64,000 nucleotides of DNA from an uncultured Verrucomicrobia subdivision 3 bacterium (GTDB taxonomy: Bacteria; Verrucomicrobiota; Verrucomicrobiia; Limisphaerales; UBA11358): positions 984-64,983 of the forward strand of contig CAJAQO010000215.1 in assembly GCA_903944085.1 (NCBI GenBank), in the 5' to 3' direction. The notes under the pieces were generated by a model that was given only the letters and a program-made list of their open reading frames with translations, did not search any database and was not told the origin of the DNA. Each line of letters opens with the position of its first letter. Position 1 is the stretch's first letter. The translations under genes were made by a program, and so were the position numbers. Positions 1-64,000 of this stretch are shown here, one piece after another.

Positions 1-764
1 GCAATCCGCAGCGGCATTTGCACCAGACACCGCAGCCATTGATCCGCGTCCGCCTCATCGGATTCCAAGACCGCATAGCGCCACGCCGTCACCGCCTCTT
101 CCGACCGCCGGGACAAATTCCCGTCACAGCGCGGATTCGGGAAAAATCCGCCGCTGACGGGTTGCGGCAAAAACCAGACACCATCATTGCCCGCCGGCAA
201 ATGACGGTTTTGGATAAAATCACTGCGGTCGGCTTCCCAAAGCAATTGGCCCTGGGACTTCATTTCCGTGAAAATCAAAATCTTTTCGCCCGCCCCGCGA
301 GCGTAGAGATGCCGCAACACACTGGCGGAATCCTGCCGGTCCACCGCGACCGGCGACCGCTCCGCCAAGCAGCGCGCCACGTCCGCGACGCTGGCCAACT
401 GCCCGGCGATCCGCGCCAGCACGGATTTTTTGAATTTTGGTTTCGGCGGCGGTGGCGGGATGGATTTTGCCGCGACCCTCCCCCCCCGTTTTTCCAGTGT
501 TCCAAGGAGATGCCCTAGCGGCAGCCGGTGAACCGTGTTCGCCGCGGATTTGATTTTGTGGACCAACTCGGCCTCGGTCCACGGCGGCAGGCACCGCCGG
601 TTGAACTCCAGGAGCAGAATCAGGGCATCCGCCTCATCGAGGGCGAAACCGTTGACCAGCACGCAAGCCACATGAAACGTGTCATCATGCCCGCCCTGAC
701 CGCTAACAGCCGGCAGGCATTTGGCAACGTATAAGCGCGCCCGTTCCATTGGGGAAAGTTTCAT
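1..764 (-). CDS. PriCT-like domain replication/primase-associated protein (C-terminus beyond window start)
   Basis: Absent from the ORF track because it runs off the left edge. Manual translation from ATG 764..762 is open down to base 1: MKLSPMERARLYVAKCLPAVSGQGGHDDTFHVACVLVNGFALDEADALILLLEFNRRCLPPWTEAELVHKIKSA..., later GVWFLPQPV...WRYAVLESDEAD. The N-terminal pattern resembles primase C-terminal (PriCT) helical domains of phage/plasmid primases. The acidic ESDEAD motif is compatible with a primase or Toprim-like catalytic core. Confidence 0.55.
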   Translation of the reverse strand, partial: MKLSPMERARLYVAKCLPAVSGQGGHDDTFHVACVLVNGFALDEADALILLLEFNRRCLPPWTEAELVHKIKSAANTVHRLPLGHLLGTLEKRGGRVAAKSIPPPPPKPKFKKSVLARIAGQLASVADVARCLAERSPVAVDRQDSASVLRHLYARGAGEKILIFTEMKSQGQLLWEADRSDFIQNRHLPAGNDGVWFLPQPVSGGFFPNPRCDGNLSRRSEEAVTAWRYAVLESDEADADQWLRCLVQMPLRI

Positions 765-800
765 CCGTAGATCTCCGGCGAAGGTGAGCTTGCGGTGAAC

Positions 801-1034
801 TTATTTCCGCCCGGCAGCTTTGGCGTCGAGTGCGGCTTTGCAAGCGACGGGATCGAAAAAAACTAAACGGCCAATTTTTGCAAACGGCAGCCGTCTGGCT
901 TTTTGTTGGTCCCGAATCCAGCGGAGGCTGGGGCGGCTGGCTTCATCGAAAAGGATTTCGAGCAGCTTTTCTGCATCAACGTAGCGCGTCGGCAGCGGGC
1001 TTTGTTTCTCGGTCTGCGATGTTAATTCACTCAT
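801..1034 (-). CDS. Excisionase/AlpA-like helix-turn-helix DNA-binding protein
   Basis: 77 aa. ...SLRWIRDQQKARRLPFAKIGRLVFFDPVACKAAL resembles Xis/AlpA-type HTH proteins (..w...g.lP..kiGr...f). It lies between the primase-like gene and the island cargo. Confidence 0.6.
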   Translation of the reverse strand: MSELTSQTEKQSPLPTRYVDAEKLLEILFDEASRPSLRWIRDQQKARRLPFAKIGRLVFFDPVACKAALDAKAAGRK

Positions 1035-1136
1035 GGTATCAACTGTGCAGAGTCAACTGGTTTAGTTGCGTTGCCCCGCACGTTGACAACTTTAGGCCGA
1101 CCTAAAAAAACTTCATGGGGTATAACAGACCGCGAT

Positions 1137-2009
1137 TTAGCACACGGACGGAGACTTGGGAGCGATGCTGCGAAACGCCTGCTGGATTCGTTTTTTAATG
1201 TCCCGCCGAATCAAAGCCCTGGCTTTCGACTGGCCTCGATAGACCGAATTTTTCCAGTAGCCGGAAAATTCTTTGTGGTTTTCAAAATCCTTGCCGTATA
1301 AACCTAGAAACATCGGCTCAAATTTTTTCCACCAAACCGCGTAATTTGCCCGCGTCAGCGGGCCGAGGCGCTTAAATTTAGAATCGTCATAAAAATATCG
1401 GCCATCTTCAGGATCGTAAGGGTCAATCCTTTCGTTGCGGCGCAATAAATACTGACGGTGTTCCAACAGGTTCAAAGCAACGCGGACTTCCGCCGTTTTC
1501 CGCGTCCACTGCTTTTTTTTGAAATTAAGCGGGGCATTTTCGCCGAGCCGCAAAAGGGCGATAATTTTTTTGTTCGCCTCTAGCTGGTCATGGTCAACCG
1601 ACAACACACCGGGCCATGTGCCGGTTTTTTCCGCCAGCTTGCGAAATACCGGGAGTGTGTAACCAGGTTGCTGAGCCTTGAAAGGTATTCCATCGCTGAA
1701 AAGGCGGACGCCACGGAGCAGCGCATTAACAAAGGCGATTGCAGCATCTTTATCATCTTTCAATGAAGCAATCTCGTAGAGTCCGCTCAATGTTTCGCGA
1801 GCAATCGCCGCAAGTTCACGCAGGCACAATTCATCTTTACGCAATTCGCCTTTGCTCAAATATCCCGTTACCAATTTTTCAACCGCCTCGTGCGCTGGTT
1901 GCCCGGTGCGAATTGCTGTCGGCAGGCCAATTTTTTGCCAACCCATTTTGCTCAAATCCAAAGGGGCAACCGCTTCTGTGCCTGACGTTGAAGGATTTGA
2001 CGTTTTCAT
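1137..2009 (-). CDS. Hypothetical protein, paralog 1 of island triad
   Basis: 290 aa. Shares LGENAPLN, LGPLTRANYAVWW, LYGKDFENHKEFSGYW and the ARALIRRDIKKRIQQAFRSIAPKS tail with the two upstream genes. Start overlaps the stop of paralog 2 (ATGA). Confidence 0.7.
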   Translation of the reverse strand: MKTSNPSTSGTEAVAPLDLSKMGWQKIGLPTAIRTGQPAHEAVEKLVTGYLSKGELRKDELCLRELAAIARETLSGLYEIASLKDDKDAAIAFVNALLRGVRLFSDGIPFKAQQPGYTLPVFRKLAEKTGTWPGVLSVDHDQLEANKKIIALLRLGENAPLNFKKKQWTRKTAEVRVALNLLEHRQYLLRRNERIDPYDPEDGRYFYDDSKFKRLGPLTRANYAVWWKKFEPMFLGLYGKDFENHKEFSGYWKNSVYRGQSKARALIRRDIKKRIQQAFRSIAPKSPSVC

Positions 2010-2956
2010 TTTGAACCACGCGCCTGTTTTTCACCACGGGAAGATTTGGGAGCGATGCTGCGGAAGGCTTGCTTGATTTGCTTTTTTATGTCCCGACGAA
2101 TCAATGCGCGGGCATTTTGCACCAAGCATTTCTGTCCCGGCTTGCCCGGCACATACTCTTTATAGGCATCACCATTCCAGTAGCCGGAAAAATCTTTGTG
2201 ATTCTCAAAATCTTTCCCGTAAAGTTGGATGAAGATCGGTTCGCCCAGATTCCACCATTCCAAAAAGTTTAGACGTGTCAGCGGTTGAAGCGTCCAAAGT
2301 TTTTTAATTTGTTCATCGCTTAAACCCAATTTGCGAGCATCGCCAAACCCAGGCCAACAAGGCATGATTAACGAACAGACAGGATCGCCGCCCAAAACCT
2401 CCATCTCATCAAGGGCATCGCGGCGGTAAAACTCGACCGCGCCCCAAAGTTTGCAGGCTATGCCGGTTGCGGTGTTTTCTAAAATCGAGAATGATTTGCG
2501 ACCATGCCGGGCAGTATTCAATGGCGCGGTTTCACCTAAATTTAGGGAATCCATCAATTCCTTGTTTGTCTTTTCGACATCCGCGCCCCAGCCAGTCATG
2601 CTGGGCCAATACAATTGATGTTTTGCAATTGGCCGGTAGAGATCGGGTCTGGCCTCACATGCCGCCAGCAAATTTCTCACGGACAGCAAAGCCAAATAAT
2701 AAAGTCTATTGGCAGCATCTTGATTTTCCTTTTCTGAAATTTCAACGCCAAACCACTTGAAGAACCGTTCCATTGACGGAACATAAAATGCCGGGAAGGG
2801 AAACACGTTCAGATGTGGTTGCGAAGAGGATCGCGGGCTAAATCGCAGTCCGCGCACCAGCCAGCCGAGCGCATGGTCTTCGTCAGTCCATTCCTTAATG
2901 TTTTGCGGGAATGTGTGCCAGGGCGCGGTCTTGTTTTTTGACTTTGGCTTTTTCAT
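2006..2956 (-). CDS. Hypothetical protein, paralog 2 of island triad
   Basis: 316 aa. Motifs LGETAPLN, LQPLTRLNFLEWW, LYGKDFENHKDFSGYW, ARALIRRDIKKQIKQAFRSIAPKS. The 5' end overlaps paralog 3 by 62 nt. Confidence 0.7.
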   Translation of the reverse strand: MKKPKSKNKTAPWHTFPQNIKEWTDEDHALGWLVRGLRFSPRSSSQPHLNVFPFPAFYVPSMERFFKWFGVEISEKENQDAANRLYYLALLSVRNLLAACEARPDLYRPIAKHQLYWPSMTGWGADVEKTNKELMDSLNLGETAPLNTARHGRKSFSILENTATGIACKLWGAVEFYRRDALDEMEVLGGDPVCSLIMPCWPGFGDARKLGLSDEQIKKLWTLQPLTRLNFLEWWNLGEPIFIQLYGKDFENHKDFSGYWNGDAYKEYVPGKPGQKCLVQNARALIRRDIKKQIKQAFRSIAPKSSRGEKQARGSK

Positions 2957-3869
2957 CTTGAATCGGAATGGGTTTTCTCACGGCGGACGGTTTGGCCGCA
3001 ATACTGTGGAAACCTTGCCGGAGCTTTTTCTTGATGTCCCGCCGGATCAAAGCGCGGGCGTTTGGCTCATCCTTGTATGCAGCGTTTTTCCAATAATGCG
3101 CAAAAGTTTTCCGGTTTTCAAAATCCTCACCCAAAGTCTTGATAAATAATTTCTCCCCAACTTTCCACCAATCGCGGTGGTTCGCTCTGGTGAGCGGCTG
3201 CAATGCCTGTGCCTCTGGCTGGAGAAAATCAAAGCCGATTCGTGCGGGACGAAGACTGTTTTCGCCCCGGCGGAGAAAATCAATTTGATCCCAAAGCTCC
3301 CAAGCCATCCGTGTTTCAACCGTATCCACCGAGAATGTTTTTCCCGTCGTGTTAATTGAGGATTTTTCCCCAAGCCGGATTTCATCCATCAATTCCTTGT
3401 TCGATTTTGCAACACCGGGATGCTTGCTGATAAAACCGGGCCAAAGAAAATCTTCCATCGCCATTGGCTGAAATTGTTTTGGATTTTTATACGCAGCTTT
3501 GTTCAACGCTGCCACCGCAATTTCCGCAACATAATGAAGCCGCTCCGCCGCTTCAGGATTTTCAGCGGCACAATCCGCCAGACAATCAAAGTAAAGTTCG
3601 GCAAATGGTTTGCTCCAAAAAAAATCTGGAATGTCAGAAAATTTGCAGCCCGGCACCTTTTGCAAAACATCACAAGAGCACCGGATAAATTTCATCACCG
3701 GCTCATCCTGGCGCTCCCACCACGTCCACGCTCGCTCCATGTGCTCGATGCCCTTGCGCTTAAATTCCTCCAATTCTTCGGCGGAAACTTTTTCGCCGGA
3801 ATCGTTGCCGCTAGGTGATGGCTTTTTCATTTTATTTTTTGCCGGCCTCTGGTGCCGGCTGAATGGCAA
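2895..3869 (-). CDS. Hypothetical protein, paralog 3 of island triad (likely start at ATG 3830..3828, MKKPSPSG)
   Basis: 324 aa as tracked. Motifs LGEKSSIN, LQPLTRANHRDWW, LGEDFENRKTFAHYW, ARALIRRDIKKKLRQGFHSIAAK. The internal ATG at 3830 lies 1 nt after the integrase stop and gives an N-terminus (MKKP..) like paralog 2. Confidence 0.7.
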   Translation of the reverse strand: MPFSRHQRPAKNKMKKPSPSGNDSGEKVSAEELEEFKRKGIEHMERAWTWWERQDEPVMKFIRCSCDVLQKVPGCKFSDIPDFFWSKPFAELYFDCLADCAAENPEAAERLHYVAEIAVAALNKAAYKNPKQFQPMAMEDFLWPGFISKHPGVAKSNKELMDEIRLGEKSSINTTGKTFSVDTVETRMAWELWDQIDFLRRGENSLRPARIGFDFLQPEAQALQPLTRANHRDWWKVGEKLFIKTLGEDFENRKTFAHYWKNAAYKDEPNARALIRRDIKKKLRQGFHSIAAKPSAVRKPIPIQDEKAKVKKQDRALAHIPAKH

Positions 3870-5139
3870 ACCACTCCGCCGCCGCCGCCGGCCGCATCCG
3901 CTTCAAATAATTCGTGCGGATGACTTGCGGGCTGTTGCCAGCCTCATCGGCCACGCGCGGCACGTCGCCAGATTCGGCCACGCGGGCCGAAATGTAAGTG
4001 TGCCGCAGCGCATTGTGTTTCCACTCCATCGCCTCGATTTCATTCTCTGCGTCGGCGGTGTCCGTCGCTGTTTTCAAAAGTTGCTTCGTCGTGTTCACCA
4101 AGGAAACGACTTTACCGTTTTTTTTCGCCAGAGGCAGCAAGAACGCTTTCAAGTTGGCTTTCAGCGGCACAATCCGGCGCGTGTCGGTTTTGGCGTTTTC
4201 TGCTTTGACCTCGATAAAACCTTCTTCCAGGTCAATGTCCTGCCAGTCCAGCCGCGCAATCTCGGCGTGGCGCAGGCCGGCGAACCCGCCAATGACGATC
4301 ATGGGCAGAATCCGCTCATCGGCGGCGGCAATCAGCCGTTGCATTTCGTCGGCGGTGTAGGTGGAAATCTGGCCCAGCTTGCGCGCCGTATAGTTTTGGA
4401 CGCCCTCCAGCCAGTGCGTGCCTTTTGCCAAATAGCCGCGCAGAACCAACCAGCGGTTGAAAAAGCCGATGACATCGCGGTGATTCCGGCGAGTGCGTTC
4501 AGCCAATTCCAGCGCAGTCAAATAGTCTGCAATCAATTTCGGCGTGAGCGTGGAGACTTCCTGATTGAAATTTTCCGCGAACCGATCCAGCACATTCGCC
4601 AACTGTTTCAGGCGCAAGTCGGATTTACCATCCGTCTCGGCCTGAGTTTTCATCAGTTCGACGGCAGCAGCCACGGTGATCTTGGGCAGTTCGACGGCGT
4701 GGCGTTTCAACCAGTCGCGGGTGACTCCCAGCGGCGTTTCCCGTCCCCCCAACATTCGGCGGATTTCGCAAATTTCCCCGACCAGTTCGTCTATCTCTTT
4801 TTCTATCTTTGTCTCACCCTCCTTGCCTTTGATAAAGGCGCGGGCACGGATGATGGCGTGAGCATCGGCGGATTTGAGGTTGAGGACTTCGGACTGGCCT
4901 TCCGTGATCTTGTCAACGGCTTCGTCGGCGGCTTTGCGGGCCTTGGCCATTGTGGAGCGCCACACCAATTTGCGCTTACCATTGGCTCGATAATCCAGCA
5001 CAAAACGGGTGACGCCATTCTTGATTGTGGGGCGAATACGGACGGAAATTCCGTTTTTCTTGAACTCTTTGACCGCGCCAGCTTCGGGGATGTTGGCGTT
5101 TTCGGATTCCTTAACGGTGGTAGATGCGTCTGTTTTCAT
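3832..5139 (-). CDS. int: Tyrosine site-specific recombinase (phage-type integrase)
   Basis: 435 aa. C-terminal catalytic region GLRHAEIARLDWQDIDLEEGFIEV...HNALRHTYISARV...GNSPQVIRTNYLK shows the R..H.R..Y pattern. Directly adjacent to the tRNA 3' end. Confidence 0.9.
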   Translation of the reverse strand: MKTDASTTVKESENANIPEAGAVKEFKKNGISVRIRPTIKNGVTRFVLDYRANGKRKLVWRSTMAKARKAADEAVDKITEGQSEVLNLKSADAHAIIRARAFIKGKEGETKIEKEIDELVGEICEIRRMLGGRETPLGVTRDWLKRHAVELPKITVAAAVELMKTQAETDGKSDLRLKQLANVLDRFAENFNQEVSTLTPKLIADYLTALELAERTRRNHRDVIGFFNRWLVLRGYLAKGTHWLEGVQNYTARKLGQISTYTADEMQRLIAAADERILPMIVIGGFAGLRHAEIARLDWQDIDLEEGFIEVKAENAKTDTRRIVPLKANLKAFLLPLAKKNGKVVSLVNTTKQLLKTATDTADAENEIEAMEWKHNALRHTYISARVAESGDVPRVADEAGNSPQVIRTNYLKRMRPAAAAEWFAIQPAPEAGKK

Positions 5140-5199
5140 CTATCCACATGATAGACTATGGATAGATTTTAGTCAATACCTCGTTTTTCCTAATAAAAA

Positions 5200-5277
5200 T
5201 GGTCGGGGCGGTGAGATTCGAACTCACGACCTCTTGTACCCGAAACAAGCGCGCTAGCCAGGCTACGCTACGCCCCG
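5200..5277 (-). tRNA. tRNA-Pro (anticodon CGG), encoded CCA
   Basis: Reverse complement CGGGGCGTAGCGTAGCCTGGCTAGCGCGCTTGTTTCGGGTACAAGAGGTCGTGAGTTCGAATCTCACCGCCCCGACCA. Acceptor stem is CGGGGCG/CGCCCCG. Anticodon stem CTTGT/ACAAG has loop TTCGGGT. T-arm contains GTTCGAATC. Confidence 0.93.
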
Positions 5278-5293
5278 ACACTAAAGAACAAAA

Positions 5294-5321
5294 ATTATGC
5301 CACCAAGAATTGGGAAAGCAA
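5294..5321 (-). promoter_or_regulatory. Putative sigma70-like promoter of tRNA-Pro (TTGCTT-16 nt-CATAAT)
   Basis: Minus strand reads ctaaTTGCTTtcccaattcttggtggCATAATttttgttctttagtgt followed by the tRNA 5' end. Confidence 0.4.
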
Positions 5322-5702
5322 TTAGAATATTATCCCATATTGGATTTGAAAAATGGCGAACGCAATGTGGATTAAGGCTACTGCCTTTAAAATCGGCGCG
5401 TTGTTGAATCAATGATCCCAGTTGCGGATTAATTAGTGTCTGGCCGGAAACGCGTGATTTTTGACGTGAGGCGGGACGCGAATGGTAGCGGCAGGCCGTT
5501 GGGTGGCTGAGATCGCTTGCGGGCGCGTGCAAAACAGGAAAATTCACCGGCGACAACGACACTGCGCCGGTCGGACATGGCGAGTGGTTTGCAGTGGGCG
5601 GCTTCAGGCCGCCAGCGCCAAGATGTCGCGGCGCAATCTTTCCCGCCGAAGTAATTCCCGGCCGATGACATGCAGGTTGTAGCTGATCACCCCGCAACCG
5701 AC

Positions 5703-7073
5703 CTAGCGCAGGTAGCCATCCAAGCCCACGTCCAGGCAGCGGTTCAAGCCGGGATGCTCCAGACTGTTGATGTCGCTTTCCACCGCGCTGTGCTGGTGGC
5801 GCAATGCCCGGAACTGCTTCCCGTTCTCCCGAGCCGTTTCCGCCACGCTCTTTCTGCCGCGTTTGGGCACCACCACCGTCGGCACATACAAACGCAACAA
5901 TTCCCAGTCCGCCGCTCGGGTGAAGCCTTTGTCAAAACTCCGGCTGCCCACGCTCCCCGTCCCGAAGCGGCCCAGCAACCGATCCGCCACCGGAATGCTC
6001 TGCTCCACTTCCGCCGCTTGGAGCAGCACGTCATAATTCTGGATGATTTGGTGTTGATCGGTCGCCACCAGAAAACGGTGGCCCAACGCCACATTCGGCC
6101 GTTGCTTGCCTTTTTGAATCCATTCCGTATGCGGTTCAAACAGGGAGAAGACCTTCTCGTGTGCCGGAATGGTTTCCTCCTTCAGCAACCGCCGTTTGAC
6201 CAGGTCGAGATGCTTGTCGAGCATCCCGTGGAAATAGGCGAGTCGCTCCCAGCGGGTGGCGTCCACGGCCTGGTCGCACAAGCCCAGCAAACTCTCCCGC
6301 ACCTTGGCGGAAAGCTCCCAGCCCATCCCCAGATGCGCGCGCACGGCGGATTTCACCCGGGCTTCCTTGTTCGGCCCGCCGCGATAGACAATCTGACTGG
6401 CGGTGCGTTCGCACGCCTTGAGTTGTCGCCGCCAGGCCTTGAACTTGCGCCAGCCCGGCAGGGCGTGACCGGAATCGCGCAGCCCTTCCACCAGGACCAC
6501 ACACTTGCGGCCTGCGTCCCAGAGCAGGTTCAAGTCGGTGGGGAAATGCACGTCGGTTTCCAACACATAGCTGTCCACTTTCACTTCGAGCGCCGCGACG
6601 GGCGCGCCGCCTTTTTTTACGAACACCTCGCGGCCTGCGGCCGCAATGGCCGCGTTGATCCGTTGCAGCAGTTCGTCATCCAGCAAGGCGACATTGTCCC
6701 GCAGGGTTTGATGGCCGAACCGTTTGTCTTCCTCGCCCCAAGGTGCGGCCGGCACGCCGAGCATCTGGCGCACGCGAGAATCGTAGTCGGCGATGTGTTC
6801 CATCCGATCCCAGTCGGCGTCCAGTCCGAGGCACACGACGCCCAGCACAAGGATTTGCCAGAGATCCATGCCCGTGCGCCCGGTGGCCTTTTTGCCAGCC
6901 AGAATCTTGGCTTCGAGTAAGGCGAAGATCTCCGCCTTGAGTGGGGGGTGCGTCCCAATCCACTGGAGACCCGCGAGCATCGGCGGCAGCGCGTCGCGAC
7001 TCCTCAGCGGCAGACGAATCTTCTCGATGGGCGTGATTTGCAGATCGGGCTGGCTTTGAAAGTTGTGGCGCAT
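5703..7073 (-). CDS. ISNCY-family-like DDE transposase
   Basis: 456 aa. The N-terminus ...ITPIEKIRLPLRSRDALPPMLAGLQWIGTHPPLKAEIFALLEAKILAGKKATGRTGMDLWQILVLGVV matches my recollection of proteins annotated as ISNCY family transposases. IS ends could not be defined. Confidence 0.65.
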   Translation of the reverse strand: MRHNFQSQPDLQITPIEKIRLPLRSRDALPPMLAGLQWIGTHPPLKAEIFALLEAKILAGKKATGRTGMDLWQILVLGVVCLGLDADWDRMEHIADYDSRVRQMLGVPAAPWGEEDKRFGHQTLRDNVALLDDELLQRINAAIAAAGREVFVKKGGAPVAALEVKVDSYVLETDVHFPTDLNLLWDAGRKCVVLVEGLRDSGHALPGWRKFKAWRRQLKACERTASQIVYRGGPNKEARVKSAVRAHLGMGWELSAKVRESLLGLCDQAVDATRWERLAYFHGMLDKHLDLVKRRLLKEETIPAHEKVFSLFEPHTEWIQKGKQRPNVALGHRFLVATDQHQIIQNYDVLLQAAEVEQSIPVADRLLGRFGTGSVGSRSFDKGFTRAADWELLRLYVPTVVVPKRGRKSVAETARENGKQFRALRHQHSAVESDINSLEHPGLNRCLDVGLDGYLR

Positions 7074-7215
7074 AGGGGGAGAACAACCGCGAAGGTTGCA
7101 GGTTCAGACACGGAAACCCTCGCAAACATTCAATGTTCACACCAGCTTTTGCACCCGTCAATCCTCATCCCGCCCAATGTTAACAGCAGTTTCGTAGTTT
7201 ATTTTCAAACACTAG

Positions 7216-7755
7216 TTACGCTGCAAGGGTGGCGGGCATTGTTATGTGTTTGTTTGTTTTTCGCGGGCCGGTTTTCTGCTGTTGATTTGCTTCCCGGCAC
7301 CGGCAGCGCTGGGCAATTTTCTTGATGCGTCGTTGCTCGACGATGCTTGGCCGCTGGCCGTCATGGGCTTGTTGCGGGGTGACGTAGTCGATGCCTGAAT
7401 GGTGATATTCAGAGTCATACCAGGTAAAGTAGCGACTGAAGTATTCCTTGGCCTGGGCGTCATCCCGGAAATGTCCGGAATACGCTGGGACGCGTTTGAC
7501 GGAGCTGAAGGCCGATTCAATGAACGGATTGTCATTGGGGGTGCGGGGGCGGACAAACAACTGCGGCAGGCCGTGAGCTTCACACAGTCGCTGGATGGGC
7601 TCGGCTTGCATCTGGAGGCCGCGATCATTGATGATTTCGGGGCGCTGTTCCTCGGTCAGGCCGCCCTCCAGCACGCGTCGGGATTCCGCAGCGCTCTGCT
7701 GCCAGGCGATGTGCCACTTGACTTTGCGGGACCACTCATCCAGCAGCAGATAGAG
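7216..7755 (-). pseudogene. 5'-truncated IS3-family transposase orfB (rve integrase core only)
   Basis: The reading frame extends upstream of the tracked start to a stop at 7758..7756: LYLLLDEWSRKVKWHIAWQQ...INDRGLQM...TPNDNPFIESAFSSVK...YHHSGIDYVTP. The N-terminal HTH region and orfA are missing. Confidence 0.75.
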
Positions 7756-7797
7756 TTAGCTCCTTTCTGGACTGTCAACGGCGGGAAATTAAAAACC

Positions 7798-7920
7798 TCA
7801 ATAATGGGCGGCGTAGTTTGCTCGATTGACGTCGCTGTCTGCCCACAAATTCAGCGGTTCCAAAGCCCCGGGAAATTTAATGTAATGCGCGCTGCCATCG
7901 GTGATGGCGGAGTTTGAAGA
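7798..7920 (-). pseudogene. C-terminal fragment of a prepilin-type (FTLIELLVV family) gene
   Basis: Manual translation SSNSAITDGSAHYIKFPGALEPLNLWADSDVNRANYAAHY* aligns with the C-terminus of the intact neighbour ([40 protein letters not shown]). It is preceded by an in-frame stop at 7950..7948 and has no N-terminal part. Confidence 0.7.
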
Positions 7921-7994
7921 GAAGGCCACGCAAAAGCGGGAAAGCAATTAGAAAATTCCCCGCGTCGGCGGATTGCGTCATGCACGACCGGAGG

Positions 7995-8780
7995 CTAATA
8001 AACGTGGGCGTAATTCTGCCGGTCGGTATCGCTGATGCACCAAAGGTTGAGCGGATACATGACCTTGGGGCATTTGTAGTAGCGGGCGCTCCCGTCCGTG
8101 AAAGCATAGTTTGAACCACCAGATCCCGAACCGGACGTGGCGTTGGCACCGGTGCCGGAGTGGCGGCTCTGCTCGAGCACCTGGTCAATGTCGTTGCCAT
8201 TGCCTTCCAGCAAATCCATATAGTAATCCGTGGCGGACGTGAATTTTTCACCAAGGATAATCGTTTCGCTGGGATAGCGGATGGCATTTTCCTTCAACCC
8301 GCTTTGAGCTTCAGCATTTTGCACCTGCGTAAAATCCGTGGTGCCAAGGCTGGCGGCAAACCAGTCATTCCAGCCGTTGATCAAATAGCTGCGGGGCGCG
8401 GCGTCGGCCACGTTGTTTGATCCGGACCCGGACTGCGGGATTTGGCCGTTGATGCCGTCAGTTGGGCACAGCAGCAGTTTGGTATTTTTGCCGTAGCTCT
8501 CGTAGAATTTGTCCGGCCACCGGTCGGTGTTGGAACGCACGGGATAAGCCCCCCGGTTATCATCCACATAAAGGCGCGAGGCAATGCTCAACTGCCGGAG
8601 ATTATTCAAACACGCAATGCGCTTGCCCGTTTCCTTGGCCCGGGCCAGCGCCGGCAGCAGCATCGCCGCCAGAATCGCGATGATGGCGATGACCACCAGC
8701 AATTCAATCAGTGTGAACGCGCGGTCGGCGCGAATTTTTGGTTCGCGGCGGCCGTAAATTTTTTGTTCGTTTTTTTTCAT
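7995..8780 (-). CDS. Prepilin-type N-terminal cleavage/methylation domain protein (PVC-type pseudopilin-like)
   Basis: [50 protein letters not shown]...; C-terminal ...[12 protein letters not shown]. Start taken at the internal ATG (8780) rather than the tracked 8834. Confidence 0.85.
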
Positions 8781-8851
8781 AACCTGTCGTCCTTGAATTG
8801 CGTCTGACCACCCAGTTCGACGCGTTGGGTCCACGCCGCGTTACAAATTTT

Positions 8852-9286
8852 ATGACAAAAAAGAACCTGCTGCTAATCCTTTTTGCAATCGCGCTGGCCT
8901 TCGTTTACGCCATCTGGTTCACCGACTGGTTCCGGCCCGCGACGGTGCAGATTTTCCACACCAACCGCAATCCGCGCCCGAATCTCCGGCGCGGCGGCCC
9001 CATGCAATCCCTGATTTTCGGCGTCAATCATCCGCTCCGGTTCACCGAACTCAAAGTGGTCCCGCTCACCGGCTTTTCGACGAATAAAAACGTCGTGCCG
9101 CTCTGGCATCTCATCTCCGACTCCAACTCCGTGCCGGTGAAATCGTTTTATTACGGCCAGCTCATCGGCGGCATGCGGCCCGCCATGAAAGGTGTCCGGC
9201 CCGAAACGCTTGAAACCAATGTCACCTACCGCCTGTTCATCACCGCCGGAAAAATCAAGGGCGAACACGATTTCGAATTGAAATAA
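8852..9286 (+). CDS. Hypothetical N-terminally membrane-anchored protein
   Basis: MTKKNLLLILFAIALAFVYAIWF... gives a single N-terminal hydrophobic helix. No recognisable family. Confidence 0.5.
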   Translation: MTKKNLLLILFAIALAFVYAIWFTDWFRPATVQIFHTNRNPRPNLRRGGPMQSLIFGVNHPLRFTELKVVPLTGFSTNKNVVPLWHLISDSNSVPVKSFYYGQLIGGMRPAMKGVRPETLETNVTYRLFITAGKIKGEHDFELK

Positions 9287-9351
9287 TTTTCCGCGCGTCG
9301 TCACCAATTTGCGAGTTTGCTGGATCGCCCGTGCCGGAGGGGAAAATGCTT

Positions 9352-9600
9352 TTAGACTTTTGACTTCGAGCCGGCACGCGCGTCGTTTGCGTTTTTCTTG
9401 GCGAGCAGCATCGGGACAAGTTTTTCGAGCCGGTGGTTCACGGTTTCAGCCTGCTTCGCCTCCGCAATCCATTGGATGAACTCGTGGCGGTGAGAACTGG
9501 CAAGATGGTCGAATACCGCCTTGGCTTCCGGATTGGCCGCCAGCGCTTTCATCAACGCTGGCGGAACCGGTTTTGCAACCGGATTTAAGCCAGATTTCAC
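9352..9600 (-). CDS. YdeI/OmpD-associated (OmdA) family small protein
   Basis: 82 aa. VPPALMKALAANPEAKAVFDHLASSHRHEFIQWIAEAKQAETVNHRLEKLV fits the OmdA/YdeI C-terminal pattern. Confidence 0.6.
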   Translation of the reverse strand: MKSGLNPVAKPVPPALMKALAANPEAKAVFDHLASSHRHEFIQWIAEAKQAETVNHRLEKLVPMLLAKKNANDARAGSKSKV

Positions 9601-10592
9601 GACAGCGAAAAATAATCCGCGCTTTGATAATTGCCTTCCGCCTGTTTGGCGATTTGCATCAGCACATCGTTGACGAGCGTGCTCGCGCCAAAGCGGAACA
9701 GCTCTGGCGTGAGCCAGTCGTCGCCGAGCGTTTCCTTGACCATCACCAGATAGGCGAGCGCCTGCTTGGCCGTGCGGATGCCGCCGGCGGGCTTCATGCC
9801 GATGCGGATGCCGGTGGCGAAAAAATAATCGCGGATGGCTTCCAGCATCACCAGCGTGACGGGCATTGTCGCGGCGGGCGAAATTTTGCCGGTGCTGGTC
9901 TTGATGAAATCCGCGCCGGCCTGCATGGCGATTTCGCTGGCGAGTCGGACGTTGTCATAAGTGACAAGTTCGCCGGTTTCGAGAATGACTTTCAGATGCG
10001 CCGCACCGCACGCCTCCTTCACCGCAATAATTTCGTCGAAAACTTTCGCGTGATCGCCGGCGAGAAAGGCGCAGCGGTCAATGACCATGTCAATTTCATC
10101 CGCGCCATCGGCCACGGCGCGGCGGACTTCGCCCAGTTTCGTCGGCAACGGGAATTGTCCGCTCGGAAACCCGGTGGCGACCGATGCAATTTTTACCGGT
10201 GAATTTTCGCCCAGAAATTTCCGCGCGTATTTCACCATATTTGGATAGACGCACACGGCGGCGCAACTCGGCACGGCATATTTCGGATCGGCGGGCGAGA
10301 GCGCCTTGCGACAAAGATACGCGACTTTGCCGGGCGTATCCTTGCCTTCGAGCGTGGTGAGGTCGCACATGCTCACGGCCATTTTCAAACCCGCGAGCTT
10401 GGCGGAAGTTTTAATGCTGCGCTTGGCGAAGGAAGCGGCGCGTTCCTCGGCCATCACGGCGTCAACCGTCGGAACGCCGGCGTGGGGCGCGCGGCGCGCG
10501 GCGCGAAGAGTTGAAAACTCTGACCGCTCACTGGTTAACGCGGACGATTTCATATTTAGGAGGATTTTGGCGGCGACGACGCGCGGCGTCAA
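9597..10592 (-). CDS. deoC: Deoxyribose-phosphate aldolase (long form)
   Basis: CDLTTLEGKDTPGKV..., VCVYP, ASVATGFPSGQ, EIDMVI, LKVILETGEL, FIKTSTGK (Schiff-base Lys motif). Confidence 0.85.
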   Translation of the reverse strand: MTPRVVAAKILLNMKSSALTSERSEFSTLRAARRAPHAGVPTVDAVMAEERAASFAKRSIKTSAKLAGLKMAVSMCDLTTLEGKDTPGKVAYLCRKALSPADPKYAVPSCAAVCVYPNMVKYARKFLGENSPVKIASVATGFPSGQFPLPTKLGEVRRAVADGADEIDMVIDRCAFLAGDHAKVFDEIIAVKEACGAAHLKVILETGELVTYDNVRLASEIAMQAGADFIKTSTGKISPAATMPVTLVMLEAIRDYFFATGIRIGMKPAGGIRTAKQALAYLVMVKETLGDDWLTPELFRFGASTLVNDVLMQIAKQAEGNYQSADYFSLS

Positions 10593-11704
10593 TGCGCTTT
10601 AACCGGGCGCGATTTGAACGCCATCAGGCCGGCGATCAATTGGTCCAGTTGCGCCCGCGTATGTTCGCTGGCGATGACAAACCGGAAAATTCCCTGCGCC
10701 GATGCGCCGCCGTATTTTAGAAACGGCGGATAAATTCCCGCCGCGAGCAAGCGCGTTTTCAAATCCGCAACTTGGATTTCCGACAGCGCCGGCAATCGCA
10801 CAATCGGCCCCGGCGTTTCGGCAAGGTTCCAGCCGGCAGCGCGCAATTTTGTCCGCACATAAATTAAATTCTGAAACAGTCTATTCCGTCGTGCCGGTTC
10901 GCGGCGCAGAATTTTCATTGCGGTCAGCGCGGCCCCGGCGAGTGGCGGCGGCAAAGGTGTGGTGCCGGCAAACGCCCGGCTGCGCGCCAGAATTTTTTTC
11001 CGCAATGCGCTGGTGACCAGGGCCACGCCGCCATAAGCGCCGAACGCCTTGCTCAACGTCGCGCACTGAATGATGCGTTTCCGGGTCACGGCTTCAAGCT
11101 CCAGCGTGCCTTTGCCCGTCGCGCCCAAAACGCCCGCGCCGTGCGCGTCGTCCACCAGAATCATTCCGCCGGCTGGCAAAATTTTCAGATATTCCCGCAG
11201 CGGCGCGACCGAGCCGTCGTGCGAAAACATGCCATCCGTCAACACCAGCGGCCATGCGTTCCGGTCGCATTTTGAAAGGAGTTTTGCGAGGGCGGCGGCG
11301 GTGCGGTGTCGGAATTTTTTCACCGGGCAATCGAGCATCCGCGCCGCATCCATCAGCGCGCCATGCGCAAATTCATCCACGAAGGCGTGCGTGAATTCGC
11401 CCGCCAGCACCTGCGCCACGGCGAACGGCGCAAAATAGCCGTCCGGCAAAACGAGCGCCGATTCCGCGCCAAAAAAACGGGCGAGTTCCGTTTCGAGCTG
11501 CGCGTAAATTTTATGGTTGCCGGTCGTGCGGCGCGAGGCGGCGACATTGAGGCCGTGTTGCGCCAAAGCTTTATTGGCGGCGGCGGCCAGACGCGGATCA
11601 CGGGCGAGGCGGAAATAATCGCAGCCGGAAAAATAGAGCAGCGTGCGACCGTGCCAACGCACTTCATTGTTGCCGACAAATTGCAGCGGTTCCGGCTCGG
11701 TCAT
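10589..11704 (-). CDS. PLP-dependent alpha-oxoamine synthase family protein (8-amino-7-oxononanoate synthase / Kbl-like)
   Basis: ...DDAHGAGVLG..., TLSKAFGAYGG (PLP lysine). Start set at ATG 11704 (MTEPEPLQF) because the tracked upstream extension overlaps the terminator of the preceding gene. Confidence 0.8.
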   Translation of the reverse strand: MTEPEPLQFVGNNEVRWHGRTLLYFSGCDYFRLARDPRLAAAANKALAQHGLNVAASRRTTGNHKIYAQLETELARFFGAESALVLPDGYFAPFAVAQVLAGEFTHAFVDEFAHGALMDAARMLDCPVKKFRHRTAAALAKLLSKCDRNAWPLVLTDGMFSHDGSVAPLREYLKILPAGGMILVDDAHGAGVLGATGKGTLELEAVTRKRIIQCATLSKAFGAYGGVALVTSALRKKILARSRAFAGTTPLPPPLAGAALTAMKILRREPARRNRLFQNLIYVRTKLRAAGWNLAETPGPIVRLPALSEIQVADLKTRLLAAGIYPPFLKYGGASAQGIFRFVIASEHTRAQLDQLIAGLMAFKSRPVKAH

Positions 11705-11770
11705 GGCGGAAGCATAATTTGGAAATTCAAAACTGCACGCGCGAAAATGCGGTGGCGAGGCGGCCGCCTT

Positions 11771-11811
11771 GAAAATAAAAAACCGGGACAACGGCTGGCG
11801 TTGCCCCGGTT
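11771..11811 (-). terminator. Intrinsic terminator after the giant repeat-protein gene
   Basis: Minus strand AACCGGGGCAACG-CCAGC-CGTTGTCCCGGTT followed by TTTTATTTTC. Confidence 0.75.
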
Positions 11812-11829
11812 TGATGATGCTGACCGCAA

Positions 11830-14800
11830 TTATTGCGTTTGCAGGATGAAGAAATCCTGCGGCAGTCCGGAGTTCAAAGCGCCGCTGATGGTATAGTTGA
11901 AATTGCCGGAACCGTCAAAGCTGCCGGACGTCACCGTGGTCCATTGCAGGATCGGCTGGGTGAGATTGGTGGTGGACAGAACGTTAACGGTGCCGAAGGG
12001 AGTTCCACCGGTGGCGTTGAGAATGATGTCGCTGCCAGAAGTGACAAAGCTGCTGATGACCAGCTTGGCCATGGCCACACGCAAGGTGCCGTCCACTGTC
12101 AGCTTGCTCGTATCCCAAGCCCAAGGTCCGCCAGACAGCGAAGCTGGTGTCGCCGGGGTGATGCTGTCGAAGGCACCGCTATAATTGGTCGCGCTGAACA
12201 ACTTGAAGACGGAATTGGTTTCCACACTGATGACGTTGAGGTTCAAATTGCCGCCGTAATTGATTTGGGCCAGGCCTTGAATCGTGTCGTTGGTCGCGCC
12301 GCCGGCATATTGGTAATGGTCCACGTCCATGTTCAGCGTGGATCCGCTTTGGAGGGTCAGCACGTTGGTCACCGACATTGGTTCAGGCAGGCCGAGGTCG
12401 TCGCCAACATTGATGATTGAGCCGCTTTGGGCGGTCAAACTGCCGCGAACGGTGCCACTGCCTTGCAGCGTTTGACCGGAAGACAAAGTGATGGTGCCAT
12501 CGGTCCGGGCAGAAACATCCAAGACGGTGTTGGTGAACACGGAAATGGTCGGCGTGCTGCTGATGCTTCCAGCCCCGCTCAAAGCGAGCGTGCCGCCGTT
12601 GATGACGGTCGTCCCGTTGTAGGTGTTCGCACCTGACAACGTCAGCGCGCCGGTGCCGACTTTTACAAGATTGACTTTGGCACCCGTGCCGCCGGCTCCA
12701 GTCTTGATGGCACCGGCAAAAGCAGAATCTGAATTTCGTCCGCCAATGGTATAAGTGGTGGCAGCCGAACCGGAATTTTGACTGCCGCGCAATTGCGTGT
12801 TGGGGCCGCCAGCCAGCGCGCCCAGGGAATAATTCCCACCGTCGCGGTTGTATAACACGTTGGTGCCAGCGCCCAGATCAAATACCGCATTGGAGGCATT
12901 CAAAGTGGTGCCGGCGGTGGGGAAGAAACGCAATTGTGACAGCGTGTCAGCGACGAACGTGCCGGTGAAAGCCGTTGAGTCAATGGCTTGAAGCGTGAGC
13001 AGTTGATTGGCGGCGGACTGCTCTAGAATCACCGTCCCGCTGCCGGTAACTTTGCCAACGGTGTCATTGCCGCCGGTGGTGATGAAATTGTTGGTGCCGA
13101 TGATATTCGGAGTGTTGCTCAATACTTGCGAATCACCGCTGAACACGAAAGTGGCGGCATTGCTGGTCACGCCATTCAAGGTCAAAATATTGGTGCCGAT
13201 ACCCGTGGCCGGGTTGGCCCGGAGGCTGCCCGCATTGATAATGGTGCCGCCGCTATAATCATTTCCACCGGTCAAAGTGATTTGCCCGTTGCCCGTCTTG
13301 GTCAGCGCACCCAGACCAGTCAGATAACCTGAAAGCGTCAGCGTTTTCGTCGCATTCGTCACGCTCAACGTGCCCCCGTTTGTCCCCAGCGTGAGGCCGC
13401 GGTCGCTGCTGATATTGCCGCCCAGATATTCGAACGTGGCATTGTCTATGAAAAGGTTGGCCTGACTATTGGGCGCGCTGCCGATGGAACTAGCCACGCC
13501 GCCGTTGGCCAGAGTGGCGACGCTCAATTTGCCGCCGGTGATGGCCGTCACGCCGGCATAATTGTTGACGGTCAGTATGGTCAAAGTGCCGGAGTTGGTC
13601 TTGAGCAAGCCGCCGCTGCCATCAATCGAACCGGCTCCCGTGAAGGCATAATTCGCCGTCGCATCCACCGTGATCGCCGTCGGAGCTACGCTGCCCACCA
13701 CCGTGACAGTCGCATTGGCCGCGCCCGTGGCGTCAAATCGCACGGTGTCGCCCTGCACAAAATAATCCAGCGCTCCCGCGTTCAACCAGTTGGTGCTGAC
13801 GCTCAAATCCCAGTTGGCATTCAACGGATTGCCAACCCAGACGGTGCTGGCCGGACCACGGAGGGTGTTCAGGGTATTCAGGTAAATGACTTTGTTCACC
13901 GCATCGTTGGACAACACACCCACCGCACCGCTAAGCACAAAGTTGGTGAGGCCACCATTGAAATTGCCGCCGTATTGAATCAGCGCATAGCTGGTGCCGC
14001 TGGTCGGCGTGCCGCCGATCTGGATCGAATTTGTCCCGCTCACATTCAAGTCGCCGGCGACAAATACAAAATCGTTGCTGCTGACGCCCAGCGGATTGCT
14101 GGACAAGTCAAAGTGATTGATAACTCCGCCGGAAGTATTGCCAATTTCAGTGACAGAATTCGAAAACGACAATGCGCCGTTCGTCCCCGTCACGCCGGGA
14201 TTGATGATGGCACCGGAGACGAAGGTCACCGCGCCCGTCACCACGCCGAAGCCGCCAAGGGTCCTGCCCGAAGCATTGGTATAGCCACCGCTGACGGATG
14301 AGATGTCCAAAGTCGCGCCGCTGGCCAGCGAGATTTGCGCACTGGCAATGGAACCGTTGGCACCCAACGCCAGCGTGCCGGCGTTCACCAGCGTGTTTCC
14401 GGTGTAAGTATTGGTCGCCAGCAAGGTCAGCGTGCCGCCGCCGGTTTTTGCCAGGACCGCACTGCTGCCGCTCAAAATATTTGAAAAAATGATATTGTGC
14501 GGCGTGCCGACCGCATCGGCGGCTTGCACGGTGAGGGTGCCGGTCAGCGGCATCGCGGCGATGGCGTAACTGGCCCAATCCGCCTTGGCCGCCAGCGTGC
14601 CGCCGGTGATCGCGATGTTGAACGCGGTTTTAACCGGGCCAACATTGGCCACCAAGCCGCCGCTCCCAAGATAGATGATGCCGCCGGACAGGTTCAGCCG
14701 GGCGTAGGCATTCGTGATGGTGGCGTCCTTGATCAACGTGATTTTTTCCGCCGTCAGCGAGCCGGCGCTGATGTCGAGCACGCCGCCGATGTTGGCGTTG

Positions 14801-15849
14801 GCGACGGTGACAGCCGTCTGATAATTTCCCTGATTAGCTAGAATGATGCCGCCGGCACCGGTCGAAACCACCGTGCCGCCGCGCACGAGAAATTGCGAAC
14901 GCCGATCGCTGGAACTTGCCGCATTGGTGTTGTCGCTGATGTTGAACACGCCGGTGTTAGTCACGATGCCGCCGGGGCCGATCGTGGCAAAAGCCTGGGA
15001 ATTGCCGGTGCCAATTTGAATATCCGTCGCATTGACCACCGCATTGGTAACCACCAAGCCGCCGGCACTGGTTGAGCGAAACACGCTGAAATTGCCCAGG
15101 TTGGCGACCGCGCCGTTGCCGACATCAATCCGCTCGGCGCCGTCAGTGCTCGTGTCATTAATGCGGCTGTTGCCCAGACAGTTGAGCGTGCCACCTTTGA
15201 TATAAAAACGGCTGCCGACACCCGCCACAGTCAGCAGTTTGTCCAGCGTCACCGTTCCACCATTGATGGTGACGATGGCTCCCGCACTCGGACTGCTCGC
15301 CCCCACATTCATGCCGCCCGTGGTAATCGAGTTAGTCATCGTAAACCCGCTGCCTGGATTAATCGTCAAGACGTTGACCGCAGTGGCTGCGTTCGGAAGT
15401 GTAATTGCCCCGGCGTTCGTGAAAAACATGGTGCCATTGTTGGTCACCACGGAACCGGCGGCAAAGGTCGTGGCCCCGGCGTTCGCCACGGTCAGCATGC
15501 CGTTGGTGTTGACGGCCAAACTGCCGCCGGAACTCACCGTCAACGGCACCACGCTCGTCAAACCGGGATTGATATTGAAGCCGTTGGTGTTGACCGTCAA
15601 AGCTCCGCCGAGCGAAAGCGTGGCAAAACTCGTGGCGGCCATCGGCGTATTATAATTCACCGTGTAGCCGCCGATCACCGCATTCGTGCCTTCCGCCGGC
15701 ACGCCAGCATCCCAGTTGGCAGCGGTATTCCAATTATGGTCCGCCGCTGTGTCAATCCAATTGGCTGTGGTTTGCGCCCGGCTGGTGGCCAAGCTGAGGC
15801 TCAAGCTTCCGGCGCACAGCGCCGTGCTAAAAATGGTTTTAATTTTCAT
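11830..15849 (-). CDS. Giant secreted beta-strand repeat protein (autotransporter-associated beta-strand repeat type)
   Basis: 1339 aa. Signal peptide MKIKTIFSTALCAGSLSLSLATSRAQT. Many repeats of the type GGGTLTL.ATNTYTGNTLVNAGTLAL, GTLTILTVNNYAGVTAITGGKL, GALTLSGANTYNGTTVINGGTLAL. Confidence 0.85.
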   Translation of the reverse strand: MKIKTIFSTALCAGSLSLSLATSRAQTTANWIDTAADHNWNTAANWDAGVPAEGTNAVIGGYTVNYNTPMAATSFATLSLGGALTVNTNGFNINPGLTSVVPLTVSSGGSLAVNTNGMLTVANAGATTFAAGSVVTNNGTMFFTNAGAITLPNAATAVNVLTINPGSGFTMTNSITTGGMNVGASSPSAGAIVTINGGTVTLDKLLTVAGVGSRFYIKGGTLNCLGNSRINDTSTDGAERIDVGNGAVANLGNFSVFRSTSAGGLVVTNAVVNATDIQIGTGNSQAFATIGPGGIVTNTGVFNISDNTNAASSSDRRSQFLVRGGTVVSTGAGGIILANQGNYQTAVTVANANIGGVLDISAGSLTAEKITLIKDATITNAYARLNLSGGIIYLGSGGLVANVGPVKTAFNIAITGGTLAAKADWASYAIAAMPLTGTLTVQAADAVGTPHNIIFSNILSGSSAVLAKTGGGTLTLLATNTYTGNTLVNAGTLALGANGSIASAQISLASGATLDISSVSGGYTNASGRTLGGFGVVTGAVTFVSGAIINPGVTGTNGALSFSNSVTEIGNTSGGVINHFDLSSNPLGVSSNDFVFVAGDLNVSGTNSIQIGGTPTSGTSYALIQYGGNFNGGLTNFVLSGAVGVLSNDAVNKVIYLNTLNTLRGPASTVWVGNPLNANWDLSVSTNWLNAGALDYFVQGDTVRFDATGAANATVTVVGSVAPTAITVDATANYAFTGAGSIDGSGGLLKTNSGTLTILTVNNYAGVTAITGGKLSVATLANGGVASSIGSAPNSQANLFIDNATFEYLGGNISSDRGLTLGTNGGTLSVTNATKTLTLSGYLTGLGALTKTGNGQITLTGGNDYSGGTIINAGSLRANPATGIGTNILTLNGVTSNAATFVFSGDSQVLSNTPNIIGTNNFITTGGNDTVGKVTGSGTVILEQSAANQLLTLQAIDSTAFTGTFVADTLSQLRFFPTAGTTLNASNAVFDLGAGTNVLYNRDGGNYSLGALAGGPNTQLRGSQNSGSAATTYTIGGRNSDSAFAGAIKTGAGGTGAKVNLVKVGTGALTLSGANTYNGTTVINGGTLALSGAGSISSTPTISVFTNTVLDVSARTDGTITLSSGQTLQGSGTVRGSLTAQSGSIINVGDDLGLPEPMSVTNVLTLQSGSTLNMDVDHYQYAGGATNDTIQGLAQINYGGNLNLNVISVETNSVFKLFSATNYSGAFDSITPATPASLSGGPWAWDTSKLTVDGTLRVAMAKLVISSFVTSGSDIILNATGGTPFGTVNVLSTTNLTQPILQWTTVTSGSFDGSGNFNYTISGALNSGLPQDFFILQTQ

Positions 15850-16030
15850 AGGTTTGGGGGATTGGAGTCTTGCGCGATGGTAGCGCCAGCAAATTCAATT
15901 GGGTTTACAGCCGTCAATAGTTTGGATTTACTTTAATATAAACTCGGATGATTCGGCCTCAACCCAATTCAGCCTTCAAAAAGTGCAGCTAGATGTGAAA
16001 TTTGTGCGCCCGCACCAACCGGCTAAAAAA

Positions 16031-16570
16031 TCAGGCCAAACCGCCATTGGTCTCCACCCGGCGCGCGAACAGCCACAGCAGATCCGACAACCGGTTCAGA
16101 AAAATCAAAATCTCCGCGTTCGGCAATTCGCCCGCCGCCTGCAAATCAAACACGCGGCGTTCCGCGCGTCGGCAGATGGACCGCGCCAAATCCAGCGCGG
16201 CGGCATGGTGCGTCGCGCCCGGCGTCGCCCAGCCTTTGAAGGAAATGTTTTGCGCCTCGATTTCGTTCACGAGCGCATCGAGCCGGGCGGTCAATTCCGG
16301 CGTCACCAATTTATAGCCGTCTTTGGCGTAGCGCGGCAAATCCTCCGGCAGCACGCCGACCTCGCCCATCACATCCACGAGACTTTTCTGAATCCAGAAT
16401 AAATTTTCGCCGACGAATTTTTCGGCCGCCGTCGCCCGCGCAAGACCGAGCGCGGAATTCAATTCATCCAGCGTCCCACACGCCTCGACGCGCGGATGAT
16501 TTTTCGGCACGCGCCGGCCGTAAATCAGCCCGGTGGATCCATCGTCGCCCGTTTTAGTGGCAATGCTCAT
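16031..16570 (-). CDS. PduO-type ATP:cob(I)alamin adenosyltransferase
   Basis: TKTGDDGSTGLIYGRRVPKNHPRVEACGTLDELNSALG... Confidence 0.85.
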   Translation of the reverse strand: MSIATKTGDDGSTGLIYGRRVPKNHPRVEACGTLDELNSALGLARATAAEKFVGENLFWIQKSLVDVMGEVGVLPEDLPRYAKDGYKLVTPELTARLDALVNEIEAQNISFKGWATPGATHHAAALDLARSICRRAERRVFDLQAAGELPNAEILIFLNRLSDLLWLFARRVETNGGLA

Positions 16571-16648
16571 TTCAAATTCTTAATCGTGATCTCAATCGTA
16601 ATCCCGAAAACCGATTAAGATTACGATTAGGATTAAGATTATGAAAGT
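16571..16648. repeat. Intergenic imperfect palindrome built from hexamer repeats (NNAATC x4 / NGATTA x5)
   Basis: ttaatc gtgatc tcaatc gtaatc ccgaaaac cgatta agatta cgatta ggatta agatta. It fills the whole spacer between the amidase stop and the adenosyltransferase start. Confidence 0.8.
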
Positions 16649-17674
16649 TCACTTTGGCTTTTTTGCACTGGAAACTTTGTTCGTGCTGGCCGGATTGGTT
16701 TTTGACGGTGGCGGCGCGGTCAGTTTTTGATACGCCAAAATTCCCCGCACCATCGCCGCCGCCATTTGCTTGCGATAACCCGCGTCGAAAATCTTTTTGC
16801 CCTCGACCGGATGCGACATATATCCGCCCTCGATCAGGATTGCCGGCATTTGCGCGCTGCGCAACACCTCGAACCGCGCGCGGCGCACGCTGCGATCGGT
16901 CGCGCCGAGACTTCTCACCAGCGCGCGCTGCATTTGATACGCCAGCCGCAGGCTTTTATCCTCGACGCGGTTGGCCGCACACACGGCGTGGGTCGCGCCC
17001 GCGCCTTCGGCATCGTTGGACGACGCCGCACCGACAGGCGTGATGCAATACGTTTCCGGCCCTTGCACGCTCGCGGGATCGCCGGTGGAAAAGGCGTTGA
17101 AATGCAGGCTCACAAACAAGTCCGCGCCGCAGCGGTTGGCCAGGTCCGGACGCACCGGCAGTTCGGGATAAATGTCTTTGTCCCGGGTGAGCATGACATT
17201 GAAGCCCGCCTGGTTGAGCTGCTGCCGCAGTTCCAGCGCCAGCGCCAGCGTGTAAGTTTTTTCGCTGCGCGGAAAAAACCGGCCGACGCGATAGCCGGTG
17301 TCTTTGCCGCCGTGGCCGGGATCAAGGCAGATCGTGGAGATTCTTTTTGCGGCTGGTTTGGGGGCGAACAGCAGCGGGCGGAGCGTTTTGTCCGCATCCA
17401 GTTGCGAGATGAATCCGCCCTTCGCGACGGGAAACGACAGCCGCACATTCACGCCGTTGATGACCGAGTCGGCGGAATCCTTGTTGAACAGCAGACGCGC
17501 CGTTTTGTTGGTGAGGACAAAAACCTCGCCTTTCACCGCATAGCCGCCGAAGCCGTTGGCTCGCGCCCAACCGGCGAGGGAAACATAATCGTGGCCATTG
17601 ATGCTTTCAGCGCACGCCGGCAGTGGCCACGGAGCGGCGAGCAGCAGAAAGGTCAGCGGCAAAAAAAATCTCAC
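16649..17674 (-). CDS. N-acetylmuramoyl-L-alanine amidase (Amidase_3 type)
   Basis: Signal peptide, then ICLDPGHGGKDTG..., LFVSLHFNAF..., PAILIEGGYMSHP. Confidence 0.85.
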   Translation of the reverse strand: MRFFLPLTFLLLAAPWPLPACAESINGHDYVSLAGWARANGFGGYAVKGEVFVLTNKTARLLFNKDSADSVINGVNVRLSFPVAKGGFISQLDADKTLRPLLFAPKPAAKRISTICLDPGHGGKDTGYRVGRFFPRSEKTYTLALALELRQQLNQAGFNVMLTRDKDIYPELPVRPDLANRCGADLFVSLHFNAFSTGDPASVQGPETYCITPVGAASSNDAEGAGATHAVCAANRVEDKSLRLAYQMQRALVRSLGATDRSVRRARFEVLRSAQMPAILIEGGYMSHPVEGKKIFDAGYRKQMAAAMVRGILAYQKLTAPPPSKTNPASTNKVSSAKKPK

Positions 17675-17786
17675 GGTGCCGCAAATTGCCCGCCCCGCGC
17701 CCCGCGTTCAAGGCAAATGACGCACGGCGCTAAAAAGTTTGATTTTCGGCGGCAATGGTTTTTAATGCACTGATTGAGTTTTTGAA

Positions 17787-18992
17787 ATGAACATCCACGA
17801 ATATCAGGCCAAACAGTTGCTTGCCAAATATGGCGTCACCGTCCCGTTTGAAATTCCCGCCAAGTCGCTCGCTGAAGTGCGGCCCGCAGCGGAGAAAATC
17901 GCCGCCAGCGGCAGCGCCAAGGTGGTCGTCAAATCGCAAATCCACGCGGGCGGCCGCGGCAAGGGCACATTCAAATCCGGTTTTCAAGGCGGCGTGAAAG
18001 TCGCCGGCTCAGTGGACGAAGCGGTGGGGTTCGCCGAAAAAATGTTCGGCCAAACATTGGTTACGAAACAAACCGGTGCAGACGGACGGCAAGTGCAGAC
18101 GTTGTTGCTCGCGGCGGGCGCAAAAATCAAAAAGGAATTTTATCTCGCCGTGCTGCTCAACCGCGAGACGTCGCGCCCGCTCATCATGGCCAGCACCGAG
18201 GGCGGCATGGACATCGAGGAAGTCGCCGCGAAGCATCCCGAAAAGATTTTCAAGGAAACCATTGATCCGGCGGTGGGCATCATGCCGTTTCAGGCGCGCA
18301 AAATTTCCGCTGCGCTTGGTCTCAAAGGCGATTTGTTCAACGCGGGCGTCAAGCTCATCACCGGCGTTTACAATACTTGGTGGGAATGCGACGCCTCGAT
18401 GGTCGAGCTGAATCCGCTCGCGGTGGTGGAACTCGCCGATGGCAAGGAAACGGTCATGGCGCTCGACGCAAAAATTTCGCTCGATGACAACGCGCTGTAT
18501 CGCCACAAGGATATTTTGGAAATGCGCGACTTGAACGAGGAAGCGCCGCTGGAAATCGAGGCGAGCAAATTTAATCTCAATTACATCAAGCTCGACGGCA
18601 GCATCGCGTGCCTCGTGAACGGCGCGGGCCTGGCGATGGCGACGATGGACATCATCCAGCATTGCGGCTCCAACCCGGCGAACTTTCTCGACGTGGGCGG
18701 CGGCGCGAGCAAGGAGCAGGTCACGGCGGCGTTCAAAATCATTTTGAGCGACCCGAATGTGAAAGGCATCCTCGTGAACATTTTCGGCGGCATCATGGAT
18801 TGCAACGTCATTGCCACCGGCATCGTCGCGGCGGTGAAGGAAACGGGCTTGAAACTCCCGCTCGTCGTCCGGCTGGAAGGCAACAACGTCGTCGCCGGCA
18901 AAAAAACTTTGGCTGAATCCGGCGTGGCGATCATCACCGGCGATTCGATGGCGGACGCGGCGCAAAAAGTGGTTAAGGCGGTTGGAAAATAA
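17787..18992 (+). CDS. sucC: Succinyl-CoA synthetase beta subunit
   Basis: [17 protein letters not shown]...; full-length 401 aa with [11 protein letters not shown] and [10 protein letters not shown] motifs. Confidence 0.95.
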
Positions 18993-19676
18993 AATATTGA
19001 GCGTTTTATTTTCCGGTCCCGTGCGTCCGAAGATTTCGGGACCGAATTCGCGTGGTGATCGCTGTCCGAAGCTTATTGGGATGGACCGAATACCTTTCTC
19101 AACGCCACGACGGCCACGGCTTGCAAATTTACCGAGTCGGCAACCAACGTGGTTTCTTTCTAAGACTTCAGGGTATTCGGCCTTTCATCCAGCAGATTTT
19201 TTGAAGTAACTTTTTTCCTTTTAAGGCGATATCCCAAAGCCGCGCTGGGCCAAAGCGATCATCGCGTCAAAGTCAGCGAGTCTTACCAGATGCTCGGCGA
19301 GATTGACGAGGAACTTCGGCAGGCGCTCGGCTTGCACGGGCCAGGCACGATGTTCGGCTCCAAAAATGAAAGCGGAAACCGTTCATTTTATTTGCTGGCA
19401 CGCCAGTGCTGGTGCCGGGTGAATTCAACGTCACGCCCGCGCCCGACGGCGGCTGGCTCATTTATGCCGAAGGCGATGCCTGCGTGCCGTCCAGCGCGTG
19501 GATGCCGAAGGATGCTTTTTTTCGACGCGACCAACCGCCAGCCACCGCTCGACGAATCAAAATTTAATCCTGCCGACAATTGCGAGAAAATGAGTGTAAG
19601 CTGATAGAATGGGGAGCGCTGATGCTCCCCGAACTTGCGCCTCGCAGCAGGCGCTACATGATTAACAGTTTTGCCG

Positions 19677-21488
19677 TCAGGCGGCAGGCTGTTCTTTCTT
19701 CTGCACCTTCACTTCGAGGTAAAGATCGCGCAACTGCTTCGGCGAAACCTGCGATGGCGAGTCGGTCATCAGGCAGGTGCCTTTCGCGGTTTTCGGGAAA
19801 GCAATGACGTCGCGGATGCTGGACGTGCCGCAGAGAATCGCGATGAGGCGGTCGAAGCCGAGTGCGATGCCGCCGTGCGGCGGCGCTCCATACTTGAAGG
19901 CATCTAGCATGTAGCCGAAACGCAGTTTCGTTTCTTCCGGCGGAATGGCGAGCAGTTCCTCAAAAATGGTTTTCTGCACATCGGGCTGGTGAATACGAAT
20001 GGAGCCGCCGCCGAGTTCCACACCGTTCACAACCACGTCGTAGTGTTGGCCGCGGACTTTCTTCGGGTCGGTCTTGAGCAGCGGAATATCTTCCGTGACC
20101 GGCGCGGTGAACGGATGATGGCTGGAATACCAACGGTTCTGTTCGCGATCGAAACCGAGCAGCGGAAATTCGATCACCCACAAAAAATTAAATTGATGCG
20201 GATCAATTGTTAGTTTGCCTTGCATCTTCAACACGTCGGCGCAATACAAACGAATCTTTCCCAGAATTTCGCAGGCGTTCAGCCACTGGTCGGCGGCGAA
20301 CAATATCAAATCGCCTTCTTCAATTTTCAGTTTGGAAGTCAGCGCGGCTTTTTCCGCTTCGCTGAAAAATTTCACGATCGGCGATTTCCATTCGCCTTTT
20401 TCCACCTTGATGAAGGCGAGTCCTTTCGCGCCGAAGCTCTTGGCGTATTCGGTCATCGTTTCGATCTGGCCTTGCGTCGCGCCGGCGAGGCCTTTGGCAT
20501 TGAGCGCTTTCACGACGCCGCCGTTGGCAATCGTGCCGCTGAAAACCTTGAACGTGCTCGCGCGAAAATCTTCCGTCATGTCCACCAACTCCATTGCAAA
20601 GCGCGTGTCCGGCTTGTCAATGCCGTAGCGGTTCAGCGCTTCCTCAAAGCTGATGCGCTTGAACGGCGTCGGCACGTCAATGTTCAGCGCCGTTTTCCAG
20701 ACGCGTTTGAGCAGGCCTTCGATGAGCGCGTAAATGTCTTCGCGGTCAATGAAGCTCATCTCGATGTCCACCTGCGTGAATTCCGGCTGGCGGTCGGCGC
20801 GCAAATCTTCGTCGCGATAGCAGCGCGCCAGTTGAAAATATTTTTCCACGCCGGCGACCATCAGGATTTGTTTGAACTGCTGCGGCGATTGCGGCAGCGC
20901 GTAAAACGTCCCCGGCTCGCGGCGGTTCGGCACGAGAAATTCCCGCGCGCCCTCGGGCGTGGACTTGAACAGCGTCGGCGTCTCAACTTCTAGAAAACCT
21001 TGTTCGTCCATATAACTGCGCGTGGCGATGGCGACTTTGCTGCGCACTTTCAAATTGCGCGCCATTTCGGGCCGGCGCAAATCGAGGTAGCGATATTGCA
21101 GGCGCAATTCCTCGTTCACCTTGTTGGCGATTTCAGGATCGTCCACCGGAAATGGCAGCACTTCCGCCATGTTCAAGACTTCGAGCGCGCTGACGCCGAC
21201 TTCAATTTCCCCGGTGGGAATCTTGGCGTTATTCGTGCCGGCGGGACGCGCCCGGACTTTGCCAGTGATGCTGACAACGCATTCGCTGCGCAATGCCGCA
21301 GCTTGGTCAAAAAGCTCCTTCGTCAAATCCGACGGATCGAAAACCGTCTGCGTGCGGCCTTCGCGGTCGCGGATGTCAATGAAGATGAGGCCGCCGAGAT
21401 CGCGGCGGGAATGAACCCAGCCGGACAGCGTGACGGTTTGGCCGATGTGCGCCGGGCGCAGTTCGTTGCAATGATGCGTGCGTTTCAT
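19677..21488 (-). CDS. aspS: Aspartyl-tRNA synthetase
   Basis: MKRTHHCNELRPAHIGQTVTLSGWVHSRRDLGGLIFIDIRDREG..., FYALPQSPQQFKQ, class II motifs. Start set at ATG 21488, not the tracked 21620. Confidence 0.93.
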   Translation of the reverse strand: MKRTHHCNELRPAHIGQTVTLSGWVHSRRDLGGLIFIDIRDREGRTQTVFDPSDLTKELFDQAAALRSECVVSITGKVRARPAGTNNAKIPTGEIEVGVSALEVLNMAEVLPFPVDDPEIANKVNEELRLQYRYLDLRRPEMARNLKVRSKVAIATRSYMDEQGFLEVETPTLFKSTPEGAREFLVPNRREPGTFYALPQSPQQFKQILMVAGVEKYFQLARCYRDEDLRADRQPEFTQVDIEMSFIDREDIYALIEGLLKRVWKTALNIDVPTPFKRISFEEALNRYGIDKPDTRFAMELVDMTEDFRASTFKVFSGTIANGGVVKALNAKGLAGATQGQIETMTEYAKSFGAKGLAFIKVEKGEWKSPIVKFFSEAEKAALTSKLKIEEGDLILFAADQWLNACEILGKIRLYCADVLKMQGKLTIDPHQFNFLWVIEFPLLGFDREQNRWYSSHHPFTAPVTEDIPLLKTDPKKVRGQHYDVVVNGVELGGGSIRIHQPDVQKTIFEELLAIPPEETKLRFGYMLDAFKYGAPPHGGIALGFDRLIAILCGTSSIRDVIAFPKTAKGTCLMTDSPSQVSPKQLRDLYLEVKVQKKEQPAA

Positions 21489-21642
21489 GTTTAAAAATGC
21501 GGATTGCGGAATTCGGATTGCGGAATTCGAAACCCAAAGCGAACGCAGATTGTGGCGGCGAAACGGTCGGAATTCAAAGAGTTTTTTAGGCGTAAGAATT
21601 TCCCCGCTCGCCACGCGCAAAAAAATTAACTAGCCTTGTCCG

Positions 21643-22590
21643 ATGACGGTGTTGCCCAAACCTGAAGTCATCATCACCCACGAAAGCGATCTGGACGGTT
21701 TTCTCGCCGGCTCGCTGCTGCAACGGCTGGCCAAACATCTGTTTGGCACAGACGTGCGGCTCGAAGCGTTTCATTATAATTATTGGAAGCAGCGCGACCT
21801 CCGCGAAAAAGCCGCCTGGGTCACGGACTTCACTTTCGAGCCGCGCATGGACAAGCCGGATTGGGTGGTGGTGGATCATCACGTCACCGACGCCAAACCG
21901 CAAAAGGCGCAGCTCATCCACGACGTGACCAAATCCGCCGGGCTGCTCGCCTATGAACTTTGCCAGCAGCACGGACTCGGTTCGCCCGCGCTGGATCGGC
22001 TGGTGCATTTGAACGACGTCGCGGATTTATTTTTGGAGGCCGACCCGGATTTCGCCGTCGCGGGCGATTACGCGAGCTTGGTGAAAATTTACCAGTTCTG
22101 GAATTTGCACACGCTGCTCGGCGGCGACATCGAGAAACTGCTGGACCATCCGCTGCTCGAAGTGATGGCGGTGAAACGCCGCGTGGAAGATCCCATCGGC
22201 CTGGAATGGAGCAAAAAGCACATCGCCGAAATTTCGCCGGCGGTCGGCTTCGTGGACACGATTGTCGGCAGCAGCAACCAGATCGTGCATCAACTGCTGG
22301 AAAGCGGCGCGACGAAATATCCGGTGCTGGTGACGCTGTTCCGGCGGTCGAACTCAATTTTTGCCAGCTTCCGCAGCCGCAACGGCGACGCGCTGAAAAT
22401 CGCGGCGAAATTTCAGGGCGGCGGACACGCCAATGCCGCCGGCGCCATTCTGCCCAAATCCGTCCGCACGATTGAGGACGGCATTGATTTTCTGCGCGAG
22501 ATGCTGAACCCGAAGCTGCCGGCGAAAACCGAGGCGAGCTTGAACAGTTTGGAAAGTTTGTTCGCCGGGCTGGAATTGGGGAAAAAGTGA
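21643..22590 (+). CDS. DHH/DHHA1 family phosphoesterase (NrnA-like)
   Basis: THESDLDG, VVVDHHVTD, GGGHANAAGA. Confidence 0.8.
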   Translation: MTVLPKPEVIITHESDLDGFLAGSLLQRLAKHLFGTDVRLEAFHYNYWKQRDLREKAAWVTDFTFEPRMDKPDWVVVDHHVTDAKPQKAQLIHDVTKSAGLLAYELCQQHGLGSPALDRLVHLNDVADLFLEADPDFAVAGDYASLVKIYQFWNLHTLLGGDIEKLLDHPLLEVMAVKRRVEDPIGLEWSKKHIAEISPAVGFVDTIVGSSNQIVHQLLESGATKYPVLVTLFRRSNSIFASFRSRNGDALKIAAKFQGGGHANAAGAILPKSVRTIEDGIDFLREMLNPKLPAKTEASLNSLESLFAGLELGKK

Positions 22591-22770
22591 CGGGCGGAAG
22601 CAACATTGCCGCCTTTGTTGCCGCCTTTGCAAAAATGAAACCGGCACGCCATTTTCACTGAAAATTATGCTGGACAGTTTTTTACGTCCGGCACAAGCTC
22701 GGATTCATGAAACTTGATAGGCCACAAAAACTGGGGTCTAATTATTGTTAGACGGCTCGGCCATATCACG

Positions 22771-23412
22771 ATGCGCAAGATGCAAAATATGAGATGGTGT
22801 CTGGCAACTCTTTGCGTTGGGATATTGCTGGCTGGATGTAACAAAGAGCCACCATTCGTTGAAAGCAAGGAGGCGGTGCTGCGACTTCCAGCATCCACAG
22901 AAAATATATGGGCGCGCTCATTGCGAGATGAAGATTTAGCGTCACTTAGCCACTTACCACAAGTGAGTGACATAGACTTTGTAGCAGGTTGGAAGGATGC
23001 CAGCGCTCCCGTCAGATTTTCCGATGCCGGGCTGGCTACGCTGGCGTCTTTGGAGCTTCCACATTTGACGACCTTATTTATCGGCCATTGCACCAATGTT
23101 ACGGATGCGAGCCTCGCCTACATTGGCAAAATGAAGGCAGTCACTTTTCTCGGTCTTATCGCCTGTCCTCGGATTACTGATGTTGGATTGCAGACATTGG
23201 CTGACATGCCAAATTTGACAGAGCTGGATTTGAGAGGATGCACAAACATTACTGACAAGGGCTTGCAGTATTTGGAGACGAAGAGCAATTGGCAAAGGAT
23301 TGAGTTTGGAGGATGCACACAAGTTTCATTTGAATCGGTTGCAAAACTACAGCAGCATTTTCCAAATGCCAAAATCAAACGAGACGACCAAGAATGGAGT
23401 TACGAACAATGA
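22771..23412 (+). CDS. Lipoprotein with cysteine-containing leucine-rich repeats (LRR_CC / F-box-LRR-like)
   Basis: Lipobox LCVGILLAGC. Repeats L..L.I.GHCTNVTDASLAYI, GLIACPRITDVGLQTL, LDLRGCTNITDKGLQYL, GGCTQVSFESV. The gene is visibly AT-richer than its neighbours. Start at ATG 22771 or 22789. Confidence 0.7.
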   Translation: MRKMQNMRWCLATLCVGILLAGCNKEPPFVESKEAVLRLPASTENIWARSLRDEDLASLSHLPQVSDIDFVAGWKDASAPVRFSDAGLATLASLELPHLTTLFIGHCTNVTDASLAYIGKMKAVTFLGLIACPRITDVGLQTLADMPNLTELDLRGCTNITDKGLQYLETKSNWQRIEFGGCTQVSFESVAKLQQHFPNAKIKRDDQEWSYEQ

Positions 23413-23485
23413 CGCCGCCTAACAGACTGATAGGCTGCAAACACCAAAACGGATCAGGGAGCGGCTTCAGCTTCGCAGGTTTTGA

Positions 23486-23737
23486 GACCGGTGCGCTGGT
23501 GCCGGCGTTTTGAGCAGGCTGTCCGCCGACCTGTGCAGCCTGTTTTCGGACCTGTGCAGCCCGTTCGCGGACCTGTGCATCACGTCCGCCGACTTGTGCA
23601 GCCGGTTCTCCGACTTGTGCAGGGTGTTTTTCGACTTGTGCAGCCTGTCCGCTGACTTGTGCAGCGCGTGCGCCGATTTGGGCAGGTTGTCCGGCCACCG
23701 GTGCAGGGCTTCCGCCGATTGGTGCCGGATTTTTGGC
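23486..23737. repeat. 21-bp tandem repeat array, about 12 units. 13-nt core GACYTGTGCAGCC plus 8 variable nt
   Basis: Best units are at 23528, 23549, 23570, 23591, 23612, 23633 and 23654 (exact 21-nt phasing), decaying toward both ends. The array lies in the 427-nt spacer between the LRR gene and rph. Confidence 0.9.
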
Positions 23738-23839
23738 AGATGCAACGGCCGCTGAACCGGCCGGCGGCCGGCGCCAAAAATCGCCGCACTTGGTTTTCCT
23801 CGTTGCCCGCAGGCGCGGTTGAAGTTTAAAATAGCGCCC

Positions 23840-24577
23840 ATGTCTGAATCCATCCGCGCCGACGGGCGCGCCGCCAACCAGCTTCGCCCGCTGCGTTTTC
23901 AAAACCATATCGCGCCGCACGCCGCCGGCTCCACGCTCATCGAATGGGGCAACACCCGCGTCATCTGCGGCGTGACCATCGAGGAAACTGTCCCGCGCTG
24001 GATGAAGGAACAAAAAGTCGAGGGCGGCTGGATCACCGCCGAATACTCGATGCTCCCCTACTCCACCTTGACGCGCAAGCCGCGCGATATTTCCAAGGGC
24101 AAGCTCGACGGCCGGTCGTCGGAAATCCAACGGCTCATCGGCCGCTCCATCCGCGCGGCGATTGACCTGGAAAAAATCGGCGCGCGCACCATCTGCGTGG
24201 ACTGCGATGTGTTGCAAGCTGACGGCGGCACGCGCACGGCGGCGATCACGGGATCGTTCGTCGCGCTGTCGCTCGCGGTGAACAAGCTGATCGCGGAGAA
24301 AAAAATTTCCGAAAGCCCGATCCTTTCCGGCATCGCGGCCGTGAGCGTCGGCATCGTCAACGGCACGGCGCTGCTGGATTTGTGCTACACCGAGGATGTG
24401 GGCGCGGCGGTGGACATGAATCTGGTGCTGAATTCGCGCGGCGAATTCATCGAGCTGCAAGGCACCGGCGAGGAAGCCACTTTCACCGACACGCAACTCG
24501 CCGAACTGCTCGCGCTCGGCAAGGCCGGCGTCCGCGAACTGCTCGCGGCGCAACAAAACGCCATCACGCAAGGCTGA
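23840..24577 (+). CDS. rph: Ribonuclease PH
   Basis: MSESIRADGRAANQLRPLRF...GSTLIEWGNTRVICGVT...GWITAEYSMLPYST..R; start at ATG 23840. Confidence 0.93.
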   Translation: MSESIRADGRAANQLRPLRFQNHIAPHAAGSTLIEWGNTRVICGVTIEETVPRWMKEQKVEGGWITAEYSMLPYSTLTRKPRDISKGKLDGRSSEIQRLIGRSIRAAIDLEKIGARTICVDCDVLQADGGTRTAAITGSFVALSLAVNKLIAEKKISESPILSGIAAVSVGIVNGTALLDLCYTEDVGAAVDMNLVLNSRGEFIELQGTGEEATFTDTQLAELLALGKAGVRELLAAQQNAITQG

Positions 24578-24580
24578 TTC

Positions 24581-25237
24581 ATGGCTGCCAAAAAACGGCG
24601 CATCCTTTCCGCCACGCCGCCCGCCACGCGGCTGCTGCTCATCCGCCACGGCGAAGTCGAGGCGCGGTATCAGGGCATTTTCGGCGGGCGCATTGACATG
24701 AATCTTTCGCCGCGCGGCAAACGGCAGGCGAAAATTCTGGCCGATTATCTGCGGGAAAAAACCATTGACGCGATCTACGCCAGCCCGATGAAGCGCGTCC
24801 AGCAGACGCTGGCGCCGACGCTCAAACGCAACCGCCTCCGGCAAACGGTTCTTCCCGGGCTGCGCGAGGTTGATTTCGGCGACTGGACCGGCCTGAACTG
24901 GGAAGCCGTGCGCGATAAATTTAATTTTGCCGTGCATGAATGGCTCGATCAAATTGAAAAACCCGGCGCGCCCAACGGCGAAAGCGGAGAACATTTCCGC
25001 GCCCGCGTGGAGCCGTGCCTGCGCGAAATCATCGAAAACCATCGCGGGCAAAACGTCGCCATTTTCTGTCACGGCGGCGTCATCCGCATGCTGCTGGCCA
25101 TTTTGATTGATCTGCCGCTGCCGAAAACCAACGCGTTTGAGGTGGAATACGCCAGCATCACGCAGGTGGCACTGCATCCGCACATGGCGGAAATCGAGCT
25201 GCTGAATTTTACGCCGTGGCGCGATCTCATTGGATGA
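24581..25237 (+). CDS. Histidine phosphatase (phosphoglycerate mutase-like) family protein
   Basis: LLLIRHGEVE (RHG motif), CHGGVIR. Confidence 0.8.
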   Translation: MAAKKRRILSATPPATRLLLIRHGEVEARYQGIFGGRIDMNLSPRGKRQAKILADYLREKTIDAIYASPMKRVQQTLAPTLKRNRLRQTVLPGLREVDFGDWTGLNWEAVRDKFNFAVHEWLDQIEKPGAPNGESGEHFRARVEPCLREIIENHRGQNVAIFCHGGVIRMLLAILIDLPLPKTNAFEVEYASITQVALHPHMAEIELLNFTPWRDLIG

Positions 25238-26147
25238 ATCCATGAAAAAACCAAAACCACTCTGGCGGGTTTCCGTGGTCACGACGCTCGAAGCCGAGGA
25301 CGCCGTCGGGGAATTGCTGGCGTCAGTTTTCAGTCTCGCAGCGGCGTCTTATTATGATTTGGAAAAACAAGTGAGCTTGGTCAGCGTTTTTATCGAACAG
25401 GGAAAATTTTCACCCGCCGGCGCGCGCCGGGAAATTGCCGCCGGATTGCAGCGCATCGCCGGCTTTGGCTTGAGCCTTGGCGCGGGCAAAATTGAAATCG
25501 CGAAGGTGAAGCGCGAAGATTGGGCGGAATCGTGGAAGCGGCATTTTCATCCAATCGAAATCGGCAAAACTTTGCTGGTCAAGCCGAGTTGGAGCAAAAA
25601 ATCCCCGGCGAAAAACCAGGCCGTCGTCATTCTCGACCCCGGTCTGAGCTTCGGCACCGGCCAGCATCCGACGACTTCGTTTTGTCTGCAACAAATCACG
25701 CGCCATCGCAAAAACGGGACACAGCCGTCATCGTTTCTGGACATCGGCACCGGCTCCGGAATTCTGGCGATTGCGGCGGCCAAGCTGGGCTGCCAACCGG
25801 TCCACGCGTTTGATTTCGATCCGGCATCCGTCCGCGTGGCGAAGGAAAATCTGCGGAAGAATCGCGTCACCGGCCAGGTAAAATTATGGCGTGCCGACGT
25901 GACCAAACTGCCGCTGAAACCCGCGCGCCAGTTTGACCTGGTCTGCGCCAATTTAATTTCCAATTTGCTAATTGCCGAGCGGTGGCGGATTGTAAACCGG
26001 TTGCAGCCCGGCGGCACCTTGGTTTTGGCCGGGATTTTGGCGGTGGAATTTACTGAAGTGGAGCGGGCGTTTGCCGATTTAGGATTAAAGCTGACGGCCA
26101 GCCGGGTGGAAAACGAATGGCGTTCTGGCGCTTTTTGTTTTGTCTGA
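25230..26147 (+). CDS. prmA: Ribosomal protein L11 methyltransferase
   Basis: WKRHFHPIEIGKTLLVKPSW, ILDPGLSFGTGQHPTT, FLDIGTGSGILAIAAAKLG; start may be ATG 25242. Confidence 0.88.
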   Translation: MDESMKKPKPLWRVSVVTTLEAEDAVGELLASVFSLAAASYYDLEKQVSLVSVFIEQGKFSPAGARREIAAGLQRIAGFGLSLGAGKIEIAKVKREDWAESWKRHFHPIEIGKTLLVKPSWSKKSPAKNQAVVILDPGLSFGTGQHPTTSFCLQQITRHRKNGTQPSSFLDIGTGSGILAIAAAKLGCQPVHAFDFDPASVRVAKENLRKNRVTGQVKLWRADVTKLPLKPARQFDLVCANLISNLLIAERWRIVNRLQPGGTLVLAGILAVEFTEVERAFADLGLKLTASRVENEWRSGAFCFV

Positions 26148-26162
26148 AAAAATTTGAACAGC

Positions 26163-26191
26163 TTGACCGGGGCTGTGGTCAGAGTTATTAA
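26163..26191 (+). promoter_or_regulatory. Sigma70-like promoter TTGACC-17 nt-TATTAA
   Basis: gcTTGACCggggctgtggtcagagtTATTAAcg, about 80 nt upstream of the small ORF at 26272. Confidence 0.5.
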
Positions 26192-26271
26192 CGATTTCAA
26201 GTAGTTTTTGGAATCAAGTCGGTTGGCATCTTTTACGCTGACCGTCTGTCGTCTGACGAAAGGTAAATGTT

Positions 26272-26436
26272 ATGATGAAAACACTCGAAGTAATGGGCGA
26301 AGCGATTCGCAACCCAAAGCATCCGTTCCGCAAGGCGGAACATCATTCCAAAAAGTCGCACAAGAACCGGCATGAGCGGCGCAAAATCAGGGAATATCTT
26401 CAACTCGGCGACTGGATGTCCGAGGAAATGGCTTGA
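26272..26436 (+). CDS. Small (54 aa) highly basic hypothetical protein
   Basis: Below the ORF-track size cutoff. MMKTLEVMGEAIRNPKHPFRKAEHHSKKSHKNRHERRKIREYLQLGDWMSEEMA. gaaagg lies 7-8 nt upstream of the ATG. It has its own promoter-like and terminator signals. Confidence 0.55.
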   Translation: MMKTLEVMGEAIRNPKHPFRKAEHHSKKSHKNRHERRKIREYLQLGDWMSEEMA

Positions 26437-26442
26437 ACCGAC

Positions 26443-26472
26443 GGCGGCGATTGTTTCGCCGCCTTTTCATTT
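26443..26472 (+). terminator. Intrinsic terminator
   Basis: GGCGGCGA-TTGTT-TCGCCGCC followed by TTTTCATTT, 7 nt after the small-ORF stop. Confidence 0.8.
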
Positions 26473-26643
26473 CCGGCCGCCGGGGCCGAGACCGAAACTT
26501 GAGTCGGAACAACCGACTTTGAAGGCAATTTCTTCCCCGGTTGAAAATTTGTTACCGGGAAGTAGTGGACGGCGGTTTTAAGGCGGCGAAATTTTCGACA
26601 GAGAACCGGCCACCAACAGCAGCGGTTTGGCCTTTGGTGGAGT

Positions 26644-26682
26644 GAAAGAAAAAGCCGCCCAGCCAAAGATCGGCCGGGCGGC
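26644..26682 (-). terminator. Intrinsic terminator after rpsR
   Basis: Minus strand GCCGCCCGGCC-GATCTTT-GGCTGGGCGGC followed by TTTTTCTTTC. Confidence 0.8.
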
Positions 26683-26691
26683 GGAGAAAAA

Positions 26692-26946
26692 TTACTTCAT
26701 CAACAGCATCTGGCGCGCCCGCTTGATGGCGGTGGTCATGCGGCGCTGGTAATGCGCCGGCAGGCCGGTGTATTTGCGCGGCAGAATGCGGCCCTGATCG
26801 GTCACAAACGTGCGGAGCAAAGTCACGTTCTTGTAGTCGAGCGCGTCGAGCGTGAAGTCGCACTTCGGCTTTGGGCGCGGCGTGCGTTTTTCGGTGGCAC
26901 GCCGGTTGCCGCGTTTGTCTTTCTCGGTGTTGGTCTTGCGTGGCAT
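26692..26946 (-). CDS. rpsR: 30S ribosomal protein S18
   Basis: ...DALDYKNVTLLRTFVTDQGRILPRKYTGLPAHYQRRMTTAIKRARQMLLM. Confidence 0.93.
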   Translation of the reverse strand: MPRKTNTEKDKRGNRRATEKRTPRPKPKCDFTLDALDYKNVTLLRTFVTDQGRILPRKYTGLPAHYQRRMTTAIKRARQMLLMK

Positions 26947-26948
26947 AA

Positions 26949-27116
26949 TTACTTGATCTCCTTATGCAAGGTGTGGCGGCGGAGGGCGGGATTGTATTTT
27001 TTTACTTCCAGCTTTTCCGTCTGCAACTTTTTGTTGCGGGTGGTGGTGTAGCGCGACGGCGATTTGCCGATTTTGCGCGCCTCGGTGCATTCGATGGTGA
27101 TGACTTCTCGCGGCAT
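26949..27116 (-). CDS. rpmG: 50S ribosomal protein L33
   Basis: Not in the ORF track (55 aa). Manual translation [55 protein letters not shown]. Confidence 0.9.
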
Positions 27117-27119
27117 AAA

Positions 27120-27707
27120 TTATTCCTTTTCCTTCGGCTTGTTTTCTTCGCCCTCTTCGCCCTCCTCGGCTTCGCCGTCCGGGACGGTGCCGACAGAATC
27201 AATGGAGCCGAGCGTGCCGAGCCGGCGCGATTTCAACGCGCCCTCGCGTTCCAACTGCGCCTGGGCCTCGACCGTAAAACGTGTCCACGGGATCGCCTCC
27301 AAGCGCGCGCGCGGGATTGGTTTGCCCGTCAGTTCGCAGACGCCGTAAGTTTTGCGCTCAATGCGCTTGAGCGCTTCCTCGATCTCAAACACCGCGTCCT
27401 GGTCGGATGACAGCAGGCTCAAGGCGAAATCGCGGTCAAAATTATCCGTGCCGGAATCCGCCATGTGCAGGCTGTAACCAGCCATTTCCTGCGCCGACTC
27501 GGCGGCCAAGCCGCTCATCTGCTTGACGAGTTGCTCGCGCAGCTCCAGCAGGTGCAGGCAGAATTGCTGCCACTCCGGCTTGACTTTTTTCAAGTCCGGC
27601 CCGGCGTTTGCCTTGGCCACCGGCCGACCGAGAATCGCCGCCGACGTGGCAACAGCACCGGTGCCGCGCGTGGCGGCTTTCTTAATTTCTTTTTTCTTCG
27701 CGATCAC
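27120..27707 (-). CDS. DksA/TraR-family protein with degenerate zinc finger (GTG start)
   Basis: ...LKRIERKTYGVCELTGKPIPRARLEAIPWTRFTVEAQ resembles the DksA C-terminus but has only one Cys. Lys-rich N-terminus and acidic C-terminal tail. Confidence 0.6.
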   Translation of the reverse strand: MIAKKKEIKKAATRGTGAVATSAAILGRPVAKANAGPDLKKVKPEWQQFCLHLLELREQLVKQMSGLAAESAQEMAGYSLHMADSGTDNFDRDFALSLLSSDQDAVFEIEEALKRIERKTYGVCELTGKPIPRARLEAIPWTRFTVEAQAQLEREGALKSRRLGTLGSIDSVGTVPDGEAEEGEEGEENKPKEKE

Positions 27708-27907
27708 AACAAAAATTGGTTCCGGCCAGAAATCAACGTCTGGCCAATACTTGCTTCATTCAAAGGGGCGGGAATGTAGCAAAGCGGCACAAATAAGCCA
27801 CTAAAATTTTTGGAAATTTTCGGGCGGTCCCGCCCCAAGTTCCAGCGCCCCCATCGGCGAAGGCAGCCAGCCGGTCCGGCACTGACGAGTTTAGCGGATG
27901 ACAACCT

Positions 27908-28708
27908 TCACCCTTTCTCAATGCACGCATACGCGTTGTGATTGTGGATGCTCTCGAAATTCTCCGCCTCGACCTTATACCACGTGACCAGCGGATGCGC
28001 ATTCAGCCGCAGCGCGACGTTGCGCACCAAGTCTTCCACGAACACCGGATTTTCATACGCGCGCTCCGTCACCGCCTTTTCGTCCTGCCGCTTCAGCAGC
28101 GCGAACAGCTCCGAGCTTGCCGACGCCTCCACGATTTCGATCACGTCCTCGATCCATATGATTTTCTTGAACCGCAGCGCTACCGTCACTTCGCCGCGCT
28201 GATTGTGCGCGCCGTATTTCGCAATCGCCTTTGAACACGGGCACAAAGTCGTCACGTTGACCTTAACCGTCAGCACAAAATCCGTCTCCGCGCCGCACGC
28301 CGCCGCATCGAATCGCGCGACGTAATCCATCAAACTTTCCTTGCGCGACACCGGCGATTTCTTGGACATGAAATACGGAAACTCGATCTCCAGATGCGAG
28401 GTCACGGAGTTTAATTTTTTTTGCAGCTCGTGCAAAATGTCCATGATGTTCTCGACATGGATGATGTTGCCGTGCGCGTTGAGCACCTCGACGAAGCGGC
28501 TCATGTGCGTGCCTTTGAATTCCTTTGGCAAATCCACAAACATCCCGATGGTGGCGACGGTGTTCTGAAAGCTGCGCGCCTTATCGCGCACCCGGATGGG
28601 GAAACGCAACCCGCGCACGCCCACCTTGTCAATGCGCAGTTCGCGCGTGTCGCGCTCGCTCTGCTTATCGTCCAGTTTCAACGGCGAATTTTTACCGGGT
28701 CGAGACAT
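27908..28708 (-). CDS. folE2: GTP cyclohydrolase I type 2 (FolE2/MptA family)
   Basis: IDKVGVRGLRFPIRV..., VTTLCPCSKAIAKYGAHNQRG; start set at ATG 28708 (MSRPGKNS). Confidence 0.85.
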   Translation of the reverse strand: MSRPGKNSPLKLDDKQSERDTRELRIDKVGVRGLRFPIRVRDKARSFQNTVATIGMFVDLPKEFKGTHMSRFVEVLNAHGNIIHVENIMDILHELQKKLNSVTSHLEIEFPYFMSKKSPVSRKESLMDYVARFDAAACGAETDFVLTVKVNVTTLCPCSKAIAKYGAHNQRGEVTVALRFKKIIWIEDVIEIVEASASSELFALLKRQDEKAVTERAYENPVFVEDLVRNVALRLNAHPLVTWYKVEAENFESIHNHNAYACIEKG

Positions 28709-28790
28709 GCGGGCAGAGTAACAGTTTTGCGGCATTTGGCAAAAAGTTCTCTTGAAAAGCCGGCAGCGTCTGACAACTTGCACGGTAATC

Positions 28791-29708
28791 ATGAACGGGT
28801 TCTGCGCCGCAATTCTTTTTGCTTCCGTGATTTTTTGCCCGGCTGTGGCCGGAACTTTCCGCGTCGCCACCTACAACGTGGAAAATTATCTCGACCAGCC
28901 GACCGAGTCGCGGACCCATGTCAAATCCGCCGAGGCCAAGGCGAAAATCCGCGAGAGCATCCGCACGCTGAATCCCGACGTGCTCGCGCTCGAAGAAATG
29001 GGCGGCACCAACGCGCTGCTGGAATTGCGGACCGCGCTGAAAAGTGACGGCCAGGATTTTCCCTTTTGGGAACACGTCCAGAGTTTCGACACCAACATTC
29101 ACGTCGCCGTTTTGAGCAAGCTGCCCATCGTCGCGCGCCGCCCGCACACGAACGATTTTTTCCTGCTCGACGGCCGGCGCTTTCAGGTCAAACGCGGGTT
29201 TGCGGAAGTGGACATCCAAGCGGCGACCAATTTTACTTTCACGCTTTTGGCCGCACATCTGAAATCGCAGCTCGCCACGCCGGACGCCGATGAAGCCGAG
29301 GAACGGCTTGGCGAGGCAAAAGTCCTGCGCAGCCTGATTGACGCGCGATTCGCCAAAGATCCAAACGCCAGACTCATCGTCCTAGGCGATTTCAATGACG
29401 TGAAAGATTCCGCCTCGACGCGCGAAATCATCGGACGCGGAAAATTCAAGCTCACCGACACGCGCCCCGCCGAGCGCAACGGCGACAACGCGCCGGGCGA
29501 GCCGCCGTATTTTGAGCCGCGCAACGTCGCGTGGACCTATTTTTACGGCAAAAACGACACTTATTCGCGCATTGATTACATCTTATTGAGTCCCGCCATG
29601 AAACGAAGCTGGCGGGCGGACGAAACTTATATTCTCGCCAGCCCAAACTGGGGGCTTGGCTCCGATCACCGCCCGGTGGTCGCCGGCTTCACGACTGGCA
29701 ACCAGTGA
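28791..29708 (+). CDS. Secreted endonuclease/exonuclease/phosphatase (EEP) family protein
   Basis: Signal peptide MNGFCAAILFASVIFCPAVAG, FRVATYNVENY, LALEEMG, LGDFND, GSDHRPV. Confidence 0.8.
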   Translation: MNGFCAAILFASVIFCPAVAGTFRVATYNVENYLDQPTESRTHVKSAEAKAKIRESIRTLNPDVLALEEMGGTNALLELRTALKSDGQDFPFWEHVQSFDTNIHVAVLSKLPIVARRPHTNDFFLLDGRRFQVKRGFAEVDIQAATNFTFTLLAAHLKSQLATPDADEAEERLGEAKVLRSLIDARFAKDPNARLIVLGDFNDVKDSASTREIIGRGKFKLTDTRPAERNGDNAPGEPPYFEPRNVAWTYFYGKNDTYSRIDYILLSPAMKRSWRADETYILASPNWGLGSDHRPVVAGFTTGNQ

Positions 29709-29750
29709 ATTGGAGTTTGCGCTTTGCCCGGCCCGCACTAAATTTCAAAC

Positions 29751-30104
29751 ATGAAAAATAGTTTGGCCCAAAAACTTTTCATTTTCACTGTGGCCGCAAC
29801 GCTTATTGCCGGCTGCGCCACGCAGCGCATCAACTGGAACAGCCGGGTTGGCAGCTATAATTTTGATCAGGCCATCACCGAATTCGGGCCGCCGGACAAA
29901 CGGGCGACTTTGAGCGACGGCAAACTCGTCGCCGAATGGATCACTCGCTACAACAGCGGCGGCACGGTTGTCATCGGCACGGGATTTTATGGTTATCGCG
30001 GCGGCGTGGGCGTGATGCAAAGCACCGGGCCAAGCTATTACGAAAGCAAACTCCGCCTGATCTTCAACACCAACAACATTCTCGCCGCCTGGTCCAAGAA
30101 TTAA
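29751..30104 (+). CDS. Small lipoprotein, unknown function
   Basis: MKNSLAQKLFIFTVAATLIAGCATQ lipobox. Confidence 0.6.
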   Translation: MKNSLAQKLFIFTVAATLIAGCATQRINWNSRVGSYNFDQAITEFGPPDKRATLSDGKLVAEWITRYNSGGTVVIGTGFYGYRGGVGVMQSTGPSYYESKLRLIFNTNNILAAWSKN

Positions 30105-30138
30105 ATTGGCATCGTCCGCGACCGCAGCCCGCAAACCG

Positions 30139-31590
30139 TTAACTCAACAGCGCTGGATTTTGGTTGAAGGTCTTCAGCACCAGTTCGCCAAAAATGGTGT
30201 TGGCCCACGCAAACCAGGAGCGCGTGAATTTGTTCGGGTCGTCCTTGTGGAACGCCTCGTGCATGAAACCTTTGCCGGCGTGCGTTTGCTGCAATGTCGT
30301 GAGACATTGCTTGATTTCTAGTTCATTGGTTGCAGTCAAGCCCTGCACGATCAAGCCCAGCGGCCAAATCATGTCCATGCCAACGTGCGGTCCGCCCGGA
30401 CCGTTGGCAGCCTTGCCCTGGCAGTAATATGGATTCGCGTCGGACAAAACGAGCTGGCGCGTGTGCTGGTAAATTTTGTCGCCGGCCTTGACCGCGCCGA
30501 GATACGGCAGCGACAGCAGGCTCGGCACATTGCCGTCATCAATGCAGTAATAATTGCCGAACGCGTCCACCTCGTAGGCATAGACCGGGCCGAGTTTGGC
30601 GTGATGCACGATGGCGTGTTGATGCAGCGCCGATTCCACTTCATCCGCGAGGGCGCGACATTCGCCGGCCAACGCGGTGTCGTGACGAATCGTTTCCAAC
30701 ATTTCCGCCGCCTGCCGCAGGCTGACAACGGCAAAAAAGTTCGCCGGCACCAAATAGGGAAAGACCGTCGCGTCGTCGCTCGGACGGAAGATGGAACAAA
30801 TCAAACCGACGGGCTTGGCGGGGTTGCCGTAACCGCGACCCGGAACGGTGTCCGTCTGCCATTCCGTGCGGCGCATAAAATGATACGGGCCTTTGCCGGT
30901 TTTGCGCTGCTGCTCGCGGAAGGTTTGCACAATTTTCGTCATCGCCTCGCGCCAGGCGTCGTCAAACGGCGTGTTGTCCTTCGACGCTTTCCAATAGCCA
31001 TACGCCAGCCGGATGGTGTAACACAGCGAATCCACTTCCCACTTGCGTTCATGCACGCCGGGCTTCATGTCGGTCAAGTCGCTTTTCCATTCGCTCACCT
31101 TGTTTTCATTTTTGTAAAATGCGTTGGCGTAAGGATCCAGAAGCGTGTTACGCGTCTGGCGATTGATAACACCGGCAATCAACTGCTGGAGCTGCGGGTC
31201 TTCCGCCATCAGCGGCAGGTAGGGCCAGACTTGCGCCGAACTGTCGCGCTGCCACATCGCGTCAATGTCGCCGGTGATGACGTAAGTATCGGGCCGGCCA
31301 TTGACCATCGCGAAATCCACCGTCGTGTCCAGCGTGTTGGGAAAACAGTTGCCGAACATCCACGCCAGTTCTTTGTTCCCAATGGACGACTGAATGCGCG
31401 CGATCGTGCGCTCCACCGCCGGGCTTTTGAACCGGCGCTTCGTTTCCGGCGAACGCACAACGGGGAAATCGGTTTCCGCCGCCAACGTCAGCGACGGGGC
31501 GAGCATCAAGCTGGAAGCCACGAGAGAGGTGTTTTGAATGAATGTTCTGCGGTTCATGATGTAAGAGTGTGTGGCCGACAGCATAGCCAT
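30139..31590 (-). CDS. Glycoside hydrolase family 125 (exo-alpha-1,6-mannosidase-like, DUF1237)
   Basis: TYVITGDIDAMWQRDSSAQVWPYLPL is typical of GH125. A Tat/Sec-like leader NRRTFIQNTSLVASSLMLAPSLTLA is present. Confidence 0.75.
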   Translation of the reverse strand: MAMLSATHSYIMNRRTFIQNTSLVASSLMLAPSLTLAAETDFPVVRSPETKRRFKSPAVERTIARIQSSIGNKELAWMFGNCFPNTLDTTVDFAMVNGRPDTYVITGDIDAMWQRDSSAQVWPYLPLMAEDPQLQQLIAGVINRQTRNTLLDPYANAFYKNENKVSEWKSDLTDMKPGVHERKWEVDSLCYTIRLAYGYWKASKDNTPFDDAWREAMTKIVQTFREQQRKTGKGPYHFMRRTEWQTDTVPGRGYGNPAKPVGLICSIFRPSDDATVFPYLVPANFFAVVSLRQAAEMLETIRHDTALAGECRALADEVESALHQHAIVHHAKLGPVYAYEVDAFGNYYCIDDGNVPSLLSLPYLGAVKAGDKIYQHTRQLVLSDANPYYCQGKAANGPGGPHVGMDMIWPLGLIVQGLTATNELEIKQCLTTLQQTHAGKGFMHEAFHKDDPNKFTRSWFAWANTIFGELVLKTFNQNPALLS

Positions 31591-31748
31591 TGTTTTGCGT
31601 CAGCACAATCGGTGTTTCGCTCACGCGGAAATTTCAAACTGTGAGGCGGTATCCATTGCCAGACGTTCAAACAAAGCGCAGTTCGAACGCGGCCGGTTTT
31701 CACCGCGAAAGCTTTCGATCTTTTGAGAAAAACGCCAGCTCCGCAGAA

Positions 31749-33011
31749 TTAGTTCAAGGGCACGCCACGTCGGAAAAAGGTCGGCACGTCGAGATCCTGC
31801 CCGTTGTGCTTGGTCGGCTCGCTTTTGTCGAACCGGCCCTTGGAAACAATCGTCAGCGGCAGTTGCTCCTGAATCGGCTTGGCGATGCCCTTGCGCCGCT
31901 GCGGCGTGCGCGACATCACAACTTCGCGGATGCCGCCCGATCCCGCACCGGTCGTGTGCGTCTCGGCGCGCGCCGACACGCTGGTCGGGGCGGCGTTCTG
32001 GCGGGCCGCGATGACGGTGACGCAAAGCTTGTCTTTCATGGCCGCATCCACCGCCGCGCCCATGATGATTTGCGCGTGGCTGCACTGGCGTTTCACCTGG
32101 TCCATCACGCGGTTGATCTCGGCCATCGTCAAATCCTTCCCGGCCGTCAGGCTCACGAGGACGGCATCGGATTCCGCGAGCGCGTGGCCTTCATCGAGCA
32201 GCGGGTGCGCGAGGATGTTCTCCACGACTTCACGTGCGCGGCCCGCGCCGGAGGCCTCGACAAACGCAAAGGCGTTTTCCGCGTGCCGGTCGCGCAGCAG
32301 CGCGCAGAGGTCGGCGAAGTGAACCTGAATCAAACCCGGACGCGTGAGCAGATGCCACACGCCGCGCACGCCCTCGATGAGAAAACCGCCGGTGACGCGG
32401 AAGGTTTCGAGCAGCGTGGAATTCTCGTCAATCAGCTTGAATACCTTCTGGCTCGGCAGGCAGATCACGCCGTCGGCGGCGGATTTCAACTGTTCCAGAC
32501 TCTGCTGCGCCTGCGCCTCGCGGCGGTTGCCTTCGCAGTCGAACGGCAGCGTGACGAACGCCAGCACCAGCGCGCCGGCCTCGCGCGCGGCCTTGGCCAG
32601 CACGGGGCTGATGCCGCTGCCCGCGCCGCCGCCAAGTCCGGCGAGGATGAAAATGACGTTCGCGCCCTCGCACGCGGATTTGAGCGTGGAAAATTGTTCC
32701 TCGGCGAGCGCGCGCCCGCGTTCGGGATCGCCGCCGGAGCCAAGTCCGCGCAGCAGTTTGTTATCGAGATGAATCTTCACCGTGGCCGGTGAGGCGGCGA
32801 ACGAAGCGGCATCGGTGTTGATGACGGCAAACTGCGCGGCGGCAAATTCCGGCAGGGCGAGCGTGCCCAGCATGGCAATGCCCGCGTTGCCGACGCCGAA
32901 AATTCTCACGACCGGCTGGCTGGATCCTGCGGGTGATTCCAAAAGAGCAGCTTGAGTTGTTTCAGGAGTTTGCATAACCAGGCTTTCAGGATCGTTGGAG
33001 CAAACGGCCAA
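31749..33011 (-). CDS. ftsZ: Cell division protein FtsZ
   Basis: IFGVGNAGI..., GLGGGAGSGISPVLAKAAREAGALVLAFVTLPFDCEGNRR; start may be ATG 32975. Confidence 0.95.
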   Translation of the reverse strand: MAVCSNDPESLVMQTPETTQAALLESPAGSSQPVVRIFGVGNAGIAMLGTLALPEFAAAQFAVINTDAASFAASPATVKIHLDNKLLRGLGSGGDPERGRALAEEQFSTLKSACEGANVIFILAGLGGGAGSGISPVLAKAAREAGALVLAFVTLPFDCEGNRREAQAQQSLEQLKSAADGVICLPSQKVFKLIDENSTLLETFRVTGGFLIEGVRGVWHLLTRPGLIQVHFADLCALLRDRHAENAFAFVEASGAGRAREVVENILAHPLLDEGHALAESDAVLVSLTAGKDLTMAEINRVMDQVKRQCSHAQIIMGAAVDAAMKDKLCVTVIAARQNAAPTSVSARAETHTTGAGSGGIREVVMSRTPQRRKGIAKPIQEQLPLTIVSKGRFDKSEPTKHNGQDLDVPTFFRRGVPLN

Positions 33012-34200
33012 TCAACCCTTTGTAAAAAGGGCGCTGCGTGCGTTTGCGATTTTGTTTCAGCGAACCGTATTTCACCAGGCCGATGGCCGCAGCGAATTCC
33101 GGTTGCTCAAGCGCGGCGGTCAGGCCGCTGATGGCGGCGGCGTGGCCAGGCGCGACATTCATTTGAAAAACATTTTCCGCGAGCTTCACGATGCCGGGCA
33201 CGCGCGAGCCGCCGCCGCAGAGAAAAACCCCGGCGCGCAGATAATCGGTGAGGCCGGCCGATTCCAGTTCGTGCGCGATGAGCTGAAAAATTTCCTCAAG
33301 CCGCAGCGACATGATCTTTTGCAGATGCTCGTGGTTGAGGCGCTTGAGTTCGAGGCCGAGTTCATTGGTGATGCTGATGGTCTGGCCTTTCACCGCGTCA
33401 TTGACGAGCGCGGCGCCATATTCGATTTTCAATTTTTCCGCCCGGCTCAACGGAACTTTCAAACCAAACGCCAGATCGTTGGAAACGTGATCGCCGCCGA
33501 CCGCCAGCACGCCGGAATGCCGGATGACGCCGTTGGAATAAACCACGAATTCCGTGGTGCCGCCGCCGATGTCAATGACCAGCGCGCCGAGTTCCTTTTG
33601 CTCGTTCGACAGCAGCGCCAGCGAGGTGGCGATGCCGTTAAACACCACGTCATCCACTTCCAGCGACGTGGCGCGGACGAGGCGGACGACATTTTGCAGG
33701 CGGTTGGCGTGGCCGTGAATCACGTGCATGTCCACCTCCAATCGTGCGCCCAGCATCCCGACGGGATTCGTCACGCCGTCCTGACCGTCCACAAAAAAAT
33801 GCTGCCGCACGGCATGGATGACGGTGTTGTCCGCAGGCAAATTGATGGCCTTCGCATTTTTCACCACATCCTCGACATCATCCTGCGAAATTTCGCGGTC
33901 GGCGGAAACCACCGGATGCACGCCGCGGTTGTTGAAGCCGCGCACATGGCCGCCGCTCACGCCGAGATACACGCTGCGGATTTCCACGTCGGCCATCTGC
34001 TCGGCCTCGAACATCGCCGCGCGCAAATCCTCCTCGACCTGCTCGGGATTGATGATCTCGCCTTTGCGCACGCCGCGCGAACGCGCCTGGCCGATGCCAA
34101 TGATGTTCAGCGCACCGTCGGGGTTCTGTTCGCCGACCACCACGCAGATTTTTGAAGTGCCGATTTCGAGGCCGGCAATGATGTTGGAATCGTCAAACAT
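32986..34200 (-). CDS. ftsA: Cell division protein FtsA
   Basis: IIAGLEIGTSKICVVVGE..., LVIDIGGGTTEFVVY..., actin-like fold motifs; located between ftsQ and ftsZ. Confidence 0.93.
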   Translation of the reverse strand: MFDDSNIIAGLEIGTSKICVVVGEQNPDGALNIIGIGQARSRGVRKGEIINPEQVEEDLRAAMFEAEQMADVEIRSVYLGVSGGHVRGFNNRGVHPVVSADREISQDDVEDVVKNAKAINLPADNTVIHAVRQHFFVDGQDGVTNPVGMLGARLEVDMHVIHGHANRLQNVVRLVRATSLEVDDVVFNGIATSLALLSNEQKELGALVIDIGGGTTEFVVYSNGVIRHSGVLAVGGDHVSNDLAFGLKVPLSRAEKLKIEYGAALVNDAVKGQTISITNELGLELKRLNHEHLQKIMSLRLEEIFQLIAHELESAGLTDYLRAGVFLCGGGSRVPGIVKLAENVFQMNVAPGHAAAISGLTAALEQPEFAAAIGLVKYGSLKQNRKRTQRPFYKGLIGRLLQRS

Positions 34201-35155
34201 TTTTCCTCCGGGATTTCAAGGGTTTCGCCACTTTCGGCGTCACGACCGGCGCGAGGCCGGCCGTCATCCAGCGCACCGGCACGTTGTTCGCCACCGCCAG
34301 GTCCGCCGAGGCGATGGACTTCTGCGACTGCAAACCGAGATTGTAAATCTGCTGCCAGCGCGCCAACTGCTGCTCCAAATTTTCCAGCCCGAAAGTGATT
34401 TCCGTCCCCTGCCCGGTCGTCGCCACGATGACGCCCGGCGCGGAAACATCCACGCGCTGCAAGTCCACCAGCCCGGCCATCGGCGATTTGTCAAACGCCG
34501 CGACCAGCCGCAACGCCGCCTGCACCTGCGGCAGCTCGATGCGCCGGCCGGCCTGCAGCTGAAAATAATTCAAGCCCCCGATCACCGGCAGTTGCGGATT
34601 CATCTGCGCCAGCGGCACCGTGCAAACGCGCGGATCCAGCGGCGTGATCACCACGCCATCGGCGTCGAGCTGAAAAACGGAAACGGAAATTCCGCCCGTC
34701 GCATCCGCGCGCGGGACATTCACCTGCGCAATTGGATCGCGCTCCGTCACGCGAATTTTCAACGTGCGCGGCAGCACGCGCTCGACGGAAACCGAGTCAA
34801 TCACCGAGACCAGTTCGAGGTTGCGCTTCACCGCCGCGAGATCGAGCGCGATGAGATTTGCGCCCGGCTTCACGCCCGTCCAGCGGCGCAATTGTTCCGG
34901 CGCAATTTTCCCGTCGGTCGCCACGTCAATCTGCTGAATAGCGAAATCGGCATTGTCATAGACGAACGCGTTGAGCGTCGCCTCACCGACGCGCCAGAGG
35001 AGATACAGGCCGAAAAAAGTTCCGAACACGACGATGAACGAAATCGTCCCCAGCCGCACGCGGTTCGCGCGCACCTGATCGGAGCGCAGCTTCACATCCA
35101 GCACATGGTTGCGGTGCAGGCGGCGGTTCTTGATTTTTTCGCGTTTAAACCACAT
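34193..35155 (-). CDS. ftsQ: Cell division protein FtsQ (POTRA domain)
   Basis: N-terminal TM helix ISFIVVFGTFFGLYLLW, POTRA-like region, conserved position ddl-ftsQ-ftsA. Confidence 0.8.
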   Translation of the reverse strand: MWFKREKIKNRRLHRNHVLDVKLRSDQVRANRVRLGTISFIVVFGTFFGLYLLWRVGEATLNAFVYDNADFAIQQIDVATDGKIAPEQLRRWTGVKPGANLIALDLAAVKRNLELVSVIDSVSVERVLPRTLKIRVTERDPIAQVNVPRADATGGISVSVFQLDADGVVITPLDPRVCTVPLAQMNPQLPVIGGLNYFQLQAGRRIELPQVQAALRLVAAFDKSPMAGLVDLQRVDVSAPGVIVATTGQGTEITFGLENLEQQLARWQQIYNLGLQSQKSIASADLAVANNVPVRWMTAGLAPVVTPKVAKPLKSRRKNV

Positions 35156-36119
35156 TGATCATTGTCATTATCACCGTTGAACCGGCGGCTTCCTGCTCGG
35201 CTTTCAATTCCGCCGCCGTTTTTCGTTCCAGCGCCAAATCCACCATCCGCTGGCACAGCTCCGCGTAATTCATGCCCGCTGCTGCCGCCGCCTTGGGCAG
35301 CAAACTTGTTTCCGTCATGCCGGGCAAAGTATTTACTTCCAGCACCACCGGCGAGCCGTCGGCGCGCACCATCACGTCCACGCGCGAATAATCGCGCCCG
35401 CCAATCGCGTTGAACGCACCGAGCGCGGCGGCTTGAATCCGCTGCGTCGTCGCTGCGTCAAAATCCGCCGGGCAAAAATATTCCGTCGCGCCCGCCGTGT
35501 ATTTGTTTTTGTAATCGTAGCTGCCGGCTTTGGGCCGAACTTCCACGACCGGCAAAACTTGTCCGCCGAGAATGCCCACCGTGGTTTCGCGCCCGACGAT
35601 TTTTTCCTCGACCAAAACTTCCGAATCAAACTTCAGTGCTTCGGCCAGCGCGGTGAACCATTCCTCAACTCGCTCGACAAATTGCAATCCAACGCTCGAA
35701 CCCTGCCGCGAAGGCTTGACGACCAGCGGCGGCAAAAAATCTTGGGGCAAAACCGCCGCCGCTGAATTCACGGTCAAAAACTTTGCGGTTGGCACCCGAG
35801 CCTGAAGGCACTTTTGTTTCGTCAGCACCTTGTCAAACGCGATGCGGCTCGCCCCCGCGTCACAGCCCGTGTAAGGCACGCCGATGAAATCCAGTTGCTT
35901 TTGCACCGTGCCGTCCTCGCCGTAAGTTCCATGCAGCGCGAGAAAAACCACGTCCGTCTTCGGCGGCAAAATCCAGTCCGGCGTTTTCGGGTCAAGTTCA
36001 AAAACTTCATGGCCGAGCGAGCGCAGCGCCTGCGCCACGGCCGCGCCCGTGCGCAGCGAAACTTCGCGCTCGGCGCTCGGCCCGCCGAGCATGACGGTGA
36101 TGTTTAGTTTTCGACTCAT
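35145..36119 (-). CDS. ddl: D-alanine--D-alanine ligase
   Basis: ITVMLGGPSAEREVSLRTG..., VFLALHGTYGEDGTVQ, VLEVNTLPGMTETSLLPK. Confidence 0.93.
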   Translation of the reverse strand: MSRKLNITVMLGGPSAEREVSLRTGAAVAQALRSLGHEVFELDPKTPDWILPPKTDVVFLALHGTYGEDGTVQKQLDFIGVPYTGCDAGASRIAFDKVLTKQKCLQARVPTAKFLTVNSAAAVLPQDFLPPLVVKPSRQGSSVGLQFVERVEEWFTALAEALKFDSEVLVEEKIVGRETTVGILGGQVLPVVEVRPKAGSYDYKNKYTAGATEYFCPADFDAATTQRIQAAALGAFNAIGGRDYSRVDVMVRADGSPVVLEVNTLPGMTETSLLPKAAAAAGMNYAELCQRMVDLALERKTAAELKAEQEAAGSTVIMTMINVV

Positions 36120-37039
36120 TCTTCGCCAATGATTTCAACCTCAATATGCAAATCAATTCCGCGTGCCGCCTTCGCTTTCGCCTGCAAAATGCCGATCAGC
36201 TCCAGCACGTCCGCCGCCGTGGCGTTGCCGTCGTTGACCAGGAAATTTCCATGCTCCAGCGAAATCCGCGCGCCGCCGACACGCGTGCCTTTCAAGCCGA
36301 GTTCGTCAATCAATTTGCCCGCCGGAATCGTCGCCGGGTTTTTGAACATGCAGCCGGCGCTGGGCGCGGCGGGCTGCGAACTCCAGCGTTTCTGGCTGAA
36401 CGCGCTCATCCGCTGCGCGATGGATTCCACCGAATCCGGTTTGCCCCGCAACAGCGCACTCAGCGCGACATGATTTTTGAGCGTCGCGCAGCCGCGATAG
36501 GCGACCGCCATCTCCGCCGGCGAAAGCTCGCGGAGGTATCCATCAAAATCCATCAGCCGCACAGACTCCACGGCGTCAAATGTGGCGCTGCCCATCGCAC
36601 CGGCGTTCATCCGCAGCGCGCCGCCGACGCTGCCGGGAATGCCTTCGAGAAATTCCAGCCCGCTCAAGCCGTTCCGCCGCGCCTCAACCGCGACGTTTTT
36701 CAACCGCGCGCCCGCGCCGCAGCGCAGTCGTTCGCCGTCAATTTCAATCTTGGAGAATTCCGGCTGCGCCAGGCAAATGACCACGCCGCGAAAGCCGCCA
36801 TCGCACACGAGCAAATTCGAGCCGCGACCCAGCACAAAAAATTTTAATTCACGCTCGCCGCAAAATTTCAGGATCGCTGACAAATCTTTTTCATTCGCCG
36901 GTTCAACAAAAACATCCGCCGGGCCGCCGACGCGCAAGGTCGTGTGTTTCGCCAGCGGCTCGTCGCGGCGGATGACCGTCGCGGACGAAACCCGTCCGGC
37001 GATCTCCTCGGCAATGGCTGGCTGTTCGAAAGTGGTCAT
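36116..37039 (-). CDS. murB: UDP-N-acetylenolpyruvoylglucosamine reductase
   Basis: LAKHTTLRVGGPADVFV..., LGRGSNLL, AGCMFKNP. Confidence 0.92.
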   Translation of the reverse strand: MTTFEQPAIAEEIAGRVSSATVIRRDEPLAKHTTLRVGGPADVFVEPANEKDLSAILKFCGERELKFFVLGRGSNLLVCDGGFRGVVICLAQPEFSKIEIDGERLRCGAGARLKNVAVEARRNGLSGLEFLEGIPGSVGGALRMNAGAMGSATFDAVESVRLMDFDGYLRELSPAEMAVAYRGCATLKNHVALSALLRGKPDSVESIAQRMSAFSQKRWSSQPAAPSAGCMFKNPATIPAGKLIDELGLKGTRVGGARISLEHGNFLVNDGNATAADVLELIGILQAKAKAARGIDLHIEVEIIGEE

Positions 37040-38238
37040 GCGGCGGAAAATTTTTTGGGGCCGGTGCCGGCGGCAGACGGCCCGGCCTGGCCGCGCGTGA
37101 GCACGGTGGTGTCTTCCTCGGTGGCCGGCAGATCAATGGACTTGAATGACAGGCGCAAAATGTTTGCCGCGATCTGCTCGGCGGATTTCGGCGCGTGCCA
37201 GAGTTCGAGCGCGGCGTGCATTTTGGCGCGGACGGAATCGTCCTCGACAAGCTCGACCAAAATGGCGGCGATTTTTTCCGGCGTGGAATCTTTTTGTTCG
37301 AGCAGCCGCGCCGCGCCGCTCAGCGCGTAAATCCGCGCATTGAAAAACTGGTGGTTGTCCGCCGCCGTCGGCAGCGGCACGAGCAGTGAAGGCAAGCGCA
37401 TCGCCGCCATTTCCGCGAGCGACGATGCGCCGGCGCGGCTGACCGCAGCGGTCGCGGCACCGAGCGCCAAGTCCATTTCCGCGAAAAACGGTTTGACCAC
37501 GGCCTTGATGCCGGCGGCGGCGTAGGCGGATTTTACTTTTTCAAAATCGTTCGCGCCCGTGAGATGCAGCCACTGCCAGTTTTTCTTCGCCAAGAGCGGC
37601 AACGCGGAAAGCACCATCGTGTTCAGGCCGCTCGCGCCCTGGCTGCCGCCAACCACAAAAATGGTCGGGCGATCCGCATCCAAGCCCAGCGCCACACGAC
37701 ATTCCGCCGGATCGCGGACTTGAAATTGCGGACGCACGGGCGTGCCAGTGGGCGTGACCTTCCGGGCATTGAGCCGCGCGGCGGCTTCGGGAAAACCGAC
37801 GAACGCCTCGTCCACAAAGCGGGCCAGATAACGGTTAGCTTTGCCAGGAATGGTGTTGGATTCGTGCAGAAATGTTTTCACGCCCAGCTCTTTCGCGACA
37901 AAAATCGGCGGCGCGCTGGTAAAGCCGCCCATCGCCAGGACGGCGCTCGGCTTGCGCTGGCAGAAAACCCTTCGCGCGGCAAACAGGGATTTGACAAAGC
38001 TGCCGGCAAAGGAAAAATAATTCCGATTCTGCAAACCAACTGCGGGCAGTGTGAAAATTTCCAAGCCCGCAGCCGACTTCACGCCTTGCTGGTCCACTTC
38101 CTTGGACGAAATGAGCAGCGCCACATCGCAGCCATGCCGCTTGAGTTGCTCGGCGACGGCGAGGCCCGGAAACAGATGTCCGCCCGTGCCGCCACACGCG
38201 ATGGCCACGTAGGGATTTTTTTTGGGATTCGGATTCAT
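37036..38238 (-). CDS. murG: UDP-GlcNAc:lipid I GlcNAc transferase
   Basis: IACGGTGGHLFPGLAVAEQL..., GGSQGA, SRAGASSLAE. Confidence 0.93.
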   Translation of the reverse strand: MNPNPKKNPYVAIACGGTGGHLFPGLAVAEQLKRHGCDVALLISSKEVDQQGVKSAAGLEIFTLPAVGLQNRNYFSFAGSFVKSLFAARRVFCQRKPSAVLAMGGFTSAPPIFVAKELGVKTFLHESNTIPGKANRYLARFVDEAFVGFPEAAARLNARKVTPTGTPVRPQFQVRDPAECRVALGLDADRPTIFVVGGSQGASGLNTMVLSALPLLAKKNWQWLHLTGANDFEKVKSAYAAAGIKAVVKPFFAEMDLALGAATAAVSRAGASSLAEMAAMRLPSLLVPLPTAADNHQFFNARIYALSGAARLLEQKDSTPEKIAAILVELVEDDSVRAKMHAALELWHAPKSAEQIAANILRLSFKSIDLPATEEDTTVLTRGQAGPSAAGTGPKKFSAA

Positions 38239-39404
38239 GCGGCCTTGGCGGCAAAAGGATTGTCGTTGGAATCAAAATCCGTCACGGAAACTTTTGCTGG
38301 CGCGGCCTGCCGAGGAGCGGCTTGGCGCGCAACGCTCAACAGAATGCCGACGCACGCCAACATGACCACCAGACTGGAACCGCCATAGCTGATGAACGGG
38401 AGCGCCAGCCCCTTGTTCGGCAACGCACTGGTGACGACGCCGATGTTGATGGCAGCCTGCAAACTGATGAGCAGCGTGATGCCGGCGGCAAGCAGGGTGC
38501 CAAACATGTCCTGCGCGCGCAGCGCGATGTAAAAACCGCACAGCGCAATGACGACGAATGCGACGATCACTAGCAGCGTCGCCAGCAAACCCAGTTCCTC
38601 GCCGATGATGGAAAAAATAAAATCGGTGTGATGTTCGGGCACCCAGCCAAGTTTCTGGCGGCCGTTGCCCAAGCCGAGGCCCGTCCATCCGCCGGAACCG
38701 AGCGCGATCATGGCCTGATACGCCTGATAGCCCACGTCATCCTTGTGCTGCTCCAAATCCAGCCAACTGAAAATCCGTTTCATCCGCATGGGATTGTGCA
38801 ACAGCATGAGCACGCCGCCCGCCACGACCGCCAGCCCCGGCGGGATGATGAATTTCCATTGCGTGCCGGCCAGCACCAACATGCCGCCGCCGACCACCGC
38901 GAGCAAAATTGTCGTGCCCCAGTCTGGCTCGCGGAAGATCAGCACCAGCTCGGCGGTGATGATGAGAATGGGCAGCACCACGCCCCATTTGAACGTGGGC
39001 ATCCGACGCTGGAAACGGTCGCCATACCAGGCGAGCGCAATGATGAGGGCGATTTTGCCCAACTCCGAAGGTTGCAGACTGACGCCATGAAAACTGAACC
39101 AGCGCCGCGCGTTGCCGCGCACGGTGCCAAGATGTTTTTCCAAAACCAGCGCGAGCAGCAGCAAGGCGAAGATGAAAAACGGCCAGGCGTATTTTTTTAA
39201 CAGTTGATAATCAAGGGATGCCGCCGTCACGCAAAGTCCGAAACCGAGCACGCACCAGATGAGTTGCATCATCAAATAGTGCGCGCCGATTTCAGAGTGG
39301 GTGTGGCTGTCCAGCATCAGCATGCTGGAGCTGTAAAGCATCACCAGCCCCAGCGCGAGGAGGCTGGCGACGCAAAACGCCAAAGTGGTAACGGCGACTT
39401 TCAT
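38235..39404 (-). CDS. ftsW: Peptidoglycan glycosyltransferase FtsW (SEDS family)
   Basis: Polytopic membrane protein, SLQPSELGK, PEHHTDFIFSIIGEELG, LPFISYGGSS; start set at ATG 39404 downstream of the LysM gene stop. Confidence 0.9.
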   Translation of the reverse strand: MKVAVTTLAFCVASLLALGLVMLYSSSMLMLDSHTHSEIGAHYLMMQLIWCVLGFGLCVTAASLDYQLLKKYAWPFFIFALLLLALVLEKHLGTVRGNARRWFSFHGVSLQPSELGKIALIIALAWYGDRFQRRMPTFKWGVVLPILIITAELVLIFREPDWGTTILLAVVGGGMLVLAGTQWKFIIPPGLAVVAGGVLMLLHNPMRMKRIFSWLDLEQHKDDVGYQAYQAMIALGSGGWTGLGLGNGRQKLGWVPEHHTDFIFSIIGEELGLLATLLVIVAFVVIALCGFYIALRAQDMFGTLLAAGITLLISLQAAINIGVVTSALPNKGLALPFISYGGSSLVVMLACVGILLSVARQAAPRQAAPAKVSVTDFDSNDNPFAAKAA

Positions 39405-39441
39405 TTCAATTTTTAAAAAATGCCAGCCGCGTTCAACGCGG

Positions 39442-40224
39442 TTATTTGCCCGGGGCGGAAACCGGGGCGCTCGGAGCCGGCGCGGCAACGGGCGGCAGCA
39501 CCGGCGTGGCGGTGGTGTCCGGCGCGGCGGGTGCCGACGCGGCGGTTTCGGCCTTCGCCGGAATTTTCAACTTGTCGCCGACCTTGATTTTGGTCGTGCT
39601 CAAATTGTTCGCCGCTTGCAATGTCTTGATGGAGATGCCGTGTTTCTTGGCGATCTTGCTGAGCGTGTCACCAGACTTGACGGTGTAAGCTTCGCCGCCA
39701 AGATCCGGCGTGCCAGCCGCAGCGGCCGGCGCGGCCTCGGTGGGCTTCGTGGCGGACGGAATAACCAGCTTCTGTTTGATCTTCAATTTTTTCGGATCCA
39801 CGCCGGGGTTCGCGGCTTCCAGTGCTTTGAGCGACACGCCGTGGGCTTTGGCGATCTTGGCCAAGGTGTCGCCTTGAACGACGGCATAATCCGAGCCGGC
39901 CGTTTCAGCGGTCGGCGGCTGTGGCGGTGGCACGACGACCGGCGGCGGATTGCTCACGACCGGCGGCACCGGCACCGGCGGATTGGTGTCCACGACCGCC
40001 GGTGTGTTGGTCAGTTCCATCGCCAGGGCGTTGGTGTCCACGGCGGGCATCGGATTCAAGTCGTCCTTGGGCTTCTCACGCTGGCAGCCTTGGATGAGCA
40101 TGGCGACGAGGCCGGTGACGCTGACGGCGAGCACGCAGAACACGGCCAGTTTGAGCCGGGAACGGCGCTGACTTTGTTGTTCGAGCAGCGAACCTTTGGG
40201 AACGAACGGATTCGGATTATTCAT
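39442..40224 (-). CDS. Membrane-anchored protein with two LysM domains
   Basis: TM helix LAVFCVLAVSVTGLVAMLI, then YAVVQGDTLAKIAKAHGVSLKALEAANPGV..LKIKQKLVIP and YTVKSGDTLSKIAKKHGISIKTLQAANNL...KVGDKLKIP. Confidence 0.85.
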   Translation of the reverse strand: MNNPNPFVPKGSLLEQQSQRRSRLKLAVFCVLAVSVTGLVAMLIQGCQREKPKDDLNPMPAVDTNALAMELTNTPAVVDTNPPVPVPPVVSNPPPVVVPPPQPPTAETAGSDYAVVQGDTLAKIAKAHGVSLKALEAANPGVDPKKLKIKQKLVIPSATKPTEAAPAAAAGTPDLGGEAYTVKSGDTLSKIAKKHGISIKTLQAANNLSTTKIKVGDKLKIPAKAETAASAPAAPDTTATPVLPPVAAPAPSAPVSAPGK

Positions 40225-40524
40225 ATGTTTGGCGCAAATGCGTCCTAATTTCGAGGTGATGTTTTTGGTTTTGAGTTTTGCGCGGCGGAACTTTCCCTCG
40301 AAAAATTACGCAACGCATTAAATTCACTTTTTTTGTTTTTTTGGGAGACGGACCGGAACCGGTCGCGGGTATGACAACCGGCAGAAAGATGAAATAGTGA
40401 AACACTCTCGCTGGCCGGCGCACGCCTTGCCGCTCTCACGCAAATTGATAGCAACCGCGCGCCCGCCGCGCAAGCAGCAAAGCGCCGTTTTCCAATGTTT
40501 GTTTCGCCATTCATCGCTTTCCGT

Positions 40525-41706
40525 TCACCGCAGTTTCAACGTCGCCAGCGCGACCACCGCGCACAGCACGCACAAAATAAAAAAGCGCATCACCACCTGC
40601 GACTCATGCCAGCCTTTTTTTTCAAAATGATGGTGCAGCGGCGCCATCAAAAAAATCCGCTGCCCCGTGCCGGTTCGGATGCGCGTGAACTTGAACCAGC
40701 TTTTCTGCAAAATCACCGACAAGGCCTCGGCCACAAACACACCGCCCGCGATCACCAGCACAAACGGCTGGTGGATCAGCACCGCCACCATGCCGAACGC
40801 GCCGCCGAGCGCCAGCGAACCGGTGTCGCCCATGAACACCTGCGCCGGATGGCAGTTGAACCACAAAAATCCAAGACCCGCACCGACCAGGGCGGCGCAA
40901 AACACGGTCAGTTCGCCCGCGCCCGACACATACGGGATTTCCAGATACGCCGCCGCTTTCACGTTGCCCGCCAGATACGTGAAAAACAAAAAGACAAAGC
41001 CGACGATCAGCGTGCAGCCGATGGCCAGTCCGTCCAGCCCGTCCGTCAAATTCACCGCGTTCGAGCTGCCCACAATCGCCAGCATCACCACCACGACGCC
41101 CGCCACCGCGCCGACGTGCAGCGGATATTTGAAAAACGGCAGCATCACGCTGGAAACCAAGTTGCATTGCCAGACGCTTTTGGTGCCGAGCAGATGCAGT
41201 TCGCTTTTTGCCGGCAGGTATAACAGATAAATTCCGACGAATGCCGCCAGCGCAAACTGCGTAATCAACTTCACGCGCGGGGGCGTGCCGCCGCCGCTCT
41301 GCTTCAAAATTTTCGCGTAGTCGTCGTAAAATCCCAGCCCGGCCAAAACCAGAACTGACAGCATCGTCAATTCCACCTGCGCATTCCATTGCGCCCACAG
41401 CATCGTTGAAAGCACCAGCGCCAGAACGATCAAAATGCCGCCCATCGTCGGCGTGCCTTTTTTGTTCACCCGCAAAGCCGACAGCCCGGCTTCCTCGGCC
41501 TTGTCGGCGTATTCCTGGCCAAATTTCAATTCCTTCAGCCAGCGAATCACTTTCGGTCCCAGCCACCAGCACAACACCAGCGACGTGATCGCCGCGCCCG
41601 CGCTGCGCACGGTGATGTAGCGGAACAGACGCAGAAACGACAGGCGACTTTCCCAGTCGCTGCCGTGCGCCCACTCCAAAATCCGCTGGCTCAAAAAATA
41701 GAACAT
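40525..41706 (-). CDS. mraY: Phospho-N-acetylmuramoyl-pentapeptide transferase
   Basis: KKGTPTMGG..., NAVNLTDGLDGLA..., FMGDTGSLALGG, PLHHHFE. Confidence 0.95.
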   Translation of the reverse strand: MFYFLSQRILEWAHGSDWESRLSFLRLFRYITVRSAGAAITSLVLCWWLGPKVIRWLKELKFGQEYADKAEEAGLSALRVNKKGTPTMGGILIVLALVLSTMLWAQWNAQVELTMLSVLVLAGLGFYDDYAKILKQSGGGTPPRVKLITQFALAAFVGIYLLYLPAKSELHLLGTKSVWQCNLVSSVMLPFFKYPLHVGAVAGVVVVMLAIVGSSNAVNLTDGLDGLAIGCTLIVGFVFLFFTYLAGNVKAAAYLEIPYVSGAGELTVFCAALVGAGLGFLWFNCHPAQVFMGDTGSLALGGAFGMVAVLIHQPFVLVIAGGVFVAEALSVILQKSWFKFTRIRTGTGQRIFLMAPLHHHFEKKGWHESQVVMRFFILCVLCAVVALATLKLR

Positions 41707-41714
41707 CTTAAAAT

Positions 41715-43151
41715 TTATGACTTCCGACTTTCAATTTGCGATTTTTCCGACCGCAGCGTTTCCGCAATCCGCTCCAGTCGCGACGACCGGGACGCTTTCA
41801 GCAAAACCAAATCGCCCGGCTTCAAAAAATTCTTCACCGCGCGCACCGCCGCTTCCACATCCGCAAATTCAATCACACGAGTCAGCCCGGCGGTGCGCGC
41901 CGCTTGCGCCGTCGCCGCCGAATTTTTTCCGACCGTAAAAAGCTGGCCAATTTTCAATTTGGCCGCATGCCGACCCACTTCCACATGCGCCGGCTCGCTT
42001 TGCGCGCCGAGTTCCGCCATGTCGCCGAGCACCGCCACGCGCCGGCCTTGCAGCGGCAGATCGCACAAGGTTTCCAGCGCGGCGATCATCGAATCCGCGT
42101 TGGCGTTGTAGCAGTCGTCGAGCACGCGCACGCCGTTGGCTTCCCAAAATTGCAGCCGCATTTTCGGCGGCTGGCATTCGGCCAGGCCGCGCTGAATTTC
42201 AGCGCGGCCCAGTCCGAGTTCCTCTCCAGACCCGATCGCAAAAAGCGCATTCGTCACCTGATGCCGGCCGAGCAAATTGATCCGATACTCGCCGCAAAAT
42301 TCCGCCTTCGGCGCCGTGACCTGAAACGTCACGCCGTTTTTATCCAGCCGGACTTTCGTCGCGCGCCAGTCATTTTTTTCGCCGAACCCGACGCGGACAA
42401 CTTTCGCCGGCGTCCGCGCCGCGATTTTTTCCGCCCACTCGCTGTCGCCGTTCAAAAATAATTTTCCATCCGCCGGCAGCAGTTCCGCCAGCCAGCCTTC
42501 TTCCTGCGCCACGCCGGCGACATCGCCGAAAAATTCCAGATGCTCGCGGCCAATGCTCGTGATGAGGCCGAACTTCGGCTGCACCATTTTCACCAGCGGT
42601 GCCAGTTCGCCCGGATGATTCGTGCCGACTTCCAACACCGCCGCCTGGTGGTTTTTTTCCAGTCGCAGCAAAGTCGCCGGCACGCCGATGTCGTTGTTGA
42701 AACTGGCCTCGCTCGAGAGCGTCGCCAGATTCTGGCGCAGCACCGACGCGAGCAATTCCTTCGTCGTCGTCTTGCCGTTCGAGCCGCCGACGGCGATCAC
42801 TGGCAGCGAAAAATCTTTCCGGTAAGCCGCCGCCAGTTTGCCGAACGCGACGCGCACGTCATTCACGGCGAGAATGGCACAATCCGGCAGTGGCACAGGC
42901 ATCTTGCCTGCGTTTTTCTTTGCATCGCACAGGCGAGACGCCTGTGCCACTATTGCCGCCACGCCTTTCGCCGCGACATCATTGATGAAATCGTGGCCGT
43001 CAAACTTTTCCCCTTTGATGGCAAAGAACACATCGCCCGCCTGCGCCAGCCGCGAATCGGTGCAGACATTTTTCACGTTCGTTTCCAGCGCGCCGGATTT
43101 GATTTCGGCGCCGCAGGCTTCCGCCACAAATTTCAAAGAGCGAGCTTCCAC
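41715..43151 (-). CDS. murF: UDP-MurNAc-tripeptide--D-Ala-D-Ala ligase
   Basis: CTDSRLAQAGDVFFAIKGEKFDGHDF, GGSNGKTTTKE, LDDCYNANADSM, VLGDMAELG (MurF rather than MurE signatures). Confidence 0.9.
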   Translation of the reverse strand: MEARSLKFVAEACGAEIKSGALETNVKNVCTDSRLAQAGDVFFAIKGEKFDGHDFINDVAAKGVAAIVAQASRLCDAKKNAGKMPVPLPDCAILAVNDVRVAFGKLAAAYRKDFSLPVIAVGGSNGKTTTKELLASVLRQNLATLSSEASFNNDIGVPATLLRLEKNHQAAVLEVGTNHPGELAPLVKMVQPKFGLITSIGREHLEFFGDVAGVAQEEGWLAELLPADGKLFLNGDSEWAEKIAARTPAKVVRVGFGEKNDWRATKVRLDKNGVTFQVTAPKAEFCGEYRINLLGRHQVTNALFAIGSGEELGLGRAEIQRGLAECQPPKMRLQFWEANGVRVLDDCYNANADSMIAALETLCDLPLQGRRVAVLGDMAELGAQSEPAHVEVGRHAAKLKIGQLFTVGKNSAATAQAARTAGLTRVIEFADVEAAVRAVKNFLKPGDLVLLKASRSSRLERIAETLRSEKSQIESRKS

Positions 43152-43156
43152 AAAAA

Positions 43157-43888
43157 TTATTTCAGCAAAAACGTCGCGGTCACCACCGCCGTGATGGTTT
43201 TCTGGCGCGAGGTGGTGTCATTCAGGCCTTCGCCGCTGGTATCGTTGCTGTGCAACGGCGTGATCTGAAAAATGCCCATGTCCGCATCGTGGAGTTGCGC
43301 GATGCCGCTGCCGCCGTTCGCGGCAATTTGCTCGGCGCGCTCGCGGGCGTTCTTCGTCGCCTCGGCTAGCATCTCAATTTTGGTCTCGCCGACGGTGGTG
43401 TAAATAAACTGCGGCGGCTCGGTGGTGAACAGCAAGCCCTGCTCCACCAGCGGCGTCGAATCCAGATGCTCCAACCGCGCGACATCCGTGGATTCCACGC
43501 GCACGGACTGGTTGAGCCGGAAGCCCGTCGTGCGCTGTTGCGTCCAGCCATCGGCGCTTTTCTGCATGGCGCGCACTTCCTCGATGTTGATGGGGGCAAA
43601 GGAAAAATTCGTCACGCCCGCCTCGCCCAGGAATTTTTCCACGACCGCGTGGTTCGCCTGGATTTTATGCTGCGCGTCCAGCAGCGTCTCCGATTCGACC
43701 ACGAAACTGCCGCGCCAGACGGCCAGATCCGATTCGATGTTTTTCCGCGCCGAACCCTTGACGGTGATGAACTGCGAATTTTTAATTTTCACCCACGCGG
43801 CCGTGCCGAGCATGGCGGAAAAAACCAGGCCGGCGGCCAAAAACAGGCCGGCCAACATGCCGAACAGTTGCGGACGGGATTCGCTCAT
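43157..43888 (-). CDS. SIMPL (DUF541)-like domain protein
   Basis: N-terminal TM helix, ITVKGSARKNIESDLAVWRGSFVVESETLLDAQHKIQAN...; family assignment from memory only. Confidence 0.5.
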   Translation of the reverse strand: MSESRPQLFGMLAGLFLAAGLVFSAMLGTAAWVKIKNSQFITVKGSARKNIESDLAVWRGSFVVESETLLDAQHKIQANHAVVEKFLGEAGVTNFSFAPINIEEVRAMQKSADGWTQQRTTGFRLNQSVRVESTDVARLEHLDSTPLVEQGLLFTTEPPQFIYTTVGETKIEMLAEATKNARERAEQIAANGGSGIAQLHDADMGIFQITPLHSNDTSGEGLNDTTSRQKTITAVVTATFLLK

Positions 43889-45780
43889 GGCGTCAAAATT
43901 CTATGGGAATTGGTTTCGGCGACCAGCGGCGGCAGGTTCGTCGCCAGATTCTGGTCCGGTGCGATATTCAAATAACTCGCGCAGCGCTCCGCGATTTCGC
44001 GAAACACCGGGCCGCAGACTTTGCCGCCATAGTAACCTTCTTTCGGCTCATCCATCACCACGGAAATGCACAGCTCCGGATGGTCCGCCGGGAAAAAACC
44101 GATGAACGACGAAACATATTTTCCGGAAACATAGACGCCGTGCTCCGCTTTTTGCGCCGTCCCGGTTTTGCCGGCGACCACATAATTTTTCAACGCCGCT
44201 TCGGCCGCCGTGCCGTCCTTCGTCGCCACCGTTTTCAGCGCCTCGATCATCTGCTTGCTCGTGGCCGGGGTGATGACCTGGCGGACGCGCTGCGGCGCGT
44301 AGCGCTGCACTATGCTGCCATCGCGCTCCTGCAAGCGGCTGATGATCATCGGCCGCATCAGGCAGCCGCCGTTGGCAATCGCCGCCATCGCATCCAGCAT
44401 CTGCAACCGCGTCACCGCCACGCCGTGGCCCATCGGAATTTGCGCGATGGAAACCTTGCTCCAATTTTTCACCGGATATAAAAAGCCTTTGGCCTCGCCC
44501 GGCAGCGGCAGCCCGGTGCGCTGGCCGAAACCGTAGTTCCATGCGTAATCAAACAGCCCCTGCGCGCCCAGTTTGATGCCGATTTTCGCCGCGCCAATGT
44601 TGGATGATTTGGTGATGATGCCTTCCGCCGACAAAATTCCGTAAGCCTCGTGATCGTGCAACACTCTTCCGGCGAAAGCAAAATGGCCATGCTCGCAATC
44701 GAAGGGATCGGTCAATTTCACCACGCCGTCGTTCAGCGCGCCGGAAACCACGACGATCTTGAAAGTGGAACCCGGCTCGACGACATCCTCAATGACCCGG
44801 TTGCGCGTTTCCGGCGTGATGGTGTTCGGCTTGTTCGGGTCGTAATTCGGCAGCGAGACCATGGCCAGAATTTCGCCGGTGCGCGGCCGCATGACGATGC
44901 CGGTGATGCTCTTCGGCGTGTGCTTTTGCAGCGCGTCCGCCAGCGCAGTTTCGACGATGTGCTGCACCTCCGAGTCAATCGTCAGCACCACGTTCAAGCC
45001 ATCGCGCGCATACACGTCTTCATCGCGCCACGCCACCACTTCGCGCTGCGCCTTGTCGGTTTCCGTCACGCGCCAGCCGGCGACACCGCTCAACTGTTTT
45101 TGCAGTGCGAGTTCGATGCCATCGCGCCCGACGATTTGCGAAACAAACCGGCCGTCAACATTGGTTTCTTCCACCGCCGGAAAACCGACCACCTGCGCGG
45201 CCAGCGGGCCGTTCGGATAAACCCGCAACTGGTCCGCCTCGGAATAAACCGCATGCAGCCGCAGGTTGCGGAAAAATTCCCGGTTCGTCCGTGACAAACT
45301 TTTCTCATCCACGCCAAACGTGAGGTTCGTCATCGCCGCCGCAATGCGCTGCCAGGTTTCTTCCGAAACATTTTTGGCAAGCCGGACGTAATGCGTTTCG
45401 TTGGTGACAATTTCGCCGTCGCTGTCCTTGGCCAGATAGCTGCGCGGCGCGAGCTTTTGCGCCAGCACGGTTTCGTTCAATTGCAACAAAGGCGCGAGCA
45501 CGCGGGCGACCGCCGCCGGCTGATTGCCGATGAGCGACGGATCGGCGCAAATCGTTTTCACCGGCACGCTCGTGGCCAGCACATTTCCGTTCGCATCGAG
45601 AATGTCGCCGCGCCGGGGCGCCTGGCGAAACTCGCGCTGCGTGTTGCGCTGCGCCTTCGCGCTCAACTCGTCGTGGCGCACAATCTGCAAATCCACCAGC
45701 CGGTAGCCCAGACCGGCGAAGGCCAGGCCGAGCAAGCCGAGCAGCAGCGCCGCGCGACGGATTTGCAGTTTGTTGTTCAT
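43885..45780 (-). CDS. ftsI: Penicillin-binding protein 3 (FtsI-type transpeptidase)
   Basis: EPGSTFK, KSSNIG, KTGTA motifs; N-terminal anchor LLLGLLGLAFAGLGY. Confidence 0.92.
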   Translation of the reverse strand: MNNKLQIRRAALLLGLLGLAFAGLGYRLVDLQIVRHDELSAKAQRNTQREFRQAPRRGDILDANGNVLATSVPVKTICADPSLIGNQPAAVARVLAPLLQLNETVLAQKLAPRSYLAKDSDGEIVTNETHYVRLAKNVSEETWQRIAAAMTNLTFGVDEKSLSRTNREFFRNLRLHAVYSEADQLRVYPNGPLAAQVVGFPAVEETNVDGRFVSQIVGRDGIELALQKQLSGVAGWRVTETDKAQREVVAWRDEDVYARDGLNVVLTIDSEVQHIVETALADALQKHTPKSITGIVMRPRTGEILAMVSLPNYDPNKPNTITPETRNRVIEDVVEPGSTFKIVVVSGALNDGVVKLTDPFDCEHGHFAFAGRVLHDHEAYGILSAEGIITKSSNIGAAKIGIKLGAQGLFDYAWNYGFGQRTGLPLPGEAKGFLYPVKNWSKVSIAQIPMGHGVAVTRLQMLDAMAAIANGGCLMRPMIISRLQERDGSIVQRYAPQRVRQVITPATSKQMIEALKTVATKDGTAAEAALKNYVVAGKTGTAQKAEHGVYVSGKYVSSFIGFFPADHPELCISVVMDEPKEGYYGGKVCGPVFREIAERCASYLNIAPDQNLATNLPPLVAETNSHRILTP

Positions 45781-45852
45781 CCTAAAAACGGCCAGCCGCC
45801 CGTGGCGATCGGTTCCTCACCCGACGGCGTCACGAGCGGCGGCCAAAATCGT

Positions 45853-46287
45853 TTATGGCGTCAGGCCGGTCACCGGCCGCTGGGCGAGTTGACGCGCGCT
45901 GCCCGGCTCCGGCGCGACCGGCGTTTCCAAGAGCCGCACGACCTGCAACGGCTGCGCCGGCGCGAGGCCGAGATTCAGCTCCTTTGCCCGCCGGTCAATC
46001 ATCACGGGCGAATGCAGAAACGAAATCTGGTTCGCGAGGTTTTCATTGTCGCGCTTTACTTTGGCGAGACTTTTTTCCCGCTCGCGAATCTGCATGCCCA
46101 GCCGGTCAATCTGGTTTTTCTGCCAGACATAGCCAATCGCCGAGCCGCCAATCAACAAACACAGCAAAACAACCTTCAGCACCGGACCGAACCGGATTTC
46201 TGCGGACTGATTTTTTCGATTCTTCGACATTTTTTGTGGCGGCGCTTCAGGAGCGTCGCAGTTTTCAGCGGTCACCGACCGCCGCAA
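45853..46287 (-). CDS. FtsL-like cell division protein
   Basis: TM helix VLKVVLLCLLIGGSAIGYVW followed by a coiled coil QIDRLGMQIREREKSLAKVKRDNENLANQIS and ...AKELNLGL; conserved position between rsmH and ftsI. Confidence 0.7.
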   Translation of the reverse strand: MRRSVTAENCDAPEAPPQKMSKNRKNQSAEIRFGPVLKVVLLCLLIGGSAIGYVWQKNQIDRLGMQIREREKSLAKVKRDNENLANQISFLHSPVMIDRRAKELNLGLAPAQPLQVVRLLETPVAPEPGSARQLAQRPVTGLTP

Positions 46288-47220
46288 TTAAATTTTTTCC
46301 AGCACGCGCAACTGCGCGCTGCGGGCGCGCGGGTTTTCGCGCAGCTCGGTTTCGCCCGGCAAAATCGCCTTGCGCGAAACCCACTTCAATTCTGGCACGC
46401 ACGGCGTCCGCAATTCCGGCACGTCCACTTCGCCCGTGAACGTGTAATCGCGCGCGCGTTCGCGCCCAAATTCCTTCACCACGCGGTCTTCAAGCGAGTG
46501 AAACGTGATCACCGCCAGCCGGCCGCCCGGCTTCAAAATTTTCACCGCCGCCGCCAAACCGCGTTTCAGCGAACCGATCTCGTCGTTCACCGCGATGCGC
46601 AGCGCCTGAAAAACTTTCGTGGCCGGGTGCGCCTTTTTTCCGTGGCGCGGCGCCAAGCGCTCAATCAAATCCGCCAGTTGCCGCGTCGTCAAAAATTTTC
46701 GCAGCGCGCGGTCGTGAACGATCGCTTTCGCAAACCGCCGCGAATCGCGTTCGTCGCCGTATTCCCAAAAAATTTTCGCCAGCGCTTCGGCACTTTCACC
46801 GTTCACCAAATCCGCCGCCGTCAGCGGCTGCCGGTCGTCCATCCGCATGTCCAGCGGACCGTCGAGCTGAAAGCTGAAACCGCGTTCGGCGGTGTCCAGT
46901 TGCGGCGAACTGACGCCTAAATCCAACAGCACGCCGTCACAGCTTTTTTCCGCGATCCACTCCGCGAGTTCCGCAAAATTGCCGCGCCGCAAATCAAAGC
47001 GCCCGGCGAATTTTTCCGCCAACCGTTTTTTGGCAATCTCAACCGCGACGCCATCGCGATCGCACCCAGACAGCCATCCAGTCGGCGAACTCGCGGCCAG
47101 CAATCGGGCCGCGTGACCAGCTCCACCGAGCGTCCCGTCGGCGTAGCGGCCGCTCGGCTGCGGTTGCAGCGCGGTCAGCACCTCCGCCGCCATCACTGGT
47201 TGGTGAATGAAATCGGACAC
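46288..47220 (-). CDS. rsmH: 16S rRNA (cytosine1402-N4)-methyltransferase
   Basis: HQPVMAAEVL..., DGTLGGAGHA, LLDLGVSSPQLD, ITFHSLEDR. Confidence 0.93.
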   Translation of the reverse strand: MSDFIHQPVMAAEVLTALQPQPSGRYADGTLGGAGHAARLLAASSPTGWLSGCDRDGVAVEIAKKRLAEKFAGRFDLRRGNFAELAEWIAEKSCDGVLLDLGVSSPQLDTAERGFSFQLDGPLDMRMDDRQPLTAADLVNGESAEALAKIFWEYGDERDSRRFAKAIVHDRALRKFLTTRQLADLIERLAPRHGKKAHPATKVFQALRIAVNDEIGSLKRGLAAAVKILKPGGRLAVITFHSLEDRVVKEFGRERARDYTFTGEVDVPELRTPCVPELKWVSRKAILPGETELRENPRARSAQLRVLEKI

Positions 47221-47229
47221 TGCGCATGT

Positions 47230-47706
47230 TCAACTGGATTTCAACAGGCTTTCGCCCAAATATTCCCACGCCCGCCGCGCGGGCGGCAACACCGGCACCG
47301 CTGGCGCGGCAGCGTGCGACTTGACCGGCACTATCTCAATGTCCGCATCCGCCAGGTCGTTGTGAACCACTTTCACGGCATCCAGCGAAAACTCGGGCTG
47401 CACGGCGACGTGCGCCGGCGCGACCGGCTCCGGCGCGCGAAACGGATTTAATTTGGTCGTCCACCCGGCGCGCGCCATTTTGGCGACGGGCGGCGGCGAA
47501 TTTTTTTGCGTCCGGACCGCGTCCGGCACGGAAACTTTTTTCACTACCGACGCGCCGGCGGGCGCGGGTTCCGCCGGCTTGGGCGTGAACGGATTTTTTT
47601 CCGCGTTGAATTTCGGCAGATAGACGCGCTTGTTCCGGCGATACGCCACCGGGCCGCCACCGCCAAAAAAAGTTTTTCCGGCACCGAGCAATTTTCCAAA
47701 GTTCAT
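47230..47706 (-). CDS. Hypothetical Pro/Ala-rich protein inserted between mraZ and rsmH
   Basis: 158 aa, MNFGKLLGAGKTFFGGGGPVAYRRNKRVYLPKFNAEKNPFTPKPAEP...; no recognisable family; tight spacing to both neighbours. Confidence 0.5.
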   Translation of the reverse strand: MNFGKLLGAGKTFFGGGGPVAYRRNKRVYLPKFNAEKNPFTPKPAEPAPAGASVVKKVSVPDAVRTQKNSPPPVAKMARAGWTTKLNPFRAPEPVAPAHVAVQPEFSLDAVKVVHNDLADADIEIVPVKSHAAAPAVPVLPPARRAWEYLGESLLKSS

Positions 47707-47709
47707 AAG

Positions 47710-48171
47710 TCACTCCATGATTTCAAAGGCCTTCGTGGCCAGCACTGCGTCCGAAGCCTCGACTTTTTCGTAGCGGCTCGGATTCCAAATCTCAAAGCGG
47801 TCCAAAACGCCGACGAGCAACGCCTCGTCTTTGATGCCGGCGGCGCTGGCCATTTCTTCCGGCAGACAAATCCGGCCGGCCTTGTCGAGCGTCACCTGCA
47901 CCGACTTGCTGCCGATAAACCGTTTCAAAACGCCTTTGTTGGCATCGCTGTTGGGCAACTGGTCAATGCTGGCCTTCATCTTGGCCATCTCGCTCGGCGG
48001 CAACACCCGCAGACAGACGCCCGCCTGATGCTTGGGCCAGAGGATCACCGTCAGCTCCGTCCCGTCGGTTTCCGGCCGCCATTTGGCCGGGATCTGGACG
48101 CGCCGCTTCTCATCCACTCCATGCCGATAGCACGAGTTGTAATAAGTCTGCGATTGAGGCGCGTCAGCCAT
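47710..48171 (-). CDS. mraZ: Transcriptional regulator MraZ
   Basis: HGVDEKRRVQIPAKWR and TLDKAGRICLPEEM (two DxxGR-type half-domains). Confidence 0.92.
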   Translation of the reverse strand: MADAPQSQTYYNSCYRHGVDEKRRVQIPAKWRPETDGTELTVILWPKHQAGVCLRVLPPSEMAKMKASIDQLPNSDANKGVLKRFIGSKSVQVTLDKAGRICLPEEMASAAGIKDEALLVGVLDRFEIWNPSRYEKVEASDAVLATKAFEIME

Positions 48172-48194
48172 TTTTATTCACACAGTTTTCCAAA

Positions 48195-48252
48195 ACCACT
48201 TAAATCACCCACAACGCCCCAATATAAACCATTTTCCCCCACCGTTTGTCAA
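48195..48252 (-). promoter_or_regulatory. Putative Pmra promoter (TTGACA-18 nt-TTTATA) with spaced GTGGG-type direct repeats (candidate MraZ boxes)
   Basis: Minus strand ggTTGACAaacgGTGGGggaaaatggTTTATAtTTGGGgcgttGTGGGtgatttaaGTGGTtttgg. Box starts are spaced 20, 10 and 13 nt apart. Confidence 0.5.
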
Positions 48253-48353
48253 CCCAAATCCGCGCAAAAATGGTGGGTTTATTCAAAAGTTATTCACAAT
48301 TACCGGTAACTGTGAATTGTCAGCCCCCGTCCCGCTCGGTTACGCTCGCGGCG

Positions 48354-49427
48354 ATGCGAACCGCCGATTTCCATTTTGAGCTTCCGCCCGAACTCATCGC
48401 GCAGCAGCCCGCCGCGCGGCGGGATGGCTCCCGGCTGCTCGTTTTAACCCGAAGCAGCGGCAAAGTCGAGCATCGCCGGTTTTCCAGCCTGCCGGAGTTT
48501 TTGCAGCCCGGCGACGTTTTGGTGCTGAACAACTCGCGCGTGATCCCGGCACGCCTGCACGGCACGAACGCCAAAACCGGCGGGCTTTTTGAGCTGCTGC
48601 TGCTCGAAGAAAATGCCCCGAACGATTGGTGGGCCATGTTGCGCCCCGGCAAACGCGCCAAAATCGGAACCCAAATTCAATTGCAAGAAAAAAACGGCGC
48701 GCGATCAAATATTTTCGCGACCGTCACCGCCGTGAACGCCGCCGGCCACCGGCGATTGCAATTTTCCGGCACCGAAAATCTTTTCACGCAGCTCAAAAAC
48801 TTGGGCGAGCTGCCGTTGCCGCCTTACATCGAACGGCACGGCGAATTGCCGGCGGACCAGGACCGTTACCAGACGGTTTTCGCCGATCCCGCCGGCTCCG
48901 TCGCCGCGCCGACCGCCGGCCTGCATTTCACGCCGGAAATTCTCGAAAAAATCCGCGCGCGCGGCGTGCAAATTTGTTTCGTCACGCTGCACGTCGGCGC
49001 GGGAACTTTTCTGCCGGTAAAAACGGAAACCGTGGCGGAACACAAGATGCACGCGGAACGATTTGAAATTGCCGAGGCCACGGTTTCCGCCGTGAACGCA
49101 GCCAAACAAAACGGCCGGCGCGTCATTGCCGTCGGCACCACGGCGACGCGCGCGCTGGAAACCGTCGCGCGACTCAACGTCGGAAAACTCAATGTTCATG
49201 CGGGTAAAACCGACATCTTCCTTTTCCCGCCGGCGGAATTCAAAATCGTGGACGCGCTGCTGACGAATTTTCATCTGCCGGAATCCACGCTGCTGATGCT
49301 GGTGAGCGCGTTCGCCGCGCCGGGCGAAAAAATTCGCGGCCGCGAATTAATTTTGTCAGCTTATGCGGAAGCCATCCGCGAGCGTTACCGCTTTTTCAGC
49401 TACGGCGACGCGATGCTGATTTTATGA
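48354..49427 (+). CDS. queA: S-adenosylmethionine:tRNA ribosyltransferase-isomerase
   Basis: MRTADFHFELPPELIAQQPAARRDGSRLLVL..., GELPLPPYI, VAAPTAGLHFT, VGTTATRALE; start set at ATG 48354. Confidence 0.93.
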   Translation: MRTADFHFELPPELIAQQPAARRDGSRLLVLTRSSGKVEHRRFSSLPEFLQPGDVLVLNNSRVIPARLHGTNAKTGGLFELLLLEENAPNDWWAMLRPGKRAKIGTQIQLQEKNGARSNIFATVTAVNAAGHRRLQFSGTENLFTQLKNLGELPLPPYIERHGELPADQDRYQTVFADPAGSVAAPTAGLHFTPEILEKIRARGVQICFVTLHVGAGTFLPVKTETVAEHKMHAERFEIAEATVSAVNAAKQNGRRVIAVGTTATRALETVARLNVGKLNVHAGKTDIFLFPPAEFKIVDALLTNFHLPESTLLMLVSAFAAPGEKIRGRELILSAYAEAIRERYRFFSYGDAMLIL

Positions 49428-50134
49428 GTCCAAAGTCCAAAGTCCAAAGTCCAAAGCTGCCGTTTGTTTTCGTCAACATGGCGATGACGGCGGACGGGAA
49501 AATCGCGACGGCGAACCGCGCGGTCCACTCGTTCGGCAGCGCGCGGGATTTGGCCCATCTTTATGAGTTGCGCGCGACGGCGGACGCGGTGATGTGCGGC
49601 GCGCGGACGGTGGAAAATTCAAACGCCATTCTCGGCACCGGCGGCGAAAAATTCCGCCGGCGACGGCGCCAATCCGGGCTGGCGGAACACAATTTACGGG
49701 TGGTGGTGAGCGGCAGCGGCTCGCTGAATCCAGCTGCGGAGATTTTCAAAAAACGGTTTTCGCCGATCATCGTGCTGACCACCCAGCGCGCGCCGGCAAA
49801 AAAACTGGCGCAACTCCGCGAGTTGGCGGACGAGGTGAAAGTTTTTGGCGAAACGGAAGTCAATTTCCGTTCAGCGCTGCCCTGGCTGCGAGCGAAATGG
49901 GGCGTGAAACGGCTGTTGTGCGAAGGCGGCGGCGAATTGAACGACGCGCTGTTCCGCGCCGGTTTGGTGAGTGAAATCCACCTGACGATCTGTCCGAAAA
50001 TTTTCGGCGGCCGCACCGCGCCGACGATTGCGGACGGACTTGGTTGCCCGCAGCTCGCCGCCGCCGCCAGATTTGAATTGACTTCGATTAAACGCGAAAA
50101 GGCCGAGTTATTCACCGTGTTTTCGCGGCGTTAA
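49424..50134 (+). CDS. RibD C-terminal domain / dihydrofolate-reductase-like reductase
   Basis: LPFVFVNMAMTADGKIATANRAV..., VMCGARTV, LLCEGGGELN; ATG overlaps the queA stop (ATGA). Confidence 0.75.
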   Translation: MSPKSKVQSPKLPFVFVNMAMTADGKIATANRAVHSFGSARDLAHLYELRATADAVMCGARTVENSNAILGTGGEKFRRRRRQSGLAEHNLRVVVSGSGSLNPAAEIFKKRFSPIIVLTTQRAPAKKLAQLRELADEVKVFGETEVNFRSALPWLRAKWGVKRLLCEGGGELNDALFRAGLVSEIHLTICPKIFGGRTAPTIADGLGCPQLAAAARFELTSIKREKAELFTVFSRR

Positions 50135-50245
50135 AACCAGGTTTTTATTGTTTCTGCTTAATGATTGGCCAGTTTTGACGATGGCAAAGGGGGATTTATG
50201 AGAATTCAAAAACCTGTCAAATGCGGGGCACCGTGAATCGGGCGG

Positions 50246-50280
50246 ACAAAAAAATCCCCGGTTGAAAACCCAACCGGGGA
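50246..50280 (-). terminator. Intrinsic terminator after the BI-1 family gene
   Basis: Minus strand TCCCCGGTTG-GGTTTT-CAACCGGGGA followed by TTTTTTTG. Confidence 0.85.
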
Positions 50281-50302
50281 AAGCCGTGCTGAAATCAGCG
50301 CG

Positions 50303-51013
50303 TTATTTATTTGAACCGTTGAGTTTGCTGAGCAGCCGCAGGAGTTCCAAATACAACCAGACCAGCGTAATCAGCAGTCCCATGGCGCAATACCACTCCA
50401 TGTATTTCGGCTTTTCCGCACGCACGCCGTCTTCAATGAGCCGAAAATCCACCAGCAGATTTGCCGCCGCGATTCCGGTGGTTAGGAGGCTGATGCCAAT
50501 GCCGATCCAACCGCTCTGGTGAATATACGGGAGATGCACCCCAAACAGGGCGAGCATCATCGTCACAAAATAAACCAGGCCAACGGCGGCCGTCGCGGCG
50601 AAAATGCCGGTCATCAGACCGTCGGTCACTTTGATGATGCGCGACGAGTAGAGCGCGAGCAAAACGAACAATACCGCCGCCGTCAGCAGGCCGGCGTTCA
50701 GCACGATGCCGGGAAATCGCGCGTTGTATAACAGGGCGACGCCGCCCAACAACAGCCCTTCCAACACCGCATAAACCGGAGCGAGAACCGGCGTCCATTC
50801 GGCCTTGAAAATGCCGATCATGGCGATGATGAGTCCGCCCAAGGCCGCGCCAATAATGGCCCCGCCGCCCAGCGCGTGGGTCCACGCATAATCACCAGCA
50901 CACAGGCAAATCAGCAGGAGAACACCGGTGCGGTGGATGGTGCCGTTCAAGGTCATTGGCCGGTCGCCAAATCTGACTTCGTCCAAGCCGCGGCTTAAAA
51001 ATGGATTGCTCAT
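50303..51013 (-). CDS. Bax inhibitor-1/YccA family membrane protein
   Basis: 236 aa, about 7 hydrophobic helices, C-terminal ...MGLLITLVWLYLELLRLLSKL, typical of the family. Confidence 0.7.
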   Translation of the reverse strand: MSNPFLSRGLDEVRFGDRPMTLNGTIHRTGVLLLICLCAGDYAWTHALGGGAIIGAALGGLIIAMIGIFKAEWTPVLAPVYAVLEGLLLGGVALLYNARFPGIVLNAGLLTAAVLFVLLALYSSRIIKVTDGLMTGIFAATAAVGLVYFVTMMLALFGVHLPYIHQSGWIGIGISLLTTGIAAANLLVDFRLIEDGVRAEKPKYMEWYCAMGLLITLVWLYLELLRLLSKLNGSNK

Positions 51014-51208
51014 ATTTGTAAATATTTAACTTTGGTTTATTGCTCCAAAACGAGCTGAACATACAAAAACCTGGCCGTTTTGCAAATTCAAAGCGAGAGC
51101 GCAAAGCCTTGCAAACTGCGGCGACCAGACACTCCCGGCACACCAATCGGATGCCGCGTTGCCTTGACCCCGCGCCGATTGACTGGTGAAATGACTTCCT
51201 CACACAAT

Positions 51209-52558
51209 ATGAAGCCGAAACACAATTGTATCCTGATGTTTGTCCTCGTCGGTCTGTTTGGTTTGAACCGTGGCTGGTCGGCTGATCCCGATTATTGGGC
51301 GTGGGCCAATACTCCGCCGATGGGCTGGAACAGTTGGGATGGTTTCGCGACGACAGTTACCGAGGCGCAGACACGCGCCCAAGCTGACGTGATGAAAGCA
51401 AAACTCGCCGGCCACGGCTGGAATCTCATCACGGTGGACATTCAATGGTATGAACCGAACGCCACCGGTTTTGATTATCGCCAGGGCGCAAAACTTGACA
51501 TGGATGAATTTGGACGACTCGTTCCGGCCACCAATAAATTTCCTTCCGCCGCGAACCGCCAGGGTTTCAAGCCGCTTGCCGATTATGTTCACAGTCTCGG
51601 TTTGAAATTCGGGGTGCATCTGATGCGCGGCATTCCACGGCAGGCTGTCGCGGCGAAAACGCCGGTCAAAGGCACGCGCTTTACCGCCGCCGATATTGCA
51701 GATACGAATCAGACCTGCCAGTGGAACAGCGACATGTATGGCGTGGACATGACCAAGCCCGGCGCACAGGCGTATTACGATTCCGTCTTTGAATTGTTCG
51801 CGGCTTGGGAACTGGATTTTGTAAAAGTGGACGACCTTTCCCGGCCTTATCACCAAGCGGAAATTGAAGCCATCCGCCGCGCGATTGACCGCACGGGCCG
51901 CCCCATTGTCTTCAGCACTTCGCCCGGGGCCACGCCGGTCAGCGCGGGCGAACACATCCGCGCGCATGCAAACATGTGGCGGATCAGCGATGATTTCTGG
52001 GACAAATGGTCGCTGCTGCTCGCGCAGTTCGACCGGCTGCGCGACTGGACGCCGTATCGCGGCCCCGGTCATTTTCCCGATGCGGATATGCTGCCGGTCG
52101 GCGTGCTGCAAATGGGCAAAACCAAAACTCATTTCAAGCCGGACGAACAGTTCACGCTGCTGACGCTGTGGAGCATCGCGCGTTCCCCGCTCATCCTGGG
52201 CGCGGACCTGACGAAACTCGATGACTTCACGCTCGCGCTCATCACGAACGATGAAATCCTCGCCGTTGACCAGGGGAGCACTAACAACCGCGAGCTTTTT
52301 CACCGCGACGGTTTTTATGGCTGGGTTGCGGACGCCGGCTCCGGCGACCAGTATCTGGCACTCTTCAACACGCGAGACGTGCCGGCGAGTGCCGCCGAAA
52401 CTTCCGCAGCGGTGCCGGTGAAATTATCCGAACTCGGATTCCAAGATGTTTGCCACATCCGAAATCTGTGGACGCACCAGGACTTGGGATCGTTCACGAA
52501 TGAATTTGCGCCGCGCATCAACTCCCACGGCGCGGGGCTTTTTCGCTTATCGCGCTAG
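51209..52558 (+). CDS. Glycoside hydrolase family 27-like alpha-galactosidase
   Basis: Signal peptide MKPKHNCILMFVLVGLFGL, PPMGWNSWDGF, WELDFVKVDD; start ATG 51209 (or 51191). Confidence 0.72.
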   Translation: MKPKHNCILMFVLVGLFGLNRGWSADPDYWAWANTPPMGWNSWDGFATTVTEAQTRAQADVMKAKLAGHGWNLITVDIQWYEPNATGFDYRQGAKLDMDEFGRLVPATNKFPSAANRQGFKPLADYVHSLGLKFGVHLMRGIPRQAVAAKTPVKGTRFTAADIADTNQTCQWNSDMYGVDMTKPGAQAYYDSVFELFAAWELDFVKVDDLSRPYHQAEIEAIRRAIDRTGRPIVFSTSPGATPVSAGEHIRAHANMWRISDDFWDKWSLLLAQFDRLRDWTPYRGPGHFPDADMLPVGVLQMGKTKTHFKPDEQFTLLTLWSIARSPLILGADLTKLDDFTLALITNDEILAVDQGSTNNRELFHRDGFYGWVADAGSGDQYLALFNTRDVPASAAETSAAVPVKLSELGFQDVCHIRNLWTHQDLGSFTNEFAPRINSHGAGLFRLSR

Positions 52559-52661
52559 AAACTGGGGCAGTCAAACATTCTGCAATCGCGCCGGTCGCCC
52601 GCGCCGCGCCGAGGTTCTTGTCTATTAGTTGTATTGATTGATTGCAGAGCCAAATGGACAG

Positions 52662-52689
52662 CAAAAAAGCCCGCTCAATTGAGCGGGCT
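52662..52689 (-). terminator. Intrinsic terminator after rplQ
   Basis: Minus strand AGCCCGCTC-AATT-GAGCGGGCT followed by TTTTTTGC. Confidence 0.85.
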
Positions 52690-52706
52690 TGGAGTTTCAA
52701 TCGAAA

Positions 52707-53129
52707 TTACTTTTTCTCTTCCGGCTTGGTTTCGGCCGCCGGAGCCGGTTCCGCAGGTGCGACGGCGGGAGCGATGGTGTCCACCCATTCCAGAATCGCG
52801 CGCGGCGCGGCATCGCCCACACGGTTTTCCAGCTTGATGATCCGGGTGTAACCGCTGCGACGATCCTTGAACGCGGGCGCTATTTCCTTGAACAAGGTCT
52901 TGGCGGCGGATTCCTGATGCAGCCGTGCGGCGGCGAGGCGGCGGTGATGAATGGTGCCCTTCTTGCCGAGCGTGACCATTTTTTCGGCGACGGAGCGGGC
53001 GGCCTTGGCCTTGGCCAAAGTCGTCGTCACACGCTTGTGTTCGATCAGGCTGCAAACCAGATTGGCGAGCATCGCGTTGCGATGTTCCGAGGTGCGGCCC
53101 AGTTTGGCCGTGCGCTTCAAATGTCTCAT
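52707..53129 (-). CDS. rplQ: 50S ribosomal protein L17
   Basis: MRHLKRTAKLGRTSEHRNAMLANLVCSLIEHKRVTTTLAKAKA... Confidence 0.95.
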   Translation of the reverse strand: MRHLKRTAKLGRTSEHRNAMLANLVCSLIEHKRVTTTLAKAKAARSVAEKMVTLGKKGTIHHRRLAAARLHQESAAKTLFKEIAPAFKDRRSGYTRIIKLENRVGDAAPRAILEWVDTIAPAVAPAEPAPAAETKPEEKK

Positions 53130-53138
53130 GAAAAATCC

Positions 53139-54155
53139 TTATTCGGCTTTGGGAGCTTCTTCTTTCGGTGCCTCGACGAGGCCCGGCTCGAAATTCATGC
53201 CGAGCGAAAGGTTGAGCGACGTTAATTTGTCTTTGATTTCGTTGAGCGACTTCTTGCCGAAGTTGCGATACTTGAGCATCTCCTGCTCCGTCTTCAGGGC
53301 GAGCTGGCCGACGGTGGTGATGTTGGCGTTGTTCAAACAGTTGGCGGCGCGCACGCTCAATTCAATTTCGTTGACGCTCATGTTCAACAATTTCTTGAGT
53401 TTCGCCTTCTCGTCGTCCTGCTTGTCCGCAGCTTCTTCAAATTCCACCGCGTTCTTGTCATAGCCCACAAACACGTCGAGGTGATGCGACAAAATCGCGG
53501 ACGCCTGCGTCAGCGCGTCATCGGGCGTGATACGTCCGTCCGTCCAAATTTCCAGCACCAAGCGGTCGTAATCTGTGCGGTTGCCGACGCGCGCGGCTTC
53601 CACGGCATAACGCACGCGGGTCACCGGGGAAAAAATCGAATCAATCGCCACGATGCCGATGGCTTGGCCGGGCTTCTTGTTTTCGTCGCTGGGGCAGAAA
53701 CCGCGACCGATTTTCACGGTCAACTCCATCTCAAATTTTTTCTTCTTGTCCAGCGTGCATATGTGCTGCGTCGGATTGACGAGCTCAACATTCTGGTTCA
53801 CCTGAATGTCGGCGGCCGTGACCGCACCTTCCTTGTTCACGGAAAGCAACAGCGTCTGCTCATCGCGGGTATGCGCCTTGAACTTGATTTTCTTCAGGTT
53901 CAAAACGATGTCCGTCACGTCTTCGGCGACGCCGTCAACGGTGGCAAATTCGTGCATCGCGCCGTCCACCTTCAGCGAGGTGATGGCCGCGCCTTCGAGC
54001 GACGAGAGCAGCACGCGGCGAAGCGAGTTGCCGACGGTGTGGCCGTAGCCGGTTTCAAACGGGTCGGCGATAAATTTTGCGTAGGTTTCGGTGGCAGAGG
54101 TTTCATCCTTCTGCAACCGCTTCGGCATTTCAAAACGTCCAAGACGAACTGGCAT
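53139..54155 (-). CDS. rpoA: DNA-directed RNA polymerase alpha subunit
   Basis: ...GYGHTVGNSLRRVLLSSLEGAAITS..., C-terminal domain ELSVRAANCLNNANI. Confidence 0.95.
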   Translation of the reverse strand: MPVRLGRFEMPKRLQKDETSATETYAKFIADPFETGYGHTVGNSLRRVLLSSLEGAAITSLKVDGAMHEFATVDGVAEDVTDIVLNLKKIKFKAHTRDEQTLLLSVNKEGAVTAADIQVNQNVELVNPTQHICTLDKKKKFEMELTVKIGRGFCPSDENKKPGQAIGIVAIDSIFSPVTRVRYAVEAARVGNRTDYDRLVLEIWTDGRITPDDALTQASAILSHHLDVFVGYDKNAVEFEEAADKQDDEKAKLKKLLNMSVNEIELSVRAANCLNNANITTVGQLALKTEQEMLKYRNFGKKSLNEIKDKLTSLNLSLGMNFEPGLVEAPKEEAPKAE

Positions 54156-54180
54156 AATTTCCTTTCAACAATTTTAATCT

Positions 54181-54218
54181 GGCTTTCCCGGCAAAATTTA
54201 TTCCCGGCCGGAAAAGCC
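54181..54218 (-). promoter_or_regulatory. Stable stem-loop in the rpsD-rpoA spacer
   Basis: Plus strand GGCTTTCCCGGC-14 nt-GCCGGAAAAGCC (11/12 bp) inside the 89-nt intergenic region. No U-tract, so it is not a canonical terminator. Confidence 0.35.
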
Positions 54219-54244
54219 CGTGTAATTGTTTTTTTGTTTACGGT

Positions 54245-54853
54245 TTAGCGGGAATAAAATTCGACGACGGCCTGTTCATTGGCAATCGGCTGGATCTCGT
54301 CGCGGGTCGGGATGCGCATGACCACGCCCTTGAACTCTTCCTTGTTCAACGACAGCCAGTCCGGCACCGCGCGGCTCGCGGACACTTCCAAATTCTTCGT
54401 CGCGAGCTGGCGCGACACGTTGTGCTTCTTGATGACAATCACGTCGTTGACCTTCAAAGCGAACGAGGCGATGGCGGCCTTGCGGCCATTCACCGTCACA
54501 TGGCCGTGGTTGACCAACTGGCGCGCGGCGGCGCGCGTGTTGCCAAAACCAAGGTGGAACACCACGTTATCCAAACGGGTCTCCAAAATCTGCAGCATGA
54601 TTTCGCCGGTGACACCGCGACGGCGCAACGCTTTTTCATAGACGCCGCGAAATTGCTTCTCCATCAAACCGTAATAATAACGGAGCTTCTGCTTTTCATT
54701 CAGACCTTCACCATATTCGGTGGTCTTGCGGCGCGACTTCGGGCCGTGGACGCCGGGACCGTAGTTGCGGCGTTCAAGATATTTCGTGGGGCCGAAAATC
54801 GGAATTCCGAAACGGCGGCTGATGCGGACGCGGGGACCTGTATAACGAGCCAT
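54245..54853 (-). CDS. rpsD: 30S ribosomal protein S4
   Basis: MARYTGPRVRISRRFGIPIFG... Confidence 0.95.
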   Translation of the reverse strand: MARYTGPRVRISRRFGIPIFGPTKYLERRNYGPGVHGPKSRRKTTEYGEGLNEKQKLRYYYGLMEKQFRGVYEKALRRRGVTGEIMLQILETRLDNVVFHLGFGNTRAAARQLVNHGHVTVNGRKAAIASFALKVNDVIVIKKHNVSRQLATKNLEVSASRAVPDWLSLNKEEFKGVVMRIPTRDEIQPIANEQAVVEFYSR

Positions 54854-54888
54854 AAATTATTAATGCGTGATGAGTGATGCGTGATGAA

Positions 54889-55479
54889 TCAGACGCGGCG
54901 TTTCTTGCGCGGGCGGCAACCGTTGTGCGGCACCGGCGTCACGTCTTTGATCGAGGAAATTTCCAAGCCGATGGCCTGGAGCGCGCGAATCGCGGATTCG
55001 CGACCGGAGCCAGGACCCTTGACGCGGATTTCAACTTCCTTCATGCCATGCGACATCGCCTGGCGGGCGGCATCCTGCGCAACCATCTGCGCGGCGTAAG
55101 CCGTGCTCTTGCGCGAACCTTTGAAACCCACGCGGCCGGCGCTCGACCAACCGATGAGGTTGCCCTGCATGTCAGTGATGGTGACCTGTGTGTTGTTGAA
55201 AGTGGCGAGAATGTTCGCAACGCCGATGGCGATGTTTTTCGCGTGCTTGGCCTTGACGACTTTCTTCGCGTTCGGATCTTCGCCGAGCAAGTCGGCAGCC
55301 GTCGGCACCGCAACGACAACCGGTTCAGCAGGTGCCGCCGTTTCCGCCGTCGGAGCCGCAGCTTTTTCCTTCTTGGGATGCTTGGCTTCCGCAGCCGGAG
55401 CCGCCGCAGCCGCAGTGGCGTCAAGCTTCACTTCTTTTTCTTTCTTCGGCGCGGCAGGTTTTTTCTTTTCTTCGGACAT
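54889..55479 (-). CDS. rpsK: 30S ribosomal protein S11 with about 65-aa Lys/Ala/Pro/Glu-rich N-terminal extension
   Basis: Core [22 protein letters not shown]...[11 protein letters not shown]...[17 protein letters not shown]; extension [20 protein letters not shown]... Confidence 0.9.
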
Positions 55480-55494
55480 AATGGAAATTAGTGA

Positions 55495-55890
55495 TTAGTG
55501 GATGCCGGTCTTGGCGTTCGGATTGCGCGACACGCCGACCGTCTTGCGCGGGCCTTTGCGGGTGCGGGCGTTGGTCTGGGTGCGCTGGCCGCGCACGGGC
55601 AGACTGCGCATGTGGCGGATGCCACGGTAGCACTTGATGCCCTGCAGGCGCTTGAGGTTCATGCCGAGTTCGCGGCGCAGATCGCCTTCGATGACATATT
55701 TGCCTTCCTGGATCGCGTGAACGATTTGGGAGAGCTGCGCCTCGGTCAAATCTTTTGCGCGAATGGACGGGTCAATGTTCGCGCGTTCGAGGATCTCCTT
55801 CGCGTTGACCGGGCCAATGCCGTAAATGTAACGGAGCGCGATATCAATGCGCTTGCCGGGCGGGATTTCCACACCAATGATGCGTGCCAT
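55495..55890 (-). CDS. rpsM: 30S ribosomal protein S13
   Basis: [26 protein letters not shown]... Confidence 0.95.
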
Positions 55891-55900
55891 AAATTTTTAA

Positions 55901-56014
55901 TTAACCTTGACGTTGCTTGTGGCGTTTGTTCGAGCAAATGACGCGGATAACCCCGCGCCGTTTCACGACTTTGCAGTGCTCACACAATTTTTTGACTGAT
56001 GCTCGAACTTTCAT
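55901..56014 (-). CDS. rpmJ: 50S ribosomal protein L36
   Basis: Not in the ORF track (37 aa). Manual translation [37 protein letters not shown]. Confidence 0.93.
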
Positions 56015-56015
56015 C

Positions 56016-56237
56016 TTAAATCTTTTTCTTTTCGACTAAAATACGCCCCACGCTCAAGTCGTAAGGCGTCAATTGCAACTTTACTTTGTCGCCGGCTTTC
56101 GCGCCGGCAAAATTCTTTTTATCCCGCCCGGTCACAAACGCCGTCAAGCGGTGCCCGTTGCTCAACTCCGCGCAAAACGTGCCGTTTGGCAGCGCTTCGA
56201 TCACGCTAGCTTCGACGCGGAAGGCATCTTGGCCCAT
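56016..56237 (-). CDS. infA: Translation initiation factor IF-1
   Basis: ...[27 protein letters not shown]...[18 protein letters not shown]. Confidence 0.9.
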
Positions 56238-56983
56238 GTCAAAATCTCCGGTTCGCCGTCGGTGACCAAAACCGTATGCTCAAAATGGGCAGATAGTGAA
56301 CCATCTTGCGTCACGACTGTCCAGCCATCTTTCAGGATTTTTACGTTGGGACGCCCCGCGTTCACCATCGGCTCAATCGCAATCGTCATGCCCGGCTTCA
56401 ACTTCGGCGAGTTCTTCTTGCCCTCGTCAAAATTTGGCACCTGCGGCTCTTCGTGCATCGTGCGCCCGACACCGTGGCCAACAAATTCGCGCACCACGCT
56501 GAATCCGTTTTGTTCAACGTATTGTTGAACGGCAATCGAAATATCCAGCACCCGGTTGCCCGGCTTCGCCTGCGCGATGCCCAGATAGAGCGACTGCTCC
56601 GTCACGTCCAGCAACCGTTGCGCCGCAACGCTGCACCCGCCCACTACCACCGTCCGCGCGGTGTCACCGATAAAACCGTTGTAGGTGACGCCCACATCCA
56701 CGCTGACAATGTCGCCAAATTTCAATTCGCGTTCCGACGCGATGCCGTGAACCACGGCCTCGTTAACCGAGAGACACGTGTGGCAGGGAAAATTCCGGTA
56801 GCCAAGAAACGCGCTCTTGCCGCCGTAACTCTTGATCCGCTCCGCTGCAAAATTGTCAACTTCCCGTGTGGTGATGCCGGGCTTGATGAATGCGGCGATC
56901 TCGTCTAAAACTTTGCCGGCCATCATTCCCGCCGGACGCATCAACTTCAAATCGTCCTCTGACTTGAGCTTTATGCCAGCCAC
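56201..56983 (-). CDS. map: Methionine aminopeptidase type I
   Basis: ...CHGIASERELKFGDIVSVDVG..., FVGHGVGRTMHEEP, AIEPMV, SAHFEHTV. Confidence 0.93.
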   Translation of the reverse strand: MAGIKLKSEDDLKLMRPAGMMAGKVLDEIAAFIKPGITTREVDNFAAERIKSYGGKSAFLGYRNFPCHTCLSVNEAVVHGIASERELKFGDIVSVDVGVTYNGFIGDTARTVVVGGCSVAAQRLLDVTEQSLYLGIAQAKPGNRVLDISIAVQQYVEQNGFSVVREFVGHGVGRTMHEEPQVPNFDEGKKNSPKLKPGMTIAIEPMVNAGRPNVKILKDGWTVVTQDGSLSAHFEHTVLVTDGEPEILTWAKMPSASKLA

Positions 56984-56988
56984 AAAAT

Positions 56989-58377
56989 TTAGAACCGGCC
57001 GCGGATCTTGCCCTTTTTCAAAAACCCGTCGTAATGGCGCATCATCAAATGCGATTCCACCTGCCGCATCGTGTCGAGCAAAACACCGACCGCGATCAAA
57101 ATGCTCGTGCCGCCGAAAAACTGCGCGACGTTCTGGTCCACGCTCATCTGGCGCGACAAAATAATCGGAATGGTTGCAATGATCGTCAGGAAGATCGCAC
57201 CCGCCAGCGTGATGCGGCTCATGGCGTGATGCAAATAATCACTGGTTCCCAAACCGGGCCGGACACCCGGTATGTAGCCGCCGTTTTTCTTCAAATCGTC
57301 AGCGATTTGGATTTCATTAAACTGCGTCGCCACCCAAAAATAGGAGAAAAACAAAATCATCAGCGAGTAAATTGAAAGATACAACACTGAGCCGTAGCCC
57401 AATTGAATGGCAATCGAGCGGAAAAAATCCTGCAGGAACGGCACTTTGATCCACGTGGCCAGATTGGTGAACAGCGGTTGCGGAAACATCAGGATGGACT
57501 GCGCAAAAATGATCGGCATGACGCCCGCATAATTCACACGCAATGGCATGAAGGACGTTCCACCTGCATACATTTTACGGCCCACCGCGCGCTGGGCGTA
57601 TTGCACTGGAATTTTCCGTTGCGCCTGGGTGATGGCGATGACGCCGCCGATCACGAACACCATCAGGATGAGCAGCATCACCCCCGTGCCGGCAAAATGA
57701 TGCGTGGCCTCGGTCGTGCCGCCGTGCGTCGAAAACATGTCAATCGCGCCTTGAACCGCGTTGGGCAAACGCGCCAAAATGCCGATCGTGATGACCAAGG
57801 AAACACCGTTGCCGATTCCCCGCTCCGTAATCTGTTCGCCAATCCACATCAGTAGCATCGTGCCGGCGGTCATCACCGTCACCGTTACAAAATAGTAGAG
57901 AAAATGATTTTCCGTCATCACCAGCGAACCTTGAAAACCTCGAAAAGCCGTTTCCGGGGTCAGCCAGTTGTGCGCAAAATACCAACCTTGGCCTAGACAG
58001 AGAGCCACGGTCAGATAACGTCCGTATTGAACGATCTTGGTGCGACCGCCTTCCTCACGCACCAATTTGCTCAAACGCGGCACCACGGCCGAAAGCAATT
58101 GGATGATGATGGTGGCGCTGATGTAAGGCATGATGCCCAGCGCGCCAATCGCGCAGTTGCCGGTCGCGCCACCGGCAAATGTGTTATACATCACCAGCAG
58201 ACCGCCTTGGGAATTTTCCGCGAAAAACTTTGCCAACGCCTGTCCGTCAATCCCGGGAATGACGATGTAAGCCGTCAACCGGCAGACGGCCAGCAGCATG
58301 ATCGTGAACAAAATCCGAGATTTCAGCTCCGGGATTTTGAAGCAGTTGCCGAGGGTGTTGGCGATGGAGCGGAACAT
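56989..58377 (-). CDS. secY: Preprotein translocase subunit SecY
   Basis: 462 aa polytopic protein; ...LGIMPYISATIIIQLL..., GEQITERGIGNGVSL. Confidence 0.95.
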   Translation of the reverse strand: MFRSIANTLGNCFKIPELKSRILFTIMLLAVCRLTAYIVIPGIDGQALAKFFAENSQGGLLVMYNTFAGGATGNCAIGALGIMPYISATIIIQLLSAVVPRLSKLVREEGGRTKIVQYGRYLTVALCLGQGWYFAHNWLTPETAFRGFQGSLVMTENHFLYYFVTVTVMTAGTMLLMWIGEQITERGIGNGVSLVITIGILARLPNAVQGAIDMFSTHGGTTEATHHFAGTGVMLLILMVFVIGGVIAITQAQRKIPVQYAQRAVGRKMYAGGTSFMPLRVNYAGVMPIIFAQSILMFPQPLFTNLATWIKVPFLQDFFRSIAIQLGYGSVLYLSIYSLMILFFSYFWVATQFNEIQIADDLKKNGGYIPGVRPGLGTSDYLHHAMSRITLAGAIFLTIIATIPIILSRQMSVDQNVAQFFGGTSILIAVGVLLDTMRQVESHLMMRHYDGFLKKGKIRGRF

Positions 58378-58389
58378 TCTTCAGCTCGA

Positions 58390-58863
58390 TTATTTCTTGG
58401 CCGGAGCCGGAGATTTTTTGCCAACGATTTCAACCGAGCCGCCTTTGGCTTCGATCTTCGTTTTCGCCGAGGCGCTGATGGCGCTGACGACCACGACCAG
58501 TTTCTTGGTCAAATCGCCAGAGCCGAGAATCTTGATGCCCAGCTTCGGACCATTGGCCAAGCCCAAGGAGCGCAAAGCCGTTTCGTCCACGCGCGCGCCG
58601 TCTTCGAACTGGTTCAATTCGCCAACATTCACCGGGCTGTAAGCCGTGGTAAACTCGGCGTTGTTGAAACCGCGTTTGGGGATGCGGCGGATGAGCGGCA
58701 TCTGGCCGCCTTCAAAACCAATGCGGATCGAGCTGCCGGAGCGCGCGGTCTGGCCCTTGCCACCGCGACCAGCCGTTTTGCCACGGCCGCTGGATTCGCC
58801 CTGACCAAGCCGCTTGGTGCGGTGCTTCGAGCCGGGACGGGGTTTAAGATTGTGCAGTCGCAT
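58390..58863 (-). CDS. rplO: 50S ribosomal protein L15
   Basis: MRLHNLKPRPGSKHRTKRLGQGESSGRGKTAGRGGKGQ. Confidence 0.95.
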   Translation of the reverse strand: MRLHNLKPRPGSKHRTKRLGQGESSGRGKTAGRGGKGQTARSGSSIRIGFEGGQMPLIRRIPKRGFNNAEFTTAYSPVNVGELNQFEDGARVDETALRSLGLANGPKLGIKILGSGDLTKKLVVVVSAISASAKTKIEAKGGSVEIVGKKSPAPAKK

Positions 58864-58873
58864 AAAATTTTAA

Positions 58874-59572
58874 TCAGGCCGCAATGGCTTCAGGAGCTTT
58901 CGGCGCAGCTACTTTTTTAATTTCCAAACCGCGTGCGCTGTAAATTTGCTCGCGGGTGCGGAGGCTCAACAACGCATTCAAAGTCGCCTTCACGACGTTC
59001 GCCGCGTTTTTGGAGCCGAGTGATTTGGTCAAAACATCCTTGATGCCGGCGGATTCCAAAACGGAACGCACCGTTTTGCCGGCGATGATGCCTGTGCCAG
59101 GCGAGGCCGGGCGCAACAAAATTTTCGCGCCGCCATAGGTCGAATACATTTCGTGCGGAATCGTCGCGTCCTTCAGCGAGACCGAAACCATTTTGCTGCG
59201 GGCGAGTTCGCCGCCGCGACGAATCGCGTCCGCGACTTCCGCTGCTTTGCCGAGCGCGATGCCGACTTTGCCTTTTTTGTCGCCGACGACCACGAGCGCG
59301 CTGAACTTGAAGCGGCGTCCGCCCTTGACCACTTTCGAGGAGCGATTAATGAAGACCACTTTTTCGACAATTTCTTCGCCGCCCTTTTCAAAGGCGTTTT
59401 CGCCGACATCGGTGCGCCGACGGCCACGACCGCCTTGTCCGCCGCCACGACCGCCTTGTCCACCGCGACCGCCCTGCCCGCCGCGCGGACCGCGCGATTC
59501 CGGCTGCGGTGCCGGCGCTTCGGGAGCGGCAGCAGCAGCGGGAACTTCTGGAATGTTTTCGTTTTCAGCCAC
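58874..59572 (-). CDS. rpsE: 30S ribosomal protein S5 with RGG-rich N-terminal tail
   Basis: Core VVFINRSSKVVKGGRRFKFSALVVVGDKKGKVGIALGKA; tail GGQGGRGGQGGRGGGQGGRGRRR. Confidence 0.93.
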   Translation of the reverse strand: MAENENIPEVPAAAAAPEAPAPQPESRGPRGGQGGRGGQGGRGGGQGGRGRRRTDVGENAFEKGGEEIVEKVVFINRSSKVVKGGRRFKFSALVVVGDKKGKVGIALGKAAEVADAIRRGGELARSKMVSVSLKDATIPHEMYSTYGGAKILLRPASPGTGIIAGKTVRSVLESAGIKDVLTKSLGSKNAANVVKATLNALLSLRTREQIYSARGLEIKKVAAPKAPEAIAA

Positions 59573-59592
59573 AATAAATTCTCCGGTTCAGG

Positions 59593-59952
59593 TTAAAATT
59601 TCAATCCGGCTTCGCGCGCGGAATCCGCCAGCGTCTTGATCTTGCCGTGGTAGCGCGTGCCGCCACGGTCGAACACCACGGCGGAAATGCCCTTGTCAAT
59701 CGCAGCCTTCGCCGCGAGTGCGCCGACTTTCTTCGCGCCGGTCACGTTGGCAGAACAATCTTTTGCTTCGCCCTTGCTCACCGTTGAGACGGCGGCAATC
59801 GTCTTGCCGGCAATATCGTCAATGAACTGGACGTGGATGTTTTCGTTCGTGAAGCGGACGCTCATGCGCGGACGTTCAGCCGTGCCGCTGACGAGTTTGC
59901 GAATGCGCCAGTGGCGCAACTGCTTCAACTTGTGTTTTTTTTCGGTTCTCAT
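59593..59952 (-). CDS. rplR: 50S ribosomal protein L18
   Basis: ...RPRMSVRFTNENIHVQFIDD...VFDRGGTRYHGKIKTLADSAREAGLKF. Confidence 0.95.
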   Translation of the reverse strand: MRTEKKHKLKQLRHWRIRKLVSGTAERPRMSVRFTNENIHVQFIDDIAGKTIAAVSTVSKGEAKDCSANVTGAKKVGALAAKAAIDKGISAVVFDRGGTRYHGKIKTLADSAREAGLKF

Positions 59953-59991
59953 CTCAATGCGTTCACGGATTAGGCCGTGAACATTAAATTT

Positions 59992-60528
59992 TTATTGGAC
60001 GGTCTTGCCTTCCTTGCGCACGACGTGTTCGCCGGCGTAACGGACGCCCTTGCCTTTGTAAGGTTCCGGCGGATAGTAAGCGCGGATCTCGGAAGCAACC
60101 TTGCCAACGACCATCTTGTCCGGGCCTTCAATCGTAATCTTGGTGTTTTCCTCGACCGTGACTTTGATCTGGTCGGGAATCGTGTAATTAATCGGATGCG
60201 AATAGCCGAGCGCAAGGTTCACGACTTTGCCGGTAACGGCGGCCTTGAAACCGACGCCCTGGATTTCCAGCTTCTTCACAAAACCTTCGGTCACGCCCTT
60301 GACCATGTTGTTGACGAGCGCGCGGCTCAAGCCGTGCAGCGCCTTGGCCTGCGCGTCTTCACCGGCGCGGCTCACGACAATTTTGTCGCCTTCGATCTTG
60401 AGGCTGGTGCGCTGGGGCAATTCCCAGGCGAGTTTGCCTTTCGGTCCTTCGACAGAAACTTTCTGGCCCTTCACGTCCACCTTCACTTTAGCGGGAATGG
60501 CAATCGGTTGTTTTCCAATACGCGACAT
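59992..60528 (-). CDS. rplF: 50S ribosomal protein L6
   Basis: MSRIGKQPIAIPAKVKVDVKGQKVSVEGPKG... Confidence 0.95.
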   Translation of the reverse strand: MSRIGKQPIAIPAKVKVDVKGQKVSVEGPKGKLAWELPQRTSLKIEGDKIVVSRAGEDAQAKALHGLSRALVNNMVKGVTEGFVKKLEIQGVGFKAAVTGKVVNLALGYSHPINYTIPDQIKVTVEENTKITIEGPDKMVVGKVASEIRAYYPPEPYKGKGVRYAGEHVVRKEGKTVQ

Positions 60529-60535
60529 AAAAATA

Positions 60536-60922
60536 TTACCAGATGTAGGCGAGAAGTTCTCCGCCGAGGTTTTTCTTGCGCGCCTGCTGGTCGGTCAACA
60601 GACCTTCCGAGGTCGAGACAATCGCCACGCCGAGTCCGCCGCGCACGCGGGGAATTTCCGTCGCGCCAACATACCGGCGCAAACCGGGTGAACTGACGCG
60701 CTTCAGGCCTTCAATCACGCTCTTTTTGCCGTTGAACTTCAGGCGCATTTTAAGGGTCTTCTTCGTATCACCCTCCACCGTCACGTCGGTGATGTAACCT
60801 TGTTGCTGCAACAGTTTCGCCACGCTTTCCTTGATGCGGGAATGCGGCAGCGCAACAGTCGGCAATTGCGCCGCACCCGCGTTGCGGATGCGCGTCAACA
60901 TGTCAGAAATCGGATCGCTCAT
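60536..60922 (-). CDS. rpsH: 30S ribosomal protein S8
   Basis: MSDPISDMLTRIRNAGAA... Confidence 0.95.
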   Translation of the reverse strand: MSDPISDMLTRIRNAGAAQLPTVALPHSRIKESVAKLLQQQGYITDVTVEGDTKKTLKMRLKFNGKKSVIEGLKRVSSPGLRRYVGATEIPRVRGGLGVAIVSTSEGLLTDQQARKKNLGGELLAYIW

Positions 60923-60998
60923 ATTATCGTTTCAACTTTCGTCCTGCGTTTCGGCTCCCGCACAATTGCGAAACCGACAGCCAGCACGAATCAAATTT

Positions 60999-61268
60999 TC
61001 ACCAACTGGCCTTCGTCACCCCGGGAATCAAACCGTTCAACGCCGCTTCGCGGAAAGTCAAACGTGACACCCCGAACTTGCGCCAATAACCACGGCGGCG
61101 GCCGCTCATCGCGCAGCGGTTCACCACGCGCGTTGGGCTGGCGTCGCGCGGCAATTTCGCCAAGCCGGCGTAGTCGCGTTTCGCCTTCAATTCGGCGCGG
61201 ATCGCGGCGTATTTCGCCACCGTTTCTTTTTTGCGGTTATTCCGCTCTATCCAAGCTTTTTTGGCCAT
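60999..61268 (-). CDS. rpsN: 30S ribosomal protein S14 (long, non-zinc form)
   Basis: [28 protein letters not shown]...[28 protein letters not shown]. Confidence 0.93.
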
Positions 61269-61274
61269 AACAAA

Positions 61275-61817
61275 TTATTTTTCTGCGAACGGAAAACCCA
61301 TCAGCTTGATCAAATCCAGCGCCAGCGCATTGTCCGGCGCGGTGGTCACGATCGTGATGTCCATGCCCTGCTGGCGTTTGATCTTATCCAATTCAATTTC
61401 CGGAAAAATCGTCTGGTCAGCGACGCCGAAAGTATAATTGCCCCGGCCGTCAAACTTGCGCGGCGACAAACCACGGAAGTCGCGAATGCGCGGCAGCGCG
61501 GTGGCGACCAGGCGGTCAAAAAACTCATACATCGTGTCGCCTCGCAGCGTCACGCGGCAGCCGATCGCCTGATTTTTGCGGAGCTTGAAATTGGCCACGT
61601 CCTTCTTCGCCTTGCTGATGACCGGCTTGCGGCCGGTGAGCTGGGTCAAATCTTTGGCGGCGTCTTCCAACGCGCCTTTTTCCAACGAGGCGTTGATGCC
61701 CATGTTCACGACGATCTTCACGAATTTCGGAACCTGGTGGACATTCTTGAAATTGTGCTTGGCTTTCAGGGCCGGCACCACTTCTTCGTTGTATTTTTTG
61801 TAAAGTCTGGATTTCAT
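61275..61817 (-). CDS. rplE: 50S ribosomal protein L5
   Basis: MKSRLYKKYNEEVVPALKAKHNFKNVHQVPKFVKIVVNMG... Confidence 0.95.
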   Translation of the reverse strand: MKSRLYKKYNEEVVPALKAKHNFKNVHQVPKFVKIVVNMGINASLEKGALEDAAKDLTQLTGRKPVISKAKKDVANFKLRKNQAIGCRVTLRGDTMYEFFDRLVATALPRIRDFRGLSPRKFDGRGNYTFGVADQTIFPEIELDKIKRQQGMDITIVTTAPDNALALDLIKLMGFPFAEK

Positions 61818-61851
61818 TTTTCAGTTCACGGATTTGGCCGTGAAAAATTAT

Positions 61852-62100
61852 TTACGCGGCCGCCGCCTCCGCTTTTTTCACATTCGAGATGTGGATCGAA
61901 CCTTCGCGCTCGACGATGGCACCGTTCGGGTTCTGCTGGCTTTTCTTGGTGTGCTTCTTGATCATTTGCAGACCTTCGACCACAACACGCTGCTTGTCGG
62001 TCATCACGTGGATGATCTTGCCGCTCTTGCCTTTTTCTTTGCCGGCCAGCACGACGACCTGGTCGCCTTTTTTAACATGAAATTTTGACATAACCTTCAA
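61852..62100 (-). CDS. rplX: 50S ribosomal protein L24
   Basis: [23 protein letters not shown] (KOW motif). Confidence 0.93.
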
Positions 62101-62462
62101 ATGACTTCCGGCGCGAGTGAAATGATCTTCATGAACTTCTTTTCGCGCAGCTCACGGGCGACCGGGCCGAAAATGCGCGTGCCCTTCGGATTCAATTCCT
62201 TGTCAATGATGACGCAGGCGTTGTTGTCAAAGCGCAGCACCGAACCGTCGGGGCGCTTGATGATCTGGCGCGTGCGGACAATCACGGCGTCATGCACTTC
62301 GCCTTTTTTCACGGAACCATCCGGCGCGGCTTCTTTGATGTGAACCTTGATGACGTCGCCGATGCCGGCATAACGCTGGTTGCGACCGGTCACGCCGATG
62401 TTCCAAGCAATCTTGGCACCGGTGTTGTCCGCCACATCCAAACTGGATCGAACTTGCAACAT
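62097..62462 (-). CDS. rplN: 50S ribosomal protein L14
   Basis: [17 protein letters not shown]... Confidence 0.95.
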
Positions 62463-62472
62463 AAAATTAAAA

Positions 62473-62772
62473 TCAGGCTGCGACTGCGGTTTCGGCCACG
62501 CCGCGCTCGACGACCTCGATGAGCTTCCAGCGTTTCAACTTCGACAGCGGGCGCGATTCCTCGATGCGCACCGTGTCGCCGACTTTGGCCTCGGCCTTTT
62601 CGTCGTGCGCGTAAAATTTCTTGTAGGACGTGACGATTTTCTTGAACTGGGCGTGCGGGTAGCGGCGTTCCACGCGCACCACAATCGTCTTGGTCATCTT
62701 ATTCGAGACGACTTCGCCGACGCGCTGCTTGCGCTTGCCGGTCGCCGCCACGGGATTCGTTGTTTCAGCCAT
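62473..62772 (-). CDS. rpsQ: 30S ribosomal protein S17
   Basis: ...[29 protein letters not shown]...YKKFYAHDE. Confidence 0.93.
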
Positions 62773-62778
62773 ACAAAA

Positions 62779-62991
62779 TTATTTCGCCGCCGGTTTCGCC
62801 GCCTGGTTGCTCAACGCGGAGATGCGGGTCTCGACGCGGGCAATGTCCTTGCGCAGCGTGCGCAGACGCGCGGGTTTTTCCAACTGCGCGCTCGCCTGTT
62901 GCAGGCGCAGGTTGAACATCTCGTGCCGGAGGTCGCGGCCCTTGGCCGCCAACTCCACCAGCGTCATATCTTTGATTTCAGCAAATTTCAT
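62779..62991 (-). CDS. rpmC: 50S ribosomal protein L29
   Basis: MKFAEIKDMTLVELAAKGRDLRHEMFNLRLQQASAQLEKP; start at internal ATG 62991, just after the rplP stop. Confidence 0.9.
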   Translation of the reverse strand: MKFAEIKDMTLVELAAKGRDLRHEMFNLRLQQASAQLEKPARLRTLRKDIARVETRISALSNQAAKPAAK

Positions 62992-62995
62992 CGGA

Positions 62996-63418
62996 TTAAC
63001 TCGCGCGGTGATGGCGCGAAATAAACTTGGTTTTGATCGGCAACTTGGTCGCGGCGAGGCGCATGGATTCGCGCGCTTCCGCCTCGGTGATGCCGTCCAC
63101 TTCAAACAAAATGTTCGCCGGACGAACCACGGCCACCCAGCCTTCGAGCGGCGCTTTGCCCTTGCCCATGCGCGTTTCCAGCGGCTTCTTCGTGTAGGAC
63201 TTTTGCGGAAACACCCGGATCCACATCTTGCCTTTGCGCTTCATGTAGCGCGTAATCGCGACGCGGCAAGCTTCGAGCTGCTTGCCGTCCATCCAGCAAC
63301 GTTCCAGCGCCATGAGGCCATACTCGCCGAACGCAACCGTGTTGCCGCTCGTCGCCAGCCCCGTGCGACTGCCGCGGTGCATTTTGCGATACTTTACTTT
63401 TGCCGGTTGCATTGCCAT
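62996..63418 (-). CDS. rplP: 50S ribosomal protein L16
   Basis: [20 protein letters not shown]... Confidence 0.95.
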
Positions 63419-63439
63419 AACAAGATTCTTTCTAAAAAA

Positions 63440-64000
63440 TTAACTGGCGATCGGCGCTTCGACTTTCACTTCTTTTTTCTGCGGCTTGTTTTCGCCCTTG
63501 CAAATCCAGCACTTGATGCCGAGCTTGCCATAGACCGTGTTCGCTTCCGCGAAACCGTAATCAATGTTCGCGCGGAGCGTGTGCAACGGCACCCGGCCCC
63601 AGTGATACATTTCAACGCGCGCCAATTCCGCGCCACCGAGACGGCCACCGGCGCGAATTTTGATGCCTTCGGCACCGAAATCTTTCGCGGTCTGCAAAGC
63701 CTTTTTCATGGCGCGACGGAACGAGACGCGGCGCTCAAGCTGCAATGCGATATTTTCCGCAACCAACTGCGCGTCGAGTTCCGGCTGCTTCACTTCGACG
63801 ATGTCAACGTAAACTTCCTTGCCGGTCATCTTGCTCAATTCTTCCTTGAGCTTGTCAATTTCCGAGCCTTTGCGGCCAATGACCACGCCAGGACGGGCGG
63901 TCAGGATCGTCACGCGGCAGCGGTTCGTCGCGCGCTCGATCAAAATTCGCGGCACCGAGGCCGTTTCCAACTTCTTCTTAAGCAGCGTGCGGATGATGCG
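63440..64000 (-). CDS. rpsC: 30S ribosomal protein S3 (N-terminus beyond window end)
   Basis: ...[24 protein letters not shown]..., [22 protein letters not shown]; the reading frame is open to base 64000. Confidence 0.93.

Follow-up and report, generated by a model that had tools for sequence, protein, structure and literature searches.

The three consecutive genes P3, P2, and P1, which lie intact on the minus strand directly after a tyrosine integrase gene (int) at a tRNA-Pro gene, are real genes under purifying selection, and we find that their products belong to an undescribed family of proteins of ~300 aa that are mostly alpha-helical, basic, and apparently non-enzymatic. They sit in a 64,000-nucleotide stretch of DNA from an uncultured Verrucomicrobia subdivision 3 bacterium (hereafter, the window), within what is, judged from its genes, a small tRNA-integrated, phage-satellite-like element. 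The position of the P genes suggests a regulator or a protective payload. As a tentative first choice, we read them as non-enzymatic, trans-acting regulator or immunity proteins in the slot that is equivalent to that of stl or cI.

The P gene array and its flanks

The open reading frames that a previous sequence-only reading had described were all recovered (Table 1). For P3, the frame from the first TTG spans 2895-3869; the likely start is the ATG at 3830, since this start is called in identical and related contigs and is conserved in orthologs. The junctions were also as claimed: One base separates the int stop codon TAA (3834-3832) from this ATG, the P3-P2 overlap measures 62 nt, and the P2-P1 junction is an ATGA. 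All genes of the int-P-xis region are co-directional, and int and the P genes form the tightly packed unit that had been proposed, a layout that suggests co-transcription of int, P3, P2, and P1. Orthologs displayed dN/dS ratios of 0.16-0.20 for P3 (at 85-92% identity), 0.20-0.25 for P2, and 0.17-0.28 for P1 (overall range 0.13-0.28), which signifies purifying selection, and identical copies of P1 were found on four metagenome contigs. The P genes are indeed AT-richer than their surroundings, with a GC content of 48.6-49.4% versus 56.3% in int, 61% in the primase-like gene, and 57.5% in the window.

Table 1. Features of the element in the window.
Feature	Position	Strand	Description
Primase-like gene, 5′ part	1..764	-	whole gene 353 aa; truncated at the window start
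Xis/AlpA-like small protein (tentative)	801..1034	-	77 aa; phrog_1840 excisionase, weak match (E 0.0023)
Imperfect hairpin/palindrome	1037..1088	-	~19 bp, 12-nt loop; 3′ arm stops 2 nt short of the xis ATG; invariant GTTGACT inside
Box TTATACCCCATG, within TAAATCGCGGTCTGTTATACCCCATG	1114..1125	-	starts ~11 nt after the P1 stop
P1	1137..2009	-	290 aa; start overlaps the P2 stop (ATGA)
P2	2006..2956	-	316 aa; 3′ module of the 11-aa insert type (VPGKPGQKCLV)
P3	2895..3830	-	311 aa from ATG 3830; 26-aa C-terminal extension overlaps the P2 start
Tyrosine integrase (int)	3832..5139	-	435 aa; Pfam Phage_integrase 6.9e-11; weak Arm-DNA-bind_3; phrog_1 integrase 7.5e-22
int promoter-like site	5140..5176	-	TTGACT 5176-5171, 17 nt, TATCAT 5153-5148; 10/12 matches in consensus scan
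7-bp inverted repeat CTATCCA / TGGATAG	5165-5159 and 5146-5140	-	brackets the -10 box of the int promoter-like site
tRNA-Pro(CGG)	5200..5277	-	ARAGORN; Rfam tRNA, 61.5 bits

Because the 3′ end of the tRNA-Pro(CGG) gene points toward int, this gene is the probable attachment site; two relatives (L041 and L002; see below) have att repeats where a tRNA gene ends 3′, and the second att copy of the window element lies outside the window. The promoter-like site before int is kept in elements at four different integration sites, where the inverted repeat around its -10 box shows a compensatory change from CCA..TGG to CCG..CGG. Because the int ATG follows the -10 box by 8 nt, the int mRNA would be leaderless or nearly so. 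We found no terminator-like site conserved among relatives inside the int-P array, no convincing sigma-70 promoter in the P-xis spacer (by consensus scan and sequence inspection), and no operator common to this spacer and the int promoter, while an Rfam scan of the island returned the tRNA only.

Two noncoding features follow the array. The box TTATACCCCATG occurs once in the window (chance expectation, 0.05 matches) and once each in 39 of 68 loci, always just 3′ of the last P gene; it is missing where the slot holds a non-P gene and so travels with P arrays. The hairpin beyond it is kept, with differing sequences, in four divergent lineages (single-sequence folds, z of -2.5 to -3.5) and is present in two sister elements without P genes (L076 and L077), from which we conclude that it travels with xis. 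RNAalifold on a MAFFT alignment of the P-xis spacer gave a weak or empty result with no consensus structure, as this alignment is not structure-consistent. TCAAC/GTTGA repeats, considered as iterons or operators, resolve into the two arms of this single hairpin. The placement of the P genes between int and the Xis-like and primase-like genes of a tRNA-integrated element thus held, with the xis gene itself a tentative assignment: The Xis-like open reading frame had no match in Pfam or the PDB, and the gene at its position in a distant relative is a Pfam HTH_17 protein (1.5e-9).

Paralogy and protein features of P1, P2, and P3

That the three proteins are paralogs with a shared basic tail and diverged N-termini was confirmed by pairwise BLASTP (E 6e-31 to 3e-42), with ~38% identity over the C-terminal 170-230 aa and first 105-120 residues that BLAST cannot align among the paralogs. 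Identity is 34-36% in the overall alignment, in which the ARALIRRDIKK tail is invariant. The 3′ ends of P1 and P2 had been described as nearly identical in DNA; the exact 17-mer (1156-1172 and 2046-2062) and 15-mer (1254-1268 and 2177-2191) on which this was based exist, but the sequence around them matches at 83% across 75 nt and 78% across 68 nt, respectively. The recent duplication or gene conversion proposed from them did not survive scrutiny: Synonymous sites in the tails are saturated (dS at least 1), and the fraction of identical codons among same-residue codons is 0.57, versus 0.41-0.59 elsewhere in the genes. Given this saturation, we attribute the DNA similarity to amino-acid constraint. 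The 3′ module of P2 is common to P1- and P2-type genes elsewhere at 86-88% nucleotide identity, and such comparisons support an exchange at an earlier time, in which 3′ modules passed from one paralog type to another. The further idea of a specificity-diversified module, with a constant tail and variable N-termini, stood in part: The C-terminal part is conserved and the N-termini fall into discrete types, but each type is conserved among orthologs (dN/dS 0.14-0.29) and shows no rapid diversification.

An exhaustive search for relatives of the P proteins yielded about 1,000 clusters, every one unnamed, and the named relatives found were Verrucomicrobiota without exception. In agreement with the earlier statement that P1-P3 carry no recognisable family signature, profiles from Pfam, PHROGs, NCBIfam, and PADLOC gave nothing beyond noise for the three proteins, and Pfam and PHROGs scans of 58 diverse family members gave single-member noise matches only. 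PDB sequence-profile matches, to designed helical bundles and ribosome recycling factor helices, were compositional noise. The AlphaFold model of P2 (pLDDT 78, pTM 0.71) is all-alpha with a small hairpin. With a Foldseek criterion of E <0.001, the best values were 2.6 against the PDB and 1.2 against BFVD for the full-length model (pLDDT 78) and 2.1 for a C-terminal model (pLDDT 86); recurring matches to T4-lysozyme-like endolysins were noise (E 2-5, TM ~0.15). Profiles and predicted structures, which had been suggested as a check for homology to a characterised family, hence gave no match. No match was obtained by tblastn of the family against 50,697 phage and 72,556 plasmid records either, and hhalign of the P profile against the int and xis families of the element indicated no relation (probability 0.1-0.2%).

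The P proteins have a pI of 9.0-9.8 overall, 9.3-10.2 in the C-terminal half, and 12 in the tail. Across the wide family, few residues are invariant, mostly aromatic or aliphatic ones plus R287, which argues against an enzyme. As neither Pfam nor the fold search detected an HTH or other DNA-binding fold, and Foldseek came back empty, it is the charge of the proteins that points to possible nucleic-acid binding.

Related elements and the slot between int and xis

Related loci have a common layout of int, a variable slot, an xis-like gene, primase, helicase, TerS, and TerL, spanning 7-10 kb with att repeats at tRNAs. In three relatives (L001, L004, and L065), the backbone consists of a phrog_2597 primase, an AAA_25 or D5/DUF5906 helicase, TerS (phrog_6299, 1e-22), and TerL (phrog_979, 1e-24), accompanied by several small genes without annotation, and no capsid or tail genes were seen there. 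Contigs with the backbone are also present in IMG/VR (L065/L074, L072, L076, L077, L085, and L089). The window copy spans the int-proximal 5.3 kb, up to the start of the primase-like gene, and contigs that are 99.9% identical to window positions 1-3375 (L007-L009) continue into the 353-aa gene (phrog_2597 DNA primase, 4e-16) and a 506-aa D5/DUF5906 primase-helicase. Relatives that could be delimited are of small size: L041 measures 9.4 kb, including ~4 kb of IS and cargo, with a 76-nt att repeat at the tRNA 3′ end, and L002 measures 7.1 kb, with five genes and a 30-nt att repeat at the tRNA 3′ end. L001 lies at the same tRNA as the window element, and its att repeat was not found within 13 kb of its sequence. 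Elements at tRNA-Pro(CGG), tRNA-Pro(GGG), and tRNA-Ala all carry the same P types, with more distant members at tRNA-Arg, Leu, and Glu.

In these traits, the relatives resemble PICI-like elements and virion-encapsidated integrative mobile elements (VEIMEs; PMC9618062), which likewise combine such a size, att sites at tRNA 3′ ends, a tyrosine integrase, an AlpA/excisionase-like gene, primase/helicase, and a small terminase, with no capsid genes seen. They differ in that they also encode a TerL-like protein, and for them both packaging and a helper phage are putative. VEIMEs are reported in Verrucomicrobia too, and the P family is not named among their genes in the accessible part of that source (PMC9618062).

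The P proteins could conceivably serve this backbone as replication or packaging proteins, by binding an origin or pac site or by hijacking helper capsids, given that they are basic, that they lie near primase/helicase and, in relatives, TerS/TerL genes, and that a conserved noncoding box stands 3′ of the array. We regard this as very improbable: The P genes are grouped with int, an xis-linked region separates them from the replication and packaging genes, sister elements with the same primase, helicase, TerS, and TerL lack them, cassettes without any such genes carry them, and no iteron array was found.

There are one to three P genes per locus, in any subset but in the fixed order P3>P2>P1, and they always lie immediately upstream of an xis-type gene, with a conserved spacer of ~100 nt. 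Among 23 non-redundant loci whose upstream sequence reached 1 kb or more, int was adjacent in 11 and separated from P by cargo in 2, while 10 had no int of this family in the 1-9 kb available upstream. The coupling of P to int that had been proposed is thus common but not obligatory, as int-less P3-P2 cassettes (below) also illustrate. Where cargo is recognisable, it lies between int and P, which it can separate by 1-4 kb: IS/T5orf172/Sel1 in L041, Ig/SHOCT in L020, and RM-I/Mrr in L066. Sister elements, which we found through TerL and whose slot we judged where the int-xis interval was complete, can have an int of ~90% identity and yet lack P. In L072, L076, and L077, the slot instead holds unrelated genes of 212-354 aa, whose products share at most a MKKSKSKTK start peptide with P (L072 and L076). 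In L089, it holds a divergently transcribed 244-aa protein with a weakly but consistently XRE-type HTH at its N-terminus (PDB CylR2, PbsX family, and ClgR; E 0.01-0.65).

Intact P3-P2 pairs, with dN/dS of 0.13-0.23, were moreover found in cassettes without int, functional xis, primase, helicase, or terminase. These are bordered by direct repeats of 120-176 nt, which gave nothing in Rfam and fold no better than shuffles, and one contig has AbiJ-, MmeI-, SNF2-, and PDDEXK-type genes in their vicinity. CIMEs are cis-mobilizable, integrase-less elements flanked by att sites; the cassettes are alike in lacking int and in their flanking repeats, but these are seen as direct repeats only, with a putative role as att sites and putative movement.

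Such data make it improbable that the P proteins assist the integrase as accessory factors for directionality, synapsis, or target choice, comparable to the additional excision genes of the Bacteroides mobilizable elements NBU1 and Tn4555. In favor of this role, int and P are coupled stop to start or closely spaced in roughly half of the loci, P lies between int and xis, and there is a precedent in NBU1, whose excision requires further genes besides Int and RDF; in NBU1 and Tn4555, the genes of unknown function that excision requires stand alongside int, a small RDF, and a primase homolog (PMC5704250). Yet, P is retained under selection without any int, tolerates the intervening cargo, occurs as the same types at several tRNA sites, and is missing in sister elements with an int of ~90% identity, apart from being unrelated to int and xis by hhalign. 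No relaxase or oriT was seen in P elements, which we compared with NBU1/Tn4555 by description.

The sequence-only reading had regarded the P genes as candidate island cargo. As an accessory payload, they would form a non-enzymatic module for phage defence, superinfection exclusion, or helper interference whose benefit to the host or element does not depend on excision and replication, with N-terminal types that recognise different targets. We consider this the main rival reading, possible and only slightly less likely than our tentative first choice. Defence genes are known to cluster next to int in P4-like satellites, PICIs, and prophages, and the P set is comparably placed by int, variable in copy number, and 7-12 GC points below the other element genes, with RM/Mrr/T5orf172 genes in this interval in relatives. 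The repeat-flanked cassettes near defence-type genes fit as well, and because sister elements replace P with unrelated genes, P may be payload. On the other hand, P stays fixed beside xis with bona fide cargo and defence genes upstream of it and not in its place, and the equivalent slot of L089 has an XRE-like repressor. Furthermore, no PADLOC, Pfam, or PHROG match, known defence domain, or conserved catalytic-type residues were found in P, the defence-type neighbors in some loci are not homologous to it, its N-terminal types are conserved instead of diversifying, and the family is absent from the phage and plasmid records searched.

A possible regulatory or immunity role and its meaning

The regulator or immunity reading, which we tentatively prefer, draws on the constant adjacency of P to an xis-type gene with cargo kept on the int side, the small size and satellite-like backbone of the delimited relatives, and the XRE-like HTH protein in the equivalent slot of L089. 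It is further favored by the P-linked box 3′ of the arrays, the strong promoter-like site before int with no conserved terminator-like site behind it, the basic pI, few invariant residues, and fixed array order, and the low dN/dS of these real genes, both in orthologs and in int-less cassettes. Against it stand the missing DNA-binding fold and empty Foldseek searches, the absence of P from sister elements with other slot genes, the int-less cassettes, which leave nothing obvious to regulate in cis, the unusual tandem of non-identical regulators, and the lack of a common operator at the int promoter and the P-xis spacer. SaPI Stl is a master repressor that is transcribed divergently from the operon it represses, has its operators between the two, and is relieved by a protein of the helper phage. 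P resembles SaPI/PICI Stl and phage cI in its location between int and the xis/primase/replication genes and in that the occupant of this slot differs strongly between related elements; it differs in having no sequence or fold similarity to them and no HTH, in coming as one to three tandem paralogs co-directional with xis (as opposed to the divergent stl/str and cI/cro layouts), and in persisting without the genes that it would regulate.

If P proteins are regulators, their synthesis would accompany that of Int while the element is integrated, driven by the conserved sigma-70-type promoter via the (near-)leaderless int mRNA, with the tight or overlapping junctions coupling their expression to that of int. 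The conserved C-terminal half, which ends in a predicted exposed, basic amphipathic helix (ARALIRRDIKKxIxQAFRSIA), may be a common output part that binds nucleic acid or a shared partner, whereas the N-terminal types P3, P2, and P1 would be alternative input parts, such that an array of one to three genes widens the range of signals to which the element responds. Their target would presumably be the expression of the downstream xis, replication, and packaging genes. More speculatively, and in our view unlikely as a whole, the family could be a modular sensor-effector that phage satellites use and whose fold has not been seen before, where the basic C-terminal part acts on nucleic acid, interchangeable N-terminal types each recognise a phage cue, and arrays of one to three genes set which phages induce or are blocked; it could then also work alone, as the int-less cassettes hint, as a stand-alone immunity or defence family of Verrucomicrobiota.

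Outside Proteobacteria and Firmicutes, hardly any descriptions exist of phage satellites and small integrative elements. The present locus and those related to it sketch a family of satellite-like elements in soil and peat Verrucomicrobiota, whose regulator or payload slot is in many cases occupied by members of a protein family that comprises about 1,000 clusters and has neither annotation nor structural relative. If the P proteins are regulators, they would represent a new nucleic-acid-binding fold and a new wiring of satellite induction; if they are payload, they would make up a protective gene family that is new and non-enzymatic. In either case, the family merits a name, and concrete starting points for experiments lie in the fixed array order, the box linked to it, and the self-standing cassettes.

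Three paralogous genes behind the integrase

Directly downstream of the tyrosine integrase gene (int), which lies next to a tRNA-Pro gene, the minus strand of the window carries three consecutive genes that we refer to as P3, P2 and P1, followed by a 77-aa xis-like ORF. The int stop codon TAA (3834-3832) is separated by a single base from an ATG at 3830. This ATG is the called start of P3 on identical and related contigs and opens the conserved MKKPSPS N-terminus of the orthologs, so P3 most likely encodes a protein of 311 aa. P3 runs 62 nt into P2, while P2 and P1 have an ATGA in common. Judged by sequence, the products are clear paralogs: pairwise BLASTP aligned their C-terminal 170-230 residues at ~38% identity (E 6e-31 to 3e-42), and yielded no pairwise alignment for the first 105-120 residues. 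The ORFs, the junctions and BLASTP thus bear out the sequence-only reading, which had noted paralogous genes behind int; P1, P2 and P3 all carry the shared motifs it quoted, together with the invariant ARALIRRDIKK tail, and the segment is, as it stated, AT-richer (48.6-49.4% GC in the P genes versus 56.3% in int, 61% in the truncated downstream gene and 57.5% in the whole window). The P genes are real, with dN/dS values of 0.17-0.28 against orthologs on other contigs. On metagenome contigs, some P copies are split into two ORFs, by frameshifts or assembly errors, which suggests occasional pseudogenisation.

Coordinates of features in the window and at loci of relatives (L numbers)
Feature	Source	Position	Strand	Remark
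Gene running off window start	window		minus	follows the 77-aa ORF
xis-like ORF, 77 aa	window	801-1034	minus	
Hairpin	window	1037-1088	minus	equivalents L004, L041, L069
Box TTATACCCCATG	window	1114-1125	minus	
P1	window	1137-2009	minus	
P2	window	2006-2956	minus	
P3	window	2895-3869	minus	from first TTG; likely 2895-3830 from ATG
Tyrosine integrase, 435 aa	window	3832-5139	minus	
int promoter-like site	window	5140-5176	minus	equivalents L001, L017, L031, L004, L027
tRNA-Pro(CGG)	window	5200-5277	minus	
456-aa ORF	window	5703-7073	minus	no Pfam match; lies with the next two on other side of tRNA
152-aa rve_3 integrase-core fragment	window	7216-7674	minus	IS remnant
Protein with prepilin-type N-terminal methylation motif	window	7995-8834	minus	
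TerS-like and TerL-like genes	L001	13622-15601		after helicase
TerS-like and TerL-like genes	L004	12592-14558		after helicase
TerS-like and TerL-like genes	L065/L074	3527-5541		after helicase
att repeats	L041	1606-1681 and 10989-11064		element 9.4 kb
att repeats	L002	8624-8653 and 15690-15719		
Slot occupant	L072	1326-1964		
Slot occupant	L076	1229-1936		
Slot occupant	L077	1282-2346		
Slot occupant	L089	3392-4126	minus	
Cassette repeats	L069	1375-1540 and 3648-3810		similar repeats L021-L026, L070, L071, L047
Split P copy	L019	1074-1946		
Split P copy	L036	303-1897		
Split P copies	L040, L044			
Distant P member and neighbors	L068	77-10133		

The P family is undescribed, with no relatives detectable by sequence or fold. 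Sequence searches of Pfam, PHROGs, NCBIfam, PADLOC and PDB gave no match for P1, P2, P3 or 58 diverse relatives. AlphaFold predicts P2 to be mostly helical, with a single small hairpin and a long helix at the C-terminus (pLDDT 78, pTM 0.71); a second model, limited to the last 156 residues, reached pLDDT 86. Foldseek searches of PDB and BFVD with both models produced no hit with an E-value below about 1. Searched exhaustively with a family profile, 1.84 billion cluster representatives yielded 1,028 proteins at E ≤ 1e-3, 299 of them at E ≤ 1e-10; all members with a source name are annotated as hypothetical and come from Pedosphaera, Limisphaerales, Verrucomicrobia subdivision 3 and Verrucomicrobiae MAGs. 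None of 50,697 phage records and none of 72,556 plasmid records matched. The proteins are basic, with a pI of 9.0-9.8 overall, 9.3-10.2 in the C-terminal half and 12 in the tail. The nearly invariant residues of the family at large are limited to W117, P118, L223, W234, R287 and I290, which do not resemble an active site. A distant member at locus L068 lies behind an integrase with an ATGA-type overlap, ahead of a fused Prim-Pol/D5_N/DUF5906 protein, and has KorA/KorB/ParA, DUF932 and zeta-toxin genes as neighbors, which resembles the setting of a plasmid or an ICE.

Recent duplication or gene conversion, proposed from near-identical 3' ends of P1 and P2, is not supported. The 17-mer and 15-mer common to both genes do exist exactly, embedded in stretches of 83% and 78% identity. 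Within the 23-codon tail, 91% of the residues are identical, yet only 57% of the same-residue codons are (dS ~1), no different from the remainder of the two genes (0.41-0.59), so the DNA similarity is what amino-acid constraint leads one to expect. An older exchange of a 3' module between P types did take place: a 56-codon module with the 11-residue insert VPGKPGQKCLV is common to the window P2, a P2-type gene (L004) and a P1-type gene (L031), at 86-88% nucleotide identity and a third-position identity of 0.71-0.73, and a P3-type gene (L002) carries a more distant form of it. The N-terminal part is conserved within each type (dN/dS 0.14-0.29), so that the family shows a set of distinct N-terminal types in place of hypervariable ends.

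A satellite-like element with a variable int-xis interval

Contigs that are 99.9% identical to window positions 1-3375 reach past the window start, where they encode a 353-aa primase-like protein (phrog_2597, 4e-16) and a 506-aa D5/DUF5906 primase-helicase. In L001, a relative integrated at the same tRNA-Pro (~90% nucleotide identity over int-P3-P2), the genes run int, P3, P2, xis-like, primase-like, AAA_25 helicase, TerS (phrog_6299, 1.3e-22) and TerL (phrog_979, 1.2e-24), a plan repeated in L004 and in the IMG/VR contig L065/L074. Two further elements could be delimited by direct repeats: one by a 76-nt repeat that includes a tRNA-Glu 3' end, with copies 9,383 bp apart (L041), and one by a 30-nt repeat at a tRNA-Arg 3' end, with copies ~7.1 kb apart (L002). 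No capsid or tail genes were seen. The architecture is thus phage-satellite-like, although the relatives' elements carry their own TerL-like large terminase; the window holds only the int-proximal part of its element. Similar elements, integrated at tRNAs and equipped with an integrase, AlpA/excisionase, primase/helicase and small terminase, have been reported from marine virus particles, also for Verrucomicrobia (PMC9618062). The element type, a tRNA-integrated, satellite-like island, is already known; the array logic, a linked box and stand-alone cassettes are new details.

At 46 non-redundant loci, P genes occur in one, two or three tandem copies, as P3-P2-P1, P3-P2, P2-P1, P2 alone or P3 alone, and always in the order P3, P2, P1 when they co-occur. 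Upstream sequence of 1 kb or more was available for 23 loci: int lay directly upstream of P in 11 (L027 included), other genes intervened in 2, and the available upstream 1-9 kb held no integrase of the window's int family in the remaining 10. The intervening genes encode a Sel1 protein, an IS transposase (DDE_Tnp_1) and a T5orf172 protein in L041, and Ig-domain and SHOCT/DUF4429 proteins in L020. At a locus with a distant member (L066), where the available sequence contains no integrase, type I restriction-modification genes and an Mrr-type nuclease gene precede P and an HTH_17 gene directly follows it. From these three layouts, recognisable cargo sits between int and P, while P stays beside xis.

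Sampling a second time with TerL as the seed, and hence without bias with respect to P, revealed that P is not universal. The sister elements found in this way have the same xis, primase, helicase, TerS and TerL genes and an int that is, by eye and where comparable, ~90% identical. P occupies the int-xis interval in L085, L001 and L074 (whose contig begins inside P), and unrelated proteins of 212, 235 and 354 aa occupy it in L072, L076 and L077, so this interval is a variable slot. The 235-aa protein shares only a MKKSKSKTK start peptide with P2-type proteins. A further occupant, in divergent orientation (L089, 244 aa), gave weak but consistent N-terminal matches to XRE-type HTH regulators (CylR2, PbsX family, ClgR; E 0.01-0.65) and looks like a classical repressor. 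The earlier proposal of a "cargo system" is therefore only partly supported: the slot is variable and P replaceable, but recognisable cargo lies upstream and P is fixed beside xis.

Linked cis elements and stand-alone cassettes

Ahead of int we found a promoter-like site, TATTGAC(A/T)-17-TATCAT, whose -10 box is followed 8 nt later by the int ATG; we infer a leaderless int mRNA. The site is conserved in elements at four different integration sites, and a 7-bp inverted repeat that brackets its -10 box shows compensatory change. About 11 nt after the stop codon of the last P gene lies a box, TAAATC.CGG.CTGTTATACCCCATG, which occurred once per locus in 39 of the 68 loci examined, always after the last P gene. 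Since it is missing where the slot holds a non-P gene, the box belongs to the P module. The rest of the P-xis spacer forms a long imperfect hairpin or palindrome with arms of ~19 bp, whose 3' arm ends 2 nt ahead of the xis ATG and which contains an invariant GTTGACT. It is kept in four divergent lineages with different sequences (z -2.5 to -3.5); MAFFT alignments yielded no consensus structure, so covariation is not formally shown. The hairpin also occurs in L076 and L077, two sister elements that lack P, and hence belongs to xis, where it could gate translation or act as an operator.

At least nine contigs (L021-L026, L069-L071) carry intact P3-P2 pairs as int-less cassettes, in three diverged versions, between direct repeats of 120-176 nt. 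The cassettes include the box and the spacer as well as a truncated gene downstream, and no int, primase, helicase or terminase gene. The repeats are GC-rich and 82-100% identical between contigs, with no Rfam family match and no unusual folding. They may be att sites, in which case the cassettes would be CIME-like derivatives. With dN/dS values of 0.13-0.23 for P3 and P2 among the versions, P is retained by selection without element mobility genes in cis. A role as integrase cofactor is weakened by this retention without int, as well as by the sister elements that have a near-identical int and no P, and we consider it improbable; a role in replication or packaging, weakened by the same kind of reason, is more improbable still.

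In L069, genes of AbiJ, MmeI, SNF2 and PDDEXK type lie 5-10 kb downstream of the cassette. Survival in int-less cassettes near such defence-type genes, replaceability by unrelated genes and low GC all suit an autonomous payload, such as an exclusion or defence function, a reading that we rate nearly as high as the regulator reading given below, each of the two being less likely than not.

A tentative role beside xis

We tentatively favor, as one possibility, that P is tied to the control of the xis, replication and packaging genes, as a positional equivalent of stl or cI. This regulator reading draws on the fixed place of P beside xis and downstream of cargo, and on the XRE-like protein in the same slot of a sister element. 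P and Int would be produced jointly while the element is integrated, the conserved basic C-terminal part of P would provide a shared output, and the three N-terminal types may act as alternative inputs. These facts and those that speak for a payload would be reconciled if P were an immunity-type regulator with an additional action in trans on incoming relatives. Overall, the locus offers a sizeable unnamed protein family of putative regulatory or payload function, possibly with a new fold, in an under-studied phylum.
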